Origin: Fervidicoccaceae archaeon
GTDB lineage: Archaea > Thermoproteota > Thermoprotei_A > Sulfolobales > Fervidicoccaceae
Assembly: GCA_038734945.1 (NCBI GenBank)
Contig: JAVYOA010000009.1
Location: 372,001 to 436,000 of the forward strand
Direction: 5' to 3'
Length of the DNA stretch: 64,000 nt
Shown: positions 1 to 64,000 of the stretch, piece after piece
How positions within the stretch are numbered: position 1 is the stretch's first letter
Layout: every line of letters starts with the position of its first letter
Notes under the pieces: model-generated
What the model was told of the DNA's origin: nothing
The model's input: only the letters and a program-made list of their open reading frames with translations
Database searches by the model: none
Translations under genes and position numbers: made by a program

Positions 1-152
1 AGCAGAGCAACAGAATAATTGAGAAAGGAGACATAGTAAGAGCTAGGGTAGTAGCGTTTGGCTACAATTTGGAGAGGAAGGAGCTCAGGCTACAATTAAC
101 AATGAGACAGCCATACCTAGGAAAAATATCCATTAGAAGAAGGAGTGATTGA
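1..152 (+). CDS. rpoE1: RNA polymerase subunit E' (Rpo7), C-terminal part; 5' end lies outside the window
   Basis: Frame from nt 3 reads QSNRIIEKGDIVRARVVAFG...LQLTMRQPYLGKI, stop TGA 150-152; directly upstream of spt4 as in the conserved operon. Confidence 0.9.
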   Translation, partial: QSNRIIEKGDIVRARVVAFGYNLERKELRLQLTMRQPYLGKISIRRRSD

Positions 153-153
153 A

Positions 154-363
154 ATGCCGAACAGATCAAAGGCAGTTTATAAAGCATGCGTGAGATGCAA
201 GTTGCTTGTAGATCCGAAAGTTGAGGTATGTCCCAATTGCGGTTCTAAAGAGTTCAGTAATGACTGGGAGGGAATGATTATAGTAATAGATCCGGAAAAA
301 AGCGCCGTTGCTCATATAATTGGAACCAGAGTGCCAGGAAGATATGCCATAAAAGTAAGGTGA
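154..363 (+). CDS. spt4: Transcription elongation factor Spt4 (RpoE'')
   Basis: KACVRC...CPNCGS zinc ribbon, WEGMIIVIDPEKS, PGRYAIKVR; ATG at 154 after GGAG. Confidence 0.95.
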   Translation: MPNRSKAVYKACVRCKLLVDPKVEVCPNCGSKEFSNDWEGMIIVIDPEKSAVAHIIGTRVPGRYAIKVR

Positions 364-917
364 ATATAAATTTGCCTCTTATTCTCAGCAGAGGAGACTT
401 GAGGGAGATCCTATCTCACCCCGTTTCTCCTGTGTCAAGAGAGAAAGCATTCAGAGCAATAATTGAGAGCTTAGGTAGAAGGAGAGTGATTACTGTAGGT
501 GATGTAGTAACTTTTGAGTACATAAGAATCAAGAACGCACCACCCCTCATCGGATTCATTGATGGATTCACAAAGAGAGATATTGAGACAGAAACGAGCC
601 TTGAAGAGGAGTTTGAGGACCACATTGAGATATCGAACCAGAGAGGAGAGGTTGATCTGGAGTTAATTGAAGATGCGCTGAGTCAAATATCAATAAACTT
701 TCAACAGGGAGTTTCAACTTTGGTTTTTGTGAAGGGGGAAGAGGATTTGCTCTCTCTAGCAACCCCTCTTTTCTTTTCATCACCAGACTCTGTCCTCATC
801 TATGGTCAGCCGAACATGGGAGCAGTAGTCCTTCAGCTCTACTATCCAATGAGAGAATATTTGACATCTCTTCTCTCCTTTCTCTCTCCCTCGATAGGAA
901 GAGAAATCAGCGTCTGA
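360..917 (+). CDS. DUF359 family GTP-dependent dephospho-CoA kinase
   Basis: TVGDVVT, IDGFTKR, VKGEEDLL and YGQPN motifs; conserved position after spt4. Confidence 0.85.
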   Translation: MNINLPLILSRGDLREILSHPVSPVSREKAFRAIIESLGRRRVITVGDVVTFEYIRIKNAPPLIGFIDGFTKRDIETETSLEEEFEDHIEISNQRGEVDLELIEDALSQISINFQQGVSTLVFVKGEEDLLSLATPLFFSSPDSVLIYGQPNMGAVVLQLYYPMREYLTSLLSFLSPSIGREISV

Positions 918-920
918 TTC

Positions 921-2144
921 CTAGAGGGATGATACAATTTTCAATACTGCTCCATTGTGGAGTTTTGAATCTGCTCCCAATCTCTGCTTGGTTTTCACAT
1001 CAATAGCATATATGAATCCTTTCTCCAGGTCAGAATGGATCATTCCTGCTACACTCCTTGCAGTCGAGCCGAAATCCACCAGTAATGCATCTGGAAGAAT
1101 TCTTCCCTCTTTATCAGTCAACTTATTCTGATCCTCAACTGGATAGACAACAATTTTTTTCAGCACATCAAAAACCAAAGAGTTGAGGCTCTGTTGAACT
1201 CCAGTTCCACCATAGACGTTGAAAACCCTTTCCTGTATGTATTTCAAAGCATTTTGCTGGGCCTTAGTAATTTTCGAGGCATCTATTACCTCGAACTTTG
1301 AATCTCCAGGTATGTAATCTATAATTCCAGCTTTAGCAGCCCTCCTCAAAGCGAGTTCAGCTTCACCGCTAACAGGAAATACCTTATCATTTGGGAACGC
1401 TTCTTTCAATCTTCGTATATTTTCCATCGATTGGGGTATATCGGCTTTGTTTGCCACTATAACATGGGGTTTAGCACTTTTCCTCAGCTCTCTTGCAAAT
1501 GCTACAAAGTCTTCTTGCTTCCACATAGAGGGTCTCTTGCTCTCCAAGCCACTTTTTCCAAGAGCATCAAGCACAGCAGCACGCTTCACAGATAATCCAG
1601 AAATTTTCTCATAAAGTGCCTCTTGAACATCCTTTCTTCCAGTTTCTACAGCAACTGAAAATTTTTGCCAGTCCGATGAAATTATTCTAGCTAGCCACAT
1701 GTCAATCTCGAATAATATATCCTTAACTTCTTTGACCGGATCATTGGTTCCCGGGGGGACTGGATTTCCGCTCTCATCAGTTGAGCCAGATGCATCAACT
1801 ACGAGCAAAAAAGCATCAGCCCTTCTGAGATCGTCCATGAACTTATTTCCGAGCCCCCTTCCCATATATGCGCCTGGAATGAGTCCAGCTACATCAGTTA
1901 ATTCAACGGGAACGAATCTGTTGCCCTTTGTGCAATATCCGCTTCTTGGGTTGCAGCTTGGAAGAGAAAACTCAACATGAGGACAATTAACTCTTACGTA
2001 TCCTACTCCTTTGTTCGGATCTATCGTTGTGAAGGGTCTATTGCTTATCTCCACTGTGGCCATAGTGATTGAGGAAAATATGGTGGATTTCCCGACATTA
2101 GTCTTTCCAACTATCCCTATTAATGGAGGAGCGTAATTGACCAA
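921..2144 (-). CDS. ychF: YchF/Ola1 family Obg-like ATPase/GTPase with TGS domain
   Basis: GKTNVGKST, PFTTIDPN, DVAGLIPGA, ANKAD, C-terminal TGS (IHSDL). Confidence 0.92.
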   Translation of the reverse strand: MVNYAPPLIGIVGKTNVGKSTIFSSITMATVEISNRPFTTIDPNKGVGYVRVNCPHVEFSLPSCNPRSGYCTKGNRFVPVELTDVAGLIPGAYMGRGLGNKFMDDLRRADAFLLVVDASGSTDESGNPVPPGTNDPVKEVKDILFEIDMWLARIISSDWQKFSVAVETGRKDVQEALYEKISGLSVKRAAVLDALGKSGLESKRPSMWKQEDFVAFARELRKSAKPHVIVANKADIPQSMENIRRLKEAFPNDKVFPVSGEAELALRRAAKAGIIDYIPGDSKFEVIDASKITKAQQNALKYIQERVFNVYGGTGVQQSLNSLVFDVLKKIVVYPVEDQNKLTDKEGRILPDALLVDFGSTARSVAGMIHSDLEKGFIYAIDVKTKQRLGADSKLHNGAVLKIVSSL

Positions 2145-2150
2145 GCAGCA

Positions 2151-3542
2151 TCAATCCTCAATATGTCTTCTGAAAGCTTCATCAACTATCAATGTGTATG
2201 CATCTTCTCCCTTAATGTTTATTTCATATTGCTTCCTGGCTTCAGAGGGATCGTATATCTCGAGGTTGACAAAACCTCTAAGCGATCCCTTCAAGTACTC
2301 TATTCTTTTCTTTAACTCCTCAAGCGGAAGCATCTGATATTTCCACATAATGGTTCCCGGCTTAGGAATGAAAGGATTTATTGAAACTTTGACTTTTCTG
2401 TTGTTTCCCATTATCTTCACTGCATTCCTTATTTGTGAAGCAATTTCTCCCAAATCGTCCTGAGACTCATTAGGAAGACCTATCATATAATAAAGTTTAA
2501 CCGAGAGACCCTGACCAGCCAAAGCATTCAATGCTCCATATATATCCTCATCCCTCATCATTTTCCCAATCTCAAACCTCAAACTTTGTCTTGCTGTTTC
2601 GGGGGCAATAGCTACAGTTCTCTGCCCAATTTTCTTAATAAGTTCAGCTCTCTCCTCACTTATCGTTTCAGCTCTTACGCTTGGAATACTTCCCTCGATT
2701 CCCATTTCAACAAGCCTCTTCAGCAGCTCATCTCCAGTCTTTGAATCGAAAAAGCTGAGCGAGAAAAATGTTACTTTCTTAACCTCATTTGCTTCTACTC
2801 CTTTTTCAATTAGCTGGTTCAGTATAGATAGGGATCTTTCTCTTCTTCCTCCAGAAACAGCTGCCTCTAAGCAGAAAAAACAGCCTCTGCTGCATCCTCT
2901 AGAGGTTTCAAGCATAAACGATCTTCCCCAAACAGGTTCAACATTCTCGTTCTGTATCTGCTGAATTGGATGAAAGGCCCTGTCCAGATCGGAAACCCTG
3001 ACAATTTCTCTCTCGCCTTTTTCAGGCAGCCAAACTCCTTTGACCTCCTGAAGAGAATCAAGAAACCTTTTCTTTTCCTTTTTATCAATATACTGCAAAG
3101 CTTCTACGAATTTTTCACCAGAAGCCTCAAATTCTCCAAGGAATGCTGCATCGGCAATTTTCACCATTGGATAGGGCCAAGCTGAAATGCTTGGACCACC
3201 AACAATCAGAAAAGGATCCTCAGCTCTTTTTTCCTTTAGTGGATTAAGCCCAGCCCGATATAGTAATTTCACGATTTCCACATAATCTAGCTCATAGTGG
3301 GCACTAGCTAGTATCAAATCAAATTTTCTCAGCGGAGTTCTCGTCTCAATGCTAATAGGAAGCTCTCCATCTGCCACAACTCTTTCAGCATAGATATCAT
3401 CAAAGCTATTGAGATAATAGTAAATTATCTGATATCCTAGGCTTGAAATGCTAGCTCTATAGGTTGATGGAAAAAGAAGAGCTATCCTATGCTGAAACCT
3501 TCTCTTGAAAATAGCATTTCTTTCTCTAAACTTTGGCTTCAA
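2151..3542 (-). CDS. Radical SAM protein (YgiQ-like, B12-binding-like N-terminus)
   Basis: ETSRGCSRGCFFC CxxxCxxC motif, IAPET, YYMIGLPNE, PFIPKPGT. Confidence 0.85.
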   Translation of the reverse strand: MKPKFRERNAIFKRRFQHRIALLFPSTYRASISSLGYQIIYYYLNSFDDIYAERVVADGELPISIETRTPLRKFDLILASAHYELDYVEIVKLLYRAGLNPLKEKRAEDPFLIVGGPSISAWPYPMVKIADAAFLGEFEASGEKFVEALQYIDKKEKKRFLDSLQEVKGVWLPEKGEREIVRVSDLDRAFHPIQQIQNENVEPVWGRSFMLETSRGCSRGCFFCLEAAVSGGRRERSLSILNQLIEKGVEANEVKKVTFFSLSFFDSKTGDELLKRLVEMGIEGSIPSVRAETISEERAELIKKIGQRTVAIAPETARQSLRFEIGKMMRDEDIYGALNALAGQGLSVKLYYMIGLPNESQDDLGEIASQIRNAVKIMGNNRKVKVSINPFIPKPGTIMWKYQMLPLEELKKRIEYLKGSLRGFVNLEIYDPSEARKQYEINIKGEDAYTLIVDEAFRRHIED

Positions 3543-4816
3543 CTCCCATCAGCTTGCCTCTCTATGATAGTTCTGCCCTGCTCGCATGTGAGAAGAGAAT
3601 TGTCTGGAACGTCCGTGTTCACTATGCAACCTGCATTTATCCATGCTCTAGCTCCAATCTTAACCCCCGGAAGGATGCTAGTGTTTATTCCTGTTTTTGC
3701 CCAGTCCCCTATGACCGTTCCAAACTTTCTTCTCCCTGTATCTACAATTGAACCTCTGAGCATAGATTTGACGTTCTTTCCATCATGTCTGACATTCGCT
3801 GTAATCGTTCCTGCACCAAGATTGACTCCCTCTCCAATTATCGAATCCCCGACGTAGTTTAGGTGAGGAACCTTGGCACCCCTCATTATTATTGAGTTCT
3901 TTATCTGGACCGAGAATCCAATTTTGTTCTCTCCACAAATTATGCTGTATTCTCTGATATGAGAGCAAGGACCAAGCTCTACATTTCCCCTTATAAAAAC
4001 TGGGCCTCTCAGAACCACAGGATCTTCAATTGTTATTTTCTCCTCATCAAACAATATGCATTCTTCTTCTGGAACTCTCCTCAATGTGCAAATTTCCCTC
4101 AATGAAACTTCATTTGCCTTTAGAAGATCCCATGGAGTTCCTACATCCATCCATTCACCCTCGATTTTGCTTACAATGAGCTCACTCTTTTTTGCCAACT
4201 GCTCCAAAGCCGATGTCACTTCAATTTCCCCTCTTTCGGAAATTTGCGTATTTTTAAGAATGGGGAGCAAATATTCCGATTCCAGCTTAAATATTCCAGC
4301 ATTTACAAGTCTATTTTTTGCTGGCAAGTTGCTTGGTTTTTCTATGATTCTCTGAAGCATTCCATTTTTATCCACCTCAAGTACTCCATACCTAGAGACT
4401 TCACTGACCTCAGCTGCTGCTAAGACCTGAGAAGAAGAACCTGCTATGTTCCTCACAGCTTCTTTCAACCTCGATGGAGGCAGAAAAATGTCGCCATATA
4501 TTACAAGAATTTTTCCTTCAATTTCTCCCTTTTCCAGCGCTTCAAGAACAGCATGACCTGTGCCAAGTGGCAAGCTCTGCTTTATGAAGCTGACTTCTAG
4601 GCCAATGCTTTTTGTCATTTCCAACACTCTATTTCTTATCAAATCTTCATGTGAATGAACTACTACAGCCACTTTTCCTATATTAGCTTCGGCTATGGCT
4701 TCCAAATGATATTTTATGAGCGGCTCGCACAGAATCTCAACAAGAGGCTTAGGTCTCGTGGATGTGATCGGCCACATCCTCTCTCCTTTTCCTGCTGCTA
4801 GAAGAATAGCGGTCAA
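3539..4816 (-). CDS. glmU: Bifunctional sugar-1-phosphate nucleotidyltransferase/acetyltransferase (GlmU-like)
   Basis: LAAGKGERMWP..RPKPL, LGTGHA, hexapeptide repeats, HLNYVGDSIIG..NLGAGT. Confidence 0.88.
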   Translation of the reverse strand: MTAILLAAGKGERMWPITSTRPKPLVEILCEPLIKYHLEAIAEANIGKVAVVVHSHEDLIRNRVLEMTKSIGLEVSFIKQSLPLGTGHAVLEALEKGEIEGKILVIYGDIFLPPSRLKEAVRNIAGSSSQVLAAAEVSEVSRYGVLEVDKNGMLQRIIEKPSNLPAKNRLVNAGIFKLESEYLLPILKNTQISERGEIEVTSALEQLAKKSELIVSKIEGEWMDVGTPWDLLKANEVSLREICTLRRVPEEECILFDEEKITIEDPVVLRGPVFIRGNVELGPCSHIREYSIICGENKIGFSVQIKNSIIMRGAKVPHLNYVGDSIIGEGVNLGAGTITANVRHDGKNVKSMLRGSIVDTGRRKFGTVIGDWAKTGINTSILPGVKIGARAWINAGCIVNTDVPDNSLLTCEQGRTIIERQADGS

Positions 4817-4882
4817 TTCACCCAGCTTTTTTCACCCTTCATCATAAGAAAATACTGCTGCTCAAAAATATATTATTCTGCT

Positions 4883-5830
4883 CTACTGCTGAATTTTCTC
4901 TTTGAACCTCTCTTCGTTCCAAACATTTCCCCTCTCGTGGTATCCCAAAGCTTCCCAATATCCGTCTTCATAGTCCTTTCTAAACTCTATCTCGGTTAGC
5001 CATTTGGCGCCTTTCCATCCATAGAGGTCTGGGATAAAGAGCCTTGCTGGAAATCCCTGCTCCTCTGTTAATACTTTTCCATTCATCTTTAGAACAATTA
5101 TGCTGTTTTCGGAGAGAAAATTTTCTATGGGAATTACTGTAGTATATCCATCGGCGGACTTAGCTAGCACCCACTTTGCTTCCTTCTTCACAACAGCAAT
5201 CCTTCCTAATTCACTTGCGGGGACTCCGCTCCAGTGGACTTTTTTTACAGTCCATCCAGTGACGCAGTGAAAGTCAGAAATAAAATCTTTTATTCCTAGA
5301 GACATCAAATCATCGTAGCTTAACTCAAGGGGGTTCCTTACTTCACCTGTTACTCTCAGCTTCCAGCTTCTTAAATCAATCTTTGGCTCACCGAGTATTC
5401 TGTATATGACAAAATCTTGTATTACATATTGACCAGGAGGAATATCTGTTCTATTTACCTGATTTTTTCCATCTATCATAATATTCCCCTTTTGCCTATG
5501 AGCTGCTAGATCAATTGAGCAATCTTTTGAGGTTGCAATAACAATTGAGATCAGTTTTTTGTTCTTAAGAACGGCCCTTATAGATGCGCATCTCGCATCA
5601 CCAATCATCAGGTTAAATTTATATAGCATATGATGCTCTCCGAGGCTTTCGTTCTCTGAAAAAACAATCGAAGAATTTTCTATATTCTCTTTTAGCTGAG
5701 TCTCAATGAACTTCTTCAAAGTATTGATATCTTCAAATACTATTGTTTCAGTTGGATAGCAGTTGAGCGTCTTATCTATACCTTTTGCACTTAACGAAGC
5801 GCTTTCGCTTATGAAGCATTTTAGCTGCAT
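4883..5830 (-). CDS. Sulfite oxidase-like molybdopterin oxidoreductase with ~125-aa N-terminal extension
   Basis: PPGQY, DFHCVTGW, GFPARL..PDLYGWKGAKWL, GYWEALGYH. Confidence 0.85.
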   Translation of the reverse strand: MQLKCFISESASLSAKGIDKTLNCYPTETIVFEDINTLKKFIETQLKENIENSSIVFSENESLGEHHMLYKFNLMIGDARCASIRAVLKNKKLISIVIATSKDCSIDLAAHRQKGNIMIDGKNQVNRTDIPPGQYVIQDFVIYRILGEPKIDLRSWKLRVTGEVRNPLELSYDDLMSLGIKDFISDFHCVTGWTVKKVHWSGVPASELGRIAVVKKEAKWVLAKSADGYTTVIPIENFLSENSIIVLKMNGKVLTEEQGFPARLFIPDLYGWKGAKWLTEIEFRKDYEDGYWEALGYHERGNVWNEERFKEKIQQ

Positions 5831-6027
5831 GGCTCATCCTAAAAGATGCTTTTCTTTAAAAGTTAATAATAAGGATTTTATGAAGGAAAAAGCTCTTCGG
5901 TGATCAGAGCATTTTAAAAAATTATATCGATTGAGCAAATAAAATCGATTTATTTATATATCAGTTATTCAGTTTAGAAAGAGAGTTATTATCACCTTGA
6001 GGAAAAAGAATCAGGGGGAGATCAACC

Positions 6028-6330
6028 ACGAAATTCTGCCCCAAATGTGGCGGCGTAATGGTCCCTGTTAAGAAAGGAAGCCATATTATACTTAGGTGCA
6101 CCAAGTGCGGCTATGAGACAAAAGTTGGAAAGGAGAAGAAATCGTATGTTTTGAAAGAGAAAGTAAGCGAAAAGGAAAGAACAAAGACAACATCCCTAGT
6201 CTCAGAGCCTTCAAAGTTCGGCATTTCAGATGAGGAACAGCAGCAGCGCGTTGAAGACTACTATGAGATAGCTCTCGAACTAATGCAGGAGGAAGGAGAA
6301 GAGGGAGGAGAGGAAGGAGGAGAGGAATAG
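6028..6330 (+). CDS. TFS/RpoM-like protein with N-terminal zinc ribbon only and an acidic tail; probable non-canonical ACG start
   Basis: In-frame KFCPKCGGVM...LRCTKCGYE lies upstream of the ORF-track ATG (6058); in-frame stop at 5998; GGGGGAG SD-like site at 6014-6020. Confidence 0.75.
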   Translation, partial: TKFCPKCGGVMVPVKKGSHIILRCTKCGYETKVGKEKKSYVLKEKVSEKERTKTTSLVSEPSKFGISDEEQQQRVEDYYEIALELMQEEGEEGGEEGGEE

Positions 6331-6363
6331 AATTAAATAAATGATCAAGCAATTTTCTCAATA

Positions 6364-6393
6364 GAATTTCCCTATTTCATGTAAGGGAAATTC
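6364..6393. promoter_or_regulatory. 10-bp perfect inverted repeat (operator or hairpin) upstream of the DHH-pcc1-rps3ae operon
   Basis: GAATTTCCCT-N10-AGGGAAATTC. Confidence 0.4.
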
Positions 6394-6415
6394 GATTTTA
6401 CAGGGGAAAGTCCAA

Positions 6416-7591
6416 TTGAGCGATTCTAAGTATTTGGAAGCAAATCTTAAAGGGCTCTCTGAAAAAATAGTGGAATATTTGAGCAAAACTGACACAGTGA
6501 AGATTTTTGCCTACCCTGATCCTCTCTCATTTCACTCCTCAATTTTGATAGCATCCGTTGCTGCAGAAAAGAAATTCAATGTAAGGATCACTTTAACCGA
6601 GACACTTCCAAAAGAACTTAAAGAAGGAGTGATCGTTGGCTTCAATCAGAAGGGAAACGAGCAACAGACAAAGCTAATTAGCATAGGAAAGCAGATCACC
6701 ATCTCCCAGAAAAACAAAGTTGAGACCATATCACTAAATCCAGTTATTCAGGTTTTTTTGGCTCTGGAGAATATCTCTCTAATGAGCAGTAAACAATACA
6801 TTGCTTATTCCTCTATATACCAAAATCTAAACATATTGCAGGAAGAGGATCCGCTAATTCTTTTTCTTCAATTAAATACATATTTCAAAATACAGAAAAA
6901 GACAATTTCTGTGATTCAGACTTCAAAGAGATCCCTCTTGGACTCCCTTCATCACACAATTGATCCATTCTATCCATCATTTTCAGCAGCAGGACATGAC
7001 GCAATTTTGAACAAGCTGAGAGAGATGGGAATCAAAGCAGATATCCCCCTCGCTATGCTCAGTGAAGATGAAATGAAGAAGTTGGTTGAAGCACTTCTTT
7101 TAAATTTGAGCTATAGAACACAGAAACAGCCAAAGAAGGAGCTCATGAGACCCCTTCTCATATACCAGGTTGGAGAGAGAGAGTATGACCTCAAGGAAAT
7201 AGGAGAGGCATTGGATATAGCGTTAGAAGTGGCACCTGGCTCTCTTTTCTCTCTCTATTCCAACGAAATTCCACTGGATGGCCTGCTAGCTATCAGGGCA
7301 CGAGAAATAGGTTGGATTGGACAGATGATGAGGGAGATAATCAACGGTAAAATAAAACAAGATAAAGATGGTTTCTTCCTTCTAAAATGCGATCTTCCTG
7401 CCCCAGTTCACTTTATTGGAAACCTGGCTAGAAAGATGGAAGTTGCTGGTCCTGGGAGCATCTTTGCCTGTGTTCAGAATGGAAAGCGAATAACCTCTCT
7501 TTTTGAACTGTCACAGGCTTCGAAGGAAGTGAGAAGTTCAATAAAGAACTATCAAGCAACAAATATTTTCCCGTTTGTATCAATCGAATAA
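6416..7591 (+). CDS. Degenerate DHH/RecJ (GAN/Cdc45-like) family protein
   Basis: Position in the RecJ-pcc1-rps3ae cluster; LLDSLHHTIDPFYPS..LREMGI segment resembles archaeal RecJ homologs; catalytic DxD and DHH motifs not recognisable. Confidence 0.6.
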   Translation: MSDSKYLEANLKGLSEKIVEYLSKTDTVKIFAYPDPLSFHSSILIASVAAEKKFNVRITLTETLPKELKEGVIVGFNQKGNEQQTKLISIGKQITISQKNKVETISLNPVIQVFLALENISLMSSKQYIAYSSIYQNLNILQEEDPLILFLQLNTYFKIQKKTISVIQTSKRSLLDSLHHTIDPFYPSFSAAGHDAILNKLREMGIKADIPLAMLSEDEMKKLVEALLLNLSYRTQKQPKKELMRPLLIYQVGEREYDLKEIGEALDIALEVAPGSLFSLYSNEIPLDGLLAIRAREIGWIGQMMREIINGKIKQDKDGFFLLKCDLPAPVHFIGNLARKMEVAGPGSIFACVQNGKRITSLFELSQASKEVRSSIKNYQATNIFPFVSIE

Positions 7592-7607
7592 AAAGAGGGT
7601 AAAAACA

Positions 7608-7907
7608 TTGTCAATACAGGAAATTGGGGCCACGCTTGAGCTTGTTATAGATGATGAGGAAGTAGCAAAGGCAATAATTGACGGGATATCAGCTGATGAT
7701 GAACCAGAGGGAAAAAAGATAAAAACGAAGGCTTACAGGAAGGGAAATAAGGTAATTGTTGAAATGCAAACCAAGAATCCCGAGGTCCTAACATTAAGGA
7801 ACACTATTGAGGAATATCTTAGATCAATAGCTACGGTTATTAATGCCTTAACTGCATCAAAAAATGGGACAGAGAAAACGGAAAAAACAGAGAACGTAGG
7901 AGGATGA
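7608..7907 (+). CDS. pcc1: KEOPS complex subunit Pcc1
   Basis: AKAIIDGISADD...TLRNTIEEYLRSI pattern; directly upstream of rps3ae; TTG at 7608 after GAGGG. Confidence 0.75.
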   Translation: MSIQEIGATLELVIDDEEVAKAIIDGISADDEPEGKKIKTKAYRKGNKVIVEMQTKNPEVLTLRNTIEEYLRSIATVINALTASKNGTEKTEKTENVGG

Positions 7908-7911
7908 ATAT

Positions 7912-8559
7912 ATGTCAGCTGCAAAGGGAAGAAGGAAGGAGATTAAGGACTTATGGAGGCAAAAGAAGTGGTACGAGGTCCTAGCTCCTCCAGTGTTTGG
8001 GGAAGTCTCAATAGGGAGCATCCCAGCCATAGAACCCTCCAATCTTATAGGAAGAACTATAGAAGCGACCTTATACGACATAACCGGAGATTACAACCAA
8101 GTTCACATAAAGCTGAAATTCCAAATAACTAGCGTCGATGGGCATACGGCAAAAACTCGCTTTAAGGGTCATGAGCTAGCAAGAGATTACTTGAAGGTGC
8201 TTACAAGAAGAAAAAGTAGCAAGATTCAGGGAATCTTCAAAGTTCAGACAAAGGACGGATATGTCTTGAGGGTTTCCAGTGCTGCATTTACATCGTTCAA
8301 GGCGAAAAGCAGTCAGAAGAGAGCCATAAGGAAGATAATGGAAAAAATTATAGCAGAAAAGGCAAAGGAAATGACCTTTGATGAATTGATTCAGGCATTC
8401 ATGGGAGATACCATAACCTCCGAAATATTTTCGGAGGCAAAGAAGATATATCCTATTAGAAAGGTGGAAATATTCAAATCAAAATTGCTGTTGGTTCCTG
8501 GCCCTCACGGCCCTCAAAAAGCAGTAATCGTTCCAGGGAGCCAAGCACTACATCAATAA
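7912..8559 (+). CDS. rps3ae: 30S ribosomal protein S3Ae (eS1)
   Basis: KDLWRQKKWYEVLAPPVFG, GRTIEATLYDITGD, KIYPIRKVEIFK. Confidence 0.97.
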   Translation: MSAAKGRRKEIKDLWRQKKWYEVLAPPVFGEVSIGSIPAIEPSNLIGRTIEATLYDITGDYNQVHIKLKFQITSVDGHTAKTRFKGHELARDYLKVLTRRKSSKIQGIFKVQTKDGYVLRVSSAAFTSFKAKSSQKRAIRKIMEKIIAEKAKEMTFDELIQAFMGDTITSEIFSEAKKIYPIRKVEIFKSKLLLVPGPHGPQKAVIVPGSQALHQ

Positions 8560-8620
8560 TTTTAATAATACTCTATCCAGTTTTTGACAAATAGATTTTC
8601 ATTTTATTTCACATGTAGCT

Positions 8621-9364
8621 TCAAGCAGTTGGGGCAATCCAATAAACTAAGCTTCCTAGCTTGGAGATCTCGGAACTTAGCTTTAGCGGAAGTTGTTCAC
8701 CGAATATCAGTGAAACAACTCCCTCTGAAGTAAGACCCCTAACAACAGAATAGAATAAATCAACGCTATACTTTGATTCAGCCTTTTCGACTTTAGAGCT
8801 TAACGATAAAAGGGGAGCTCCTTCCTTGAGTACAGCTATATAGCTTCTTCCAGAAGATTCGGCCAAGAACTTCAATTCGTTCTGCTCAAAAAGGATTCTA
8901 AAATCACCACCAACCCTCTTCAGGTCCTCAGCTATCTCTTTCAAGTCTTTTGTCGCTAGAGATGCTTCAACCTGCATGTCAACCTTAGGCTCTCCAATCT
9001 CTTCAGGTTCAGTCAGAGTAATTGGAATTTTGAATGATCTCTTAACCATTTGTTTCTCATTCTTGAATTCTACGTTCAATTCACTGCCTTCAATAGATAA
9101 CTCCAATGAGTCTCCCCTCACGGCCCTTTTCAAAACCTTGTTTAAATCTGCTGATCTAACTAAGAAAGCCGTTCTTTGGTCTAGCTCGATCTCATCAAAC
9201 AATTCCGCAGGAATCTTGAGAATGATCATCGTTGTTTTATCTTCACTCAAGCTTCTTATACTTATACCGCTTTCGTCAACAACAATAGGCATTTCATCCA
9301 AATTTTTCGATGCCAATGTCATGAATTCCCTGAACTCCGTGGCTTTTCCAAAAATTATCCTCAT
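8621..9364 (-). CDS. pcn: DNA sliding clamp PCNA (one of the crenarchaeal paralogs)
   Basis: ~247 aa; GISIRSLSEDKTTMI, SKYSVDLF, PLKL..LVYWIAP. Confidence 0.9.
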   Translation of the reverse strand: MRIIFGKATEFREFMTLASKNLDEMPIVVDESGISIRSLSEDKTTMIILKIPAELFDEIELDQRTAFLVRSADLNKVLKRAVRGDSLELSIEGSELNVEFKNEKQMVKRSFKIPITLTEPEEIGEPKVDMQVEASLATKDLKEIAEDLKRVGGDFRILFEQNELKFLAESSGRSYIAVLKEGAPLLSLSSKVEKAESKYSVDLFYSVVRGLTSEGVVSLIFGEQLPLKLSSEISKLGSLVYWIAPTA

Positions 9365-9430
9365 GTCTCTTCCCTTCACTTTACGATTTGAACCTTTCAA
9401 ACCGGGAATAAAATATAGATCTTTTTAGTT

Positions 9431-9664
9431 TTATTCTTTTTTCCCTTCAAGCATATCTTCTATGCTTTTTATTTTCCTATTGAGCTCTTTCTCTGCTGTT
9501 TCTTCGCGAACCGGAACATTCCAGGCGGGCTCTCCTTTATAGCTCCATTTTTCTAGTATTATGCTGCATCTGTAGCAAACTCTCAACTTTCTTCCATTGA
9601 ATTCCACGTATGTCGTTGGAGCATTCCTTCCGCAGATATCGCACCTGTACCAGTATATGCTCAA
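9431..9664 (-). CDS. Small zinc-finger protein
   Basis: CDICGR...VCYRC; TTG after GGTGA; operonic between DUF72 and pcn. Confidence 0.7.
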   Translation of the reverse strand: MSIYWYRCDICGRNAPTTYVEFNGRKLRVCYRCSIILEKWSYKGEPAWNVPVREETAEKELNRKIKSIEDMLEGKKE

Positions 9665-9665
9665 A

Positions 9666-10442
9666 CTATTCACCAAACAATTTTTTAAATCTAACAGCAT
9701 CATCTAACATATACACATTGTTGAACAAAACATAAACCTTTTTCCCATTTTCTAGATACTTCAATACTATCCTCTTTAGCCTCTCGAGATCTTCATTTGT
9801 ATATTTGTACGCATAATTTACTTCCTTCTCTCCCAGACCATGAAGCCTCGTATATATTACATCATTCTCAACTAGCATACCCCTCTTGAGAACATCGGAG
9901 CAAATAACTACTCCCAAATCTGAAATTTTTTCGAGAAAACGGACATCCTCTGCATATGCTCCTCTGGGCTCCCAAACTAGCAAGATCCCCTCTCTTGAGA
10001 ACATAGACAGAGCATTTCTGAAAAACTCAGTTATATTTTCGAGATGTCCTAAATTGTAGGGCATCGATGGAGGGGTTTGAAGAATAGCTGCAAATGCTCC
10101 AAGCTCTTTCGCTTGAAAAAGAGAGAGCTTCAATGCTGTGAAATTCTCCTCAGTAGGCTTCAAATATCCGTAGTTACTCCTCTCCCCATCCTCTGGTAGT
10201 TTTTTGATTTTCTTCCAAGTAGGAGATTCGGGTGGGTGAGTAACAACCTGCCAAACTTTCATTGAAATTTTTTTCTCTTCTGGTTTCGCTTTTTTTATCG
10301 ACATTATCCTTCTTTTGCTGAGAAGGTCATAGAATGTCTGCTGCAATTCTACAATATCCACTTGTAAAAAAACACTTGCCATCGCCTTAGGGAAGCCGCA
10401 GACACCTATATCTGGCCTATTGCTTTTTTGTGTTCTATCCAA
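9666..10442 (-). CDS. DUF72 family protein
   Basis: IGVCGFP, VELQQTFY, LQTPPS, WEPRG, YTRLHG, YVLFNN. Confidence 0.9.
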   Translation of the reverse strand: MDRTQKSNRPDIGVCGFPKAMASVFLQVDIVELQQTFYDLLSKRRIMSIKKAKPEEKKISMKVWQVVTHPPESPTWKKIKKLPEDGERSNYGYLKPTEENFTALKLSLFQAKELGAFAAILQTPPSMPYNLGHLENITEFFRNALSMFSREGILLVWEPRGAYAEDVRFLEKISDLGVVICSDVLKRGMLVENDVIYTRLHGLGEKEVNYAYKYTNEDLERLKRIVLKYLENGKKVYVLFNNVYMLDDAVRFKKLFGE

Positions 10443-10851
10443 CCTTCTCTACCGGTTTAACTGTGACCATATATACTACATCGAGACTCTTTATTTTTTC
10501 TTCTACCATTTTTATATCAATATTGGGATCCAAAGGTTCAACTACAGCAGAGCACTCTCCTATTTCACCTCTCTTCACGGTGGAGCATTTTGAGATCAAT
10601 ACATCTAGCTTCATATCGCCCAGTACCTTGCTGAACTCAGCCAGTGCTCCTGGTTTATCCTGTAGCTCCACTCTGATCTCATATATATTTTCAGCGCTTC
10701 TTGTTATGGGAGTCAGTACAATTTCCTTCTTTTCGATATCAGCTATTATTACTAGATATTTTCCTTCGTGAACGTCCATGGCTTCCCTTATATACAATGG
10801 TATAGTTACTCTTCCCTTCGGATCTATCTTTACTATGCTCGTTAGCTTCAT
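10435..10851 (-). CDS. AbrB-like DNA-binding plus ACT-domain regulator
   Basis: KIDPKGRVTIPLYIREAMDV (AbrB) and DKPGALAE (ACT). Confidence 0.88.
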   Translation of the reverse strand: MKLTSIVKIDPKGRVTIPLYIREAMDVHEGKYLVIIADIEKKEIVLTPITRSAENIYEIRVELQDKPGALAEFSKVLGDMKLDVLISKCSTVKRGEIGECSAVVEPLDPNIDIKMVEEKIKSLDVVYMVTVKPVEKVG

Positions 10852-11061
10852 GGTATATAACCCCTCGTTTATTCAACACATTTATTCGTGTTAAAAGGTA
10901 TATAAACAATGAGGAACCTCCTTTCAAAACCTCTTTCTTATAATGAATTAATATTTACCTAGAAACTCTTCCATATTGGTAAGCATAATAGAAAACATCT
11001 TTGAAAAATCGTTAAAGCTTTAATGATCGTTATTACATTATTGCAAATTGGCGAAAAATCT

Positions 11062-12318
11062 ATGGAGCCCGCTTATGGTTCAATATTCAATAAAATTGAT
11101 GAATACAGAGAAGAAATTGTGAACTTTCTAAAAGAAATAATAAGGATCCCTGCGATTTGTCCTGATTATGGAGGAAAAGGCGAGTTAAGAAAAGCAGAGA
11201 GAGTTAAACAGCTTGTGAAGAGTTGGGGATTTGATGAAGTAATTGAGGTTAACTCAGTTGACGAGAGAGCCGAAGGAGGCATAAGACCAAACATAGCATT
11301 TCTTCACGGAAAAGGGGAGAGCAGGGTTTGGTTCATATCTCATTTAGATGTCGTACAACCAGGAGAAATTTCTAGTTGGACTATATCCAATCCATTTGAA
11401 CCGGTCCTAAGAGATAACAAGCTGTACGGCAGAGGATCGGAAGATAATGGACAGGGTATTGTATCAACTTTATTTTCTGCCAAAGCTCTAATTGAAACCG
11501 AGGCAAATCTAAAAAGACCTATTGGTGTTCTGCTAGTGAGCGATGAGGAATGCGGATCTAAATATGGCTTACAGCATGTTTTAAACAGTTCTCCCGATCT
11601 AATTAGAAAGAATGATCTCGTTGTAGTGCCTGACGCTGGAAGTCCCGATGGCTTATTCATTGAAATAGCGGAGAAATCCATTCTATGGCTTAAGTTCTCC
11701 ATTGAGGGAAAGCAGACGCACGCATCAACACCAAACAAGGGTTTCAATGCCCATAGAGTTGGGGTTCAACTCGCTTCAAATTTAGACAGAATTCTCAAAA
11801 ATAAGTACTTCTCTCAGAACTCTCTATTTGATCCTCCTGAAAGCACATTTGAGTTAACCATGGCATCTTCCAGCTCCAACTCACCAAATATAATTCCAGG
11901 CAGATACGAATTTGTGCTGGATAGCAGAGTACTTCCAGTTTATCCCTTGGATGAGGTGCTCCAGCTCATAAATAATGTAGTAAGCTACATCGAAAAAATA
12001 AATGAGGAAATTATTGACGGGGAAAGATTCCCAAAAATTAAAGTAGATATTCTTCAGAGATTTGATGCTCCCCCTCCAACTCCAGCGGATAGCGAAATTG
12101 TCAAATTGCTAAGGGAGTCAATAAAGATTGTGAAGGGCAAAGAGCCGAGGATAGGCGGTGTTGGTGGGGGGACTGTAGCTTCGTTTCTCCGAAAGAGGGG
12201 GATTCCAGCAGCAGTTTGGTCAACAATTGATGAAACAGCCCATCAGCCCAATGAATATGCTGTAATTGACAACATCCTGTCGGATGCTAAAGTCTTCTCT
12301 CTCCTACCTCTCCTATAG
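11062..12318 (+). CDS. M20 family metallohydrolase (DapE/ArgE-like)
   Basis: SHLDVV, GRGSEDNGQG, DEECGS, HAST, GGGT, AHQPNEY; ORF track starts at 11023, ATG 11062 preferred. Confidence 0.9.
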   Translation: MEPAYGSIFNKIDEYREEIVNFLKEIIRIPAICPDYGGKGELRKAERVKQLVKSWGFDEVIEVNSVDERAEGGIRPNIAFLHGKGESRVWFISHLDVVQPGEISSWTISNPFEPVLRDNKLYGRGSEDNGQGIVSTLFSAKALIETEANLKRPIGVLLVSDEECGSKYGLQHVLNSSPDLIRKNDLVVVPDAGSPDGLFIEIAEKSILWLKFSIEGKQTHASTPNKGFNAHRVGVQLASNLDRILKNKYFSQNSLFDPPESTFELTMASSSSNSPNIIPGRYEFVLDSRVLPVYPLDEVLQLINNVVSYIEKINEEIIDGERFPKIKVDILQRFDAPPPTPADSEIVKLLRESIKIVKGKEPRIGGVGGGTVASFLRKRGIPAAVWSTIDETAHQPNEYAVIDNILSDAKVFSLLPLL

Positions 12319-12417
12319 TTCACTATTTTTAAAATTAAAATCACAATACATAGAAGGAATTATAAAAAAAGAAAAATGTATAAACTTTTATATAAAGACC
12401 AGCTAGCGAGTGAAATT

Positions 12418-13980
12418 ATGGAAGAGGAAACCTTTTTTTCAAACTATGAAGAAAAATCAATGGAACCATTCTCTCTCCTATTTCTAGAGGAAAATTCATT
12501 GAGAGATGTAGCGGAACCGGGATTCTTCAGAGATCTGCTTCTAGATATAGCAGTAAACGAAATAGCTAGGGATGATGAAGATCTGAGAAAGCTCTTCTAT
12601 ATCCTTTTGAAGAGGAAAGAAGAAATATTGTACAGACAGGAGATCTTTAGAGATCTAGAAAACGATGAAATTCTCTCTATAATAAAAAACTTCCAAAGCA
12701 AAATGAAAGAAATTCTCAGATTTCGCAAATACCAAGAAGAACAATATGAATATCAGAGGGAAGGCATCTTTATCGAAAACGTCGAAACATATTGCAATGC
12801 TATAACAGAACTGGCAGAGGGTCTAAGCAGGGTTTCTCTAGCTTCAGAGGGCTTGAGAAAATTTAGCAAGTTTATTCAGTTGTATGTAAACTCTCCAGGG
12901 TTCAATGAATTGAAGAAAAAAGCACAAAGCATTAGTAAAAAGCTCACATCGTTGAATTTTTCAATAACTATCAAAGGAGATAAGGTTATTGTCCGAAAAT
13001 ATGAGGGAGAGATGGAATATACTAATGAAATAAGGATAGCATTCAGAAAATTTGAAAATGAAACAGAGACTGAGGATGTCTTCAAATCCTGGAAAAAGTA
13101 TCCAGGATACTATAATCATATTGAGGCAAATATTTTGCATTTGCTAGCAATTATATATAAAGAAGAGTTCAATGAATTGAAACTCTTTTATAAAAATTAT
13201 AAAAACTTCATACATCCCATGATATTGAAGTTTTTTGCTGAAATGAACTTCTATTTATCATATCTAGATTACATCGAACCCTTGAAAAAAATTGGAATGC
13301 ACTTCTCTCTTCCAGAGCTCGTCGAATCAGCAGAAGAGGTATCAGCTGAGAACACATTTGATGTTGTTTTAGCAAAAAAACAACTGGAGCAAGGAAAAAG
13401 AACCGTAGTCAATGACTTTCATTTTGAACCAGGAAAAAGAATTATAGTGGTTACTGGACCAAATTCTGGCGGAAAAACAACTTTCGCTAGAGCGATCGGT
13501 CAGATCCATGCATTGGGGCTTTTGGGTCTTCCTGTTCCTGGAAGCAAAGTCAAAATTCTACTCGCTGATGGGATATTCACTCATTTTGAGAGAATAGAGA
13601 GAGTTGAAAATCTAAGAGGAAAGCTTGAAGATGAGCTTATGAGAATAAAAAATATACTAAACAGCATTACCGACAGGAGCGTCATAATACTTAATGAAAT
13701 GCTGAGCTCCACTACGGTCTATGATGCCACATCAATAGGGAGAGAAGTACTTAAAAAAATAATTGAGAAAGGCTCTCTCTGTGTTTTCGTCACTTTTATC
13801 GATGAACTTGCTAGAATGGATGGAGTGAAGAGCATGGTGGCGCAAGTTGATCCGAAAGATCCAAGCATAAGAACGTTCAAGATTGTTCCGCAGGAGCCTT
13901 CGAGCGCAGCATATGCGTATGCTCTTGCAAGAAAGTATGGCCTCAGCAAGGAAGTTATAAGAGCGAGGTTGAGAAAATGA
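12418..13980 (+). CDS. MutS-family ATPase (MutS4-type), first of a tandem pair
   Basis: ILYRQEIFRDLE, VTGPNSGGKTTF, THFER, GKLEDEL, ILNEMLSSTT; no mismatch-recognition domain; alternative ATG at 12376. Confidence 0.85.
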   Translation: MEEETFFSNYEEKSMEPFSLLFLEENSLRDVAEPGFFRDLLLDIAVNEIARDDEDLRKLFYILLKRKEEILYRQEIFRDLENDEILSIIKNFQSKMKEILRFRKYQEEQYEYQREGIFIENVETYCNAITELAEGLSRVSLASEGLRKFSKFIQLYVNSPGFNELKKKAQSISKKLTSLNFSITIKGDKVIVRKYEGEMEYTNEIRIAFRKFENETETEDVFKSWKKYPGYYNHIEANILHLLAIIYKEEFNELKLFYKNYKNFIHPMILKFFAEMNFYLSYLDYIEPLKKIGMHFSLPELVESAEEVSAENTFDVVLAKKQLEQGKRTVVNDFHFEPGKRIIVVTGPNSGGKTTFARAIGQIHALGLLGLPVPGSKVKILLADGIFTHFERIERVENLRGKLEDELMRIKNILNSITDRSVIILNEMLSSTTVYDATSIGREVLKKIIEKGSLCVFVTFIDELARMDGVKSMVAQVDPKDPSIRTFKIVPQEPSSAAYAYALARKYGLSKEVIRARLRK

Positions 13981-15440
13981 TTCCCGGTTTGATGTATAGA
14001 GATAAGACGTTTGAAAAGAATGTGCAATTTGATTCTGAAAACCTTGTTATTGACCTAGGGCTCGACATAATCATCAAGATAATGGGGGGAGGAGATGAAT
14101 TCATAGAGTCGATCTCTAAAAAAGTTCTACTATCTGGAGGGGAAGATGAGGAAACCGTTATATATAGACAAAAAGTTCTCCAGGATGCCATATCAAACTA
14201 TGAAACTGTTCTGGAAATGTATAAAATTGTCAGTGAAACTATAGAAAAAATCAGAAGCAGGTTCTTCATAACTGCTGTTCAACGCCCATCATATGTGCTC
14301 CACGAATCGATTACAATTCTCAATTTCTTCCTAGAGGCAATTGAGCGGATGAAAAGAGCAATTTCCTTGAAGGAGGGGAACTTTAGCTCTGATGGCTTTA
14401 AATCGTTCTTTCACATACTGCTAGAAGAGTTCAATCAAGATTATATTAATGAGTTGCGCACACATCTGAGGAACTTGGAGTTCGAAGACGGTGTAAACCT
14501 TAGGGGTGAAATACTAGGAGGAAATAGGCTCGGAAACTTCGTTCTGTTAGTACCTCGAGAAAAGAGCCGCTTGTCATTTCTTCACATCTTCGAAAGAGAA
14601 TATTCGTTTACACTGGCCCCAATGGATGAAGCAGGAGGTCAAATTCTCGAGGAAATGATTGATAGTGCAGTAGCAAACGTAGCATCTATCATAAAGGATG
14701 CTGCTGATAAAGCGCTTAAGTTCTTGCACAATGCTAAAACAGAGCTTGCATTTTATATAGGTTGTGTGAACTTGTACAGAAAGCTCAAATCAATGGGAGA
14801 ACCATTGACTTTTCCAAAAATCTCCAAAACCTTCAGATTCAAAGGGCTGTATGATATTGCTCTGAGCATATCGAACAATGGAAGGACTGTGAAGAACTCT
14901 CTCTACATTGATAAGCAATTAATAATAATAACAGGACCCAACAGCGGAGGAAAATCAACATTTCTGAGGAGCCTGGGTCAAGCCCAATTAATGCTGGGAG
15001 TTGGGATGTTCGTTCCAGCAGAGGAATATGAAGGTCCTCTATTCAGAGAAATCCACACTCATTTTAGAAGAGAGGAAAGCACGAAAATGGATGTGGGGAA
15101 GCTAGAAAATGAACTTGTCAATATAAAGAACATTGTGGAGAAAATGAACCCAAATAGCTTCTTTCTATTCAATGAACCTTTTTCCTCAACAAATGAAGTT
15201 GAGGGGAGTGAGCTGGCAAAGCAACTCATAGATTCTCTATTAGAAGGAGGAGTCGTTGTAGGAATTGTAACTCATTTTTACATGCTAGCGGAAAAATATA
15301 TGAGAGAACCAGAACTAGCAGCATTCTTGATAGCAGAGAGGAAGGAAGATGGAACAAGAACTTTCAGAATAATTCCAGGAAAACCCTCATACACCAGCTT
15401 CGCTAGAGAGCTCTTTGAGAGGATCTTCATGCATAATTGA
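13977..15440 (+). CDS. MutS-family ATPase (MutS4-type), second of a tandem pair
   Basis: YRQKVLQDAI, ITGPNSGGKSTFLRS, THFRREE, LFNEPFSSTNEVEG, VTHFY; ATGA overlap with the first gene. Confidence 0.85.
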   Translation: MIPGLMYRDKTFEKNVQFDSENLVIDLGLDIIIKIMGGGDEFIESISKKVLLSGGEDEETVIYRQKVLQDAISNYETVLEMYKIVSETIEKIRSRFFITAVQRPSYVLHESITILNFFLEAIERMKRAISLKEGNFSSDGFKSFFHILLEEFNQDYINELRTHLRNLEFEDGVNLRGEILGGNRLGNFVLLVPREKSRLSFLHIFEREYSFTLAPMDEAGGQILEEMIDSAVANVASIIKDAADKALKFLHNAKTELAFYIGCVNLYRKLKSMGEPLTFPKISKTFRFKGLYDIALSISNNGRTVKNSLYIDKQLIIITGPNSGGKSTFLRSLGQAQLMLGVGMFVPAEEYEGPLFREIHTHFRREESTKMDVGKLENELVNIKNIVEKMNPNSFFLFNEPFSSTNEVEGSELAKQLIDSLLEGGVVVGIVTHFYMLAEKYMREPELAAFLIAERKEDGTRTFRIIPGKPSYTSFARELFERIFMHN

Positions 15441-15525
15441 TTTTTGCATTATGCAGCGATAATCTAAGCTATATGCGAATTTCATAACCACATCAAAGTT
15501 TCAGAATAAAAAGATTCATGCTCAG

Positions 15526-15600
15526 TGGGCCCGCGGGGATTCGAACCCCGGACCTCCGCCGTGTGAGGGCGGCGTCCTAACCAAACTAGACGACGGGCCC
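15526..15600 (-). tRNA. tRNA-Val(CAC), intronless, CCA not encoded
   Basis: Reverse complement GGGCCCGTCGTCTAGTTTGGTTAGGACGCCGCCCT-CAC-ACGGCGGAGGTCCGGGGTTCGAATCCCCGCGGGCCCA folds as a cloverleaf. Confidence 0.97.
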
Positions 15601-15719
15601 TCCGATCAACAATCACTGCTAGTAAGGTCTAATAAGTATTTTCAGTCTTTATGCTTTTCTAGTTTGATCATCCCTTCAAGAAAAGGAATGCTTTTTTTAA
15701 AAAATATAAGCAATAAGAG

Positions 15720-16313
15720 CTACTCAAGCTGGTTCCAAAGATTCTCGTTTAGCCCCTTTATTTCTATTTTTCCAGAAAGCTTTTCCCTTATTGGTTCAGC
15801 ATCTCTCCATTCTTCCTCACTCAGTGGATCGCGACCTACCTTCGTTTTCAGCTCTTTTAGAAAATGCACTGCCTTTCTTCCCCCCTCTTCTGACTTTGGT
15901 ATGAACAACCATATGTGATAGATGATAGCCGGTCTAAAAGCCCTGGGAATTTCGGCGAAGAAGTCGAGGACAACGAAGTCATTCAATTCAACTCCATCTC
16001 TATATAGAACCTTTTTCATCATGGCCACAAGCACTCCTGTAGGTAGGAAAAAAGCGAGAGCAAGATTCTTAATGAGCGAGGAGATTGAAGCACTCATGCC
16101 TTTTGCTTCAGCAATTTTCATAAGCGATCTTTGTGCTTCATCTCTGCTAAGTTCTACGAAATTCAAATTCATTTTTCTGCATATATCTACCAGCGGTTTT
16201 CTTTTAACGAGACCCAGAGAAAATGTTTTTGAGGCCTCATCTATGAAGCCCTTGCTGAGAAATAGCATAAAAGGCTCTTCAGGATTTATACTCAATAAGA
16301 ATCCCTCAATCAT
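15720..16313 (-). CDS. Hypothetical protein
   Basis: 197-aa ORF with ATG and genome-typical composition; no motif recognised. Confidence 0.7.
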   Translation of the reverse strand: MIEGFLLSINPEEPFMLFLSKGFIDEASKTFSLGLVKRKPLVDICRKMNLNFVELSRDEAQRSLMKIAEAKGMSASISSLIKNLALAFFLPTGVLVAMMKKVLYRDGVELNDFVVLDFFAEIPRAFRPAIIYHIWLFIPKSEEGGRKAVHFLKELKTKVGRDPLSEEEWRDAEPIREKLSGKIEIKGLNENLWNQLE

Positions 16314-16427
16314 TTAACAGCATCAATAGTTTAAATATTTTTTGAAAAATAAAATGCATTAATATGTTAAAGCTGAAATTCTGGCTCCTCCTTTACTTCA
16401 TCCAATGCTTTTTAAAAGGATTGAAAA

Positions 16428-17858
16428 TCATATCAATTTCCAAGGATCTTTGATTATTTTTTCCTTATCCAGTCCCTCAACTTCTGGTATGTTGCCTTTT
16501 TTCCAGCTACCTTTTATCATATCATCCAGCATCCTAGCACTAAGCAGAGCGACTTCGGGGTCATTTATATTATAATCTACTACAATGAGATCTAAATTTT
16601 CATTTGACAGATCTAATTGCTCCAATAGTGCCTTGAGAAGCCTTCTGTCAGCTTGGGGATCAAACCAAGGAGTATCAGTCCTCTCAAACCTGATTTTCCC
16701 ATCTTCCTCATAGATCATTCTCTGACAATAAGCTCCAGGTGGAGCGTACTTTGGATTAGCCTGCGGATCATTGTCTATGATGCTAAATCCTCTGAGCGGG
16801 AATATCACAGCTGTTGGCCCCCTGCTCTGATTTAGCCTTTTTGCCATGATGCTTCCAACATAATAGAGCTCTTCCCCAGTAGCTCTGATCAAAGTCACAA
16901 GCCCTCTGCTGTGCTCATAGACGCATCTGCTTCTGAATTTTTCTGGAACTGTTTCTGGACCCCAGAAATTAATCATATCTACAGCACCAGGGAGAACTAC
17001 TTGAGGTATGCCTCTCTTCCCCCCTGCAGTGAGTCGAAGCTTGTTCTCTTCACTAGCATTGAGCACACCTCCTGCTACTTCATCAACTAGCTCATGGGTT
17101 GTAACGTCCAGAACTCCAATACCAAGACCGGACTCAATCAGCCTCTCCATGACATATCCACCTGTCTTCCCCAGAGCATGAAAAGGTATAACGTCATAGC
17201 CCATTTTCTGCAAATAATCCTTGGCCACAATAATGTGAGGCGTTGTATTTCCAAACTGCGTGGCAAATATTGTGGGCATTTGTCTGAATTCATATGGAAT
17301 TGGACGAGATGCTCCGATCACTGCTGCTGCTACTCTATTGAGAACTTCTGCTTCTATAGCATTTACCCTTTCTCCTCCTGCTAGGTCAGAGATGGACCAT
17401 ACGGGGACTATGTCTGAACCAGCTATGAGTGATCCTGCCTCAGTTATGACCGTGGTGACAATATACTTGGGTATAAACATAGGCAGCTCTCTCATGATAG
17501 AAGCAATTAATGACAATCCCGTGGAACCACCCAGCCCTACTATACCATCCAACTCTTTTCTAGCAAGCAATTCTCTAAGGATTTTCCTAGCTCCTTTTAT
17601 CATTATTTCCTGTGCTTTCGATCTATCAAGAGAGCTTACTTCCTCCATTGAAGAGCCTCCTGCATGGGCAACCTCTTCGTTGCTAACATCCGGCCTTCCA
17701 AGCTTCGGAACATACTTTCTCATAGATAGATCTATGAGAAATGCTCTGCCTCCATTTGACTCAACTCTTTCCTTCAAGTAATATCCTTCACACTCCTTAG
17801 TATCCAAGGTTACCAGTATTGCGATGTTCGGTCTCGCTCTTTCATTGCTCAACTTCAC
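16428..17858 (-). CDS. Tm-1-like ATP-binding domain protein (UPF0261)
   Basis: TLDTKECE, GLGGSTG, TQFGNTTP, FHALGKTGG, LDVTTHE, PGAVDMINF. Confidence 0.9.
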   Translation of the reverse strand: MKLSNERARPNIAILVTLDTKECEGYYLKERVESNGGRAFLIDLSMRKYVPKLGRPDVSNEEVAHAGGSSMEEVSSLDRSKAQEIMIKGARKILRELLARKELDGIVGLGGSTGLSLIASIMRELPMFIPKYIVTTVITEAGSLIAGSDIVPVWSISDLAGGERVNAIEAEVLNRVAAAVIGASRPIPYEFRQMPTIFATQFGNTTPHIIVAKDYLQKMGYDVIPFHALGKTGGYVMERLIESGLGIGVLDVTTHELVDEVAGGVLNASEENKLRLTAGGKRGIPQVVLPGAVDMINFWGPETVPEKFRSRCVYEHSRGLVTLIRATGEELYYVGSIMAKRLNQSRGPTAVIFPLRGFSIIDNDPQANPKYAPPGAYCQRMIYEEDGKIRFERTDTPWFDPQADRRLLKALLEQLDLSNENLDLIVVDYNINDPEVALLSARMLDDMIKGSWKKGNIPEVEGLDKEKIIKDPWKLI

Positions 17859-18712
17859 TGCACCTTTATCTTCACATTTTTGAATGCTCTGATTTGTTCA
17901 GATACTGCCCTTTCCGTTGGCAGTCTCTCAAATGTTGTTGCTCCAAAGAATCCGTGAATTCCCTTAACTCTTTCAGCTATGTATTTCCAGTCATCTATAT
18001 CTGATACAGGTCCTCCATGCACAAGGATAATAGCATCAGGTTTCTGACTTCTAGCTATTTCTGCCCACTCGCTCGCTCTCTTTGCTGCTTCTTCCAAAGT
18101 TATCGTAGTTCTAGCACCAATTGTACCCTTGGAGGTCAGCCCAAAGTGAAGAACCAATATGTCGGCACCCGCTTTCAACATAGCAGAGATATCATTTTCA
18201 TCAAATACATAGGGAGCAGTGAGCATATCAAGTTCATGAGCTATTCTTATGGCCTCAATTTCTTTATCATACCCCATGCCAGTTTCCTCAAGATTTGTTC
18301 TGAACAGAGACCCCTTATCAATAAGCCCTACAGTTGGAAAGTTTTGAACACCGGAAAAGCCCAATTCCTTCAAATATTGAATGAACTTCATCATTCGAGT
18401 TCCCTGATAGAAAGGATGGGTTCCAGTCACACCAGCCAATACGGGAGTTGCTCTAACAACGCTCAGCACCTCCGGAGCAAGATCAAGGAGCACCTCATGG
18501 GCATCCCCATATGGCATCAATCCAGCAAGCGAACCAAAGCCTGCCATTCTGTATCTGCCAGAATTATATATGATTATCAGATCAGCACCCGCGATCTCTG
18601 CCACTTTAGCTATTATACCTACACCTGCCCCGACCCCCAATATGGGTTCTCCTTTAGAAATCTTTTCATGCATTTTTTCCAAGATTATTTTTTTAGGTAT
18701 ATAATCTGCCAT
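17855..18712 (-). CDS. TIM-barrel signal transduction / PEP-hydrolase-like protein (Tm-1 C-terminal domain homolog)
   Basis: IIIYNSGRYRMAGFGSLAGLMPYGDA, GVQNFPTVGLID, HGGP, GFFGATTFERLP. Confidence 0.92.
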   Translation of the reverse strand: MADYIPKKIILEKMHEKISKGEPILGVGAGVGIIAKVAEIAGADLIIIYNSGRYRMAGFGSLAGLMPYGDAHEVLLDLAPEVLSVVRATPVLAGVTGTHPFYQGTRMMKFIQYLKELGFSGVQNFPTVGLIDKGSLFRTNLEETGMGYDKEIEAIRIAHELDMLTAPYVFDENDISAMLKAGADILVLHFGLTSKGTIGARTTITLEEAAKRASEWAEIARSQKPDAIILVHGGPVSDIDDWKYIAERVKGIHGFFGATTFERLPTERAVSEQIRAFKNVKIKVQ

Positions 18713-18952
18713 GATTATTACCGATTATAATTGCATATGAACTTATAAAAAAATTAAAGCCCCTTGTCTCTCTCCTTTTTCTGAACAGGATAGAATATTC
18801 TAACATTATAAAAAAACATTTAGAAGATCAAGGATAGCAAACAATCCTACTTAATATAATAATCAAATAGCTTCGTTCTTTCCTTTCCTGATTTCCTATT
18901 CCTATCTAAAAAGAGAAAGCTTTCAGCATTGTAAAAATTGTAAAATAGGAGG

Positions 18953-19975
18953 TCAGAGAAAAGCTGCTATTAACAATGAAGCGAAGCTCGTCATTGCAAC
19001 CAGGATATAAACAACAATTACTATTTCCTTTTCGCACAGTTCATCTGTAATAGTCAATATGTGAACGAGTGTTATTGGTGCCTCTTTGTTCAAATTAGCT
19101 CTAATAGTATTTCTCTCTCTATTTGGAACGGTTGGTCTTTCCTTCAGATTATGATGCTCAATTATTCCTTTTATACTGCTCAAAATTGTGAATCCATTGG
19201 CAACAATGGGCATTGCCGAAAGGGCCAAAAAGATCTCAACCTTTCCCCAAATTGCCACAAGGGCTAACAGTGTCCCCCAAGACAGAGATCCAGTGTCTCC
19301 GTTGAATGTTTTTCCCGGATGAAAGTTTCTCGGAATATAGCCTATTAGAGAGAGCAAAGCAATCGTAATAAGAACTATTGAGGAATCAAATCCACCATCC
19401 CAACTCAGGCCCCTTCCTTCAAGAAGAAAAATTGTTGCCATCATTGAACTTAACAGAATCATCGTTATTCCAGGAGCTATCCCTGTAAAGGTATCAGCCA
19501 TGTTTATAGCATTTGAGGCTACAGCAAAAATTACTGGAAGGAGCAAAGGATAAACAATTGTCATTCTAACATTCCCAATTACCGGAATGTAAACCCATGG
19601 AGCGTAGAGACCCAATGCAGCAACAATTATTCCAGGCACTGCAGTTAGTAGAACCTTCTCTTTTCCACCAAGCCTCTTCACATCATCATACAGCCCTATT
19701 AACCCTGCGATCCAAACCAGCACTGTTCCGACAACTAAATACCTCATTGAAATGGGCGTCCCCTCAATTTTTGCTCCTGCCATGTATAAAATTAGGGAAG
19801 CTGTCCATCCTAAGAGAAACCCCAATCCACCAGACTTGGGAAGATATCTTCCCTCCTCTTTGTGAGCATCCTCCCCTACAAGACCAACTCTAACTTCAAA
19901 GCGCTCAACTGCTCTAGTGAATATATTTGTCAAAAAGGGGGCAGCCAAAAGAGATAGGAAAAGAGAAATATACAA
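18953..19975 (-). CDS. UDP-GlcNAc:dolichyl-phosphate GlcNAc-1-P transferase (GT4/MraY family, AglH-like)
   Basis: DAHK..PKSGG, GLYDD, NAINMADTFTG, FNGDTG; multiple TM segments. Confidence 0.82.
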   Translation of the reverse strand: MYISLFLSLLAAPFLTNIFTRAVERFEVRVGLVGEDAHKEEGRYLPKSGGLGFLLGWTASLILYMAGAKIEGTPISMRYLVVGTVLVWIAGLIGLYDDVKRLGGKEKVLLTAVPGIIVAALGLYAPWVYIPVIGNVRMTIVYPLLLPVIFAVASNAINMADTFTGIAPGITMILLSSMMATIFLLEGRGLSWDGGFDSSIVLITIALLSLIGYIPRNFHPGKTFNGDTGSLSWGTLLALVAIWGKVEIFLALSAMPIVANGFTILSSIKGIIEHHNLKERPTVPNRERNTIRANLNKEAPITLVHILTITDELCEKEIVIVVYILVAMTSFASLLIAAFL

Positions 19976-19982
19976 AGCAATT

Positions 19983-20870
19983 TCACTTCCTTGCTAATTT
20001 AATGGCCTCTTCCACAAGCTTTCTTGCTGGATTCAATCCAAGATATAGTGCTCCTTTCCAATTAGGAGAAGCATTGGCCTCGAGCACAAATCTTTCTCCC
20101 TCAACGGATTCAGCAATGTCTATGCCTCCATAGAACAGCTTCAGAACATCTGCTGTAGACAGTGCTATCTCAGAAATTTCACTATCAATTTCTGCCTTTT
20201 CAGGTACACCACCTTGAGCCAGATTTGTTTTGAAGTGCCCCGGCTGCGCTTTTCTATAATAAGCAGCATAGATTTCTCCATTGATCACCAGAACTCTAAT
20301 ATCTCTTCCCTCCTTTTTTTCAATGTATTCTTGAAGGAGCAATGGCTGTCCCCACGCTAAGAGCTGTTTCAGCACAGTATATGCAATGTCCTCATTGTCA
20401 AGAAGCATTATTCCCCTTCCCAGGCTGCCTATTATTGGCTTTACAACCGTTTTTCCAAGCTTTCCAACCACATTTAGAGCAACCTGGAGGTCGTTTGTGA
20501 CATAAGTTCTAGGGAAGTTAATTCCTCTTTTTTGCAGTATCGATGGCAGCATTGACTTGTCTCTAGCAAGTATGATTGAATCATAGCTATTTATCGTCAT
20601 GCTTCCCTTTGATTCTATTATCCTAACGATATTTGTCATCCAGGTGAACTGCTCTATTGAGGAAGGAGAGCTTGTCCCCCTCACAAACACAATATCTGCA
20701 TTCAGCTCCCTACCTTTTTTGAAAATATCAAGCGAGCCGTTGCTATATGCTACTGTAATATCCTGTGGTCTAAAGTATGTTCCCCCAACACCCAGTTTCT
20801 TTGCCTCAAACAATATCTCTCTGCATGAAGGAGGTGGCGTAGCGCTTGGATGCATCACCGCTATTCTCAT
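19983..20870 (-). CDS. RimK family ATP-grasp alpha-L-glutamate ligase
   Basis: VVKPIIGSLGRG, LLQEYI, RDIRVLV, FKTNLAQGG, GIDI..LEANASP. Confidence 0.88.
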   Translation of the reverse strand: MRIAVMHPSATPPPSCREILFEAKKLGVGGTYFRPQDITVAYSNGSLDIFKKGRELNADIVFVRGTSSPSSIEQFTWMTNIVRIIESKGSMTINSYDSIILARDKSMLPSILQKRGINFPRTYVTNDLQVALNVVGKLGKTVVKPIIGSLGRGIMLLDNEDIAYTVLKQLLAWGQPLLLQEYIEKKEGRDIRVLVINGEIYAAYYRKAQPGHFKTNLAQGGVPEKAEIDSEISEIALSTADVLKLFYGGIDIAESVEGERFVLEANASPNWKGALYLGLNPARKLVEEAIKLARK

Positions 20871-21014
20871 GTTTTTGTCACTTCACATAATCCATTGAAT
20901 GATACTTTATTTCAGCATTTATAAGCTAACCTATTTCTCTAATAAAAAATTTCCTCATTTTATCAGGAAGAGTTTGAATAAATTAAAGTTCAACATATTC
21001 CTTTCTTGGAAAAT

Positions 21015-22205
21015 TCACTCTACCCTCATGAGAAAACCCTTCAAGTAAAGAAGCCCGCTGTCTTCGCTTCTTACATATGGAATAGCATTATACTCTGAAG
21101 CATGAAAAATGACCCTCAGGGTGAAGCCGTTGCTTCTGGCAGCTTCTCTCAGCAATTTCAAGAGCTCTTCTTCCCTTAAACTATGGCTGCAGCTGGAGGC
21201 ATATAGTAGACCGCCTGGTTGTATTATTTTCATTGAATTTCTAAACAGATTAGCATAGGCCCTCATCCCTCTTTCCTTGTGCGATAGAGTTGGTATGAAA
21301 GCAGGGGGATCTGCTATTATCAGGTCGAATCTCCTTCTCTTCGCTACTAAGTTTTCCAGAATCTTTTCAACTCTTCCTCTTATAATCTCAAACCTTTCCT
21401 GAAAACCATTTTCAATCATGTTCCTTCTAGCAATCTCCAGAGCAATTTCATCTTCATCTACAAGGATGCTACTTGAAGCACCAGCTGTAAGGGCCGCCAG
21501 GGAAAAGGATCCCGTATATGAGAAGAGATCAAGAACTTTGAAGTCCTTCAAGTTCATCTCACTTATCTTTCTTCTAGCTTCTCTCTGATCTATATAGAAG
21601 CCAGTTTTTTGCCCCTCCCCATAATTTACGATTACTCTGTATCCATTCTCCTCGATCACTACTTCAGGCGGGGGTGCTCCGATTAAGAACTCCCTGAAAA
21701 CAGGAAGACCAAACGCCTTTCTGCCTCGCTGATCATTCTTCAAGTATACTCTTTGGCTTATTCCAAGCTCTACAATTTTTCTCGCTAAAACAGACGAGCT
21801 GCTATCCCATCCAAAGCTTGAGCTCTGTAGGACTGCAGTGTCTCCAAAAACATCAGCAATCAAACCTGGAGTCCCATCGCTATCAGCATAAAGAAGCCTG
21901 TATCCTTTTTCTGGCCTTTCTCCCCCCATCATTCTCAGCTTATATGCCTTTTCCAATCTCCATTCAATTATATCCTCGAGGCTTCTGGAGTCATTCTCTG
22001 AGACATATGCCAAAATTCTTCCTCCAATGGGGCCAATTCTCTCGTAAAAACCCCTTGCCACGATTTCATCTCTTAGTACAAATTCAACAAAGCTTCCCTG
22101 AGGAACTGCTGGGTCTTCCTTAATCCATTTCGAATATATTGTATAAGCTCTTCTAGAAAGGAACTTTTCAGCCTTTTCCTTGAGAACAACTTTATCCATT
22201 TTCAT
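21015..22205 (-). CDS. RlmI-like SAM-dependent rRNA m5C methyltransferase (PUA plus MTase)
   Basis: DGTPGLIAD, GQKTGFYIDQR, LDLFSYTGSF, DPPAF, SSCS. Confidence 0.88.
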   Translation of the reverse strand: MKMDKVVLKEKAEKFLSRRAYTIYSKWIKEDPAVPQGSFVEFVLRDEIVARGFYERIGPIGGRILAYVSENDSRSLEDIIEWRLEKAYKLRMMGGERPEKGYRLLYADSDGTPGLIADVFGDTAVLQSSSFGWDSSSSVLARKIVELGISQRVYLKNDQRGRKAFGLPVFREFLIGAPPPEVVIEENGYRVIVNYGEGQKTGFYIDQREARRKISEMNLKDFKVLDLFSYTGSFSLAALTAGASSSILVDEDEIALEIARRNMIENGFQERFEIIRGRVEKILENLVAKRRRFDLIIADPPAFIPTLSHKERGMRAYANLFRNSMKIIQPGGLLYASSCSHSLREEELLKLLREAARSNGFTLRVIFHASEYNAIPYVRSEDSGLLYLKGFLMRVE

Positions 22206-22209
22206 TTCC

Positions 22210-22938
22210 TCAATATGTGGAAAGGACCTTCGCCACAGATTCCCCTATCTTTACCATATCTCTATTGACTTTCTCACTTCCCAAGAGCCCCTTCGCTCCA
22301 TTGACTAGACTATCTGTCACGTACAAAACACAAGCTGTCCTGAAACCTCTCATCCATCCGAGAGCCGTCAATCCAGCGCATTCCATTTCTATTGAAATAA
22401 ATCCCAGCCTACCCAGTTCTTCTGCTTGTTCTTCGCTTTCAGCATAGAATGCGTCACTGCTAATTATTGGTCCCACATGGACGGAAAATCCGCTTCTCTC
22501 CAGCTCTTCCCTAAGAGGAGCTGTTAGCTCATGAGATGTTGAGTTCGGTGGAATTACGTCTCTTGGATAATATTGTTTCAGAGCACTTGAATTGAAGTGT
22601 CCTGCCGCTGTTGCCACTACCACATCTCCAATTTTTACTTCTTTTCTCAAGGATCCGGTTGTGCCAACTCTAACTATTGTTCTTGCTCCCAGCATATTCA
22701 GCTCCTCGAATACAATAATAGCACTTGGCATCCCCATTCCATGAGTAACTATGCTCAGAGGAATTCCTCCATATTTTCCCGTGAATGAAAGTAAGCCTCT
22801 GTTTGTATTGACTACTCTTGCCTCCGAGAGAAAGGCTTCTGAGAAAATCTGGGCTCTGTTTGGGTCTCCAACGGCTATCACTTTTTCTGCCAATAGCCCC
22901 TTCTGAATCTTAAGATGAACAGGTTCCCTTATCTCCAA
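22210..22938 (-). CDS. Purine-nucleoside / MTA phosphorylase (DeoD-type)
   Basis: GDPNRA, HGMGMPS, RVGTTG, SSDAFY, IEMEC; TTG start after GGTGA. Confidence 0.9.
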   Translation of the reverse strand: MEIREPVHLKIQKGLLAEKVIAVGDPNRAQIFSEAFLSEARVVNTNRGLLSFTGKYGGIPLSIVTHGMGMPSAIIVFEELNMLGARTIVRVGTTGSLRKEVKIGDVVVATAAGHFNSSALKQYYPRDVIPPNSTSHELTAPLREELERSGFSVHVGPIISSDAFYAESEEQAEELGRLGFISIEMECAGLTALGWMRGFRTACVLYVTDSLVNGAKGLLGSEKVNRDMVKIGESVAKVLSTY

Positions 22939-22984
22939 ATCTAACATCACCAAAGAAAAGAAAAGGAAAAGCACTTTTTAAATG

Positions 22985-25405
22985 TCAAGACTTCTTACCG
23001 AGGAAATCCATCAGAGATTTTTGCGCATCCTTTCCAGATCCCTTCAACTCCGCTTCTTTAACCCCAAAGTATTCTAAGATTCTCATTGCTGCTGGCACTA
23101 TTTGGTGATCCGAGTAATATTCAGTATCTACTTCATCTATTGATGCTGCAAAATAGGGCTTAACTCTTTCACTAATTTTTCCTGAACCCTTTGTTACAAC
23201 ATAACCAACTTTGTCTCCCGGAGAAATTTTAAGCCCATAGCTCTCATAAAGTCTTGCTGCTGTGACATGAGGAGCATCTACTTCATATTCATCAATCTTC
23301 TTTGTGATAGTCTTCCAAATTATCAATTTATCCATAGGAATCTTTCTATCTTTAAGTTTTGCTATTACATCCTTCACGTAGGCTATCGCCTTCTTGGTGC
23401 TCATTTCTTCCAGAATGACTCGCGATACTTCCACCTGTATGTCCTTGGCAATCTCTGACCAATCCCCTCTTATAGCCTCAAACCCAACAATATCAATTGT
23501 TCCATCTACAGTGAGTCCCACATACCTTTTTTTAGCTTCAGTGAAGAAGAGCCTCTTGTAAATCTTGTCTACCTTTATTTCAAGTCCTAGCTCTTTATCT
23601 ATCCAGCCAATTAGCTTCTCAACAAGCTCTGGCTTGTTTTCCACGAAGAGGCTATCTGTATCACCATAGATCACATTAAGTCCAATTTTCTTGGCCTCAT
23701 TAATTGCAGAGGTAATGTTTGCCCTCCCCCACGCTGTGATCGCCTCTGCACATTCTCTGCAGTACCATCTAGCTGCCTGCCATCCCATGTATCCATATGT
23801 AGCATTAGCAAGCACCTTCACAGCCTTCTGCCTTTCATCTAAGATAGAATATTCGGGAGAACCTATTTGGAGCTTCTTCATCTCATCTCTCATTTTTTTC
23901 CTTGCTTGAAGCAGTTCTGTGAGAACACTCTTGAAGAATCCCTGCGGCTCTTTCCTGAATTTGTGCCCAACATCAGGGGCTATGAAGCATTTTTCTGGGG
24001 AGCAATCCTCATCTTTTACTAGCGTGTCTGGACCAACATTGTACTTTATCATTATGTTGGGATACATGCTAGCAAAGTCCAGAACTGCCACATTTTCATG
24101 AACTCCAGGCTTTGGCGAAAGCACTATAGCTCCTTTGTAGCTCTCTCTTCCTCTCTCCTCTCTGTTTGGAACAAGCTCTCCATACCTGAAAGCCTTTCTC
24201 ATTAGATAGTATTCCAGACGAAATCCAACGCTGGCAGCCATTATTTGATCCAATGGAATTCCTGTCAGTCCAGACAGCTGTATTCCAAATGGAATGAACT
24301 TCTCAGCCAATCTATACGTTGAAACAACATCATCTCTATTATATGCTAGAACCTTGTTTGCTTCCCTATCCCCGGAATCCCAGAGCTTTGGTATTTCATA
24401 CCACTCCAGCAAAACTCTATCGCTCTTTTTCATAACTCCCATATATTCTGCTATTTCGTCCAGCGTCTTTCTCTTCGTGCCAGTCATTTCCTCAACGAAA
24501 TTGAAGATATCAACATTCAATCTTCCCTGTATGCTTATATGCCCCATCACGCTCATTGAAGGGGGTGAGTTCTTCTTCCTTCCTAAATCAAGGTCAATTT
24601 TCAAGTTCTTTGCTCGCTCCATCAAATATTGCCAGTCGAATGAATTAGTGTTATATCCTACAATTAGATCGGGATCGATCTCTCTAATATACGAGGCAAA
24701 TTTCTCAATAATCTCTCTATCAACCTTCTCTCTCGAGTAAAACTGAGCTACTCCTCCATCCATCGTTCCTATAATTATAATAGGATCTGAAGAAGGCCTC
24801 GGAGTGCCTGCTGGAGAATATACCTCAATATCAAATGCCAGCATTTTCAGCTTAGGAGGAGTTGCCTCAGCCTGAAGCTCTCTGGGGCCATCAAGCATTT
24901 CGAAAACTTTTTCGACTCTATAATCATTGTTTTCAATTTCCCTCACCTTTGCGGCGTACCATCTGAATGGCTTCATATCGTGATCTATCATGTATCTCAA
25001 TGAGAATCTAACATCTGCTTCTAGCACATCATATATGTTAGGTATGCTCCTTATGCTGTCTCTCAATAACCTAACTTGTTCTGGAATTTCAACTTCTACT
25101 TTCAACACATCCATTTCTTTTCCAAAGTACTTTCTTTTCTCGATAGAAATCTTGGAGGAAATTCTCTTCGAATTGCAAATTCTCTCTATATCTTTTTTGA
25201 CTTTCTCTATGATTTCACTTTTCTGCACCGGAAGCGCATAGAAATATGGACGAAATCTCCAATCTTCTATAACCGCATTTTTTCCATCTCTGAGCTTTGA
25301 CCATATAACTATCTTTGGCTTTTTTCCCTCAATTTCATAGCTCACATCGAGCGGTTGAAACTCAATTTCACTTTCCTGGGACAATTCGAATCCCTTCCCT
25401 AGCAC
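22985..25405 (-). CDS. polB3: Family B DNA polymerase (PolB3 type), no intein
   Basis: Exonuclease FDIEVY, YNTNSFD, YNRDD; polymerase DFASMYP, KVLANATYGY, YGDTDS; start may be TTG at 25384. Confidence 0.93.
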   Translation of the reverse strand: MLGKGFELSQESEIEFQPLDVSYEIEGKKPKIVIWSKLRDGKNAVIEDWRFRPYFYALPVQKSEIIEKVKKDIERICNSKRISSKISIEKRKYFGKEMDVLKVEVEIPEQVRLLRDSIRSIPNIYDVLEADVRFSLRYMIDHDMKPFRWYAAKVREIENNDYRVEKVFEMLDGPRELQAEATPPKLKMLAFDIEVYSPAGTPRPSSDPIIIIGTMDGGVAQFYSREKVDREIIEKFASYIREIDPDLIVGYNTNSFDWQYLMERAKNLKIDLDLGRKKNSPPSMSVMGHISIQGRLNVDIFNFVEEMTGTKRKTLDEIAEYMGVMKKSDRVLLEWYEIPKLWDSGDREANKVLAYNRDDVVSTYRLAEKFIPFGIQLSGLTGIPLDQIMAASVGFRLEYYLMRKAFRYGELVPNREERGRESYKGAIVLSPKPGVHENVAVLDFASMYPNIMIKYNVGPDTLVKDEDCSPEKCFIAPDVGHKFRKEPQGFFKSVLTELLQARKKMRDEMKKLQIGSPEYSILDERQKAVKVLANATYGYMGWQAARWYCRECAEAITAWGRANITSAINEAKKIGLNVIYGDTDSLFVENKPELVEKLIGWIDKELGLEIKVDKIYKRLFFTEAKKRYVGLTVDGTIDIVGFEAIRGDWSEIAKDIQVEVSRVILEEMSTKKAIAYVKDVIAKLKDRKIPMDKLIIWKTITKKIDEYEVDAPHVTAARLYESYGLKISPGDKVGYVVTKGSGKISERVKPYFAASIDEVDTEYYSDHQIVPAAMRILEYFGVKEAELKGSGKDAQKSLMDFLGKKS

Positions 25406-25484
25406 TCAGAAAAAGAATCTATAAATACCTTGTCAAAATAACTTTTTTAAAGTAAAGCTATATAAAAGCTTAATCAGCGAAGGG

Positions 25485-26177
25485 TTGATGAATTTGAGTA
25501 AAAGAAATTTACGAATGATTTTTATAGCATCAATACTTATATTTACACTGTTCTATTTCCTCAGTGCTTCGAATGTGAACGCTCAGTCCTCTGCAAATTC
25601 ATCTCAATATATACTCATAGATTTCAATGGGTTTGGTATAGCATCTGTAAAGCAAACGATAAATGTAAATGATATTGAAATTGTTGAAGCTCTAGGAAAG
25701 CTTCTCTACATTAATGCAGTCTCTCCTTCAAATCTAACTTATTATGTTGAAAATAACACCATAGTTCTTGTTCCCCCTTCTGGATTCACTGGGACAGCTG
25801 AGATCGACTATGTCTCACAGCTTGCCTTTCCTTCTGGCAATGCATGGATATCCAACTTCACAGCCCTCACGAACTGCACGGTACTTCTTCCCATAGGAGC
25901 CATCCCACTCGATGTAAACCCCATCCCCAGCAACTTCTCAATAACAAACAACAACAGGTTAGCTTTAATGTTCCCTCCAGGCAATATCTCAATTAGTTAC
26001 ACTCTTGCCGCAGGTCAGACAACAACTAGTCCCCCAACTCAAACAACAACTCAAGCACAGACAAGCGGCGTCGGAATCTTCTCCCAATTCATCTATGCTC
26101 TTCTTTTCATAATAATTGCTCTTATCATAGCTATTGTGCTTTTGCTTAGGGGGCGATTTTTTCGCAGCAAAGGATAA
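25485..26177 (+). CDS. Membrane-anchored extracellular protein; N-terminal part of a frameshifted COG2512-like membrane wHTH regulator
   Basis: Signal peptide, beta-rich domain with N-glycosylation sequons (VLLPIGA, LMFPPGNISISY), Thr/Gln linker, C-terminal TM helix. Confidence 0.8.
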   Translation: MMNLSKRNLRMIFIASILIFTLFYFLSASNVNAQSSANSSQYILIDFNGFGIASVKQTINVNDIEIVEALGKLLYINAVSPSNLTYYVENNTIVLVPPSGFTGTAEIDYVSQLAFPSGNAWISNFTALTNCTVLLPIGAIPLDVNPIPSNFSITNNNRLALMFPPGNISISYTLAAGQTTTSPPTQTTTQAQTSGVGIFSQFIYALLFIIIALIIAIVLLLRGRFFRSKG

Positions 26178-26409
26178 GGAGGATACAGAGGAAAAAGAAG
26201 TAATAAAAGAGGAGTTCCTCGACGAGAGAGATAGAGCCATAATATCTCTATTGAGAGAGAGGGGGCTAATGACCCCAGGAGATCTGATAAAGGCAACTGG
26301 GATACCTAGATCGGCATTTTACAGAAGGATAAACAGGCTGAAGAAAGAGGGAATAATAGAGCAGATATCAATAGCTGGCAAGATATATTATCGTCTGAAG
26401 GAGAAATAG
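26134..26409 (+). CDS. Winged-helix DNA-binding domain in the +1 frame relative to the upstream ORF; probably the C-terminus of the same gene
   Basis: LDERDRAIISLLRERG..TPGDLIKATGIPRSAFYRRINRLKKEGII; no convincing independent start codon. Confidence 0.75.
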   Translation: MCFCLGGDFFAAKDKEDTEEKEVIKEEFLDERDRAIISLLRERGLMTPGDLIKATGIPRSAFYRRINRLKKEGIIEQISIAGKIYYRLKEK

Positions 26410-26452
26410 CGTCCCGCCCTTGTTCCGAATATGTTCCGGAGTAGTTTATTAA
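26410..26452 (+). promoter_or_regulatory. Three YGTYCCG direct repeats with 11-bp period, then a TATA box
   Basis: CGTCCCG 26410, TGTTCCG 26421, TGTTCCG 26432, TTTATTAA 26445. Confidence 0.55.
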
Positions 26453-26488
26453 AAACAGTCTTATTTCAAGAATATTTGGTCGACGAAA

Positions 26489-28072
26489 ATGGTGGTCGAT
26501 AAAAGGTTCATGGTGAACCTGATGAATCCAGGAAAAATCATATACCCAGCAGGACTGCTATCTCTATTACTAGTAATATTAGTATCTCCTCTTTCCGGAA
26601 TTGCCTATGCTGCTTCAACTGCTACTTCAACAACAAGCCCAATAACAACTACTCAGAGCAGCTCTCAGGACACTGTTCAGCTCTCCATAGAAAGTATAAA
26701 CAATACATTTTCAATAATAATTTCCAAACTCAAGGAGCAGGGTTATAACACAACACAGCTGGAGCAGACAGTTTCACAGATGATTCAAGCAATACAGAGT
26801 GGAAACTATGCTCTAGGAAGATCATTGTTCATAAAGGCTGTTGACTATGTTTACAAGCTAGAGGCAGGGACCCTCATATATAATCAGACTGAGCTTATGC
26901 TCAGAGTTCAGCAGCAAATACAGAACAGAATTGCTGAACTGAATCAGAGCATTTCAAATATGACATTCCTATCATCCGAAGTTAGAACAAACCTAACTCA
27001 AATGTTGCAGCAAGCTTCACAACTTTTGCAAAGTGGAAACTATTCAGGAGCAGCCATGCTCATGGAGAGAGTAATGGTTCAGTTGAGGGAGATGAGCAAT
27101 GCTCTAAATAGAGAGAGAGTCATGACAATGCTGACAACCATGGCTATAGAGAGGGCGAATGAAATAAACAATTTGAGCGGAAGGCAGATCATTGATGAGA
27201 GAAAGCTCGAGCTGAACGAGAGTGAAATAACAAAGTTGGCATTAAAAGTCAGAGGGCTAGGGATGATCGAGAGAGAGGTAAAGGAATCATTTGCTAATAT
27301 GAACATATCCTGGGTGCTCAACACATCAGATGAGGATGTTTTCAAGCACCAGATGGGAGACGTGATGATAGGAAAGGCCAAGGAGCTACCAGAAATGTTC
27401 TTTGTGACATCTTCAGTTCTTCTCAGAACAGCTGAGGCGAGCCTCGAAAGGACAGGAAAAATGAACAAGGATATGCAGTCATATATACAAAGCCTGCAGG
27501 ACATGATTCAACAGGAGAAAGCAATTATTAATCAATCAATAAGCGCCGCAACTGGATTGATGGAAGGAAATGCCTCATCAATATCCATCATAAACCAGAG
27601 TATAACCCAGGCCCAGCAGCTCCTTAGCCAAGTCAATAACATGAAGGTTCCTCAGCAGCTTCAGAACGTGAAGGCTCTGATTGTAAATTCACTGCAGCAG
27701 CTCATTAGGGAGTTGACCTCACTGCAGAGAATATCAACTTCGCTGGAAATGCTTAGCAAGAATGTTCTGCTGAAGGGAATAGTACTGGAAATAAACGGCA
27801 ATAACCTAACAGTATTAGGGGTCATTTCTCCAGGCTCTCTAGTAATGGGAGGATATATGAACGGAATATACAATAAGCAAAGTATAGTAATGCTTCCTAC
27901 TAACTGGACGATAGTAGTGACAAATACAACAAAGATAAGTGGGGAGCTATCCACATATGCTCCAATAAAAGTGCAGGGAGTAATAGTTGACTCAGTAAAC
28001 CATGTAATCTATGCCAGCAAGATATTTACAATAAATAATACCCTAGCAGAAGAATCAGTCAATGAGGACTAA
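26489..28072 (+). CDS. Large secreted Gln-rich helical protein with a C-terminal beta (OB-like) domain
   Basis: Signal peptide ending AYA-A, Ser/Thr linker, many NxS/T sequons, no C-terminal TM helix; true start may be 26510 or 26522. Confidence 0.8.
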   Translation: MVVDKRFMVNLMNPGKIIYPAGLLSLLLVILVSPLSGIAYAASTATSTTSPITTTQSSSQDTVQLSIESINNTFSIIISKLKEQGYNTTQLEQTVSQMIQAIQSGNYALGRSLFIKAVDYVYKLEAGTLIYNQTELMLRVQQQIQNRIAELNQSISNMTFLSSEVRTNLTQMLQQASQLLQSGNYSGAAMLMERVMVQLREMSNALNRERVMTMLTTMAIERANEINNLSGRQIIDERKLELNESEITKLALKVRGLGMIEREVKESFANMNISWVLNTSDEDVFKHQMGDVMIGKAKELPEMFFVTSSVLLRTAEASLERTGKMNKDMQSYIQSLQDMIQQEKAIINQSISAATGLMEGNASSISIINQSITQAQQLLSQVNNMKVPQQLQNVKALIVNSLQQLIRELTSLQRISTSLEMLSKNVLLKGIVLEINGNNLTVLGVISPGSLVMGGYMNGIYNKQSIVMLPTNWTIVVTNTTKISGELSTYAPIKVQGVIVDSVNHVIYASKIFTINNTLAEESVNED

Positions 28073-28185
28073 ACCAAGAACTCTATTTTTCTATTATAAT
28101 TTTAAAAATCTTTTTTACTTCTCTAATCAACTAGCAATTTATATATGAACATTCATTTCCAATACTTTTTACTGGTGTTATCCTA

Positions 28186-29430
28186 TTGCGCAGGCGAATC
28201 GCAATAGCAAAAGATCAGGATGTTTCTGGAAAGAAAGTTCTTCTCAGAGTCGATATAAATTGTCCAATATCAAGAGATGGAAAAATCCTCGACGACTATC
28301 GAATAAGAATACATTCGAGTACTGTTAGGAGGCTCATTGAGGAAAATGCAGCTGTCGTAATCCTTGCGCATCAAGGCAGACCAGGAATGGATGACTTCAT
28401 AGACCTTTCTCAGCATTCCACCATCATGAGCAGGATTGTTGGCACAGATATACAGTTTGTGGATGACATTATAGGTCCTGAAAGCATTTCCAGGATAAAA
28501 AAGCTCGAGCCAGGAGAAGCACTTATGCTGGATAACGTTAGATTTCTAGCTGAAGAAAGCATAGAGGCCTCAGGTGAATTTCACGCAAAGTCGTACTTAG
28601 TTAGAAAGCTTGCACCCCACTTCAACTTCTTCATCAACGATGCATTTGCTACAGCCCACAGAAAGCATGCCAGTATGGTCGGCTTTCCGTTTGTCCTTCC
28701 CTCGTTTGCTGGAGACATAATGGAAAAAGAGGTTCTGGCACTGAGCAGTATAAAAGATCCCTCGATTTCACCAAAAGTCTTTGTTCTAGGCGGAGCTAAA
28801 TTGTCTGATAGTATAAGAATACTCAAGAATATCCTAAGTAACAGCAAGGAGTCAATAGTTTTACTAACAGGTCTTATCTCTGAGCTTTTCTATCTATCCG
28901 CTGGAAAATATCTCGGCAAATCAAGCAAGGAAAAGCTCGAAAAAGCAGGTGCGCTTGCATTGATTGGCAATGTCAGGGAACTTTATCTAAAATACAGAGA
29001 CAGAATTTATCTTCCTGTTGACTATGTTCTGGAAGATGGAAGTATGATAAGCGTTGGCAGCAATAGGGCTGATGAAAAGCAGATCAAGGATATAGGGCCA
29101 GAAACTGTTAATTTCTATGAAGATATCATGCGGGAAGGAAAAATAATTGTCATAAGGGGTCCGGCAGGTGTCATAGAGGAAAAAGAATTTAGAAATGGAA
29201 CAATCAGTTTAATGAGAGCAGCTCTCAGAGGAAATGCGAAAGTAATAATAGGAGGAGGACATCTTAGCTCATTGCTGGATGATCTCCCAGAAGAGGAAAG
29301 AAGAAAAGCTCACAACAGCACCGGAGGAGGGGCTCTCCTTCTCTTTTTGGGAGGGGAAGACCTTCCAGCAATTGATGCCCTCTCCTATTCAGCTGAAAGA
29401 TTTAATTTGAGTGGAATTGAACTTCCCTAG
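28186..29430 (+). CDS. pgk: Phosphoglycerate kinase
   Basis: LLRVDINCP, AHQGRPG, DNVRF, NDAFATAHR, LGGAK, STGGGA. Confidence 0.96.
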   Translation: MRRRIAIAKDQDVSGKKVLLRVDINCPISRDGKILDDYRIRIHSSTVRRLIEENAAVVILAHQGRPGMDDFIDLSQHSTIMSRIVGTDIQFVDDIIGPESISRIKKLEPGEALMLDNVRFLAEESIEASGEFHAKSYLVRKLAPHFNFFINDAFATAHRKHASMVGFPFVLPSFAGDIMEKEVLALSSIKDPSISPKVFVLGGAKLSDSIRILKNILSNSKESIVLLTGLISELFYLSAGKYLGKSSKEKLEKAGALALIGNVRELYLKYRDRIYLPVDYVLEDGSMISVGSNRADEKQIKDIGPETVNFYEDIMREGKIIVIRGPAGVIEEKEFRNGTISLMRAALRGNAKVIIGGGHLSSLLDDLPEEERRKAHNSTGGGALLLFLGGEDLPAIDALSYSAERFNLSGIELP

Positions 29431-29446
29431 AGGAGGTAGAACAAAA

Positions 29447-29881
29447 ATGGGAAACATAGCAGAAAAATTCCAAGACAGAGCATTCCTGTTAAGCTACATG
29501 TTCAGAAAAATACTTGTTCCCTATGATGGTTCGGCAAATAGCGAAAAAGGACTGAGAGTGGCTTTGGAGCTTTCCCTCATTTTAGGCTCGAAAATAACCT
29601 TAGCTTATGCTTGCGAAGTAGGAAGATGTGACGAACAGCTATTAAAAAGAGCAATGCAGATAGCAGAAAGCAGGGGGGTTAAAATTGAAACAAAAATAAT
29701 AGAATATAATCCAGAGGAAAGCAGTGAAGCTTCGGAAATAGTTAAGGAAGTGAACAACAATTCATATGACCTTGTTGTTGTAGGTGTAAGAGGGAAAACA
29801 GAATATGAAGGAGTTGAAAAGGGATCTGTAGCAGCCAGCCTCTTCGTCAACACTAATATAAGCTATCTGTTCGTGAAGTAG
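29447..29881 (+). CDS. Universal stress protein (UspA family)
   Basis: FRKILVPYDGS, DLVVVGVRG, GSVA; GGAGG SD before ATG 29447. Confidence 0.9.
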   Translation: MGNIAEKFQDRAFLLSYMFRKILVPYDGSANSEKGLRVALELSLILGSKITLAYACEVGRCDEQLLKRAMQIAESRGVKIETKIIEYNPEESSEASEIVKEVNNNSYDLVVVGVRGKTEYEGVEKGSVAASLFVNTNISYLFVK

Positions 29882-30355
29882 CTACTTCTTTCTCTGCATG
29901 CCTCCTAGCTCCGATTCTGCCTCGATCATTACAAGCTCTCCCTTGAGCTCGTCCAAAGCCTTTCTGATTTCCTCTATCTCGGCCTCATGAAATTGTGTCA
30001 TTGAAATTGCCTCTTTACCCATGCTTGTTGGCTTCAGTTTCTTAGATCTCCCCACTGTCTCTAGAAACTCAACATATAGCAGAGATATAACATCATCTTT
30101 TAAATTCTTGCTCACAACGGAGTTCCCAACTGCAAAGAACTTATAGCCAAAAGAAATTCCTTTTTCATTCAATTTATACATCAGAAAGTTCAATCCTTTT
30201 TCCGAAATTTCGCCAACCATATCGATTATCTTAAGTAGCTTCATCAATCTTTGGTTCTGCATTACCTGTTCTCTTGTTATTACCTGCTTCGTTTCAAATT
30301 TTACTTCCTTGCTCTTCTTTTCCTGTGTGCCGGACGCAGACATTTCTTTCCCCAA
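29882..30355 (-). CDS. Hypothetical protein, possibly winged-helix-like
   Basis: 157-aa ORF; FGYKF..SKNLKDDVISLLYVEFLE segment loosely resembles the YwgA/SocA-like fold. Confidence 0.7.
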   Translation of the reverse strand: MGKEMSASGTQEKKSKEVKFETKQVITREQVMQNQRLMKLLKIIDMVGEISEKGLNFLMYKLNEKGISFGYKFFAVGNSVVSKNLKDDVISLLYVEFLETVGRSKKLKPTSMGKEAISMTQFHEAEIEEIRKALDELKGELVMIEAESELGGMQRKK

Positions 30356-30401
30356 TTAAACTTAAAACAACCCAATTATATAGCTTATCAATTGAAAAAA
30401 A

Positions 30402-31664
30402 TTAAGAGTTGAGAGTTACAGTTCCAGTGATTGGGTCAAAGGTTCCAACAACATTCCAAGTTACCTTCCCGCTATTATCTTTCTGGAGCTCAACGTAAGA
30501 GTATGCTCCATACTGCCTATCTCCGTTCTGATCAAATTTCAGCCATCCGCTCAATCCGAAATAGTGCTGGGCAAATAGAGGAAATGCCTTAGTCAGCACG
30601 CTTCCGCTTGTGGTTCCTGTTTGCACAACTGTGAGTGCTATGGCCCAAATTCCATCGTATAGAGCAAATGTCGCTCCACTTGGTCTGTTCCCGGTCAAAT
30701 TCTCATATCTGGCAATGAAGCTATCTTGAAGCTCGTTGTAAGGGACAGTATATGCTACATTTATATATCCAACTCCACTGTTTACGATATCTTGGCCAAT
30801 TACATCTCTAACCTGTACATCATTAACAGTTCCATCTGAACCATACCATCTGACGCTCATGAGGACTGGATAGTTCTTGGCTGCATTAAATATGGCAATG
30901 AAGTCTCCAGGAAAGCTCAGCGCTAGAACGGCAGTTGAAGTCCTATTTTGAGAGGAAGATATGAGATTTGCTAGATTTTGAACTTCAGCAGAATAATCTT
31001 TAGCATTGGGATCGTACCTAATTGAACCAATAATAGTTCCTCCAAGAGCAACGAAGTTCTGTCTTGTAGCATTGAATAGTCCATCTCCCCAATCATCTCC
31101 TCTATATATAATAGCAACATTTCTTATTCCCTGTAGCCACATAAGGCTGGCTATAGCTCTCGCTTGTCCTGTATCTGGTGTTTCCAATCTGAAAACATTG
31201 TCTGGAATTGCTAGCTGAGGAGCTGTGGAAGCATATGATATCACAATCATATCGTTTTGCCTTGAGAACTGCATTACAGCTGAAGTAGCAGAGCTTGTGT
31301 ATGTGAAGAGAATTTTTATTCCCCTAGCTGCCAGTGTCTGAGCAGCAGCCAGAGCCCCATCAGGCGTTGATTTATCATCCTCGAAGTACAGTTTTACCCT
31401 GTATTTGCTCCCTATCTGTGAAAGATAGGAATTTACATCGCTCTCTGCGAGCTGAGCAGCAGTTCTGTAGAGGGGACCATATCCCTGCAATGAGCCCGAG
31501 AGAGAGACTTCAACACCAATCGGTATTTCTATTGTAGTATTTGATGTTGTTGTACTTGTCGGCGAAGCAGTTTGATGTGAAAAAGCTGCATAACCTACTC
31601 CCAATCCAGCTACCAGACCTACTACGAGGAGTACTATTCCAAGTGTTATTCCCTTCATGATCAA
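30402..31664 (-). CDS. Branched-chain amino acid ABC transporter substrate-binding protein
   Basis: N-terminal TM plus Thr linker, IPIG..LSG, SYASTAP, FRLETPD, YDG, FDQNGDR. Confidence 0.9.
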   Translation of the reverse strand: MIMKGITLGIVLLVVGLVAGLGVGYAAFSHQTASPTSTTTSNTTIEIPIGVEVSLSGSLQGYGPLYRTAAQLAESDVNSYLSQIGSKYRVKLYFEDDKSTPDGALAAAQTLAARGIKILFTYTSSATSAVMQFSRQNDMIVISYASTAPQLAIPDNVFRLETPDTGQARAIASLMWLQGIRNVAIIYRGDDWGDGLFNATRQNFVALGGTIIGSIRYDPNAKDYSAEVQNLANLISSSQNRTSTAVLALSFPGDFIAIFNAAKNYPVLMSVRWYGSDGTVNDVQVRDVIGQDIVNSGVGYINVAYTVPYNELQDSFIARYENLTGNRPSGATFALYDGIWAIALTVVQTGTTSGSVLTKAFPLFAQHYFGLSGWLKFDQNGDRQYGAYSYVELQKDNSGKVTWNVVGTFDPITGTVTLNS

Positions 31665-31806
31665 TCATTCCCCCACAGGATGAACAGTAGACAATATTGT
31701 TAACTTAACGGTTTAAAAATTTATCTAATTGGTTAAATTTATAAAACCCACAAGCTGATCCAGTGATTATGTCGTTACCTATCAAGGAAAAAAAGGGTAG
31801 TAGGGC

Positions 31807-32727
31807 ATGATACCAATCGATCTTCTTACAAATGCTCTGACATATAGCAACATGCTTGTCCTGATGTCTCTCGGTCTAACTTTCTCGTACATTACGCTTA
31901 AAGTTCCCAACTTTGCCCAGGGTGATTTCATAGCCATTGGAGCATACGTAGCATATACTTCATATATTTTTTGGAATGTAAATCCCTATTTGACAATTCC
32001 TTTGGCATTTCTCCTTTCAGGGGTCATTTCCCTTCTCCTCTTTTTATTTATATTCAGTCCGCTATCGAAAAGAGACTTCAAATTAACAGATCTAATAATA
32101 GCTTACTTCGCTGCTGAAATGATAATAAGAAGCGGTCTGCTCATCTATACAGATTACATGCAATCGACTACTGCCAAGTATTTTTCAAATGTACTCGTAC
32201 CAATGCAGCAAATAATGATAGGTTCGATTAGCGTTTCCTATCCACTGCTCATGTCCATTATTCTCACATTGACTATATTGATTACTTTCTCCTTAATTCT
32301 CAAGTTCACTAAATTGGGAGTATCACTCAGAGCTGTGATATCGAATCCCGAGCTGGCAAGAGCTTATGGAATAAATGTTGAAAAAGCATACGCTATTTCC
32401 TGGTTCCTCGCTGGAGGAATTACAGGAATGACTGGGCCAGTTATAATCACTTTCTTTCCAACAGATCCCAACATTGGCTGGACGTTTCTTATTAGGATAT
32501 TTGCAGCGAGCATAGTTGGAGGAATCGATAGTCTTCTTGGTGCTGTTATAGGAGGTTACTTCGTTGGCATGAGTGAGGTGCTAGGCATATATATATTGAG
32601 TCAGCCTCCTATTGGAATACAATCAGTTTACAGAGTTCTCATCCCTTTCACCATGATGATAATAACTCTCCTACTGATGCCAAGAGGAATCGTTTCAAAG
32701 CTTAGAATTCCCAAATTTTTGAGGTGA
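31807..32727 (+). CDS. livH: Branched-chain amino acid ABC permease (LivH-like)
   Basis: PNFAQGDF, TKLGVSLRAV..NPELARAYGIN, FAASIVGG. Confidence 0.88.
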   Translation: MIPIDLLTNALTYSNMLVLMSLGLTFSYITLKVPNFAQGDFIAIGAYVAYTSYIFWNVNPYLTIPLAFLLSGVISLLLFLFIFSPLSKRDFKLTDLIIAYFAAEMIIRSGLLIYTDYMQSTTAKYFSNVLVPMQQIMIGSISVSYPLLMSIILTLTILITFSLILKFTKLGVSLRAVISNPELARAYGINVEKAYAISWFLAGGITGMTGPVIITFFPTDPNIGWTFLIRIFAASIVGGIDSLLGAVIGGYFVGMSEVLGIYILSQPPIGIQSVYRVLIPFTMMIITLLLMPRGIVSKLRIPKFLR

Positions 32728-33785
32728 GTACAATGGCATTTCTTGGCATTTCAGATCCTTTCAGGTTTCTGATCGATATAGGAAGCTTCTTTCTAATTTA
32801 TTCTATACTTAGCATAAGCATGAACCTGGACTATGGATTCGCTGGAATTCCGAATTTGGGGAAGGTCATGTTCTTCGCTATGGGGGCGATTGTAACAGGT
32901 TCGATCTCTCTTAGGCTTATATCGGCGATTTCCAACCTTCCCCTGACAGATTTTGTCACTCAGAACATCGAATATGCAATTCAAGCATCTGAGTGGCTCG
33001 GCGAGAGGCCCATAGAGTCAATACTGATATGTCTACTGCTCATCGGACTGTCAGCATTAGCTTCAGGGATTCTTGGCATTCTGGCTTCTCTTCCGGCAAT
33101 CAGATTGAAGGAGACATATCTTGCTATTACTCTTCTAGTGACAGGTGAGATTCTAAGGGTTATTGCCAGCTACTATCCACCGCTAATTGGAGGCACTGTG
33201 GGGACACATGTTCCAGACTTCTTCTCATGGTTAGGGGTAGGAAGGGCCCATGATATAGCAATTTTCATGTTCATGGGAGCATTCACGGTTCTAGCCTATC
33301 TAGTTAGCAGATTTTTTGCTATATCTCCCTTTGGCAGAATAATGAGAGCTCACAGGGAAAATGAGAGTGCCCTAAGTTCTCTTGGCAAGGATCCTTCCTA
33401 TGTTAGAAGGAGCACACTTTTCCTATCTTCAGCACTCGCCGGTATTGCTGGAAGTCTATATGCAATATATTCAGGAAATGTAAATGCAGGAGACTTCATT
33501 CCTGACAAAACGTTCATGCTGTCCCTAATTATAGTCATAGGTGGAATGGCCAACATAAATGGCCCTCTCGTTGGTAGCATCATATATGTGTTCATAGACA
33601 GATTAATAAGACAGGCAAAGTTTTTCATAAGCGTTCCATTCGATGTAAACTATCTATCTATAGGCCTTATGGGAGCAATCCTACTTATTTTCTTCTTTCT
33701 GAGGCCTAAGGGAATACTACCAGAGAAGCCAATTGTTTTCGAAAAAATGCCTGAGGGGCTGCGGAATAGAAGGAAAGAAAACTGA
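32724..33785 (+). CDS. livM: Branched-chain amino acid ABC permease (LivM-like)
   Basis: GFAGIPNLG, RLKETYLAITL, SPFGRIMRA.RENE, RPKGIL. Confidence 0.88.
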   Translation: MSTMAFLGISDPFRFLIDIGSFFLIYSILSISMNLDYGFAGIPNLGKVMFFAMGAIVTGSISLRLISAISNLPLTDFVTQNIEYAIQASEWLGERPIESILICLLLIGLSALASGILGILASLPAIRLKETYLAITLLVTGEILRVIASYYPPLIGGTVGTHVPDFFSWLGVGRAHDIAIFMFMGAFTVLAYLVSRFFAISPFGRIMRAHRENESALSSLGKDPSYVRRSTLFLSSALAGIAGSLYAIYSGNVNAGDFIPDKTFMLSLIIVIGGMANINGPLVGSIIYVFIDRLIRQAKFFISVPFDVNYLSIGLMGAILLIFFFLRPKGILPEKPIVFEKMPEGLRNRRKEN

Positions 33786-33889
33786 ATATCCAATCTTATA
33801 AATAGCGTTTCTTCACTGCATAGCAGGAAGGTTACTTATAAAAAATCTCAAGCATAAAAGCTAATTTATTTGGTTTTCATATTAGGAAA

Positions 33890-34555
33890 TCAAATCCCCA
33901 TTTCTTTCAGGAATTTTCTTGCCTCCTCTTTTGGATCGCTGCTCTTTACAATGGAGGATCCAGCAACAATGATGTCAGCACCTGCCGAAACAAGCTTCTG
34001 AGCTTCCTCAGGCCTTATCCCGCCTGCTACTGAAATTATTATGTCGCTCATACTCTCCTTCAGCTCTTTAATTATATGAAGGAAATCTATTCCTCTCATC
34101 TTTTTCCCAAGCTGTTGATCTATTCCTGCATGAAGTCCGATGATTCTAATACCTATTCTATTGACTCCTCGTGCTCTCTCCAATATATTGGGAACAGATA
34201 TCAAATCAACTTGAACATCCCCACCCAGCTCTCTTGCTCTTGTGAGAGCCTCAAAAATTGTATTATCATCCGCTGCTCCAAGGACTGACATGATTTTTGC
34301 TCCGGAACCTATTGCGATTTCCGCTTCCAGTGCCCCAGCATCCATAGTCTTCATATCTGCAAAAACTATGTTGTTTTCGAAGATTTGAGAGAGCACTCTC
34401 ACCGATGTAATTCCACTGGATTTTATGAGGGGAGTTCCTACCTCAATTATTACCCTCTCATTCACAGCTACAGCATTAGCAATTCTAACTGCCCTGCTGA
34501 GATCAATAACATCAATAGCAACTTGGAGATAAGGAGGATTTTTCAGCAGATTCAA
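33890..34555 (-). CDS. hxlA: 3-hexulose-6-phosphate synthase (OMPDC-fold family)
   Basis: LQVAID, IEVGTPLIKSSG, ADMKTMDAG, HAGIDQQ, VAGGI. Confidence 0.85.
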   Translation of the reverse strand: MNLLKNPPYLQVAIDVIDLSRAVRIANAVAVNERVIIEVGTPLIKSSGITSVRVLSQIFENNIVFADMKTMDAGALEAEIAIGSGAKIMSVLGAADDNTIFEALTRARELGGDVQVDLISVPNILERARGVNRIGIRIIGLHAGIDQQLGKKMRGIDFLHIIKELKESMSDIIISVAGGIRPEEAQKLVSAGADIIVAGSSIVKSSDPKEEARKFLKEMGI

Positions 34556-34652
34556 GGCTCTTCACCAAGGTTAACTACGTTCTAGCAACATTAAAAAATT
34601 GGCGATTCTGAATATTATTGGCAGGAAAATGAGCATAGGAAGGATGAAAATT

Positions 34653-36017
34653 ATGGGAAGGCTGTTTGGCACTGATGGAGTGAGAATTGATCTGAGAGAT
34701 GGAATAGATCCATCGTTCTTCTCATCTTTAGCTCAGTCAATCTGCGAGGCATTTGGAAAGGGGTCCATCTTTCTTATTGGAAGAGATGTTAGATATGCTG
34801 GTGATATAATATTTCACAGCATGCTTTCTGGTTTATTTTTAAGTGGATGTAGAGCATTTAATGCTGGTCTTGTTACAACTCCCTCGCTTCAATATGTGAT
34901 AAAAGAAGAGGGGTACTTTGATGGAGGAATAATGATAACTGCCTCCCACAATCCTCCAAACTACAATGGAGTAAAGGTCATAGACTCAGATGGCATTGAG
35001 GTTCCAAGAAAGAAAGAAAATGAGATCGAGGAGATTTTTGCATCAATGTTGCAGAGAACCAGAAAGACTCCCATCCATGAGTACCATTTAGCTGATTATC
35101 CTGGGACAATTGAAAAATATGTCAATGGAGTTGTTTCACATGTTGATGATGAGCTTATAAGGTCGAGAGAGCTGAGAGTCGTTATAGATGCGGCTAACAG
35201 CGTTGGCTCCTTGGCACTTCCCAAGATCGTTGGACGCCTCGGTGGAAAAGTGATCAGCCTAAATGCTCATTTGGATCCCTCCTTCCCAGGAAGAGAACCT
35301 GAACCAACGCCAAGCACGCTCGCTGTTTCCTCTACTCTTACTAAGGAAGTAGGAGCAGATATGGGAGTAGCTGTTGACGGGGATGCTGATAGATCGATTT
35401 TCATTGATGAAAAGGGTTATGTGTACTGGGGAGATCGGACGGCGGCAATTTTTTCCCTATACTTGAAGGAAAAGCATCCAGACTTGCCAGCAAGAGTTTA
35501 CACGGGAGTGAGCAGCAGCTCCTTCATCGAGAAGGTATTGAAAAGTGCTGGCATAGAAGTGGTTTGGATGAAGGTAGGAAGCGTGGACATTTCCAGAAGA
35601 CTGAAGCACGAGGGAGGTTTGCTTGGTTTCGAGGAAAATGGTGGTATAATGTATCCGCAGCATCAATTTGTCAGAGACGCTGGGATGGCTACAGCATTGA
35701 TGATGGAAATTCTGGCAAGAGAAAAGAGAAAGCTCTCAGAGCTTTACTCGATTTTTCCCAGAACATATTCAATAAAAACTAAATATCCTATTCATAGCAA
35801 GGAGCAGGGAGCTCTCATCTATGAGAGAATAAAAGAGAAGTACTCAAACGAGAAAATAATAGACATAGATGGCATAAAGGTAATAGGAGAAGATTACTGG
35901 TTCCTAGTAAGACTAAGCGGAACTGAACCAGTGATAAGAGTTATGATAGAGAGTGAAAGAGAAGGAGCGGAAAAAAATATTTTGAGAGAAATTGAAGAAC
36001 TGCTTCAGGCTGATTAG
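34653..36017 (+). CDS. Phosphohexomutase (PMM/PGM/GlmM family)
   Basis: LFGTDGVR, ITASHNPP, DGDADR, FEENGG, RLSGTEP; ORF track starts at 34599. Confidence 0.92.
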   Translation: MGRLFGTDGVRIDLRDGIDPSFFSSLAQSICEAFGKGSIFLIGRDVRYAGDIIFHSMLSGLFLSGCRAFNAGLVTTPSLQYVIKEEGYFDGGIMITASHNPPNYNGVKVIDSDGIEVPRKKENEIEEIFASMLQRTRKTPIHEYHLADYPGTIEKYVNGVVSHVDDELIRSRELRVVIDAANSVGSLALPKIVGRLGGKVISLNAHLDPSFPGREPEPTPSTLAVSSTLTKEVGADMGVAVDGDADRSIFIDEKGYVYWGDRTAAIFSLYLKEKHPDLPARVYTGVSSSSFIEKVLKSAGIEVVWMKVGSVDISRRLKHEGGLLGFEENGGIMYPQHQFVRDAGMATALMMEILAREKRKLSELYSIFPRTYSIKTKYPIHSKEQGALIYERIKEKYSNEKIIDIDGIKVIGEDYWFLVRLSGTEPVIRVMIESEREGAEKNILREIEELLQAD

Positions 36018-36019
36018 AA

Positions 36020-36415
36020 ATGAAATACAGATTGCTCGATATACTGGCTTGCCCCATGTGCAAGGGATTTCCTCTGGAGCTAATTGAAATTGAGAAAGAG
36101 AAAAGAGAAAGGAACCTGCCATCTAAGCCTCCGCTCTGCGAACTGTATTGCTCCTATTTACAGAAAGATATCAGAGAAATGAAGGAGGAACCCCCATGCG
36201 GGGAGTGCTTTAACTATGAAATAAAAACAGCTGTTTTGTACTGTAGGAAGTGTGGAAGGTGGTATCCTGTCATAAATGGGATTCCCCACATGCTCCCGGA
36301 CTATATAAGAAAGGATGAAAAAAAGAGAGAGCTGGAGTTTCTCAGAAAATATGAAGCATTTCTTCCAGAAAAGATAACTAAAAAGGCCATTCCCCATAAC
36401 TTATCTCAAGAGTAA
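36020..36415 (+). CDS. trm112: Trm112 family methyltransferase activator (long Cys-rich form)
   Basis: LLDILACPMCKGFPL...CRKCGRWYPVINGIPHMLPD. Confidence 0.9.
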   Translation: MKYRLLDILACPMCKGFPLELIEIEKEKRERNLPSKPPLCELYCSYLQKDIREMKEEPPCGECFNYEIKTAVLYCRKCGRWYPVINGIPHMLPDYIRKDEKKRELEFLRKYEAFLPEKITKKAIPHNLSQE

Positions 36416-36444
36416 ATTAAGATGCAGAATGCTGTGAGAGGTAG

Positions 36445-37614
36445 CTATCCTCTCACATATATTTCTACAATGTCCCCATCTTCAACTCTGTGATCCAACC
36501 CAACTCTCTCTCCATGAAATTTTACACTTTTTCCATAAATCTTAGCAAATCTAAAACCTCTCAAAATTTTTGAGTGAATAGCTTCAGCTACATCTCTCAC
36601 GGTTGCTCCTCTCTTCAAGATCAGAGGTCTCTTTGCTACCTCACCATTCGGCTGCTTTGTGTAAACTCTGATGATGTCCAGCAATTCAAACATTTTCCTT
36701 CCTAAGCGATCTAGCTCTATCCCTGTGCTTGCTGAAATATAAAGCACTGGAAACTCATTCTCTACTTCAGCCATCCTCTCTCTAATGTTATTGTAATCCA
36801 CCAAATCTATCTTGTTTACCAAAATTATTCCAGGCTTGTGCATTTTGTTCTCCAGTATTTGAGCCTCAATATCATCCAATGAAACTTCTCCCCACACTTT
36901 CACAATAGCATGATCTATTTTATACTCAGAGAGCATTCTTTTGACATCATCAAAACTACCATCCAATATCTTGCCATTAACTATGAGATTTATACCTCCC
37001 TTGCTAACTCTCTGAATCTCCACTTTCCCTTTTGGCTTCTTTAGAATTATGCCGTTTTCTTCAAGTTCTTCTATGGCGCTTTTTGCAACCTTTTCAGGAT
37101 AATTTGCTGCATCGAGAACTAGTAGAATCATGTCTGCATTTCTAGCCAGTCCTATTGTTCTGTTATACCAGGAAATTCTCTCATTGCTCCCAAATGGAAT
37201 GCTTGGAGTATCTATCAATTGGAAGTATATGTCCTCGAACTTCATCATGCCAGGCTTTGGCAGCCTGGTTGAATACGGAATACCAATACCTTCATAGCTC
37301 ACGCCAGTCAGCTTGGAAAACAATAGCGATTTTCCAGATAGAGGAGGACCTAGCATGACGATCTGAGCTGCTCCCGATTTTTCTATGTAGAACTTTGGGC
37401 CTGAACCTCCACTTTTCTTCTTCCTCTGTTCTTCCAATTCCTCCTTTAGCTGACTCAGTCTTCTAGTGGCCCAATACATGAGATTTTCTGTACCCTTATG
37501 CTTGGGAACAGCCGAAATGAATGCTTCCAATGCAGCGATTTTTTCTTCTACAGTTCTCGCTTCCATGAACTTTATCCACTTTGCTCTCGCTTCAGGAGGA
37601 AGGTTCGTTGGCAT
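36445..37614 (-). CDS. DRG/Obg family GTPase with TGS domain
   Basis: MPTNLPPEA, PKHKGTE, GPPLSGKS, NKID, IRVYTK, RVGLDH..EDGDIVEI. Confidence 0.92.
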   Translation of the reverse strand: MPTNLPPEARAKWIKFMEARTVEEKIAALEAFISAVPKHKGTENLMYWATRRLSQLKEELEEQRKKKSGGSGPKFYIEKSGAAQIVMLGPPLSGKSLLFSKLTGVSYEGIGIPYSTRLPKPGMMKFEDIYFQLIDTPSIPFGSNERISWYNRTIGLARNADMILLVLDAANYPEKVAKSAIEELEENGIILKKPKGKVEIQRVSKGGINLIVNGKILDGSFDDVKRMLSEYKIDHAIVKVWGEVSLDDIEAQILENKMHKPGIILVNKIDLVDYNNIRERMAEVENEFPVLYISASTGIELDRLGRKMFELLDIIRVYTKQPNGEVAKRPLILKRGATVRDVAEAIHSKILRGFRFAKIYGKSVKFHGERVGLDHRVEDGDIVEIYVRG

Positions 37615-37622
37615 CTGCCCAG

Positions 37623-38240
37623 CTACCCCTCCCCTCTCAGAAAAGGACTTGCCTTGGACTTCCACTTGTGTCTTATCAGAAATGAGGGAAGAGTCCTCGG
37701 GTTATCCTTCAGCCACCTCACGGTTAACTTATCTCCTGGATAGCCAGATCCCTCCAAGCCGTATTGCTTTCTTATTTCATCTATTTTTCTATCTCTTATT
37801 ACTTTGGCAACAATACTTGCTGCTCCCACAGCAGTGAAAGTTGAATCACCCCTCTTAACCATTCTAATCTGCACATTTTCGCATGCTTCAATTGTGCTTT
37901 CTTTGCTACCAACAACATCCGCAATAATCTCGCTCGGTCTCACTCCAGCTGATATTGCTTGGCATGCTAGAGAAATAAAGGCCCTTTTTGTCAAGTTATT
38001 CAAGTTCTCTCTATCTATTTCCTCAGGATTCACAATTATAACATCGTGCCAGAGAGACAAAGTAAGTATTAAGTCGAAAAGCTCCTCTCTTTTCTTTTTT
38101 CTAAGTTTTTTGCTATCCGTGACTCCCATTTTTGCCAAGTGCGTTTCAGCTGAACCAGTAAGAGCAACTGCTGCCACTACCATTGGCCCTATGAGGCTAC
38201 CTCTGCCTGCTTCATCCATCCCAACCACAATTCTTTCCAA
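37623..38240 (-). CDS. rnhB: Ribonuclease HII
   Basis: GMDEAGRGSLIGP, DSKKL, AASIVAKVIRD, GSGYP. Confidence 0.95.
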   Translation of the reverse strand: MERIVVGMDEAGRGSLIGPMVVAAVALTGSAETHLAKMGVTDSKKLRKKKREELFDLILTLSLWHDVIIVNPEEIDRENLNNLTKRAFISLACQAISAGVRPSEIIADVVGSKESTIEACENVQIRMVKRGDSTFTAVGAASIVAKVIRDRKIDEIRKQYGLEGSGYPGDKLTVRWLKDNPRTLPSFLIRHKWKSKASPFLRGEG

Positions 38241-38395
38241 TTAAGGCACCTCCTCCTATGAACTCGTTGCCGCAAAGCCCTTTCATTCGATATATAAATC
38301 TGAGGGAAAGGATTTTTATGCAATGATGCATTTTTCCTTGATATTTTATTCAAATTGTTTTTAAATCCCCTTTCGCTTTTTGCTTTCCGCTTTTT

Positions 38396-39241
38396 CTAGA
38401 AAGCTGAAATTCTAGCTTCTTTCAACAGGCTCAATTCTCTAATAACGGTTTCAATATCGGCATCTACGAGCCTTTCATCTTTGAAGAAAACTTCGAGCGT
38501 CACAAAGGGATCTCTCCCTAACTTTTCCAAGATATTCAAGGACTTAGCGAAATACTTTTCATAACCAGAAATCCTCATATGCTCGACGACATTTCCATTG
38601 ATCTTTGCCACACCATGTACATGAACAACACTTGTCTTTTCGGCTATCGAACTTACCCAATCGTTAATCATGCTCTCCACCATTGATAGCTGATTTTCCC
38701 CATTGCTGATGAGCCTTGCCACTACGTGTCCCAGATCGAGGCAGGCATTTCCATCTAGCTCTCTCAATAACTGCACGAAGCTTTCCTTCACTGCAAGAGG
38801 ACCGTATGGAGCGTTCTCAACAGCAAAAATTATACCAGCATCTTTAAACTTCTCTGCTGCATCTTTCATTTCTAGTATTATTGGAGATAGATAATCTCTA
38901 TTGCCGAACCTCACTTTCTCCCTCGTCGAAAAATGAGCAACTGCGTATTTGAAATCCCATTTTGTCATTACTTCGAGCAACCTCATTATATAAGCAATAG
39001 CCCCCCTTCTCACTTCCTCATATGGGGAAGCAATGACCAAGTCTCTCCACGGAAGATGTGCACCTAAGCTGAATCCCTGATCCCTTAAGAGCTTCATTAT
39101 TTCATTGAAAGAATTAGAATCCCAGAAGGGCCAAGGATACTCCAAGCTAACCTCAATATTCTCAAATCCCATACTCGAAGCATAGCTAAGATCTCTCTCA
39201 TTTATTCTTGATTTTGGCCATATGCTGAATGAATACTTCAT
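38396..39241 (-). CDS. Sugar-phosphate isomerase/epimerase (AP endonuclease 2 TIM barrel)
   Basis: AHLPW, AVENAP, LDLGH, VHVHG, EH, TLEVF. Confidence 0.8.
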   Translation of the reverse strand: MKYSFSIWPKSRINERDLSYASSMGFENIEVSLEYPWPFWDSNSFNEIMKLLRDQGFSLGAHLPWRDLVIASPYEEVRRGAIAYIMRLLEVMTKWDFKYAVAHFSTREKVRFGNRDYLSPIILEMKDAAEKFKDAGIIFAVENAPYGPLAVKESFVQLLRELDGNACLDLGHVVARLISNGENQLSMVESMINDWVSSIAEKTSVVHVHGVAKINGNVVEHMRISGYEKYFAKSLNILEKLGRDPFVTLEVFFKDERLVDADIETVIRELSLLKEARISAF

Positions 39242-40269
39242 ATTGCTTCATCACCAAGCAATACTTTCTTCAGTGGGATGACTGGGTGCTCCAATATCTT
39301 ACTGGCTTCTATTTTTTTCCTTTTTATATTTCCTTCCATAACATCATATATGAATCTTAGGGCATCCTTTGAGGATAGCGCCCTGTACAGGGGAAATCCG
39401 AGCTCGCGAAGTCCAGAATCAACATCCAGCTTGAGGGGAAAAAGAGAGATGGAGGGCACCCCTAAAAGAGAAGCCTCTCTGGACATAGTTCCTCCACCGC
39501 TAATTGTAGCGATGCTGTAGTACTCGAGATCCAGGCCAAGCATTGGTTCCCCTATCACTTCAATATTGGTTCCCTTATATCTCTCTGAATCATCTTCATA
39601 TCTAGGAACAAGAACAACCCTCACCTTTTTTGCCAGTTCCTTTACAAGCTCCTTAAAATCTTCGAATCCCCAGCTATAATATGACGCGAATATCTCTGGA
39701 GGTCTAACCAATACGTAACTATATGGTTCGAGGCCAAGTCTCTTCACGCTGCTTTCCGATGGAGAATATCCGTTTACCCAAGCAAGCTCTTCTACTCCCT
39801 TGTACCTCAAGAGAAAAGTTCTACTTCCCCTTGGAACATATGGAAGAAATTTCCCCTTTTCGATGAAGGATGAAAAAATTAGATAGTTGGATAGAGGAAC
39901 TGTCAGAAGATGGACGTGAGCAGCATGTGGGGTATCACTATACAATACAATTTTTGAACTTAGTCCAAAAGCTATCCTGACGGAAGAAGGGCTCGGATAT
40001 GAAACCAAGTAATCAGGGGAAAAATCCCTAATTAGACCAACTAAATCCTTCATCCTCTCTATATCTCTCAAGAGCTTGTCGAACTTAGTCCTACCATGCG
40101 TTCCTACAAGTATAGCCTTGTTTCCAAGGAGAGAATTAATTCTAAAAATTTCCTCAGTTTTCCTTGCCGTTATCATTACTTCTGCTCCCATATCCGATTC
40201 GAGGATAGAGGCAAGCTTGGAAAAGAGAAGAAGCTGCTTTGGCGTCAAGGCATCCATCCATATACGCAT
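39238..40269 (-). CDS. DUF354 family protein (glycosyltransferase-like)
   Basis: IWMDALTPKQ, DTPHA, YKGVEE, GGGTMSREASLLGVP. Confidence 0.88.
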   Translation of the reverse strand: MRIWMDALTPKQLLLFSKLASILESDMGAEVMITARKTEEIFRINSLLGNKAILVGTHGRTKFDKLLRDIERMKDLVGLIRDFSPDYLVSYPSPSSVRIAFGLSSKIVLYSDTPHAAHVHLLTVPLSNYLIFSSFIEKGKFLPYVPRGSRTFLLRYKGVEELAWVNGYSPSESSVKRLGLEPYSYVLVRPPEIFASYYSWGFEDFKELVKELAKKVRVVLVPRYEDDSERYKGTNIEVIGEPMLGLDLEYYSIATISGGGTMSREASLLGVPSISLFPLKLDVDSGLRELGFPLYRALSSKDALRFIYDVMEGNIKRKKIEASKILEHPVIPLKKVLLGDEAI

Positions 40270-40355
40270 TTTCCATCCCAAGGCAATATGCTCTGCTACT
40301 CTCCTTTTGTAAAGAAGATAAAATCGTTAACTAGTTCATAAATCAAAAGCATGTG

Positions 40356-40808
40356 CTATTTTTTCTCAAATAGTTCAACAATGTAATCATCTCCACTTTT
40401 TCTCCTGCGCATGAGCATCTTGGATAATGCCATGAAAGCAATAGTAAAAATGAGGGAAAAAAGAGATGAGAATTTAAAAGCAGCTGTGAAATCGCTCCAT
40501 CCAGCTATCCCCAGCATCGATGCCATGATCCACAGTATTACAGAGATAGCAGTGAAAAAAACTAGCACAATTTTCCCATTTTCTTCCACTTTTTTGCCAA
40601 TAACTTTCAGAATTTTTACATAAGCTAATAACATGATGAAGAAATAGAATAGGTATGGCACTACAGGGAACCATTCATGGAGCCATTCAGACAAGAGCCA
40701 TAGACAAAAAAGAGCAATTGTTGCCACAAATATCACAGCATATAGAAGGGCACTTGTAATCAAATACCATTTTATCTTTTCTCTTTTCCCGCTCATAGCT
40801 TCACACAA
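40356..40808 (-). CDS. Hypothetical membrane protein (4 TM)
   Basis: Four hydrophobic segments; operonic with hsp20. Confidence 0.7.
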   Translation of the reverse strand: MCEAMSGKREKIKWYLITSALLYAVIFVATIALFCLWLLSEWLHEWFPVVPYLFYFFIMLLAYVKILKVIGKKVEENGKIVLVFFTAISVILWIMASMLGIAGWSDFTAAFKFSSLFSLIFTIAFMALSKMLMRRRKSGDDYIVELFEKK

Positions 40809-40830
40809 TTAACCCCAACTTCAGCAATCA

Positions 40831-41256
40831 TTATGACCTGGGCATCCTCACAATTATTCTGCCTTTTTTAAAAGAATATGACATTCTCGATACATCGCAT
40901 TCGGTTGGAATCGAAATCTCCTTGTAGTAGCTGGAAATCTCCTTCCTAATTGTGCTATATCCAAGCTCCTCGGTTCTCACAGTCTTTCTCATTTTACCCT
41001 CAATTCTCATTCTTCCCTTCTCTGCCTCCACACTTATGCTTGAATTGTCCAGCAATGGAGCATCTATAATGACAACGCACTCATTTTCTAGTAGATATAC
41101 TTGGTGAAGAGGCTCATCGAACTTTATTTGTGGGAAAAATTCCCCGAATAGTGGAGCGCTTGTTAAAGAGAAAGCGCTTTCCAGCTCCTTTTCAAGCTCT
41201 TTCATCCTTCTCCTTACATAGGATCTTAGGATTTCAAATTCATCATCCCATGACAT
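40831..41256 (-). CDS. Small heat-shock protein (Hsp20/alpha-crystallin)
   Basis: VVIIDAP..ISV, YYKEISIP, YSFKKGRIIVRMP. Confidence 0.8.
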   Translation of the reverse strand: MSWDDEFEILRSYVRRRMKELEKELESAFSLTSAPLFGEFFPQIKFDEPLHQVYLLENECVVIIDAPLLDNSSISVEAEKGRMRIEGKMRKTVRTEELGYSTIRKEISSYYKEISIPTECDVSRMSYSFKKGRIIVRMPRS

Positions 41257-41267
41257 GAGACCCTCCC

Positions 41268-42047
41268 TCACGTATATAGCATGCTCGGTTGAGCTTCAAC
41301 GCTCTTTCCAGTTTGACTCATCATTCTCGCAGTCTGCTTCATCAGCTCCTTGTTTCTAAGCCTTATGAATTCTGCTTCTTCCAGCAACTTTTCTATGTTT
41401 ATTTTTGTTCCTATTAGCTTTGATAGCGCTTCAACAGCAACTGATGCTGCTTCAGGGTCCGGAAGCTCTGGAAAGGTTTCAGCCAGGAGAACAACGCTAT
41501 TGAGCCTAAACCTTCTGGATTCCTTCAGGAATATAGCGAATGGGCCAAGTATAGCTCCCTCAGTAAATAACTGAATGTTTTTATCGCCTATCATTTTTTT
41601 CATTTTGTCCCCTGAAAAAGCGGCATACACTTGGGGTTTCTCCTTGTTAATTCTATCTGGCGTTCCAAGACCAGTAATCCCCACAATAAAATCTATCCTC
41701 CTCCTCATAGCGTATTCCAATAGAGCGTAGCTGAACATCTGTATAGCTGCAGGAACTATTGGAATTTCAGATGCCACTATTAGCACCCCATCTTTCCTGA
41801 AAATTTTTATTGGAGGCTTTGCTTCGCCATCTCTGACAAAAACTACAGGAGGATTCAACCTAGGAATATCTATTCCGCCAACTTCGGTCGGATTCAGCTC
41901 TCTAATTAGATGGCTTATTGATATCCCACCTACAAGCCCAGCATCTGGGAAGCCCACGATGAGATATGAAGGAGACGGCAGCTCTATATCTTCATATTCT
42001 TGAAAAATCACACCCTCAATTTCCTCCTCGTTCTTTATTTGAGGCAT
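41268..42047 (-). CDS. PAC2 family proteasome assembly chaperone
   Basis: IVGFPDAGLVGGI, PELPDPEAA, LLEEAE. Confidence 0.9.
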   Translation of the reverse strand: MPQIKNEEEIEGVIFQEYEDIELPSPSYLIVGFPDAGLVGGISISHLIRELNPTEVGGIDIPRLNPPVVFVRDGEAKPPIKIFRKDGVLIVASEIPIVPAAIQMFSYALLEYAMRRRIDFIVGITGLGTPDRINKEKPQVYAAFSGDKMKKMIGDKNIQLFTEGAILGPFAIFLKESRRFRLNSVVLLAETFPELPDPEAASVAVEALSKLIGTKINIEKLLEEAEFIRLRNKELMKQTARMMSQTGKSVEAQPSMLYT

Positions 42048-42066
42048 AAATTATTCCCCTACTATG

Positions 42067-42486
42067 TTATTTTTTTGCTATTCTCTCCTTTATTAGTTCT
42101 GCATACTTAGTTGGTGAAAGCAGCTCGGCAATTTCTTCCTTGTTTTGAATTTTTATCTTAACTATCCATCCGCTCTCATAGGGATCATTGTTTATCAGCT
42201 GTGGTGCTTCTAGCAGCGTTTCATTTACATCCACGATTTCACCCGTTAGAGGGGAATATACATCTGAGACAGCTTTAACCGAGTCCAAAGTAGCAATAGC
42301 ATCCCCTCTCTCCACTCTTTTCCCTTTTTGGGGAAGATCGACTCCAACTATATCTCTCAGCTGTTTCTGAGCGAAGTCTGTTATCCCCAAAATAGCTATT
42401 TCTCCATCGAGCTTGACCCACTCATCCGTTTTTGTGTAAAGCAAGTCATCCCTAAGTATATAGTTCTTTATCTGTAAAATACCCAA
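42067..42486 (-). CDS. gcvH: Glycine cleavage system H protein
   Basis: GITDFAQKQL.DIV, lipoyl-Lys DSVKAVSDVYSP, INNDPYESGW; ORF track starts at 42513. Confidence 0.95.
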   Translation of the reverse strand: MGILQIKNYILRDDLLYTKTDEWVKLDGEIAILGITDFAQKQLRDIVGVDLPQKGKRVERGDAIATLDSVKAVSDVYSPLTGEIVDVNETLLEAPQLINNDPYESGWIVKIKIQNKEEIAELLSPTKYAELIKERIAKK

Positions 42487-42604
42487 TTTTATCACCACTT
42501 TCATAAGTGCCATTTACATGGCCTTATTATTTTCCAGTATAGAGTACTATCGGATTTTTCTCTGAGTAAGCAAATTTATAGTTTGTCTTCAATACCAAAG
42601 ATCG

Positions 42605-43732
42605 GTGAGTGAAAAAATGAAGGAAATTCCCTTGAAGAAGCTTCACGAACAATTGGGAGCAAATTTTGGAGAGTTTGCTGGCTGGCTGGTCCCAATGGAC
42701 TATGGCTCAGTAATTCAAGAACATCAGTCTGTAAGAAAATCAGTTGGCATATTTGACATCAGCCATATGGGTAGAATAGCAATCAGAGGAGAGGATTCAA
42801 TTTATTTGCTGGAAAAAACATTCACGAAAAAAATCCAGAAAACCAAAGAGGGATTCATGAGTGGTCCCACGCTGGCTCTCAATTATTTTGCCAGAGTTAT
42901 AGATGACGAAATGCTCTATAGGGTTAGCAATACGGAATTTCTGAGTGTTCCCAATGCTGCATATAAAGACAGAATGATTGGGCATTTGAATGAAATCGCG
43001 AAAAATGAGAAGCTGAGAGTAACAATAGACGATCTCACAGACAAATATGTAATGTTTGCTGTTCAGGGCCCCAAAAGCCCCGAAGCAATGGAAAAGATAG
43101 GGTTGAAGGACGCTCTAGAACTTAAACCCCTTCAGTTCATGATACAGAATGCTGACATGCAAAACGGGGTTTACTTGATAAGCAGAAGTGGTTGGACTGG
43201 TGAGGACGGATTCGAGCTGTGGATCAGGGTAGAAAAAGGAGAGGAATTCTATAGAAAATTACTAGAAGCAGGTGCTGTCCCAGTAGGAATTGCTGCTAGG
43301 GATTCTCTGAGGATGGAAATGGGATTTGTACTTGGTGGAAATGAATATGGGGAAGATCCTAGGCACTATCCGTGTGCTACATCTCTGAGATATGGAATGG
43401 GAGCCATTGATTGGGATAAAGTCGGATTCATTGGGGAAGAAACCCTTAGAGCCTGCAGAAGAGAGGGAGCTAGGTGGCTGAGATTTGGCTTCATCATGAG
43501 AAAAGAGCATAGTAGGTACATTCCAAGAAAAGGGAGCAAAATACTTGTGGAAGACATTGAAATAGGATGGATTACAAGCGGAAGTTTCAGCCCTGTTTTG
43601 GAAAGGGGAATTGCTCAGGGATACATTGACAGCAGATATGCGATTGTGGGAGAGCATGTTGAAATAGTGGATGAGAGAGGAAGGAAAGGAACAGCGAAAA
43701 TAGAGGACTTCCCGCTGATAAATAGAAAATAG
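42605..43732 (+). CDS. gcvT: Glycine cleavage system T protein (aminomethyltransferase)
   Basis: FAGWLVPMDY, FDISHMG, AVQGPKS, SRSGWTGEDGFE, ARDSLRME. Confidence 0.95.
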   Translation: MSEKMKEIPLKKLHEQLGANFGEFAGWLVPMDYGSVIQEHQSVRKSVGIFDISHMGRIAIRGEDSIYLLEKTFTKKIQKTKEGFMSGPTLALNYFARVIDDEMLYRVSNTEFLSVPNAAYKDRMIGHLNEIAKNEKLRVTIDDLTDKYVMFAVQGPKSPEAMEKIGLKDALELKPLQFMIQNADMQNGVYLISRSGWTGEDGFELWIRVEKGEEFYRKLLEAGAVPVGIAARDSLRMEMGFVLGGNEYGEDPRHYPCATSLRYGMGAIDWDKVGFIGEETLRACRREGARWLRFGFIMRKEHSRYIPRKGSKILVEDIEIGWITSGSFSPVLERGIAQGYIDSRYAIVGEHVEIVDERGRKGTAKIEDFPLINRK

Positions 43733-43819
43733 ACTTTTTCAAGCTTTTTTGGGAAACCATGTCCCGTCCCTTTTAAACTTTTCCTACAATGAATTTATAA
43801 TAGAGAACAATCGGTGTGA

Positions 43820-44560
43820 GTGGCAATGGTCACAAATTACACAGTTGATAACCTTGACAAATATGTAGGTCAAAAGGTAAAAGATCCCTACCAGAGGGTA
43901 ATTGGATCACTGGCAAGCCTATACAGCGACATAGACGGGAATGTAAAGGCTGTGGAAGTTCTATTTGGCGACTCTTACTTCAAGACAGTCCAAGCTGATA
44001 GAATCCTAATTCAGAAAGACGAAATAGTGCTTCTTCCAGATTGGAAGTACTCAGCACTTAGAGTCATTGAAAGACTAGAAAGAGCAAGAAGAAGAGCCAA
44101 GGCCCTTGATGATCTCTATGCTAAAGGAGAGATAGCAAGAAGCGCTTATGAGGAATTCAAAGGGCAGGTCTCAAGAGATCTAGATTCGTTGAAGAAGGAG
44201 GCAAATGAAGCGAAGGAAATGATAAAGAAGAGGATTGGTGAGCTCGAGGACCAAATAGTGGAGATAGAGAAGGCCATAACAGCTCTGAAAATGAGCTACA
44301 TTGCAGGAGAAATAGGAGAGAGAGGATACAAGCCAGCTGCTGATATATTGAGGCAGAACAAGGATAGAAACCTTGAAGAGAAAAACGAGGCAAAGAGAAT
44401 ACTCGATTTAATAGCAAAACTGGAAACACAGAACCTTGATATTGATGCGGTTCTGAAGGAAATATCTCCCTCAACCACCGAAGGAGTTCAAAAAGGAGCA
44501 GAGCAGCCAATAGTGGTGGAGCTTCACGAACAGCCTACTGCTCAGAGTGGAACAGCATAA
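43820..44560 (+). CDS. cdvA: Cell division protein CdvA
   Basis: GQKVKDPYQRVIG (PRC barrel), coiled coil, LKMSYIAGEI, C-terminal PIVVEL. Confidence 0.93.
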   Translation: MAMVTNYTVDNLDKYVGQKVKDPYQRVIGSLASLYSDIDGNVKAVEVLFGDSYFKTVQADRILIQKDEIVLLPDWKYSALRVIERLERARRRAKALDDLYAKGEIARSAYEEFKGQVSRDLDSLKKEANEAKEMIKKRIGELEDQIVEIEKAITALKMSYIAGEIGERGYKPAADILRQNKDRNLEEKNEAKRILDLIAKLETQNLDIDAVLKEISPSTTEGVQKGAEQPIVVELHEQPTAQSGTA

Positions 44561-44633
44561 CATGAGGAGAAAACACAAAATCACCGTAGCAACAGCTCTC
44601 CCAAAAAGTGGGGAGGGGTCTAGGTGTTAGAAT

Positions 44634-45545
44634 ATGTCTTCAGTCATTGATAGAGGAGGGAAAAAGGGAATACTGTCCTGGTTCAGAGGACTGCTAGGTG
44701 CGGAGTCAGATAGGAGAGCTGACTGGGAGGAAATGCTTCAGGACATAATGGTTAGGTTGAAGAACGAGCAGGACAAGTTTGAAGAACTGGAATATAGAAC
44801 AAAGAAGAGGATAGATGAGCTCTTTGCTAGGGCTGTTGATAATTTCAAGCTGATGAACTCTGCTACAAAGGAAGATGAGAGAGGCACCTATCAGAACCTA
44901 GGCAAGGTCTATGCGGAGGAAGTATATGAGCTGAGAAGCTTTCTGAAGGCAATCCGCTTCACAAAGATAAGCTTGGAAAGAGTAATTCAGAGGCTTCAAA
45001 CTGTAAAAGACATTCACGACTTTCACGCAGTCCTGGGTCCTGTAGCAAACATGCTAAATGGAGTGAAAACAGAAATATCTTCAATATTCCCGAAAGCAGG
45101 TGAAACCCTAGATGAGATAAATAGGCTAATAACCGACATAATTGTAACAACAACTTCGGGAAACCAGTACAATGCAAGCCACAACTTCCTTCAGAATGAA
45201 GATGTTGAGAGCGTGATAAAAGAAGCCTGGAAGCAGGCTGAGAACAGCGTTGAGGCCGAACTTCCTGAGCCAGAGAAGCTCAGACCTCAAAATGCTTCCC
45301 AGCGGGCTCAGCAGAAACAAGTAGAGAAAAAAGCTGTACAAGTTCCAATACAGACAGTTCCATCAAATTCCAATGAAGAACTTGAGCAGTTGGTGCTTGA
45401 GGAAATAAAGAGAAGCGGGGGAAAAATTTTCGTCACAGAAATATCAGCGAAGCTTGGGATTGATAAGGAGAAAGTCTATGAAGTTCTTTACAATCTGAGT
45501 AAGAAGGGCAAAATCAAGATAGCCTCTCCGGGAAGAACACAATAA
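44634..45545 (+). CDS. cdvB: ESCRT-III cell division protein CdvB with C-terminal wHTH
   Basis: Snf7-like helices, ELPEP MIM2-like motif, C-terminal winged helix; lies between cdvA and cdvC. Confidence 0.9.
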   Translation: MSSVIDRGGKKGILSWFRGLLGAESDRRADWEEMLQDIMVRLKNEQDKFEELEYRTKKRIDELFARAVDNFKLMNSATKEDERGTYQNLGKVYAEEVYELRSFLKAIRFTKISLERVIQRLQTVKDIHDFHAVLGPVANMLNGVKTEISSIFPKAGETLDEINRLITDIIVTTTSGNQYNASHNFLQNEDVESVIKEAWKQAENSVEAELPEPEKLRPQNASQRAQQKQVEKKAVQVPIQTVPSNSNEELEQLVLEEIKRSGGKIFVTEISAKLGIDKEKVYEVLYNLSKKGKIKIASPGRTQ

Positions 45546-45557
45546 TAATTTTTCGAG

Positions 45558-46694
45558 GTGATTTTTTTGGCTTTCCCATATTTACAGGAAATGGCAACTA
45601 GGTATGCCAGAGCAGCAGTAGCAGCTGATAAGGATGGAGACTATGATGCTGCCATTCAGAATTACAGGAAAGCCATAGAAATACTTACAAAAATAGTGAG
45701 AATGTATCCAGACAGTCCTCTCGTTTCCACTTATCTTGAAATGATAAAAAGCTATGAGAAAAGAATACAGCAGCTGCAGAATGATGCTGAAGCAGTTGGA
45801 GAATCCAGAACAAAGGGATCGGAAAAGAAGGATCTCTTAGAGGATATAGTTCTAGCGCAAAAACCAAACGTGAAGTTTGATGACATAGCAGATCTCAGGG
45901 ATGCCAAGCAAGCCATAACAGAGGCAATTATATATCCAATAAAGAGGCCAGACCTCTTCCCACTTGGATGGCCAAGGGGGATCCTCCTCTTTGGACCTCC
46001 AGGATGCGGAAAAACCATGCTAGCGGCAGCAGTTGCCAATGAAGTAAATGGCTATTTTCTCTATGTAGATGCTGCCAACATAATGTCCAAGTGGCTTGGA
46101 GAAGCTGAGAAAAACGTCAGCAAGATTTTCAAGTTTGCAAGAGAAAAAAACGAGGAAGGATCTCCGGTAATAATATTCATCGATGAGATTGACGCATTGC
46201 TGGGAACATTCTCTGGAGAAATAGGCGGCGAAGTTAGAGTGAGAAATCAATTCTTGAAGGAAATGGATGGAATTCAAGATAAAGATAAGAAATTCCATAT
46301 CTATGTAATAGGAGCGACGAATAAGCCATGGCAACTTGATGAAGCCTTCATAAGGAGATTCAACAAGAGAATATTCATACCACTTCCAGACAAGGAAGCT
46401 AGAATGCAGCTATTCAAGCTCTATACAAAGAATCTTCCTATTTCAAACGATATTGACTTCGACAAGCTGGTTGAGCAGACAGAAGGGTATACTGCAAGCG
46501 ATATTAGAGATGTAATCCAAGCAGCTCATATGAGAGTAATAAGAGAGTTCTTCGAGAAGAATCTAGGAAACGGAGAACCGAGAGCTATAAACATGGAGGA
46601 CTTCTTGGAAATATTGCGCATAAGGAAGCCCAGCGTTGATCCCCTCTATGTTAAGAGGTATGAAGCTTGGTTTGAGAAATTCAAGGCATTATAA
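45558..46694 (+). CDS. cdvC: Vps4-like AAA ATPase CdvC
   Basis: MIT domain, GWPRGILLFGPPGCGKT, SKWLGEAEK, FIDEID, ATNKPW. Confidence 0.95.
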   Translation: MIFLAFPYLQEMATRYARAAVAADKDGDYDAAIQNYRKAIEILTKIVRMYPDSPLVSTYLEMIKSYEKRIQQLQNDAEAVGESRTKGSEKKDLLEDIVLAQKPNVKFDDIADLRDAKQAITEAIIYPIKRPDLFPLGWPRGILLFGPPGCGKTMLAAAVANEVNGYFLYVDAANIMSKWLGEAEKNVSKIFKFAREKNEEGSPVIIFIDEIDALLGTFSGEIGGEVRVRNQFLKEMDGIQDKDKKFHIYVIGATNKPWQLDEAFIRRFNKRIFIPLPDKEARMQLFKLYTKNLPISNDIDFDKLVEQTEGYTASDIRDVIQAAHMRVIREFFEKNLGNGEPRAINMEDFLEILRIRKPSVDPLYVKRYEAWFEKFKAL

Positions 46695-46731
46695 CACGGA
46701 GGAGATCCCCCCAAATATTTCAGCAAATCCC

Positions 46732-46762
46732 GTTGAAAAAATTTCCATGCGGATTTTTCAAC
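46732..46762. terminator. Inverted repeat/hairpin between the convergent cdvC and DUF1464 operons
   Basis: GTTGAAAAA...TTTTTCAAC with inner TCC/GGA pairs. Confidence 0.45.
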
Positions 46763-46917
46763 TATTATACCTATTTCCTTTTATTGGAGCTAAGTGCTAA
46801 GCTGGGCTCTCTTTTGTTCTACTTGTCTCTGCTTATCCCAAGTCCTTACCCTATAAGCAGAAGGAAATTGTGCTCAGTTATGGTTCAAAAGGACTTAGGC
46901 ATTGTTCATAGCAATAC

Positions 46918-46971
46918 TCAGATACCCCAGAGAGGCTCATCGCCGAACTCACTCGGCATGACTCTCATCAT
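46918..46971 (-). ncRNA. Candidate C/D-box sRNA overlapping the DUF1464 stop codon
   Basis: ATGATGA (C) - 12 nt - GTGA (D'-like) - GCGATGA (C'-like) - 15 nt - CTGA (D), 54 nt in total; target not identified. Confidence 0.4.
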
Positions 46972-48121
46972 CGTTTCTGAATATCATTTCAAACTTTTCC
47001 TTCTTTAAGCTTTTCCTATATGCCTCAAAGTGCCTTTCAGCAACCTTTCTAAGATCTGGTATATATATGAAATCCATTACTGTTCCACCTGCTCTATCGA
47101 GCTTCATTTGTCTGAAGATAGATGTAAACCTTCCTCCGAGCAGTGCATCCCCCATCATTGCCATACCTTGTGCTGCCTCCTTCGAAGCAAAGCTTCCCTC
47201 CAGTCTAGGCCTGGTGAAAACTATATTCAAACCAAGCTCTTTCTTCAGAAAAAGTGAGAGCTCTGGGTTGCTCCACCTTCCGCTTAAAACTACAGGCTCT
47301 GTTCCACTCCCTCCCAAATAGTGAATTCCAGCCTTAATTGTTTGAAGCATATTTTTTGCATATGCTCTGCAGATCTCTCCTCTAGACTGAAAAACCTCAT
47401 ACATTGGAATATTACCACACGTCTCAAAAAGTCCCCCCTTCCACACAGAATTCCTTTTCCATCTCTTCCCAGCCACCACAATCTCTAGGTCTAGGGGACC
47501 AGCTGTCAGGAATCCAGGACCCAAGGATGTTCCGCCAAGACCTCCATATATATATCCGTTCTTCACTCTGATTAGAGCATTGTAACCAAACCCGAGCTCG
47601 AGGAGGAAGAAATCATTAATGCCATTCTCCCCAAGGACCCCCCTTAAGTAATGGGAAGCGATAAATGTCGAAGCTAATTTATCAGCTGTTCCCAAATCTA
47701 TTTTATTCACCTTGAAGGAAATTTCCACGGTGGAAAGCTGTTTAACTGAAGGGATATAGCAAGCTGGGGCTCCCTTTCTCCACAACTGAGTACCCAACTT
47801 ATACAGAGCTCTGTAGACATTAAAGCCAAGATCATTCTGCTTCTTCATCAAGAGGTATAGCGGAGTGAGGAGAAGAATTTCAGAGAAGAATATCTTTGGA
47901 TCCACAATATCATCGTTGCATACATAGGGGACTCCGTAGCCAGAAGGGCCAATAATTATATCAGCTTCCCCCTCCTCTCTCTTCAGCTCCTGAAGGAGAA
48001 TTTCAGGATTTGAAGCTATTTGCTCCGTTTCCATGCTTTTTTCCCAAACAACCCTTCCATCACTGAGGAGAACTATGTCAAAGCTCTTTGTACCAGGATC
48101 TATTCCTAAGCTCTTCACCAT
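46949..48121 (-). CDS. DUF1464 family protein (ASKHA-like fold)
   Basis: GIDPGTKSFD, GPSGYG, KIDLGTADK, ELGFGYN, KEAAQG. Confidence 0.88.
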   Translation of the reverse strand: MVKSLGIDPGTKSFDIVLLSDGRVVWEKSMETEQIASNPEILLQELKREEGEADIIIGPSGYGVPYVCNDDIVDPKIFFSEILLLTPLYLLMKKQNDLGFNVYRALYKLGTQLWRKGAPACYIPSVKQLSTVEISFKVNKIDLGTADKLASTFIASHYLRGVLGENGINDFFLLELGFGYNALIRVKNGYIYGGLGGTSLGPGFLTAGPLDLEIVVAGKRWKRNSVWKGGLFETCGNIPMYEVFQSRGEICRAYAKNMLQTIKAGIHYLGGSGTEPVVLSGRWSNPELSLFLKKELGLNIVFTRPRLEGSFASKEAAQGMAMMGDALLGGRFTSIFRQMKLDRAGGTVMDFIYIPDLRKVAERHFEAYRKSLKKEKFEMIFRNDDESHAE

Positions 48122-48932
48122 CTATCATTACCTCCCCATATACATTGAATGGATGAATTGACTCGAAGCTCGTTACTCTAACAGATATCCAGTCAGCCTT
48201 CAAAGATATTGAACTTTTAGCAAGCTGCCATCCAATTTTCCTGGCAAGGTCCTCGGCGAAGAGAGGAGTATTTATTATCTTTTTTATAAGCCTTTCCTCC
48301 TCATCTCGGGATAGATATACTTGCAGCTTTCCTGAAAAAGACTGGCTAATCAGGTCAATTAGCTCCATAGCATTTTCTAGAGACATGCTGTTTTTGTGAC
48401 TCTCTACTTTAACCTCTGCAAGTGCCCTCTGCATATGAGTAGGCGTTACATTCCAGTCAGTTTTTTCATAGAATTTGAATACCTCCTTTGCACATGGACA
48501 TGATATGGTTCCCTTCATAGAAACAGCGAGATGCCACCTCTCTTCCCCTGTCCTCTTTCTAGTTACTCCCAAACGTATGGGGATCTCCTGTCCATCTTTT
48601 GGAACTGAAAAAATTATTTTGATCTCAGCTGAGTTTGAATCAGGATGAGACGATAGAGCTCTCGCAGCAATGCGGGAAAGGGCATTTTCTATCCTCATGC
48701 ATTTTTCATCGAATGTCTCCAGCACATTAGAAACAAGCCTTGCAATGTGAACGCCCTTTTTGCTACCAGGGAGGGAGATCAGGACCGAGAGTCTTCCAGA
48801 TACATCCAAGCACGAGCTATCCCATTCCAAGCTAATTGGTATATACAAACTCCTAATTCCAGCTCTGTTAATATCCAAAGGATAAGCAGGAGGGTCTTCA
48901 TGAATATCTGGCGATGCCTGTTTAAAGCTCAT
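48078..48932 (-). CDS. mptA: GTP cyclohydrolase MptA/FolE2 family
   Basis: KGVHIAR, SCPCA, PTHMQR, FAEDLAR, FESIH. Confidence 0.85.
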   Translation of the reverse strand: MSFKQASPDIHEDPPAYPLDINRAGIRSLYIPISLEWDSSCLDVSGRLSVLISLPGSKKGVHIARLVSNVLETFDEKCMRIENALSRIAARALSSHPDSNSAEIKIIFSVPKDGQEIPIRLGVTRKRTGEERWHLAVSMKGTISCPCAKEVFKFYEKTDWNVTPTHMQRALAEVKVESHKNSMSLENAMELIDLISQSFSGKLQVYLSRDEEERLIKKIINTPLFAEDLARKIGWQLAKSSISLKADWISVRVTSFESIHPFNVYGEVMIDGEELRNRSWYKEL

Positions 48933-49335
48933 CGCTCTTCACTTCCACAAAATTGTTCTTTCCCTCATATAGCCTAACCGTAATTTTTCCATCGATTTTC
49001 TTCCGCAAATCCTTCAATATAGAAAGGGCAATGTATTCTGTAGTAGCATGTGGATAGTCAATTAGCTTAATATCTGTCCTAAATAGGCCACTAAGTTGAG
49101 TTTTTGAGATGTGGGAAGCAGGAAGGATCAATTTGTGGTCATATTCGGAAAGAACTTCTCTAGCTGCCTTTTTCAGAGTGCTGAAATCCATAATCATTCC
49201 AGTTTCAGCATTAATTTCTCCCTCAACTTCCAGCTCCAGTTCGAATGTGTGACCATGGAGAGACTCGCACTTTCCATTCTCTGACAATGTATAGTGAGAT
49301 GAATCAAAGGTAAGTCCCTTAATGCCTACTTTCAT
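48922..49335 (-). CDS. 6-pyruvoyl-tetrahydropterin synthase family protein (COG0720)
   Basis: FDSSH, CESLHGH, MIMDF, YDHK, TTEYIA, LYEG. Confidence 0.9.
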   Translation of the reverse strand: MKVGIKGLTFDSSHYTLSENGKCESLHGHTFELELEVEGEINAETGMIMDFSTLKKAAREVLSEYDHKLILPASHISKTQLSGLFRTDIKLIDYPHATTEYIALSILKDLRKKIDGKITVRLYEGKNNFVEVKSDEL

Positions 49336-50071
49336 GCATCTCAGCCTCCCATGGAAATGGAGAACATTCAATTAAACCGGAGAGAGGTATTTCCACATTT
49401 TCTCCCTTGCATTTCAACCATTCAACTAGAAGCTTCCCTATCCAGAACTTCCTCATCCTAGTGCTTTTCGGAAAGCTATTCCTTGAGGGTAAAACAGTTT
49501 CTCCAATGGAATAAACGCGTACATTTCTGGCTCCAAAGAAGAGAGCAGCGAACACGGATCTATCACCATCTGTGAATCCACCAAAATTAAAAAAAGGAGG
49601 TTGGGGATCCCTCTGAGTTGTAAAGAGAACTTTGCCCTTCAGCCCTCTGAGCTTCTCAATGAAATTGGATGCAGCTTGAAAATTGTCTCCATGAATGTGT
49701 CCAACAATCAATGAAATTTTACTCATTAATCCTTCATCAATTCCTGAAATTCCATCGAAGTCTGTAACTAGCATATCTGGGGTTCTCCTAAGTTTTTTCA
49801 CTGCTTTCCATAAAGCTGAATCTGCTACTACTAAGACCTCCCCCTCAATTCTCTCAATTATCTCCAGCTCAGGACCATTGCCAACTATCGCTACTTCCTT
49901 TCCCTCTATTAATTGAAAGCCGCGATTCAGTGCATCTAGATCATACTCTATCTTATTAGCAAGCATTTTTGCGGCAATGCTATCTTCTGAAAAATTGAGA
50001 GGGAGCTGATTAACAATCCAATTAAAAATTTTGCCATATTCCGAGCTTTCAAACAGATCTCTGCTTAGCAT
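49319..50071 (-). CDS. mptE: 6-hydroxymethyl-7,8-dihydropterin diphosphokinase MptE-like (DUF115)
   Basis: IVGNGP, VADSA, VTDFDG, HIHGDN, FGGFTDGDR. Confidence 0.88.
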   Translation of the reverse strand: MLSRDLFESSEYGKIFNWIVNQLPLNFSEDSIAAKMLANKIEYDLDALNRGFQLIEGKEVAIVGNGPELEIIERIEGEVLVVADSALWKAVKKLRRTPDMLVTDFDGISGIDEGLMSKISLIVGHIHGDNFQAASNFIEKLRGLKGKVLFTTQRDPQPPFFNFGGFTDGDRSVFAALFFGARNVRVYSIGETVLPSRNSFPKSTRMRKFWIGKLLVEWLKCKGENVEIPLSGLIECSPFPWEAEMHESRH

Positions 50072-51527
50072 TATCTACACCGTAGACTATAGAGGGCTTC
50101 AGTGTTTGGGGATGATTTGCTCTAACAAGATCTAGCTTCCTCGAAGAAGTATTGAGTGGAAGCTCCTTGATTTTTTCCCTATTTCTTTGGGCAATTGTAA
50201 CGAAATCCCTAAGTGCTTCCACATACATTTTAACGGTTTCAGCAGATTCTGTTTCTGTGAACTCGAACATCATCGCTTCATCCACAATTAATGGAAAGTA
50301 TATAGTTGGGGCATGAAGTCCCCTGTCAAGAAGGAACTTTGCAGCATCATCTGCTGTCGCTCCTATCTCCTCTGCCAGGCGCTTCAAGGATATAACTGCT
50401 TCATGCTTCCTAAATCTATTGGGATCATAGGGTAGCTCAATGATGTTCAGTTCTTTGAGGAGAGAGAGGAAATAATTAGTGTTCAATGAAGAATGCACAG
50501 CAACTTTCCATATATCCTCTCCATAAGCTAGAATGAAAGCATATGCATAGATCATGCCCGGTATATTTCCCAAGGTGCTCAATACATTCCCAATGCTTTT
50601 CTCTGGAGTCCTCCACACAAATTCTCCATTCTCCTCTTCAATTAAATAGCCTGGAAGATATTTTGCCAGCTCACCTTTAGCACAAACAGCCCCAGCTCCA
50701 GGTCCACCGCCACCATGGGGTGAACCAAAAGTCTTATGAAGATTCAAATGGACAATGTCAAAACCCATATCTCCTGGTCTAGCTATTCCAATTATCCCAT
50801 TCAAGTTAGCACCATCGTAATAAAGAAGACCTCCTGAGCTGTGAACTATGCTTGATATTTCCTTTATTTCCTCCTCAAACAAGCCAAGGGTGTTGGGATT
50901 AGTCAGCATGAGACCAGCAGTTTTCCTTCCTGCTGCATTCCTAAGAGCATTGACATCCACATTTCCCCTCTCATTTGTCTGTATTCTCACAACTTTGAAC
51001 CCACCCATTGCCGAGCTGGCAGGATTGCTTCCATGCGCACTATCAGGCACTATCATCTCATCTCTAAGCTCATCTTTTCTATCTCGATGATATGCTTTTA
51101 TCATGAGAACTCCGCTGAGCTCTCCAGAAGCTCCAGCAGGTGGCTGAAGGCTGCATGCATCCATTCCTGTTATTTCCTTGAACCACTCCTGAAGCTCATA
51201 GATAATCCTCAGCAAACCTCTCGCTCCCCCCGCTAAGAGAAGAGAGGGATGCATGTTTCTCAGCTTGCTGGACTGAAGGATCCTGGCAGCTATTTTTGGA
51301 TTATATTTCATTGTACATGAACCTAGAGGAACCGGTCCAACATCAATTCCGTAGGATATCTGACTCAGCCTAGTAAAGTGCCTGACAACCTCCAACTCGC
51401 TCAAGTTGGGAAGCGCTAGCTCTTTTCTCCTAAGAGATTCAGGTAATAGCTCTATTTCTTCCTTCTCTCTCTCAATTCTATATTCAAATAAGAGCTTTTC
51501 ATCCCATTTAGCCTGCCTAAATACCAT
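50049..51527 (-). CDS. gcvPB: Glycine dehydrogenase subunit 2
   Basis: PLGSCTMKYNP, SAHGSNPAS, TNPNTLG, PLP-lysine NLHKTF.SPHGGGGPG. Confidence 0.96.
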   Translation of the reverse strand: MVFRQAKWDEKLLFEYRIEREKEEIELLPESLRRKELALPNLSELEVVRHFTRLSQISYGIDVGPVPLGSCTMKYNPKIAARILQSSKLRNMHPSLLLAGGARGLLRIIYELQEWFKEITGMDACSLQPPAGASGELSGVLMIKAYHRDRKDELRDEMIVPDSAHGSNPASSAMGGFKVVRIQTNERGNVDVNALRNAAGRKTAGLMLTNPNTLGLFEEEIKEISSIVHSSGGLLYYDGANLNGIIGIARPGDMGFDIVHLNLHKTFGSPHGGGGPGAGAVCAKGELAKYLPGYLIEEENGEFVWRTPEKSIGNVLSTLGNIPGMIYAYAFILAYGEDIWKVAVHSSLNTNYFLSLLKELNIIELPYDPNRFRKHEAVISLKRLAEEIGATADDAAKFLLDRGLHAPTIYFPLIVDEAMMFEFTETESAETVKMYVEALRDFVTIAQRNREKIKELPLNTSSRKLDLVRANHPQTLKPSIVYGVDNAKQRSV

Positions 51528-52893
51528 TTGATAGCACCTCCCTCAGAGATGCTCCAAAAATTTCTATATCCTCTCTCTCATGAACTTCTGTAGCACATGA
51601 TATTCCTCCTTGAACAGTCATTGAGAAGGGAATTATTGATCTTTCTTTTACCATTCTCATGAAGATTTTCTTGCTATCTTTTCCAGAAGGAAAACGAAAT
51701 GCTATATTTTTGTAGTGCAGTGCCCTCGGATGAATGATTTCTAAACCGTTCTCGCTCAGCTTTTTCTTCAGTTCTTCTGTTAATTCCAGTATCTTTGAGC
51801 CCTCCTTTCTCAATCCCCTTGATCCTTTTAGAGCAAGGCTTACCAGTGCAGCTATTGCATTCAATGAAGCACCAGTTGTTATATTCGAAGTTGCCTTCTC
51901 TCTTCTTATATGTTGCTCCCTGCTCTGGAGAATCATAGCATAGCCTATATTTCCATCAGCATCAACGGTCTCGCCAATCAGTCTTCCTGGTAGATTTCTC
52001 AGCAGCTCTCTATCGTTCCTAATTCCCAATATTCCAAGTAGCATGCCTCCCCCATACAATGGAAGGCCCAGCGATTGCCCCTCTCCAACAACAATGTCTA
52101 CTCCAAGGTCTCCTGGAGGAGCGAGGATGCCTAGGGATGAAGGGTCTGAGAATGCAATTGCAATTGAGTTGGCATTATGCGCTTCCTGAATTATCTCAGC
52201 AGTTGTTTTTCTCACTTCTCCAGTATTTGAGGGATAATCAACAATTACTCCTGCACCTTTTTCATTCCTTATTTTCGATAATTCCTCAGAGTTTATCTCT
52301 CCTGTCTCTTCATCAAACGAGTATTCTACATAGGAAATTTCGTGACCTTGAAAATATGTTTTCAGGACGCTCTTGTATTCTTCAAAAAGGGTGCTGGGAA
52401 CCAAGATTTTTTTGTTCTTCTTCACCCTGACAGACATTAGCGATGCCTCTGCCAAAGCTGTGGCCCCGTCATACATGCCCGCATTTACTATCTCGACACC
52501 ATAAAGTACTGCCATAGCGCTTTGATATTCAAAAAGCATCTTGAGAAGCCCTTGAGAAACCTCTGGCTGATATGGAGTATAAGCCGTTAGAATCTCTCCT
52601 CTTGATATTATGGCATCAACTACTGGATGAGTGTAGTGAGGAGCAACAGGTCCCCCAGCAAAAATCCTGTATAGTGGGATATCCTCAACATCCATTAGAG
52701 AAGAAGCCATTTCCCTCTCAATGCTAATTGAAGATAGAGGGATCCCCCTCCCTACTTTGAGCTTTCTGTTGAGGAGAAATTCCCTTGGAATATCGGAAAA
52801 CAACTCCATTGGATCATTTATTCCTATTGTTTTGAGCATTTCTTCAATAATCTTTTCATCGTCATTGGGTATCCATGGATGAGCGGATCTCAA
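51517..52893 (-). CDS. gcvPA: Glycine dehydrogenase subunit 1
   Basis: HPWIP, TAYTPYQPEVSQG, MYDGATALAEA, REQHIRREKATSNI; TTG at 52893 after GGGGGG (ORF track starts at 53004). Confidence 0.95.
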   Translation of the reverse strand: MRSAHPWIPNDDEKIIEEMLKTIGINDPMELFSDIPREFLLNRKLKVGRGIPLSSISIEREMASSLMDVEDIPLYRIFAGGPVAPHYTHPVVDAIISRGEILTAYTPYQPEVSQGLLKMLFEYQSAMAVLYGVEIVNAGMYDGATALAEASLMSVRVKKNKKILVPSTLFEEYKSVLKTYFQGHEISYVEYSFDEETGEINSEELSKIRNEKGAGVIVDYPSNTGEVRKTTAEIIQEAHNANSIAIAFSDPSSLGILAPPGDLGVDIVVGEGQSLGLPLYGGGMLLGILGIRNDRELLRNLPGRLIGETVDADGNIGYAMILQSREQHIRREKATSNITTGASLNAIAALVSLALKGSRGLRKEGSKILELTEELKKKLSENGLEIIHPRALHYKNIAFRFPSGKDSKKIFMRMVKERSIIPFSMTVQGGISCATEVHEREDIEIFGASLREVLSNGI

Positions 52894-52997
52894 ATTTTTC
52901 CCCCCATTCGGAGCAAATATCACATGATAAAAAATCAAGGACAAGCCATAATAAATAAACCATAGAAACAATTTTTGATATTCGAGAGATGGTGAGG

Positions 52998-53444
52998 ATG
53001 TCAAGAATTAGCTGGAAGGACGTATTAGCAATATTACTCATAGTATCGATAGCTCTATTGCTCAAGCCAGCCCTCTCAGCTGTTTCAGGAACAACTACAC
53101 CTATAGCTGTAGTAAAGGGAAACAGCATGCTGCCTCTCTTGCGGGAAGGAGACATCGTATTTCTGCATCACGTTCCGCCGCAAGATATAGCAGTCGGCGA
53201 AGTAGTTGTCTATCAAAGTATTTATGGAGGATACATCATACACAGGGTCGTCAGCATCATTCAGACTCCAACTGGCATATTTTATGTCACAAAGGGAGAT
53301 AACAACCCCTCCGATGACAGCTTACTGGGGCAGTTCGTGGATGGTCCGGGAATACCTTATGATAGAATAGTGGGGGTAGTCTGGTCTCCATTCAACAAAA
53401 CATTTGTCATCCCTCTGATAGGGATAATTTCCATTGTTATATGA
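52998..53444 (+). CDS. Signal peptidase I (Sec11 type)
   Basis: VVKGNSMLP, IIHRV, TKGDNN..D. Confidence 0.93.
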   Translation: MSRISWKDVLAILLIVSIALLLKPALSAVSGTTTPIAVVKGNSMLPLLREGDIVFLHHVPPQDIAVGEVVVYQSIYGGYIIHRVVSIIQTPTGIFYVTKGDNNPSDDSLLGQFVDGPGIPYDRIVGVVWSPFNKTFVIPLIGIISIVI

Positions 53445-53483
53445 ATTATTGAAACAAGCTAGGAACATGTAATCACTGTTTAA

Positions 53484-55127
<1,644 letters not shown>

Positions 55128-55253
55128 AAATATATCCTACTCCTCTCTTTGTTTCATCTAAACATGTATCCTATCAATTTCCATTAATTTATAAACCGCA
55201 TCATTTAAAGGGTGTTCTAGCATAGAGATTAATGAAATGACAGGTGTGATGGG

Positions 55254-55856
55254 ATGCCTTCTAGAGGAAAAAACAATTCTCCTACATATAAAATCGAGAA
55301 CATTGTAGCCACTGTAAGCATAGATCAAAAACTTGATCTTCACGAAATTGAGCGTAGAGTGCCTCGCGTAGAGTACAATCCAGACCAATTTCCTGGTTTA
55401 GTATTCAGACTAGAGAGGCCAAAGATAACAGCACTGATATTCAAGTCTGGAAAAATGGTTGTGACAGGCTCCAAGAGCACAGCAGAGCTTATAAATTCAG
55501 TGAAGAGAATCATAAAGACCTTTGCTAACCATGGAATAAACATCTCCCATCAAGCACAAGTTCAAATACAGAATATTGTAGCCTCAGGTAATCTTGGGGT
55601 TGGAGTTAACCTGGAAGAAGCAGCCTACAAGCTCGAAAACATAATGTATGAACCAGAGCAGTTTCCTGGGCTCATCTATAGAATGACCAATCCATACGTC
55701 GTTCTCCTGATCTTCAGCAGTGGAAAAATGGTTATAACTGGAGCCAAAAGGGAAGAAGAAGTTGAGATGGCTGTTAGGAACATCTATAAAACGCTCTCCG
55801 ATTTGGATTGTTTAGTTGAAGATATAGAAGGGGAAAAAACAGAGGAGTTCTTTTAA
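55254..55856 (+). CDS. tbp: TATA-box binding protein
   Basis: Two repeats of NIVA..YxPxQFPGL..IFxSGKMVxTG. Confidence 0.98.
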
Positions 55857-55958
55857 AGATCTGAATCGCAAATTATTTTAACTTAAATCCTTTAGAAAGA
55901 GCTTAGAGGGCCCGTGGCTCAGCCTGGTAGAGCGGCGGAGGCCGGAGCCCGATACCCC

Positions 55959-55970
55959 TTTCCCCTTTTT
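55959..55970 (+). terminator. Pyrimidine/T-tract terminator candidate after the 5' tRNA half
   Basis: TTTCCCCTTTTT directly after the 12-nt complementary trailer. Confidence 0.55.
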
Positions 55971-56030
55971 CACAATGGCCACCTTGGGAACTAAAAAATT
56001 GCTTAATCCCTTCAATGGCTAAGTCATGAG

Positions 56031-56044
56031 CGAAAATTATATAA
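56031..56044 (+). promoter_or_regulatory. Internal BRE-TATA promoter for the 3' tRNA half
   Basis: CGAAAA-TTATATAA about 25 nt upstream of the GGGGTATCGGGC leader (56070). Confidence 0.7.
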
Positions 56045-56161
56045 TCTGGGTAGCTTATCCAGATCCATCGGGGTATCGGGCGAAGTCCGCCGAGGCTCTT
56101 AACCCGTAGGTCCCGGGTTCAAATCCCGGCGGGCCCGCCACAGAAATTGAGAGAAGGGCTC

Positions 56162-56180
56162 TTGGGGGATCATCCCCCAA
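56162..56180. terminator. Perfect 9-bp inverted repeat between the convergent tRNA-Lys and ABC ATPase genes
   Basis: TTGGGGGAT-C-ATCCCCCAA. Confidence 0.45.
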
Positions 56181-56187
56181 TCTGTTT

Positions 56188-56937
56188 TCAGCTTACCAAT
56201 GAGTAAATGAGATCTTCAAGAGCCTCAAAATCTTGAGACCTCCTGTTTCTAGGCCTAGGCAGATCCACCTTGATCTCCTTTGAGATTCTGCTCGGCCTTG
56301 GAGTTAGTATAACTATTCTATCTGCTAGAAATATGGCCTCGTCTACAGAGTGAGTTACCATTACTATCGCTTTTAGAGGTGTAATTCCGGACAACCAAAT
56401 GTCCAATATTTCAGCCCTCAGCGTCTCAGCAGTTAAGGGATCTAGGTTTGAAAAGGGCTCATCCATTAGGAGAATTTCTGGCTGGATGGCAAGTGCTCTA
56501 GCAAAGTTTACTCTCTGTCTCATCCCCCCACTTAGCTCGTGGGGATAAAGATATTCAGAACCAGATAGTCCAACTAGAGAAATATACCTGCGGGCCGTTT
56601 CAGTAGCTCTTTCTCTATCCAGCCCCAAGTTCTTGAGAGGAAGTGCGACATTTTCTAGAACATTCATCCAAGGAAGAAGAGAGGGGAACTGAAAGACGAA
56701 ACCCATTTTTGGCATTCTCCCCTCATTATATATTATCTCTCCACCACTGTAATTCTCCACTCCTGCTATGATTCTGAGCAATGTTGACTTTCCACAACCG
56801 GAAGGACCAAGAATTACAAGAAATTCTTTCTTGATATCCATCGTGATATCATCGATTACCTTTACTTTACCGTTCTCCGAAACGTACTCTTTTGAAATTT
56901 TTCTCAGAGATATCAATATTTGTTCCATGTTTATCAT
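56188..56937 (-). CDS. ABC transporter ATPase (NitT/TauT family)
   Basis: GPSGCGKST, LSGGMRQR, LLMDEPF, VTHSVDEA. Confidence 0.93.
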   Translation of the reverse strand: MINMEQILISLRKISKEYVSENGKVKVIDDITMDIKKEFLVILGPSGCGKSTLLRIIAGVENYSGGEIIYNEGRMPKMGFVFQFPSLLPWMNVLENVALPLKNLGLDRERATETARRYISLVGLSGSEYLYPHELSGGMRQRVNFARALAIQPEILLMDEPFSNLDPLTAETLRAEILDIWLSGITPLKAIVMVTHSVDEAIFLADRIVILTPRPSRISKEIKVDLPRPRNRRSQDFEALEDLIYSLVS

Positions 56938-56940
56938 ACC

Positions 56941-58488
56941 TCAGTCAACAACATGGTACTTCTTTCTTCCATATGAATACAGCCATGCCCAAAATGTCCT
57001 GTTGAAAACAACTATAAAAAACGTCAATGTCAGTACATAGATCGCTAGAGACGTCGTATCTCCGGATACGGTAGATGAAGAAATTAGGTAGCCTATTCCA
57101 AAGAAAGAGATGACTTGTGTTCCCAAATAAGCGTATTCGGCAACGATAGTCGCATTCCATGCACCCCCCCAGGCAGAAGACATTCCAGACAGAACGTAGG
57201 GAGTTAGCATAGGAACAAAGATTCTAAAGAACTTATAGCGCCCTTTTATTCTATAAATTTTGGCCATTTCCATAATATTTTTTTCCATCGGCCCTATCCC
57301 AGTAAGTGCTATATTGAAGAAAATGTACCAAATTGCTCCCTGAAATATTATGAACAGAGAAACAAGCACTGGAGGAAAACCTCTTAGGATGAGAGCTACA
57401 AAAATAGGCCACCAGAGAGAAGCAGGAACTGATGAGAGGAATTCACCTGAGAGAATGAAGAGCTTTCGAAACAGCTTTTTTCTCTCATAAAGAAGATATG
57501 AGAGAAACATCACAGATATAGTTCCGATGCCAAGAACAATAGCCACCCTTAATAGTGAGATGGAAACCCCTTCAAGCGCGCTGATCAAAACCAAGCTAAT
57601 TTTCTCAGAGCTCATCGAAAATGTAATTTTGCCGGATATTCTCTGCATGAAGAAAACTGCGGCAATAAGAAGGATAGAGATGAGAGATATTTTCAACCAG
57701 TTTCTGACTTTTCTTGATAATGCATATTCTTTTCTTGAGATCGCAGCCAATCTTATTATCAAAGCATCGCTTACTGAGCTCCAGAATTTCGTAGAGCTCC
57801 TCCAAAAAATTCTGAATGGAGCTCCTATCATAGGCATTACATTTTCTTCTGAAGAAGTTTGAGTTACTATTGAATAAAAAGGATTCCATATAAATACATA
57901 TACTCCTATTGAGAGAATCACTATTGAGAGAATGCCAAGGGCTATTTGCTCAGCATTACCTGCCTCCAACCCAAGCTGGATATATGTGCCAATTCCCTCA
58001 AGCATATAGTTAGTTGAACCCATAGTTATTATTTCAGAGGATACAAGGAAGAAAAGTCCCCCAGCCCACGAGATTATTGAATTCTTCGCTATCGCAGGGA
58101 CTGATGCGGGAATATATATCTTCAGCAGTCTGGCGAGAAAGCTTAATTTGTAGATTTTTGCTACCTCAAGCACATATGATGGTATGAATTTTACGTTTGC
58201 ATAGACCCCAAGTATCAGGTTCCAGGCTTGACTAGTAAATATCAGAAATATAGAGGCCAGTTGTATCCCATACTGCTCTGGTAGCGCTCTCACCATAATG
58301 TCTATAACTATCGGAAAGAAGCCAAGAATAGGAACCGATTGCAAAACATCTATCACTGGATATAAAATTTTTTCTACCTTTTCATTTCTTCCCATAGCTA
58401 TTCCAGCAGCTAATGCAACTAGAACAGATAGAAGATAAGCAAGAAACATCCTCAGCATGCTAGCAGCCAGAGCAGCAACAAGTTCCAA
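56941..58488 (-). CDS. ABC transporter permease with two TM modules (NitT/TauT family)
   Basis: DVLQSVPILGFFP, FTSQAWN, AWGGAWNATIVAEY. Confidence 0.9.
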   Translation of the reverse strand: MELVAALAASMLRMFLAYLLSVLVALAAGIAMGRNEKVEKILYPVIDVLQSVPILGFFPIVIDIMVRALPEQYGIQLASIFLIFTSQAWNLILGVYANVKFIPSYVLEVAKIYKLSFLARLLKIYIPASVPAIAKNSIISWAGGLFFLVSSEIITMGSTNYMLEGIGTYIQLGLEAGNAEQIALGILSIVILSIGVYVFIWNPFYSIVTQTSSEENVMPMIGAPFRIFWRSSTKFWSSVSDALIIRLAAISRKEYALSRKVRNWLKISLISILLIAAVFFMQRISGKITFSMSSEKISLVLISALEGVSISLLRVAIVLGIGTISVMFLSYLLYERKKLFRKLFILSGEFLSSVPASLWWPIFVALILRGFPPVLVSLFIIFQGAIWYIFFNIALTGIGPMEKNIMEMAKIYRIKGRYKFFRIFVPMLTPYVLSGMSSAWGGAWNATIVAEYAYLGTQVISFFGIGYLISSSTVSGDTTSLAIYVLTLTFFIVVFNRTFWAWLYSYGRKKYHVVD

Positions 58489-58563
58489 ATTATCACCACT
58501 TTGTTTAGAAAAACTTAATAGAGATGATTATATTTTTTATTCAAGGGAGGATGAAAATATAAA

Positions 58564-59061
58564 TTGAGCGAGCACAGGGAATATGTTCTCCCAGTATCAC
58601 CGAAATGCATCAGCCTTGACCATGTAGTAGGTCTTATAGAAACCATATATAGCCTTGGAGGAAAGGCTGATGCTTCCTTCATAAATGATGTAACTGATGC
58701 TGATATAGACGTTCTAACCCACGCTATAGATCTCTCAGAAATATTTGGCTTAATAAAATACAAAGATGGAGATATTGTACTAACCGATCTAGGTTTGAAA
58801 GCCTCAAGAACTCACCTGAGAGAGCTGAAGAAAATATTGAGAGAGAAGTCTGTCGGAATTCATCCCATCGTAGATATAATGCAGAAGGCGAGAGAAAGTG
58901 AAGATAGGTCAATAAATGAGGAAGAGATATATGCGATACTAGAAAAATATTACAGTGAGAACGAGCTGTCCAAGGCAATAAGATGTGTTCTACAATGGAT
59001 CTACTATCTCGAGCTTGGTACATGGGATTATGAGGAGGGAAGCCTGATATTAAAAGAATAA
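58564..59061 (+). CDS. Stand-alone AAA-associated (AAA_assoc_C-like) domain protein
   Basis: VVGLIETI..GGKAD..AIDLSEIFGLI..GDIVLTDLG...VLQWIYYLELG; divergent from the NitT/TauT genes. Confidence 0.75.
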   Translation: MSEHREYVLPVSPKCISLDHVVGLIETIYSLGGKADASFINDVTDADIDVLTHAIDLSEIFGLIKYKDGDIVLTDLGLKASRTHLRELKKILREKSVGIHPIVDIMQKARESEDRSINEEEIYAILEKYYSENELSKAIRCVLQWIYYLELGTWDYEEGSLILKE

Positions 59062-59088
59062 TCTCCTCAAAAAACAGTAGAGTTTCCT

Positions 59089-59427
59089 TTACAGATAAAT
59101 TACTATCTTCTTTATGTTGCTCACCGTTATCTTCTTTACTCCTCTTTGCCCCGGCTTGTAAGCTGTTTTGAGTAGACCAGCCTCTTCCAGCTTCTTTATC
59201 TGGGCACTTGCATTAGCTTTGCTTTGCTTAATGAGCTCGGCAATCTCTCCCACATCAGACTCATGTTCCTTTATGTACTTCAATATATACAGTCTTGTAG
59301 AATTTGCCAGTGCAGAAGCAACTCTAACAATATATTCATCTCCGTTGACATATAGAGTGCCATCCATTTCAATTATACCAGTCTTTCCAACAATCTCCTC
59401 TTCTTCTTTAGTTTTTTTAACTTCCAC
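59089..59427 (-). CDS. ArsR family HTH transcriptional regulator
   Basis: ALANSTRLYIL..VGEIAE..SKANASAQIKKLEEAGLL..PGQRGVKK. Confidence 0.9.
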   Translation of the reverse strand: MEVKKTKEEEEIVGKTGIIEMDGTLYVNGDEYIVRVASALANSTRLYILKYIKEHESDVGEIAELIKQSKANASAQIKKLEEAGLLKTAYKPGQRGVKKITVSNIKKIVIYL

Positions 59428-59816
59428 ATTAATCACCTTATTTAAATTAATATTCTAAAATGTTGTTTATTAATCTTATCTTTTTATTTGTAAATATATT
59501 GGATAATACTCAATATCATGGGATTATTCGCTTATAGTATGAAAGTAAAATGCCATTGAGAAACTTTAAAAATATAATATAATTATAAATAAATATAATA
59601 AGTATCGTAAGTTGTGAAGCAGAATAAATCAATTGAGCAATGCACTTTCATTTCTGAAAACAATATTCTTTGCAGAAAAGAAAATTACCACGAATTATTT
59701 CAAATATATTTCAAATATCAACTTACTTACTACAAGTTATTTTTAATATGTTATTCTCACCAAATCATTGAGGGAACAAACGACTCAATCTTGTGGAGAA
59801 GGGAGTGGTGCTGCAT

Positions 59817-60728
59817 TTGAAACTTGGCGAGATCTACAGAAAGGTTCCGCAGAGGGCATTTGGTATACTCTCTCTGGTTGAATCTCTTCTTCCAAAATAT
59901 GAATATGTTCCACAGGAATTGATCTCGTCTAGGATTAGGCTTAATCCAAGTGAGCTCGAGAGACTGCTCGAACTTCTTGTCTCCCTCTCCCTACTCCAGA
60001 GAAGGATTGGTAAAAGCGTTGGATATAGACTCACATATCTTGGACTTAATATCCTCTCTTTAAGGGGGCTAGTGAATAGAGGGATAATTGGAGCAATTGG
60101 TGACAAGATAGGAGTTGGAAAAGAGAGCGAAATATATGAGGCTCTTTCTCCTGCTCAGACAAGGCTTTCCATAAAATTTCATATGGTTGGAAGGGATAGC
60201 TTCAAGCAATTTGTGAGGGTCAGAGGATTTGCTGCTGGAACAGGGTTTTCCAACTGGCTCCTAAAATCGAAACTCAATGCTATGAGGGAATATAGAGCGA
60301 TTACGAGACTCTCGCAGTATACTGATGGAGTTTTGCGACCTTTTGGGTTTAATAAGAATGCAGTTGTAACAGAATTTGTTGAAGGAATAGAGCTCTATAA
60401 AGCCCCGTCATTATCAGATCCTCGAAGAGCATTTGAGGAGATAATTAGAATCATAGAGTTATCTTACTCTTGTGCAGGAATAGTTCATGGTGATCTGAGC
60501 GAATATAATGTTCTCGTCAGGATGCCTGATGAGAAACCTATCATAATTGATTGGCCTCAATATATTGAGAAAAACCATCATAGTGCCTCTGAATTGCTCA
60601 GGAGGGATGTGTGCTACATATCTAGATATTTTAAGAAGAAATTTGGACTAACAGAAGATTGTAGCATGCTATATGAAAGAATTTTAAACGCAAGTTCAGA
60701 AAATATTTGCAGAGAGATCTCTCACTAA
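59817..60728 (+). CDS. rio2: RIO2 serine/threonine kinase
   Basis: N-terminal wHTH (YEYVP, GYRLTYLG), GVGKESEIY, HGDLSEYNV, IIDWPQ; ORF track starts at 59793. Confidence 0.93.
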   Translation: MKLGEIYRKVPQRAFGILSLVESLLPKYEYVPQELISSRIRLNPSELERLLELLVSLSLLQRRIGKSVGYRLTYLGLNILSLRGLVNRGIIGAIGDKIGVGKESEIYEALSPAQTRLSIKFHMVGRDSFKQFVRVRGFAAGTGFSNWLLKSKLNAMREYRAITRLSQYTDGVLRPFGFNKNAVVTEFVEGIELYKAPSLSDPRRAFEEIIRIIELSYSCAGIVHGDLSEYNVLVRMPDEKPIIIDWPQYIEKNHHSASELLRRDVCYISRYFKKKFGLTEDCSMLYERILNASSENICREISH

Positions 60729-60739
60729 AATAAAGGGAA

Positions 60740-62779
60740 ATGGAAATCATGAAACTTCTAGAAAACGAGAAAGAGTCCCCCAAGCTATCCGAAGAAAACG
60801 TCAACAAGTGCTATTTAGGATTAGATTTGTTCAAATATGAGGAAGGAAGAAGGACCTTCTCGATTGTATTGCTTTGCAATGGGAAAGTAGTTGCAAAGTA
60901 CGATGATGTAGGACTGGAAAAGGTTGTGAGACTAAGCTGGGAATGGAACGTTTCAAAAATTGCGATAGATAGTATTACAGAATTAGGCGAAGGAAAGACA
61001 GAAATTGGAAGGTTTGTTTCTCTTCTTCCTGAAAAGACAGAGATCTTTCAGATAAATTTATCAGACAATCAGGAAAGGGATCTAAGGGAAATGCTCCGCA
61101 GCCAAGGGTTCTCTACTGGACAGCTCACCCCATCGAAAACAGCATATTATCTAGCCCTTCTGGCTTCATATGGATTTGGGAAGGAGGCTGTAAAGAAGGA
61201 AGTCACGACAAAAATAATTGTCAGAAAGAACAGAAACCTTGGTCCAGGTGGAATGAGTAGCAACAGATACAGAAGAAAAGTCAGAACAGCAATACTTCAA
61301 ATAGTCAATTCAATAAAAGATCTGCTAGATAGTGGAGGCTTCGATTACGATCTGCTTTATAGAAAGTCTGGCGGCGGATTGGATGGAGCAACTTTTACAG
61401 TTTTTGCCTCAAGAGAGTCCCTCGAGAGTCTAATCAAGCCTAAAACAGGAACAAGCGTTAGCATAGAGATAAGGCCAGAGTACAAGATCAAGCTCTCTTT
61501 TGAAGAAAGCCCGATGGAAAGCAAGCCTTTAATTGTTGGAATAGATCCTGGAATGACATATGGCATCGCAATTCTTGACATTGATGGAAAGATAATCTAT
61601 GCAGGATCATGGCACAAAATGAGCAGACTTGACGCAGTAGAATTCATAGAGAAATATGGAAAACCAATAGTTGTTGCAACCGATGTATTTCCTGTTCCCA
61701 ACAGTGTTAAGAAGATAGCATCACAGTTTGGATCAGAAATATTTGTTCCAGAAAAAATTCTCAGCGTAGAAGAAAAAAGAACCATGGTGGAAGAAGCTAG
61801 AAAAATTGGAGAAATAGAGAACGTCGATGCACACACAAGGGATGCTCTGGCCGCAGCTTATGCTGCCTATAAGGCTCTATCGAGAAAACTAGCTGAAGTA
61901 AATACATATCTTCAAAAAACAGGGTTGAACCTACCCGCTGATAGAATAAAGAGAAGAATTATTGAGGGTGCTTCTTTAGCAGATGCTGTCGAGGCGGAAC
62001 TAAGAACGTATTTGAGCTCAGTAAACAAGACCATAAGATTGATTTCGTATCCAGAAACTAAAAGAGGAGAACAAAAGGAGAGAAAGGAAATTGAATCAAT
62101 GGAAGTCATACGAAAGGAAAACTTTCTCCTGAGAAAAAAGATCGAGGAGTTGGAGAATGAGCTTGAAAGAAGAGAAAAAGAGCTGTCTCTATACAAAAAA
62201 GGCGTCCTTCAGCTGAGCAAGGAGGATTACTATGCTAGAGAGATACATAGGCTCAGAGAATCCATAGCAGAGATGGAAAAGGCTCTGAAAAAAAGAGAAT
62301 CTGAACTGGAATCAAAGCTTGAAGAGATTAATAGGATAAGCTCCATGCTGAATAGAGTAATAAATGGAGAGATGGTCATCGTTCCAACAATTTCCAGTCT
62401 AACCAAAGCTAATTTAGGAGCTCTGAAAAGCATAAGGAAAAAAATAATCTACGTAGAAAATCCGGATTCCTATCAGAGAGATGCAATAATTGACCTCGTT
62501 AAGGAAGATCCTCTAGCTGTGGCAATACCCGGACCACTATCTGATAGAGGATTGATATCTATTCTCGAGAGCTTCGGGATTCCCGTTCTAAGTTTGTCCG
62601 ATTTCGAATCTTCAAGATTCAATAACATCATCTTCATGAGCTCAGAGGCAGAGAAAGAGGCTATAAAAAGGAAGGAAGAGCTGAGAAAAGCTATCAGGAG
62701 TGAAGAAAAAGAGAAAATAATATCGCTTATTGAGAAGTACAAAGAAGAGAGAGCTAAAACCTCTTCCCTCAAAAAATAA
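60740..62779 (+). CDS. DUF460 family protein (RNase H-like domains plus coiled coil)
   Basis: GPGGMSSNRYRR, IVGIDPG, VATDV, HTRDALAAA. Confidence 0.9.
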   Translation: MEIMKLLENEKESPKLSEENVNKCYLGLDLFKYEEGRRTFSIVLLCNGKVVAKYDDVGLEKVVRLSWEWNVSKIAIDSITELGEGKTEIGRFVSLLPEKTEIFQINLSDNQERDLREMLRSQGFSTGQLTPSKTAYYLALLASYGFGKEAVKKEVTTKIIVRKNRNLGPGGMSSNRYRRKVRTAILQIVNSIKDLLDSGGFDYDLLYRKSGGGLDGATFTVFASRESLESLIKPKTGTSVSIEIRPEYKIKLSFEESPMESKPLIVGIDPGMTYGIAILDIDGKIIYAGSWHKMSRLDAVEFIEKYGKPIVVATDVFPVPNSVKKIASQFGSEIFVPEKILSVEEKRTMVEEARKIGEIENVDAHTRDALAAAYAAYKALSRKLAEVNTYLQKTGLNLPADRIKRRIIEGASLADAVEAELRTYLSSVNKTIRLISYPETKRGEQKERKEIESMEVIRKENFLLRKKIEELENELERREKELSLYKKGVLQLSKEDYYAREIHRLRESIAEMEKALKKRESELESKLEEINRISSMLNRVINGEMVIVPTISSLTKANLGALKSIRKKIIYVENPDSYQRDAIIDLVKEDPLAVAIPGPLSDRGLISILESFGIPVLSLSDFESSRFNNIIFMSSEAEKEAIKRKEELRKAIRSEEKEKIISLIEKYKEERAKTSSLKK

Positions 62780-62781
62780 CC

Positions 62782-63996
62782 TTAGAAGAGGGTAATTTTT
62801 CTATTGAGGATCAATTCCGTGTATCTCCTGATGTTCGAGAGCTCTTCATCGACAATAGATTTAGCTGTTTCCCTCATATCACTTGTTATGTTGCCCCTTA
62901 TAGGGGTGAGTTTTATTGATGCTGCCAGCGGTTCATCGATGGGCCTTCCTATCTGAGATAATATTTGTATGCTCACATGAATTTCCGATTCTAGTTCTTC
63001 ATAGATTCTCCTGCTTGCCACAAATGCGAGCACATTATAAATCTTTCCAACATGGTTGATCGGGTTCTTCCCTGCCGTTGCTTCAAGGCTCATGGGCCTC
63101 ATTGGTGTTATGAGGCCATTGGCCCTGTTTCCCCTTCCAGTGGCGCCATCATCTCCGTGCTCCGCGCTGGTACCTGTAACAGTCAGATAAAACTTTCCCT
63201 TCTCTGGAAGATCCCCTGTATTGAAGTGTATTCTCACATTGAATGCTGGTGCCAATTCAGAGGAGAGAGCCTCTACTTCCTCTTTAACTTTCCTCTTAAC
63301 TTCTAGGTATTCATCTGGAGACTTAACCAGACTGCTTATAATAGCTCCAGCAATCGTTAAATCTATCTCGTTCTTTCTTCTGAGACCCATTACTTTTATA
63401 TCTTCACCAAGTTCAGGGATTTTTCTCTTTGCTTCTTTACTGTTCAGATACCTTTCAGTATTTAGAACCAAATTTTCCAATGTAGTGAGAGGATAGAATC
63501 CAACGCCGAAGCTAGTATCATTGGACAGTATTTTTTCCTCATAATCAAAAATTCCCCTTAAATCTTCTGAGCCCTTCCCTATCTTGTAGTCGACTATAAC
63601 ATGCTCCTCAGGATTCAGGTATCTCATGTTCTTGGCTATCCAGTTCTTCACAGCCTTCACAATGATTGTTCCTACAGGTATTTCTTCTACCGCTCCCCCC
63701 ACATTTACATAAGTTGTAGCTCTTCCAGAAACAATTATGTATATCGGCTGATTGACTTTTCCTCCTCCAAATTTTGGTGAAGCTTGTCCGCCAACCAACA
63801 GAACTTTGTCAAGATTATGATGTAGGACTCTCCCATAATTTTTTATATAATATTCCGAGAGAGCAAGGCTCGCTTCTTCCGAAGCTGAATCTGCAATGTA
63901 ATCAGGATGTCCAACACCTTTTCTCTCCACAAGCTCTATCTCCATGCTTTCAGGAATTTGCCAGTTTACTTCCTCAACGAATATGTTTCTCATCAT
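62782..63996 (-). CDS. mat: Archaeal S-adenosylmethionine synthetase
   Basis: [53 protein letters not shown]. Confidence 0.97.
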
Positions 63997-64000
63997 GATG

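What the first reader, a model, noticed from the sequence alone, without database searches (positions are those of the whole stretch)
55908..56140. Candidate split (trans-spliced) tRNA-Lys(CUU): adjacent halves, the 3' half with its own promoter
Seen: the 5' exon ends at G30 (55938) and the 3' exon starts at G31 (56095). The junctions form a BHB motif: AGAG(21-24)/CTCT(32-35), central helix CGGC/GCCG, bulges GG|A and AG|G. The trailer GCCCGATACCCC (55947-55958) is exactly complementary to the leader GGGGTATCGGGC (56070-56081). The 156-nt spacer is AT-rich, with a T-tract right after the trailer and a BRE-TATA (CGAAAATTATATAA, 56031-56044) about 25 nt before the leader. Established, from memory: split tRNAs are rare, known from Nanoarchaeum, Caldivirga and a few Desulfurococcales, including a Lys(CUU) in Staphylothermus. 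Inference: the halves are transcribed separately and joined in trans by the splicing endonuclease and ligase. Their collinear order suggests a recent split or an intron-to-split intermediate. Standard tRNA scans may miss or mis-call it.
Basis: partly seen in the sequence, partly recalled or inferred. Interest (0 to 1): 0.9.

Follow-up and report, generated by a model that had tools for sequence, protein, structure and literature searches.

The report
Split lysine tRNA gene, halves adjacent
The only gene for one of this hot-spring archaeon's two lysine tRNAs is written in two neighbouring pieces that each appear to have their own start signal, a known but rare arrangement whose relatives show how one tRNA gene can break into two scattered ones.

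Summary
Window 55908-55938 and 56095-56140 are the two exons of the genome's only tRNA-Lys(CUU). They join at position 30/31, with a canonical bulge-helix-bulge and a perfect 12-bp trailer/leader helix. The 156 nt between them carry an oligo-T run and a BRE/TATA.

The decisive evidence is comparative. The same BRE/TATA, at the same 25-nt distance from the same leader, sits in front of the 3' half in two species of the same genus. There the halves are unlinked: 9 kb apart on opposite strands in one, on separate contigs in the other. Each of those species differs from this genome by a different inversion with one breakpoint inside the spacer. The adjacent form is therefore the ancestral arrangement of the genus. 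The halves were probably already separate transcription units before they were moved apart.

No RNA data could be obtained, so separate transcription here is inferred, not shown. Some read-through with cis-splicing may coexist.

This is a new member of a known kind. Staphylothermus and Nanoarchaeum have a Lys(CUU) split at 30/31, and Aeropyrum pernix has adjacent collinear Asp(GUC) halves (Chan, Cozen, Lowe 2011). Earlier notes of this scan reported the Staphylothermus-type split on other genomes. What is new is the lineage and the series from no intron to scattered halves within one family.

The parts
55254..55856 (+). TATA-box binding protein gene, upstream neighbour of the 5' half. The linkage is kept in G001, G002, G004 and G005.
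   Evidence: Pfam PF00352, E 7.9e-65; tblastn synteny
55868..55883 (+). BRE/TATA-like promoter of the 5' half (GCAAATTATTTTAACT). It ends 24 nt before G1.
   Evidence: 9.2 bits on the tRNA-promoter matrix of this genome. 23 of 42 other tRNAs have a gap of 21-25 nt.
55908..55938 (+). 5' exon of tRNA-Lys(CUU), G1 to G30 (acceptor 5' strand, D arm, 5' strand of the anticodon stem)
   Evidence: identical in G001, G002, G004 and G006
55939..55958 (+). Trailer of the 5' half: third bulge base A, short h' pairs, internal loop, then the 12-nt helix strand GCCCGATACCCC (55947-55958)
   Evidence: pairs checked one by one; cofold
55959..55970 (+). Oligo-T tract TTTCCCCTTTTT, the likely terminator of the 5' half transcript
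   Evidence: Read from the sequence. A T run of 4 or more lies 19-28 nt after G30 in 4 of 6 genomes with split halves. Function is inferred.
55971..56030 (+). Unconserved middle of the spacer. The inversion breakpoints of both G001 and G002 fall here.
   Evidence: alignments A1 and A2; tblastx synteny; no Rfam match
56031..56047 (+). BRE/TATA of the 3' half (CGAAAATTATATAATCT). The predicted start is near 56065-56070.
   Evidence: 10.6 bits, above 15 of 42 tRNA promoters of the genome. Block invariant in G000, G001 and G002 while both flanks diverge.
56070..56094 (+). Leader of the 3' half: 12-nt helix strand GGGGTATCGGGC (56070-56081), h' pairs, central-helix strand GCCG (56089-56092), bulge bases AG
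56095..56140 (+). 3' exon, G31 to A76: anticodon CUU at 56098-56100, T arm, acceptor 3' strand, encoded CCA
   Evidence: identical in G001, G002, G004 and G006
56188..56937 (-). ABC transporter ATPase gene, convergent downstream neighbour of the 3' half. The linkage is kept in G001, G002 and G004.
   Evidence: Pfam PF00005; tblastn

Best explanation
This is a functional split tRNA-Lys(CUU) gene whose two halves still lie side by side on the same strand.

The proposed pathway has four steps.
1. The 5' half is transcribed from the promoter at 55868-55883. It ends mostly at the oligo-T run at 55959-55970.
2. The 3' half is transcribed from its own BRE/TATA at 56031-56047, starting near 56067.
3. 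The two RNAs pair through the 12-bp trailer/leader helix, the BHB helices and the 7-bp acceptor stem.
4. The heteromeric splicing endonuclease cuts both 3-nt bulges (after G30 and before G31), and RtcB joins the exons.

Shown here: the anatomy, the pairing, the conservation of the promoter and the presence of the enzymes. Inferred: the use of the internal promoter and of the terminator in this genome, and therefore the share of trans-splicing against cis-splicing.

In evolutionary terms, this genome keeps the ancestral adjacent stage. Sister species scattered the halves from it by inversions that break inside the spacer.
For: Anatomy: every helix is complete. It is the only Lys(CUU) gene in a 99.95% complete genome, and AAG makes up 58% of lysine codons, 6437 of 11015.

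Promoter:
- The site scores 10.6 bits, above 15 of 42 tRNA promoters of the genome, although those were the training set.
- It ends 22 nt before the leader helix. The modal gap to a tRNA 5' end is 21-25 nt in 23 of 42.

Orthology:
- In G002 the promoter plus leader plus 3' half aligns from query base 124 (window 56031) onward at 88% identity. Its 5' half lies 9 kb away on the other strand.
- In G001 the halves are on different contigs.
- In the three-way alignment the block CGAAAATTATAT-A is invariant. The 56 positions (of the first sequence) before it have 12 invariant columns, and the 22 between it and the leader have 7.
- All six genomes with split halves, including one whose coordinates equal those published for S. 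hellenicus, have a promoter-like site ending 46-52 nt before G31.

Covariation: the trailer/leader helices of G004, G006 and G027 have unrelated sequences but pair over 12 or more bp.

Synteny:
- G002 equals this genome with window about 46970-55960 inverted.
- The G001 contigs fit an inversion of C9 about 428030-437700.
- Both have a breakpoint between 55960 and 56030.

Enzymes: two PF01974 ORFs of 197 and 167 aa, and one RtcB.

Contrast: the genome's other long intron (108 nt, in tRNA-Pro(CGG)) is G+C-rich. The best matrix hits over the gene and its flanks all lie upstream of the gene, none inside the intron.

Precedent: A. pernix Asp(GUC) has adjacent collinear halves with an internal promoter, and the separate halves were seen on northern blots (PMC3218864, section 5 read).
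Against: - There is no RNA evidence. The two RNA runs laid gave 0 reads, with only about 3% of each run read.
- The halves are collinear and 156 nt apart, so a read-through precursor would fold into the same BHB and be spliced in cis.
- The T run is only five T, and such terminators can leak. In A. pernix, RT-PCR detected a rare read-through product.
- The promoter score is middling.
- At 37 C the nearest-neighbour minimum-energy fold is not the BHB: -75.4 against -62.5 kcal/mol, a register shift of the central helix. The G027 pair, at the published S. hellenicus coordinates, shows the same.
- G001 and G027 lack a T run of 4 or more after the trailer.
Confidence: 0.72

Rival explanations
1. 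It is an ordinary but unusually long cis intron. One transcript from the upstream promoter runs through the T tract and is spliced in cis. The internal BRE/TATA is silent, minor or a relic.
For: The halves are on the same strand, in the right order and only 156 nt apart. ARAGORN models the gene as a tRNA with an intron. In 46 of the 56 stretches other species genomes gave to one motif search, Lys(CUU) has a plain cis intron of 13-32 nt at this same 30/31 site. A rare read-through product was seen for A. pernix Asp.
Against: The BRE/TATA is kept almost unchanged while all surrounding spacer sequence has diverged beyond recognition between species whose proteins are 79-90% identical. It is the same element that must drive the 3' half in G001 and G002. 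An oligo-T run follows the trailer directly. At 156 nt the stretch is five times the longest cis intron seen at this site. It also exceeds the archaeal range of 11-129 nt quoted in PMC3218864. Two independent inversions through the spacer survived, which is easier if the halves were already independent.
Confidence: 0.22
2. The adjacency is secondary. Dispersed halves were brought back together by rearrangement, or the join is an assembly artefact.
For: Genomes G001, G002, G004 and G006 of the same family all have dispersed halves.
Against: G001 and G002 each differ from this genome by one different inversion, and from each other by two. This arrangement is therefore the median of the three. 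TBP-5' half and 3' half-ABC ATPase linkages are kept in g1 and g3, as expected if both were once one locus. An intron-free relative, G005, has TBP followed by the intact tRNA in the same orientation. An independent contig in run X3 spans the spacer at flank-like depth.
Confidence: 0.04
3. It is a decaying pseudogene, with AAG read by tRNA-Lys(UUU) alone.
For: An intact tRNA-Lys(UUU) lies at C9:43078-43152. No expression data exist.
Against: Both exons are identical to those of four relatives. All stems, the BHB and the 12-bp helix are intact. AAG is the majority lysine codon at 58%.
Confidence: 0.02

Closest known systems
Split tRNA-Lys(CUU) of Staphylothermus marinus and S. hellenicus (Chan, Cozen, Lowe 2011, PMC3218864; passages and section 5 read)
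   Same: Same tRNA and same junction at 30/31. The last six leader bases (GCCGAG) are the same, so the BHB is the same. A G+C-rich trailer/leader helix is present: 13 nt there, 12 here. The promoter sits at the same distance before the 3' exon, 46 against 47 nt on my matrix.
   Different: There the halves are 4.5-4.8 kb apart with genes between them; here they are 156 nt apart with nothing between. The helix sequences are unrelated. The lineage differs: a different GTDB-type family. The record title of a locus matching G002 reads 'Fervidicoccaceae'.
[quoted passage not shown]
   Same: Two halves lie on one strand, separated by a little over 100 nt (121 there, 156 here). A BRE/TATA inside the 'intron' is placed to give a G+C-rich leader of 20-25 nt. 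A BHB is followed by a helix of 12-14 bp. [quoted passage not shown]
   Different: It is a different tRNA, and the junction is at the canonical 37/38 site. For A. pernix, northern blots and RT-PCR show the separate halves; here there is no RNA evidence. Here sister species with dispersed halves give the direction of evolution. For A. pernix the paper had no such close relatives.
Split tRNA-Lys(CUU) of Nanoarchaeum equitans (Randau et al. 2005, as cited in PMC3218864 Table 1)
   Same: Same tRNA and same 30/31 junction.
   Different: The halves are about 70 kb apart on opposite strands, in a genome with six split tRNAs. Here only this one was recognised.
Short cis introns at 30/31 of tRNA-Lys(CUU) in Desulfurococcales/Sulfolobales genomes
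   Same: Same insertion site and the same GCCGAG 3' end of the intervening sequence. 46 of 56 stretches have introns of 13-32 nt.
   Different: Those introns are too short to hold a terminator and a promoter, and they have no long trailer/leader helix.
Model of tRNA gene disruption in Caldiarchaeum subterraneum (Sugahara et al. 2012, PMC3293823; abstract read)
   Same: It also infers intron gain and scattering of tRNA pieces from variants among close relatives.
   Different: There a 1.8-kb mobile element with a recombinase lies between the pieces. Here no element or repeat was found at any breakpoint, and the change is a plain inversion.

Membership tests
Archaeal split (trans-spliced) tRNA genes | Two pieces that together give a complete cloverleaf with all stems | tested here: met
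   Acceptor 7/7, anticodon stem 5/5 (read), T stem 5/5, anticodon CUU, CCA encoded
Archaeal split (trans-spliced) tRNA genes | Canonical hBHBh' motif at the junction (two 3-nt bulges, 4-bp central helix) | tested here: met
   h 4/4, H 4/4, bulges GG|A and AG|G. It is not the minimum-energy fold at 37 C (-62.5 against -75.4 kcal/mol), which is also true of the G027 pair at the published S. hellenicus coordinates.
Archaeal split (trans-spliced) tRNA genes | G+C-rich complementary trailer and leader that bring the halves together | tested here: met
   12/12 perfect pairs at 55947-55958 with 56070-56081. Helices with unrelated sequences in G004, G006 and G027 keep the pairing.
Archaeal split (trans-spliced) tRNA genes | Own promoter in front of the 3' half at the usual distance | tested here: met
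   Met at sequence level only: 10.6-bit BRE/TATA, conserved in G001 and G002, ending 46-52 nt before G31 in six genomes. Activity was not tested.
Archaeal split (trans-spliced) tRNA genes | Halves encoded at separate loci, so that one transcript cannot hold both | tested here: not met
   The halves are on the same strand, 156 nt apart. This is met in sister species G001 and G002. The published A. pernix case also fails this feature and is still counted as split.
Archaeal split (trans-spliced) tRNA genes | Separate half-sized precursor RNAs observed | not testable with these tools
   No RNA holder was listed. Two metatranscriptome runs gave 0 reads on the stretch.
Archaeal split (trans-spliced) tRNA genes | No intact copy of the same tRNA elsewhere in the genome | tested here: met
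   ARAGORN with introns finds one Lys(ctt) among 43 tRNAs. Of 10 anticodon-loop-like motif hits genome-wide, only this one is followed by a T arm. Genome completeness is 99.95%.
Archaeal split (trans-spliced) tRNA genes | Endonuclease able to cut BHBs at non-canonical sites, and an RNA ligase | tested here: met
   Two PF01974 ORFs (197 and 167 aa) fit a two-subunit enzyme; one RtcB of 483 aa. The subunit roles were not tested.
tRNA genes with a cis intron at 30/31 | Exons contiguous on one strand, separated by a short intron that forms a BHB | tested here: inconclusive
   The exons are contiguous and a BHB is present. But 156 nt compares with 13-32 nt in 46 other species stretches and with the published archaeal range of 11-129 nt.
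tRNA genes with a cis intron at 30/31 | No transcription signals inside the intron | tested here: not met
   An oligo-T run and a conserved BRE/TATA lie inside it.

The most novel reading that the evidence does not exclude
This genome preserves the otherwise missing middle step of tRNA gene splitting. A short intron at 30/31 grew a terminator and a promoter while the halves were still adjacent. That made the spacer a place where the chromosome can break without harm. Two sister species then inverted about 9-10 kb on opposite sides, each through these same roughly 70 nt, and a sister genus moved the halves 88 kb apart. If so, one family holds the whole series: no intron, short intron, adjacent independent halves, scattered halves. 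The spacer may also be a true recombination hot spot and not just a tolerated site.
Probability: 0.5. Interest if true: 0.65.

Novelty: new member of a known kind. Interest (0 to 1): 0.52.

Why it matters
Whether split tRNA genes are relics of an ancient two-piece tRNA or late products of genome rearrangement is a long-running debate. The published adjacent case (A. pernix Asp) had no close relatives to show direction.

Here one genus offers three arrangements that differ by single inversions through the spacer. The family adds a short-intron form and an intron-free form. That makes the 'late split through an intron' route directly testable.

The locus also gives a clean system for asking how much of a tRNA is made in cis and how much in trans when both are possible.

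On the practical side, default tRNA scans miss the gene. Genomes of this group would then be annotated as lacking tRNA-Lys(CUU).

Tried and rejected
- Expression: no RNA holder was listed for the stretch. Two metatranscriptome runs from the study of a partial DNA holder gave 0 reads, with about 3% of each run read. This is no test either way.
- Rfam at E up to 5 on 55850-56200: only chance-level hits, and no C/D-box or other family in the spacer.
- The sigma-70 and intrinsic-terminator scan does not suit an archaeon. It found only the hairpin at 56162-56180.
- Repeats that might have mediated the inversions: blastn-short of the locus against both distal breakpoint regions gave nothing better than 13 nt with one mismatch, E 0.43.
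- A second adjacent split tRNA: the 108-nt intron of tRNA-Pro(CGG) has no internal promoter-like site and no T tract.
- More adjacent cases elsewhere:
  - The genome-contig scan gave 56 stretches, none with a 5' exon 33-405 nt upstream.
  - None of the 10 stretches without a 5' exon directly upstream holds one anywhere in its locus.
  - The metagenome scan gave 2 contigs, both G001-like and without a 5' half within 400 nt.
  - The own genome and very near ones may be left out of those collections.
- Locating the 5' half on the 177-kb metagenome contig behind L124: the record is not held. The single-inversion reading for G001 therefore rests on two short contigs.
- Tree: the careful search did not finish in 300 s. 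The quick single-gene CTP synthase tree was used, and it leaves G006 and the order within the genus unresolved.
- Literature: three full-text searches found no paper linking Fervidicoccus with split tRNAs. Subscription papers, such as the F. fontis genome paper, are outside the library. The supplement of PMC3218864 (Figure S2, Tables S1 and S2) was not opened.

Full report
**What is there**

Window 55908-56140 (+) holds a complete tRNA-Lys(CUU) in two pieces.
- G1-G30 is 55908-55938.
- G31-A76 is 56095-56140, with the CCA encoded.
- The intervening stretch is 156 nt.

Default ARAGORN and Rfam at gathering score see nothing here. A whole-genome Rfam tRNA search lists 41 tRNAs but not this one.

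I checked each pair by script:
- Acceptor stem 7/7 and T stem 5/5.
- Outer BHB helix AGAG/CUCU 4/4.
- Central helix CGGC/GCCG 4/4.
- 3-nt bulges GG|A and AG|G on opposite strands.
- Three pairs of h'.
- A perfect 12-bp helix between trailer 55947-55958 and leader 56070-56081.

'AT-rich' is only mildly true: the spacer core is 38.7% G+C, the window 40.7% and the exons 71.4%.

**Is it the working gene?**

It is the only Lys(CUU) gene found in a genome rated 99.95% complete. Of ten anticodon-loop-like motif hits genome-wide, only this one is followed by a T arm. AAG is the majority lysine codon: 6437 of 11015 in 336 long open frames.

The genome encodes two ORFs with the tRNA-intron endonuclease domain, 197 and 167 aa. 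This fits the two-subunit crenarchaeal enzyme that accepts BHBs at non-canonical positions; that attribution rests on established knowledge, not on a test here. The genome also encodes one RtcB ligase.

A DNA contig from another sample spans 55914-56116 without a difference, at the depth of the flanks. The adjacency is therefore real.

**Transcription signals**

I learned a 16-nt matrix from the 70 nt upstream of the 42 other tRNAs ARAGORN found in this genome. It recovers an RAAAA-nn-TTWWWAA element, a BRE plus TATA. The element ends 21-25 nt before the mature 5' end in 23 of 42.

On the + strand of 55840-56140 the two best sites are these:
- 56032-56047 at 10.6 bits. It ends 22 nt before the leader helix.
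- 55868-55883 at 9.2 bits. It ends 24 nt before G1.

The internal site beats 15 of the 42 training promoters. Sites of 10 bits or more occur once per 3.7 kb of strand genome-wide. 211 of 20000 shuffles of the spacer core reach 10.6 bits anywhere.

Directly after the trailer comes TTTCCCCTTTTT. That archaeal RNA polymerase terminates at oligo-T is established knowledge, not tested here.

By contrast, the genome's second-longest intron (108 nt, in tRNA-Pro(CGG), outside the window) is G+C-rich. It has no T tract and no promoter-like site.

**Relatives decide the reading**

A search of 40 related species genomes with the 233-nt locus, followed by reading of the loci, gave a graded series.

| Genome | Group | State of tRNA-Lys(CUU) |
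|---|---|---|
| G005 | same family, genus g4 | no intron |
| G003 | same family, genus g2 | 26-nt cis intron at 30/31 |
| G009, G021, G031 | family f3 | cis introns of 20-22 nt at 30/31 |
| G000 | this genome, genus g1 | adjacent halves, 156 nt apart |
| G002 | genus g1 | halves 9 kb apart on opposite strands |
| G001 | genus g1 | halves on different contigs |
| G004 | genus g3 | halves 88 kb apart |
| G006 | genus g5 | halves on different contigs |
| G027 | family f11 | split, at the coordinates printed for Staphylothermus hellenicus in Chan et al. 2011 |

The family holds only eight species genomes.

In G001 and G002 the exons, the trailer helix strand and the leader are the same as here, apart from three single-base changes. 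One of these turns a G-C pair into G-U.

In the three-way alignment upstream of the 3' exon, the block CGAAAATTATAT-A is invariant. It lies 25 nt before the leader helix in this genome and in G002; in G001 the run of G that opens the helix is one base longer, so the count is 25 or 26. The 56 positions (of the first sequence) before it have 12 invariant columns, and the 22 between it and the leader have 7. That is the pattern of a promoter under selection in all three lineages. In G001 and G002 it must be the promoter of the 3' half, because no 5' half lies upstream.

Across six genomes with split halves, the best promoter-like site ends 46-52 nt before G31. T runs of 4 or more follow the trailer in 4 of these 6.

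The trailer/leader helices of G004, G006 and G027 have unrelated sequences. They still pair over 12 or more bp in cofolds that give the same overall architecture in 5 of 6 genomes.

**Direction of evolution**

tblastx of the relatives' loci against this genome shows the following.

For G002:
- It is collinear with window 43097-46694.
- It is inverted across 55880 down to 46973.
- It is collinear again from 56030.
- That is one 9-kb inversion with a breakpoint between the oligo-T run and the BRE/TATA.

For G001:
- In one contig, the 5' half is followed by C9 437651 down to 434782.
- In the other contig, C9 440203 down to 437779 is followed by the 3' half and the ABC ATPase gene.
- Both contigs fit one inversion of about 9.7 kb on the other side, again with a breakpoint in the spacer.
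- This rests on two short contigs and is not closed.

This genome differs from each sister by one inversion, and the sisters differ from each other by two. The adjacent arrangement is therefore the median, and the parsimonious ancestor of the genus.

The linkages TBP-5' half and 3' half-ABC ATPase also hold in G004 of genus g3. Intron-free G005 has TBP followed by the intact tRNA in the same orientation.

A quick single-gene CTP synthase tree gave these SH-aLRT supports:

| Grouping | Support |
|---|---|
| family monophyly | 99 |
| g1 with g3 | 100 |
| g2 with g4 | 87 |

It leaves G006 and the order inside the genus unresolved. The adjacent stage is thus probably older than the g1/g3 split, so the split is not recent.

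No repeat or mobile element was found at the breakpoints.

**How common is this?**

A motif scan of species genomes for the leader end plus the start of the 3' exon gave 56 stretches.
- 46 have the 5' exon directly upstream, with introns of 13-32 nt.
- 10 have none within 405 nt. One of these is not evaluable because it is cut at the contig end.
- None of the 10 holds a 5' exon anywhere in its locus.

So no other genome in that set has halves 100-400 nt apart. The own genome may be left out of that collection. A metagenome scan with the genus-specific leader gave two contigs, both of the G001 type.

**Mechanism, with what is shown and what is inferred**

Shown:
- the two exons
- the BHB
- the 12-bp helix and its covariation
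- the conserved BRE/TATA and its spacing
- the oligo-T run
- the enzymes
- the synteny

Inferred:
- The 5' half transcript stops at the T run.
- The 3' half starts near 56067.
- The two RNAs anneal. The cofold gain over the monomers is -16.1 kcal/mol at 37 C, -13.8 at 70 C and -12.1 at 85 C.
- The endonuclease cuts both bulges and RtcB joins G30 to G31.

A read-through transcript would fold the same way and be spliced in cis. Both routes may run side by side, as reported for Aeropyrum pernix Asp(GUC). There northern blots show the halves, and only RT-PCR finds the full precursor (PMC3218864, section 5).

The nearest-neighbour minimum-energy fold at 37 C is a register-shifted variant and not the BHB (-75.4 against -62.5 kcal/mol). 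The G027 pair, at the published S. hellenicus coordinates, behaves the same way.

No transcript data could be had.

**Comparison with the known**

Split tRNA-Lys(CUU) at 30/31 is published for Staphylothermus and Nanoarchaeum. Adjacent collinear halves with an internal promoter are published for A. pernix Asp(GUC) (review PMC4390854, passages). This locus combines the two in another family.

A record title matching G002 reads 'Fervidicoccaceae'. Three full-text searches found no paper on split tRNAs in that group.

Earlier notes of this scan describe Staphylothermus-type split Lys(CUU) genes on other genomes. They agree with this reading and were not used as evidence.

**Verdict**

It is a new member of a known kind. 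Its added value is evolutionary: one genus shows the adjacent form as ancestral, with two independent inversions through the same spacer. I put the confidence that the 3' half is independently transcribed here at about 0.7.

Noticed in passing
G000:C9:44116-44317 (outside the window): tRNA-Pro(CGG) with a 108-nt G+C-rich intervening sequence, the second longest in the genome. It has no T tract and no promoter-like site inside. It contains GATGA and CTGA motifs, so it may hold a C/D-box small RNA.
   Followed up: partly
window 56156-56161, and the 3' flanks of Lys tRNA genes in L002, L003, L004, L006, L015, L025 and L027: A GGGCTC(C/T) motif lies about 10-20 nt downstream of tRNA-Lys genes in several families, both split and unsplit. 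It also lies downstream of tRNA-Pro(CGG) in this genome. Its meaning is unknown.
   Followed up: no
window 56162-56187: Hairpin TTGGGGGATCATCCCCCAA followed by TCTGTTTTC, between the 3' half and the convergent ABC ATPase gene. Similar G5/C5 hairpins occur at the same place in G001 and G002. It is possibly a shared terminator for both directions.
   Followed up: no
L060 (record titled Pyrobaculum sp. WP30): A Lys(CUU)-type 3' exon start, preceded by an A-rich stretch and a leader-like sequence. No 5' exon lies within 400 nt on either side, and there is a second insertion in the T arm. It may be another split or multi-intron Lys(CUU) in a distant lineage.
   Followed up: no
window 46694-46973 and G000:C9:437651-437779: These are the distal breakpoints of the two inversions that separate G002 and G001 from this genome. 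Both are intergenic. No repeat is shared with the tRNA spacer.
   Followed up: partly
window 55938-56102, DNA runs X3 and X4: Contigs of other community members join the same exons through other short inserts, such as a 13-letter one (tables 5 and 5c). Short 30/31 introns of Lys tRNAs are therefore common in these hot-spring communities.
   Followed up: no
G000 whole genome: ARAGORN with introns finds 43 tRNAs but none for Gln, Trp or the Thr anticodons UGU and CGU. Further tRNAs with non-canonical introns or splits probably remain unrecognised.
   Followed up: no
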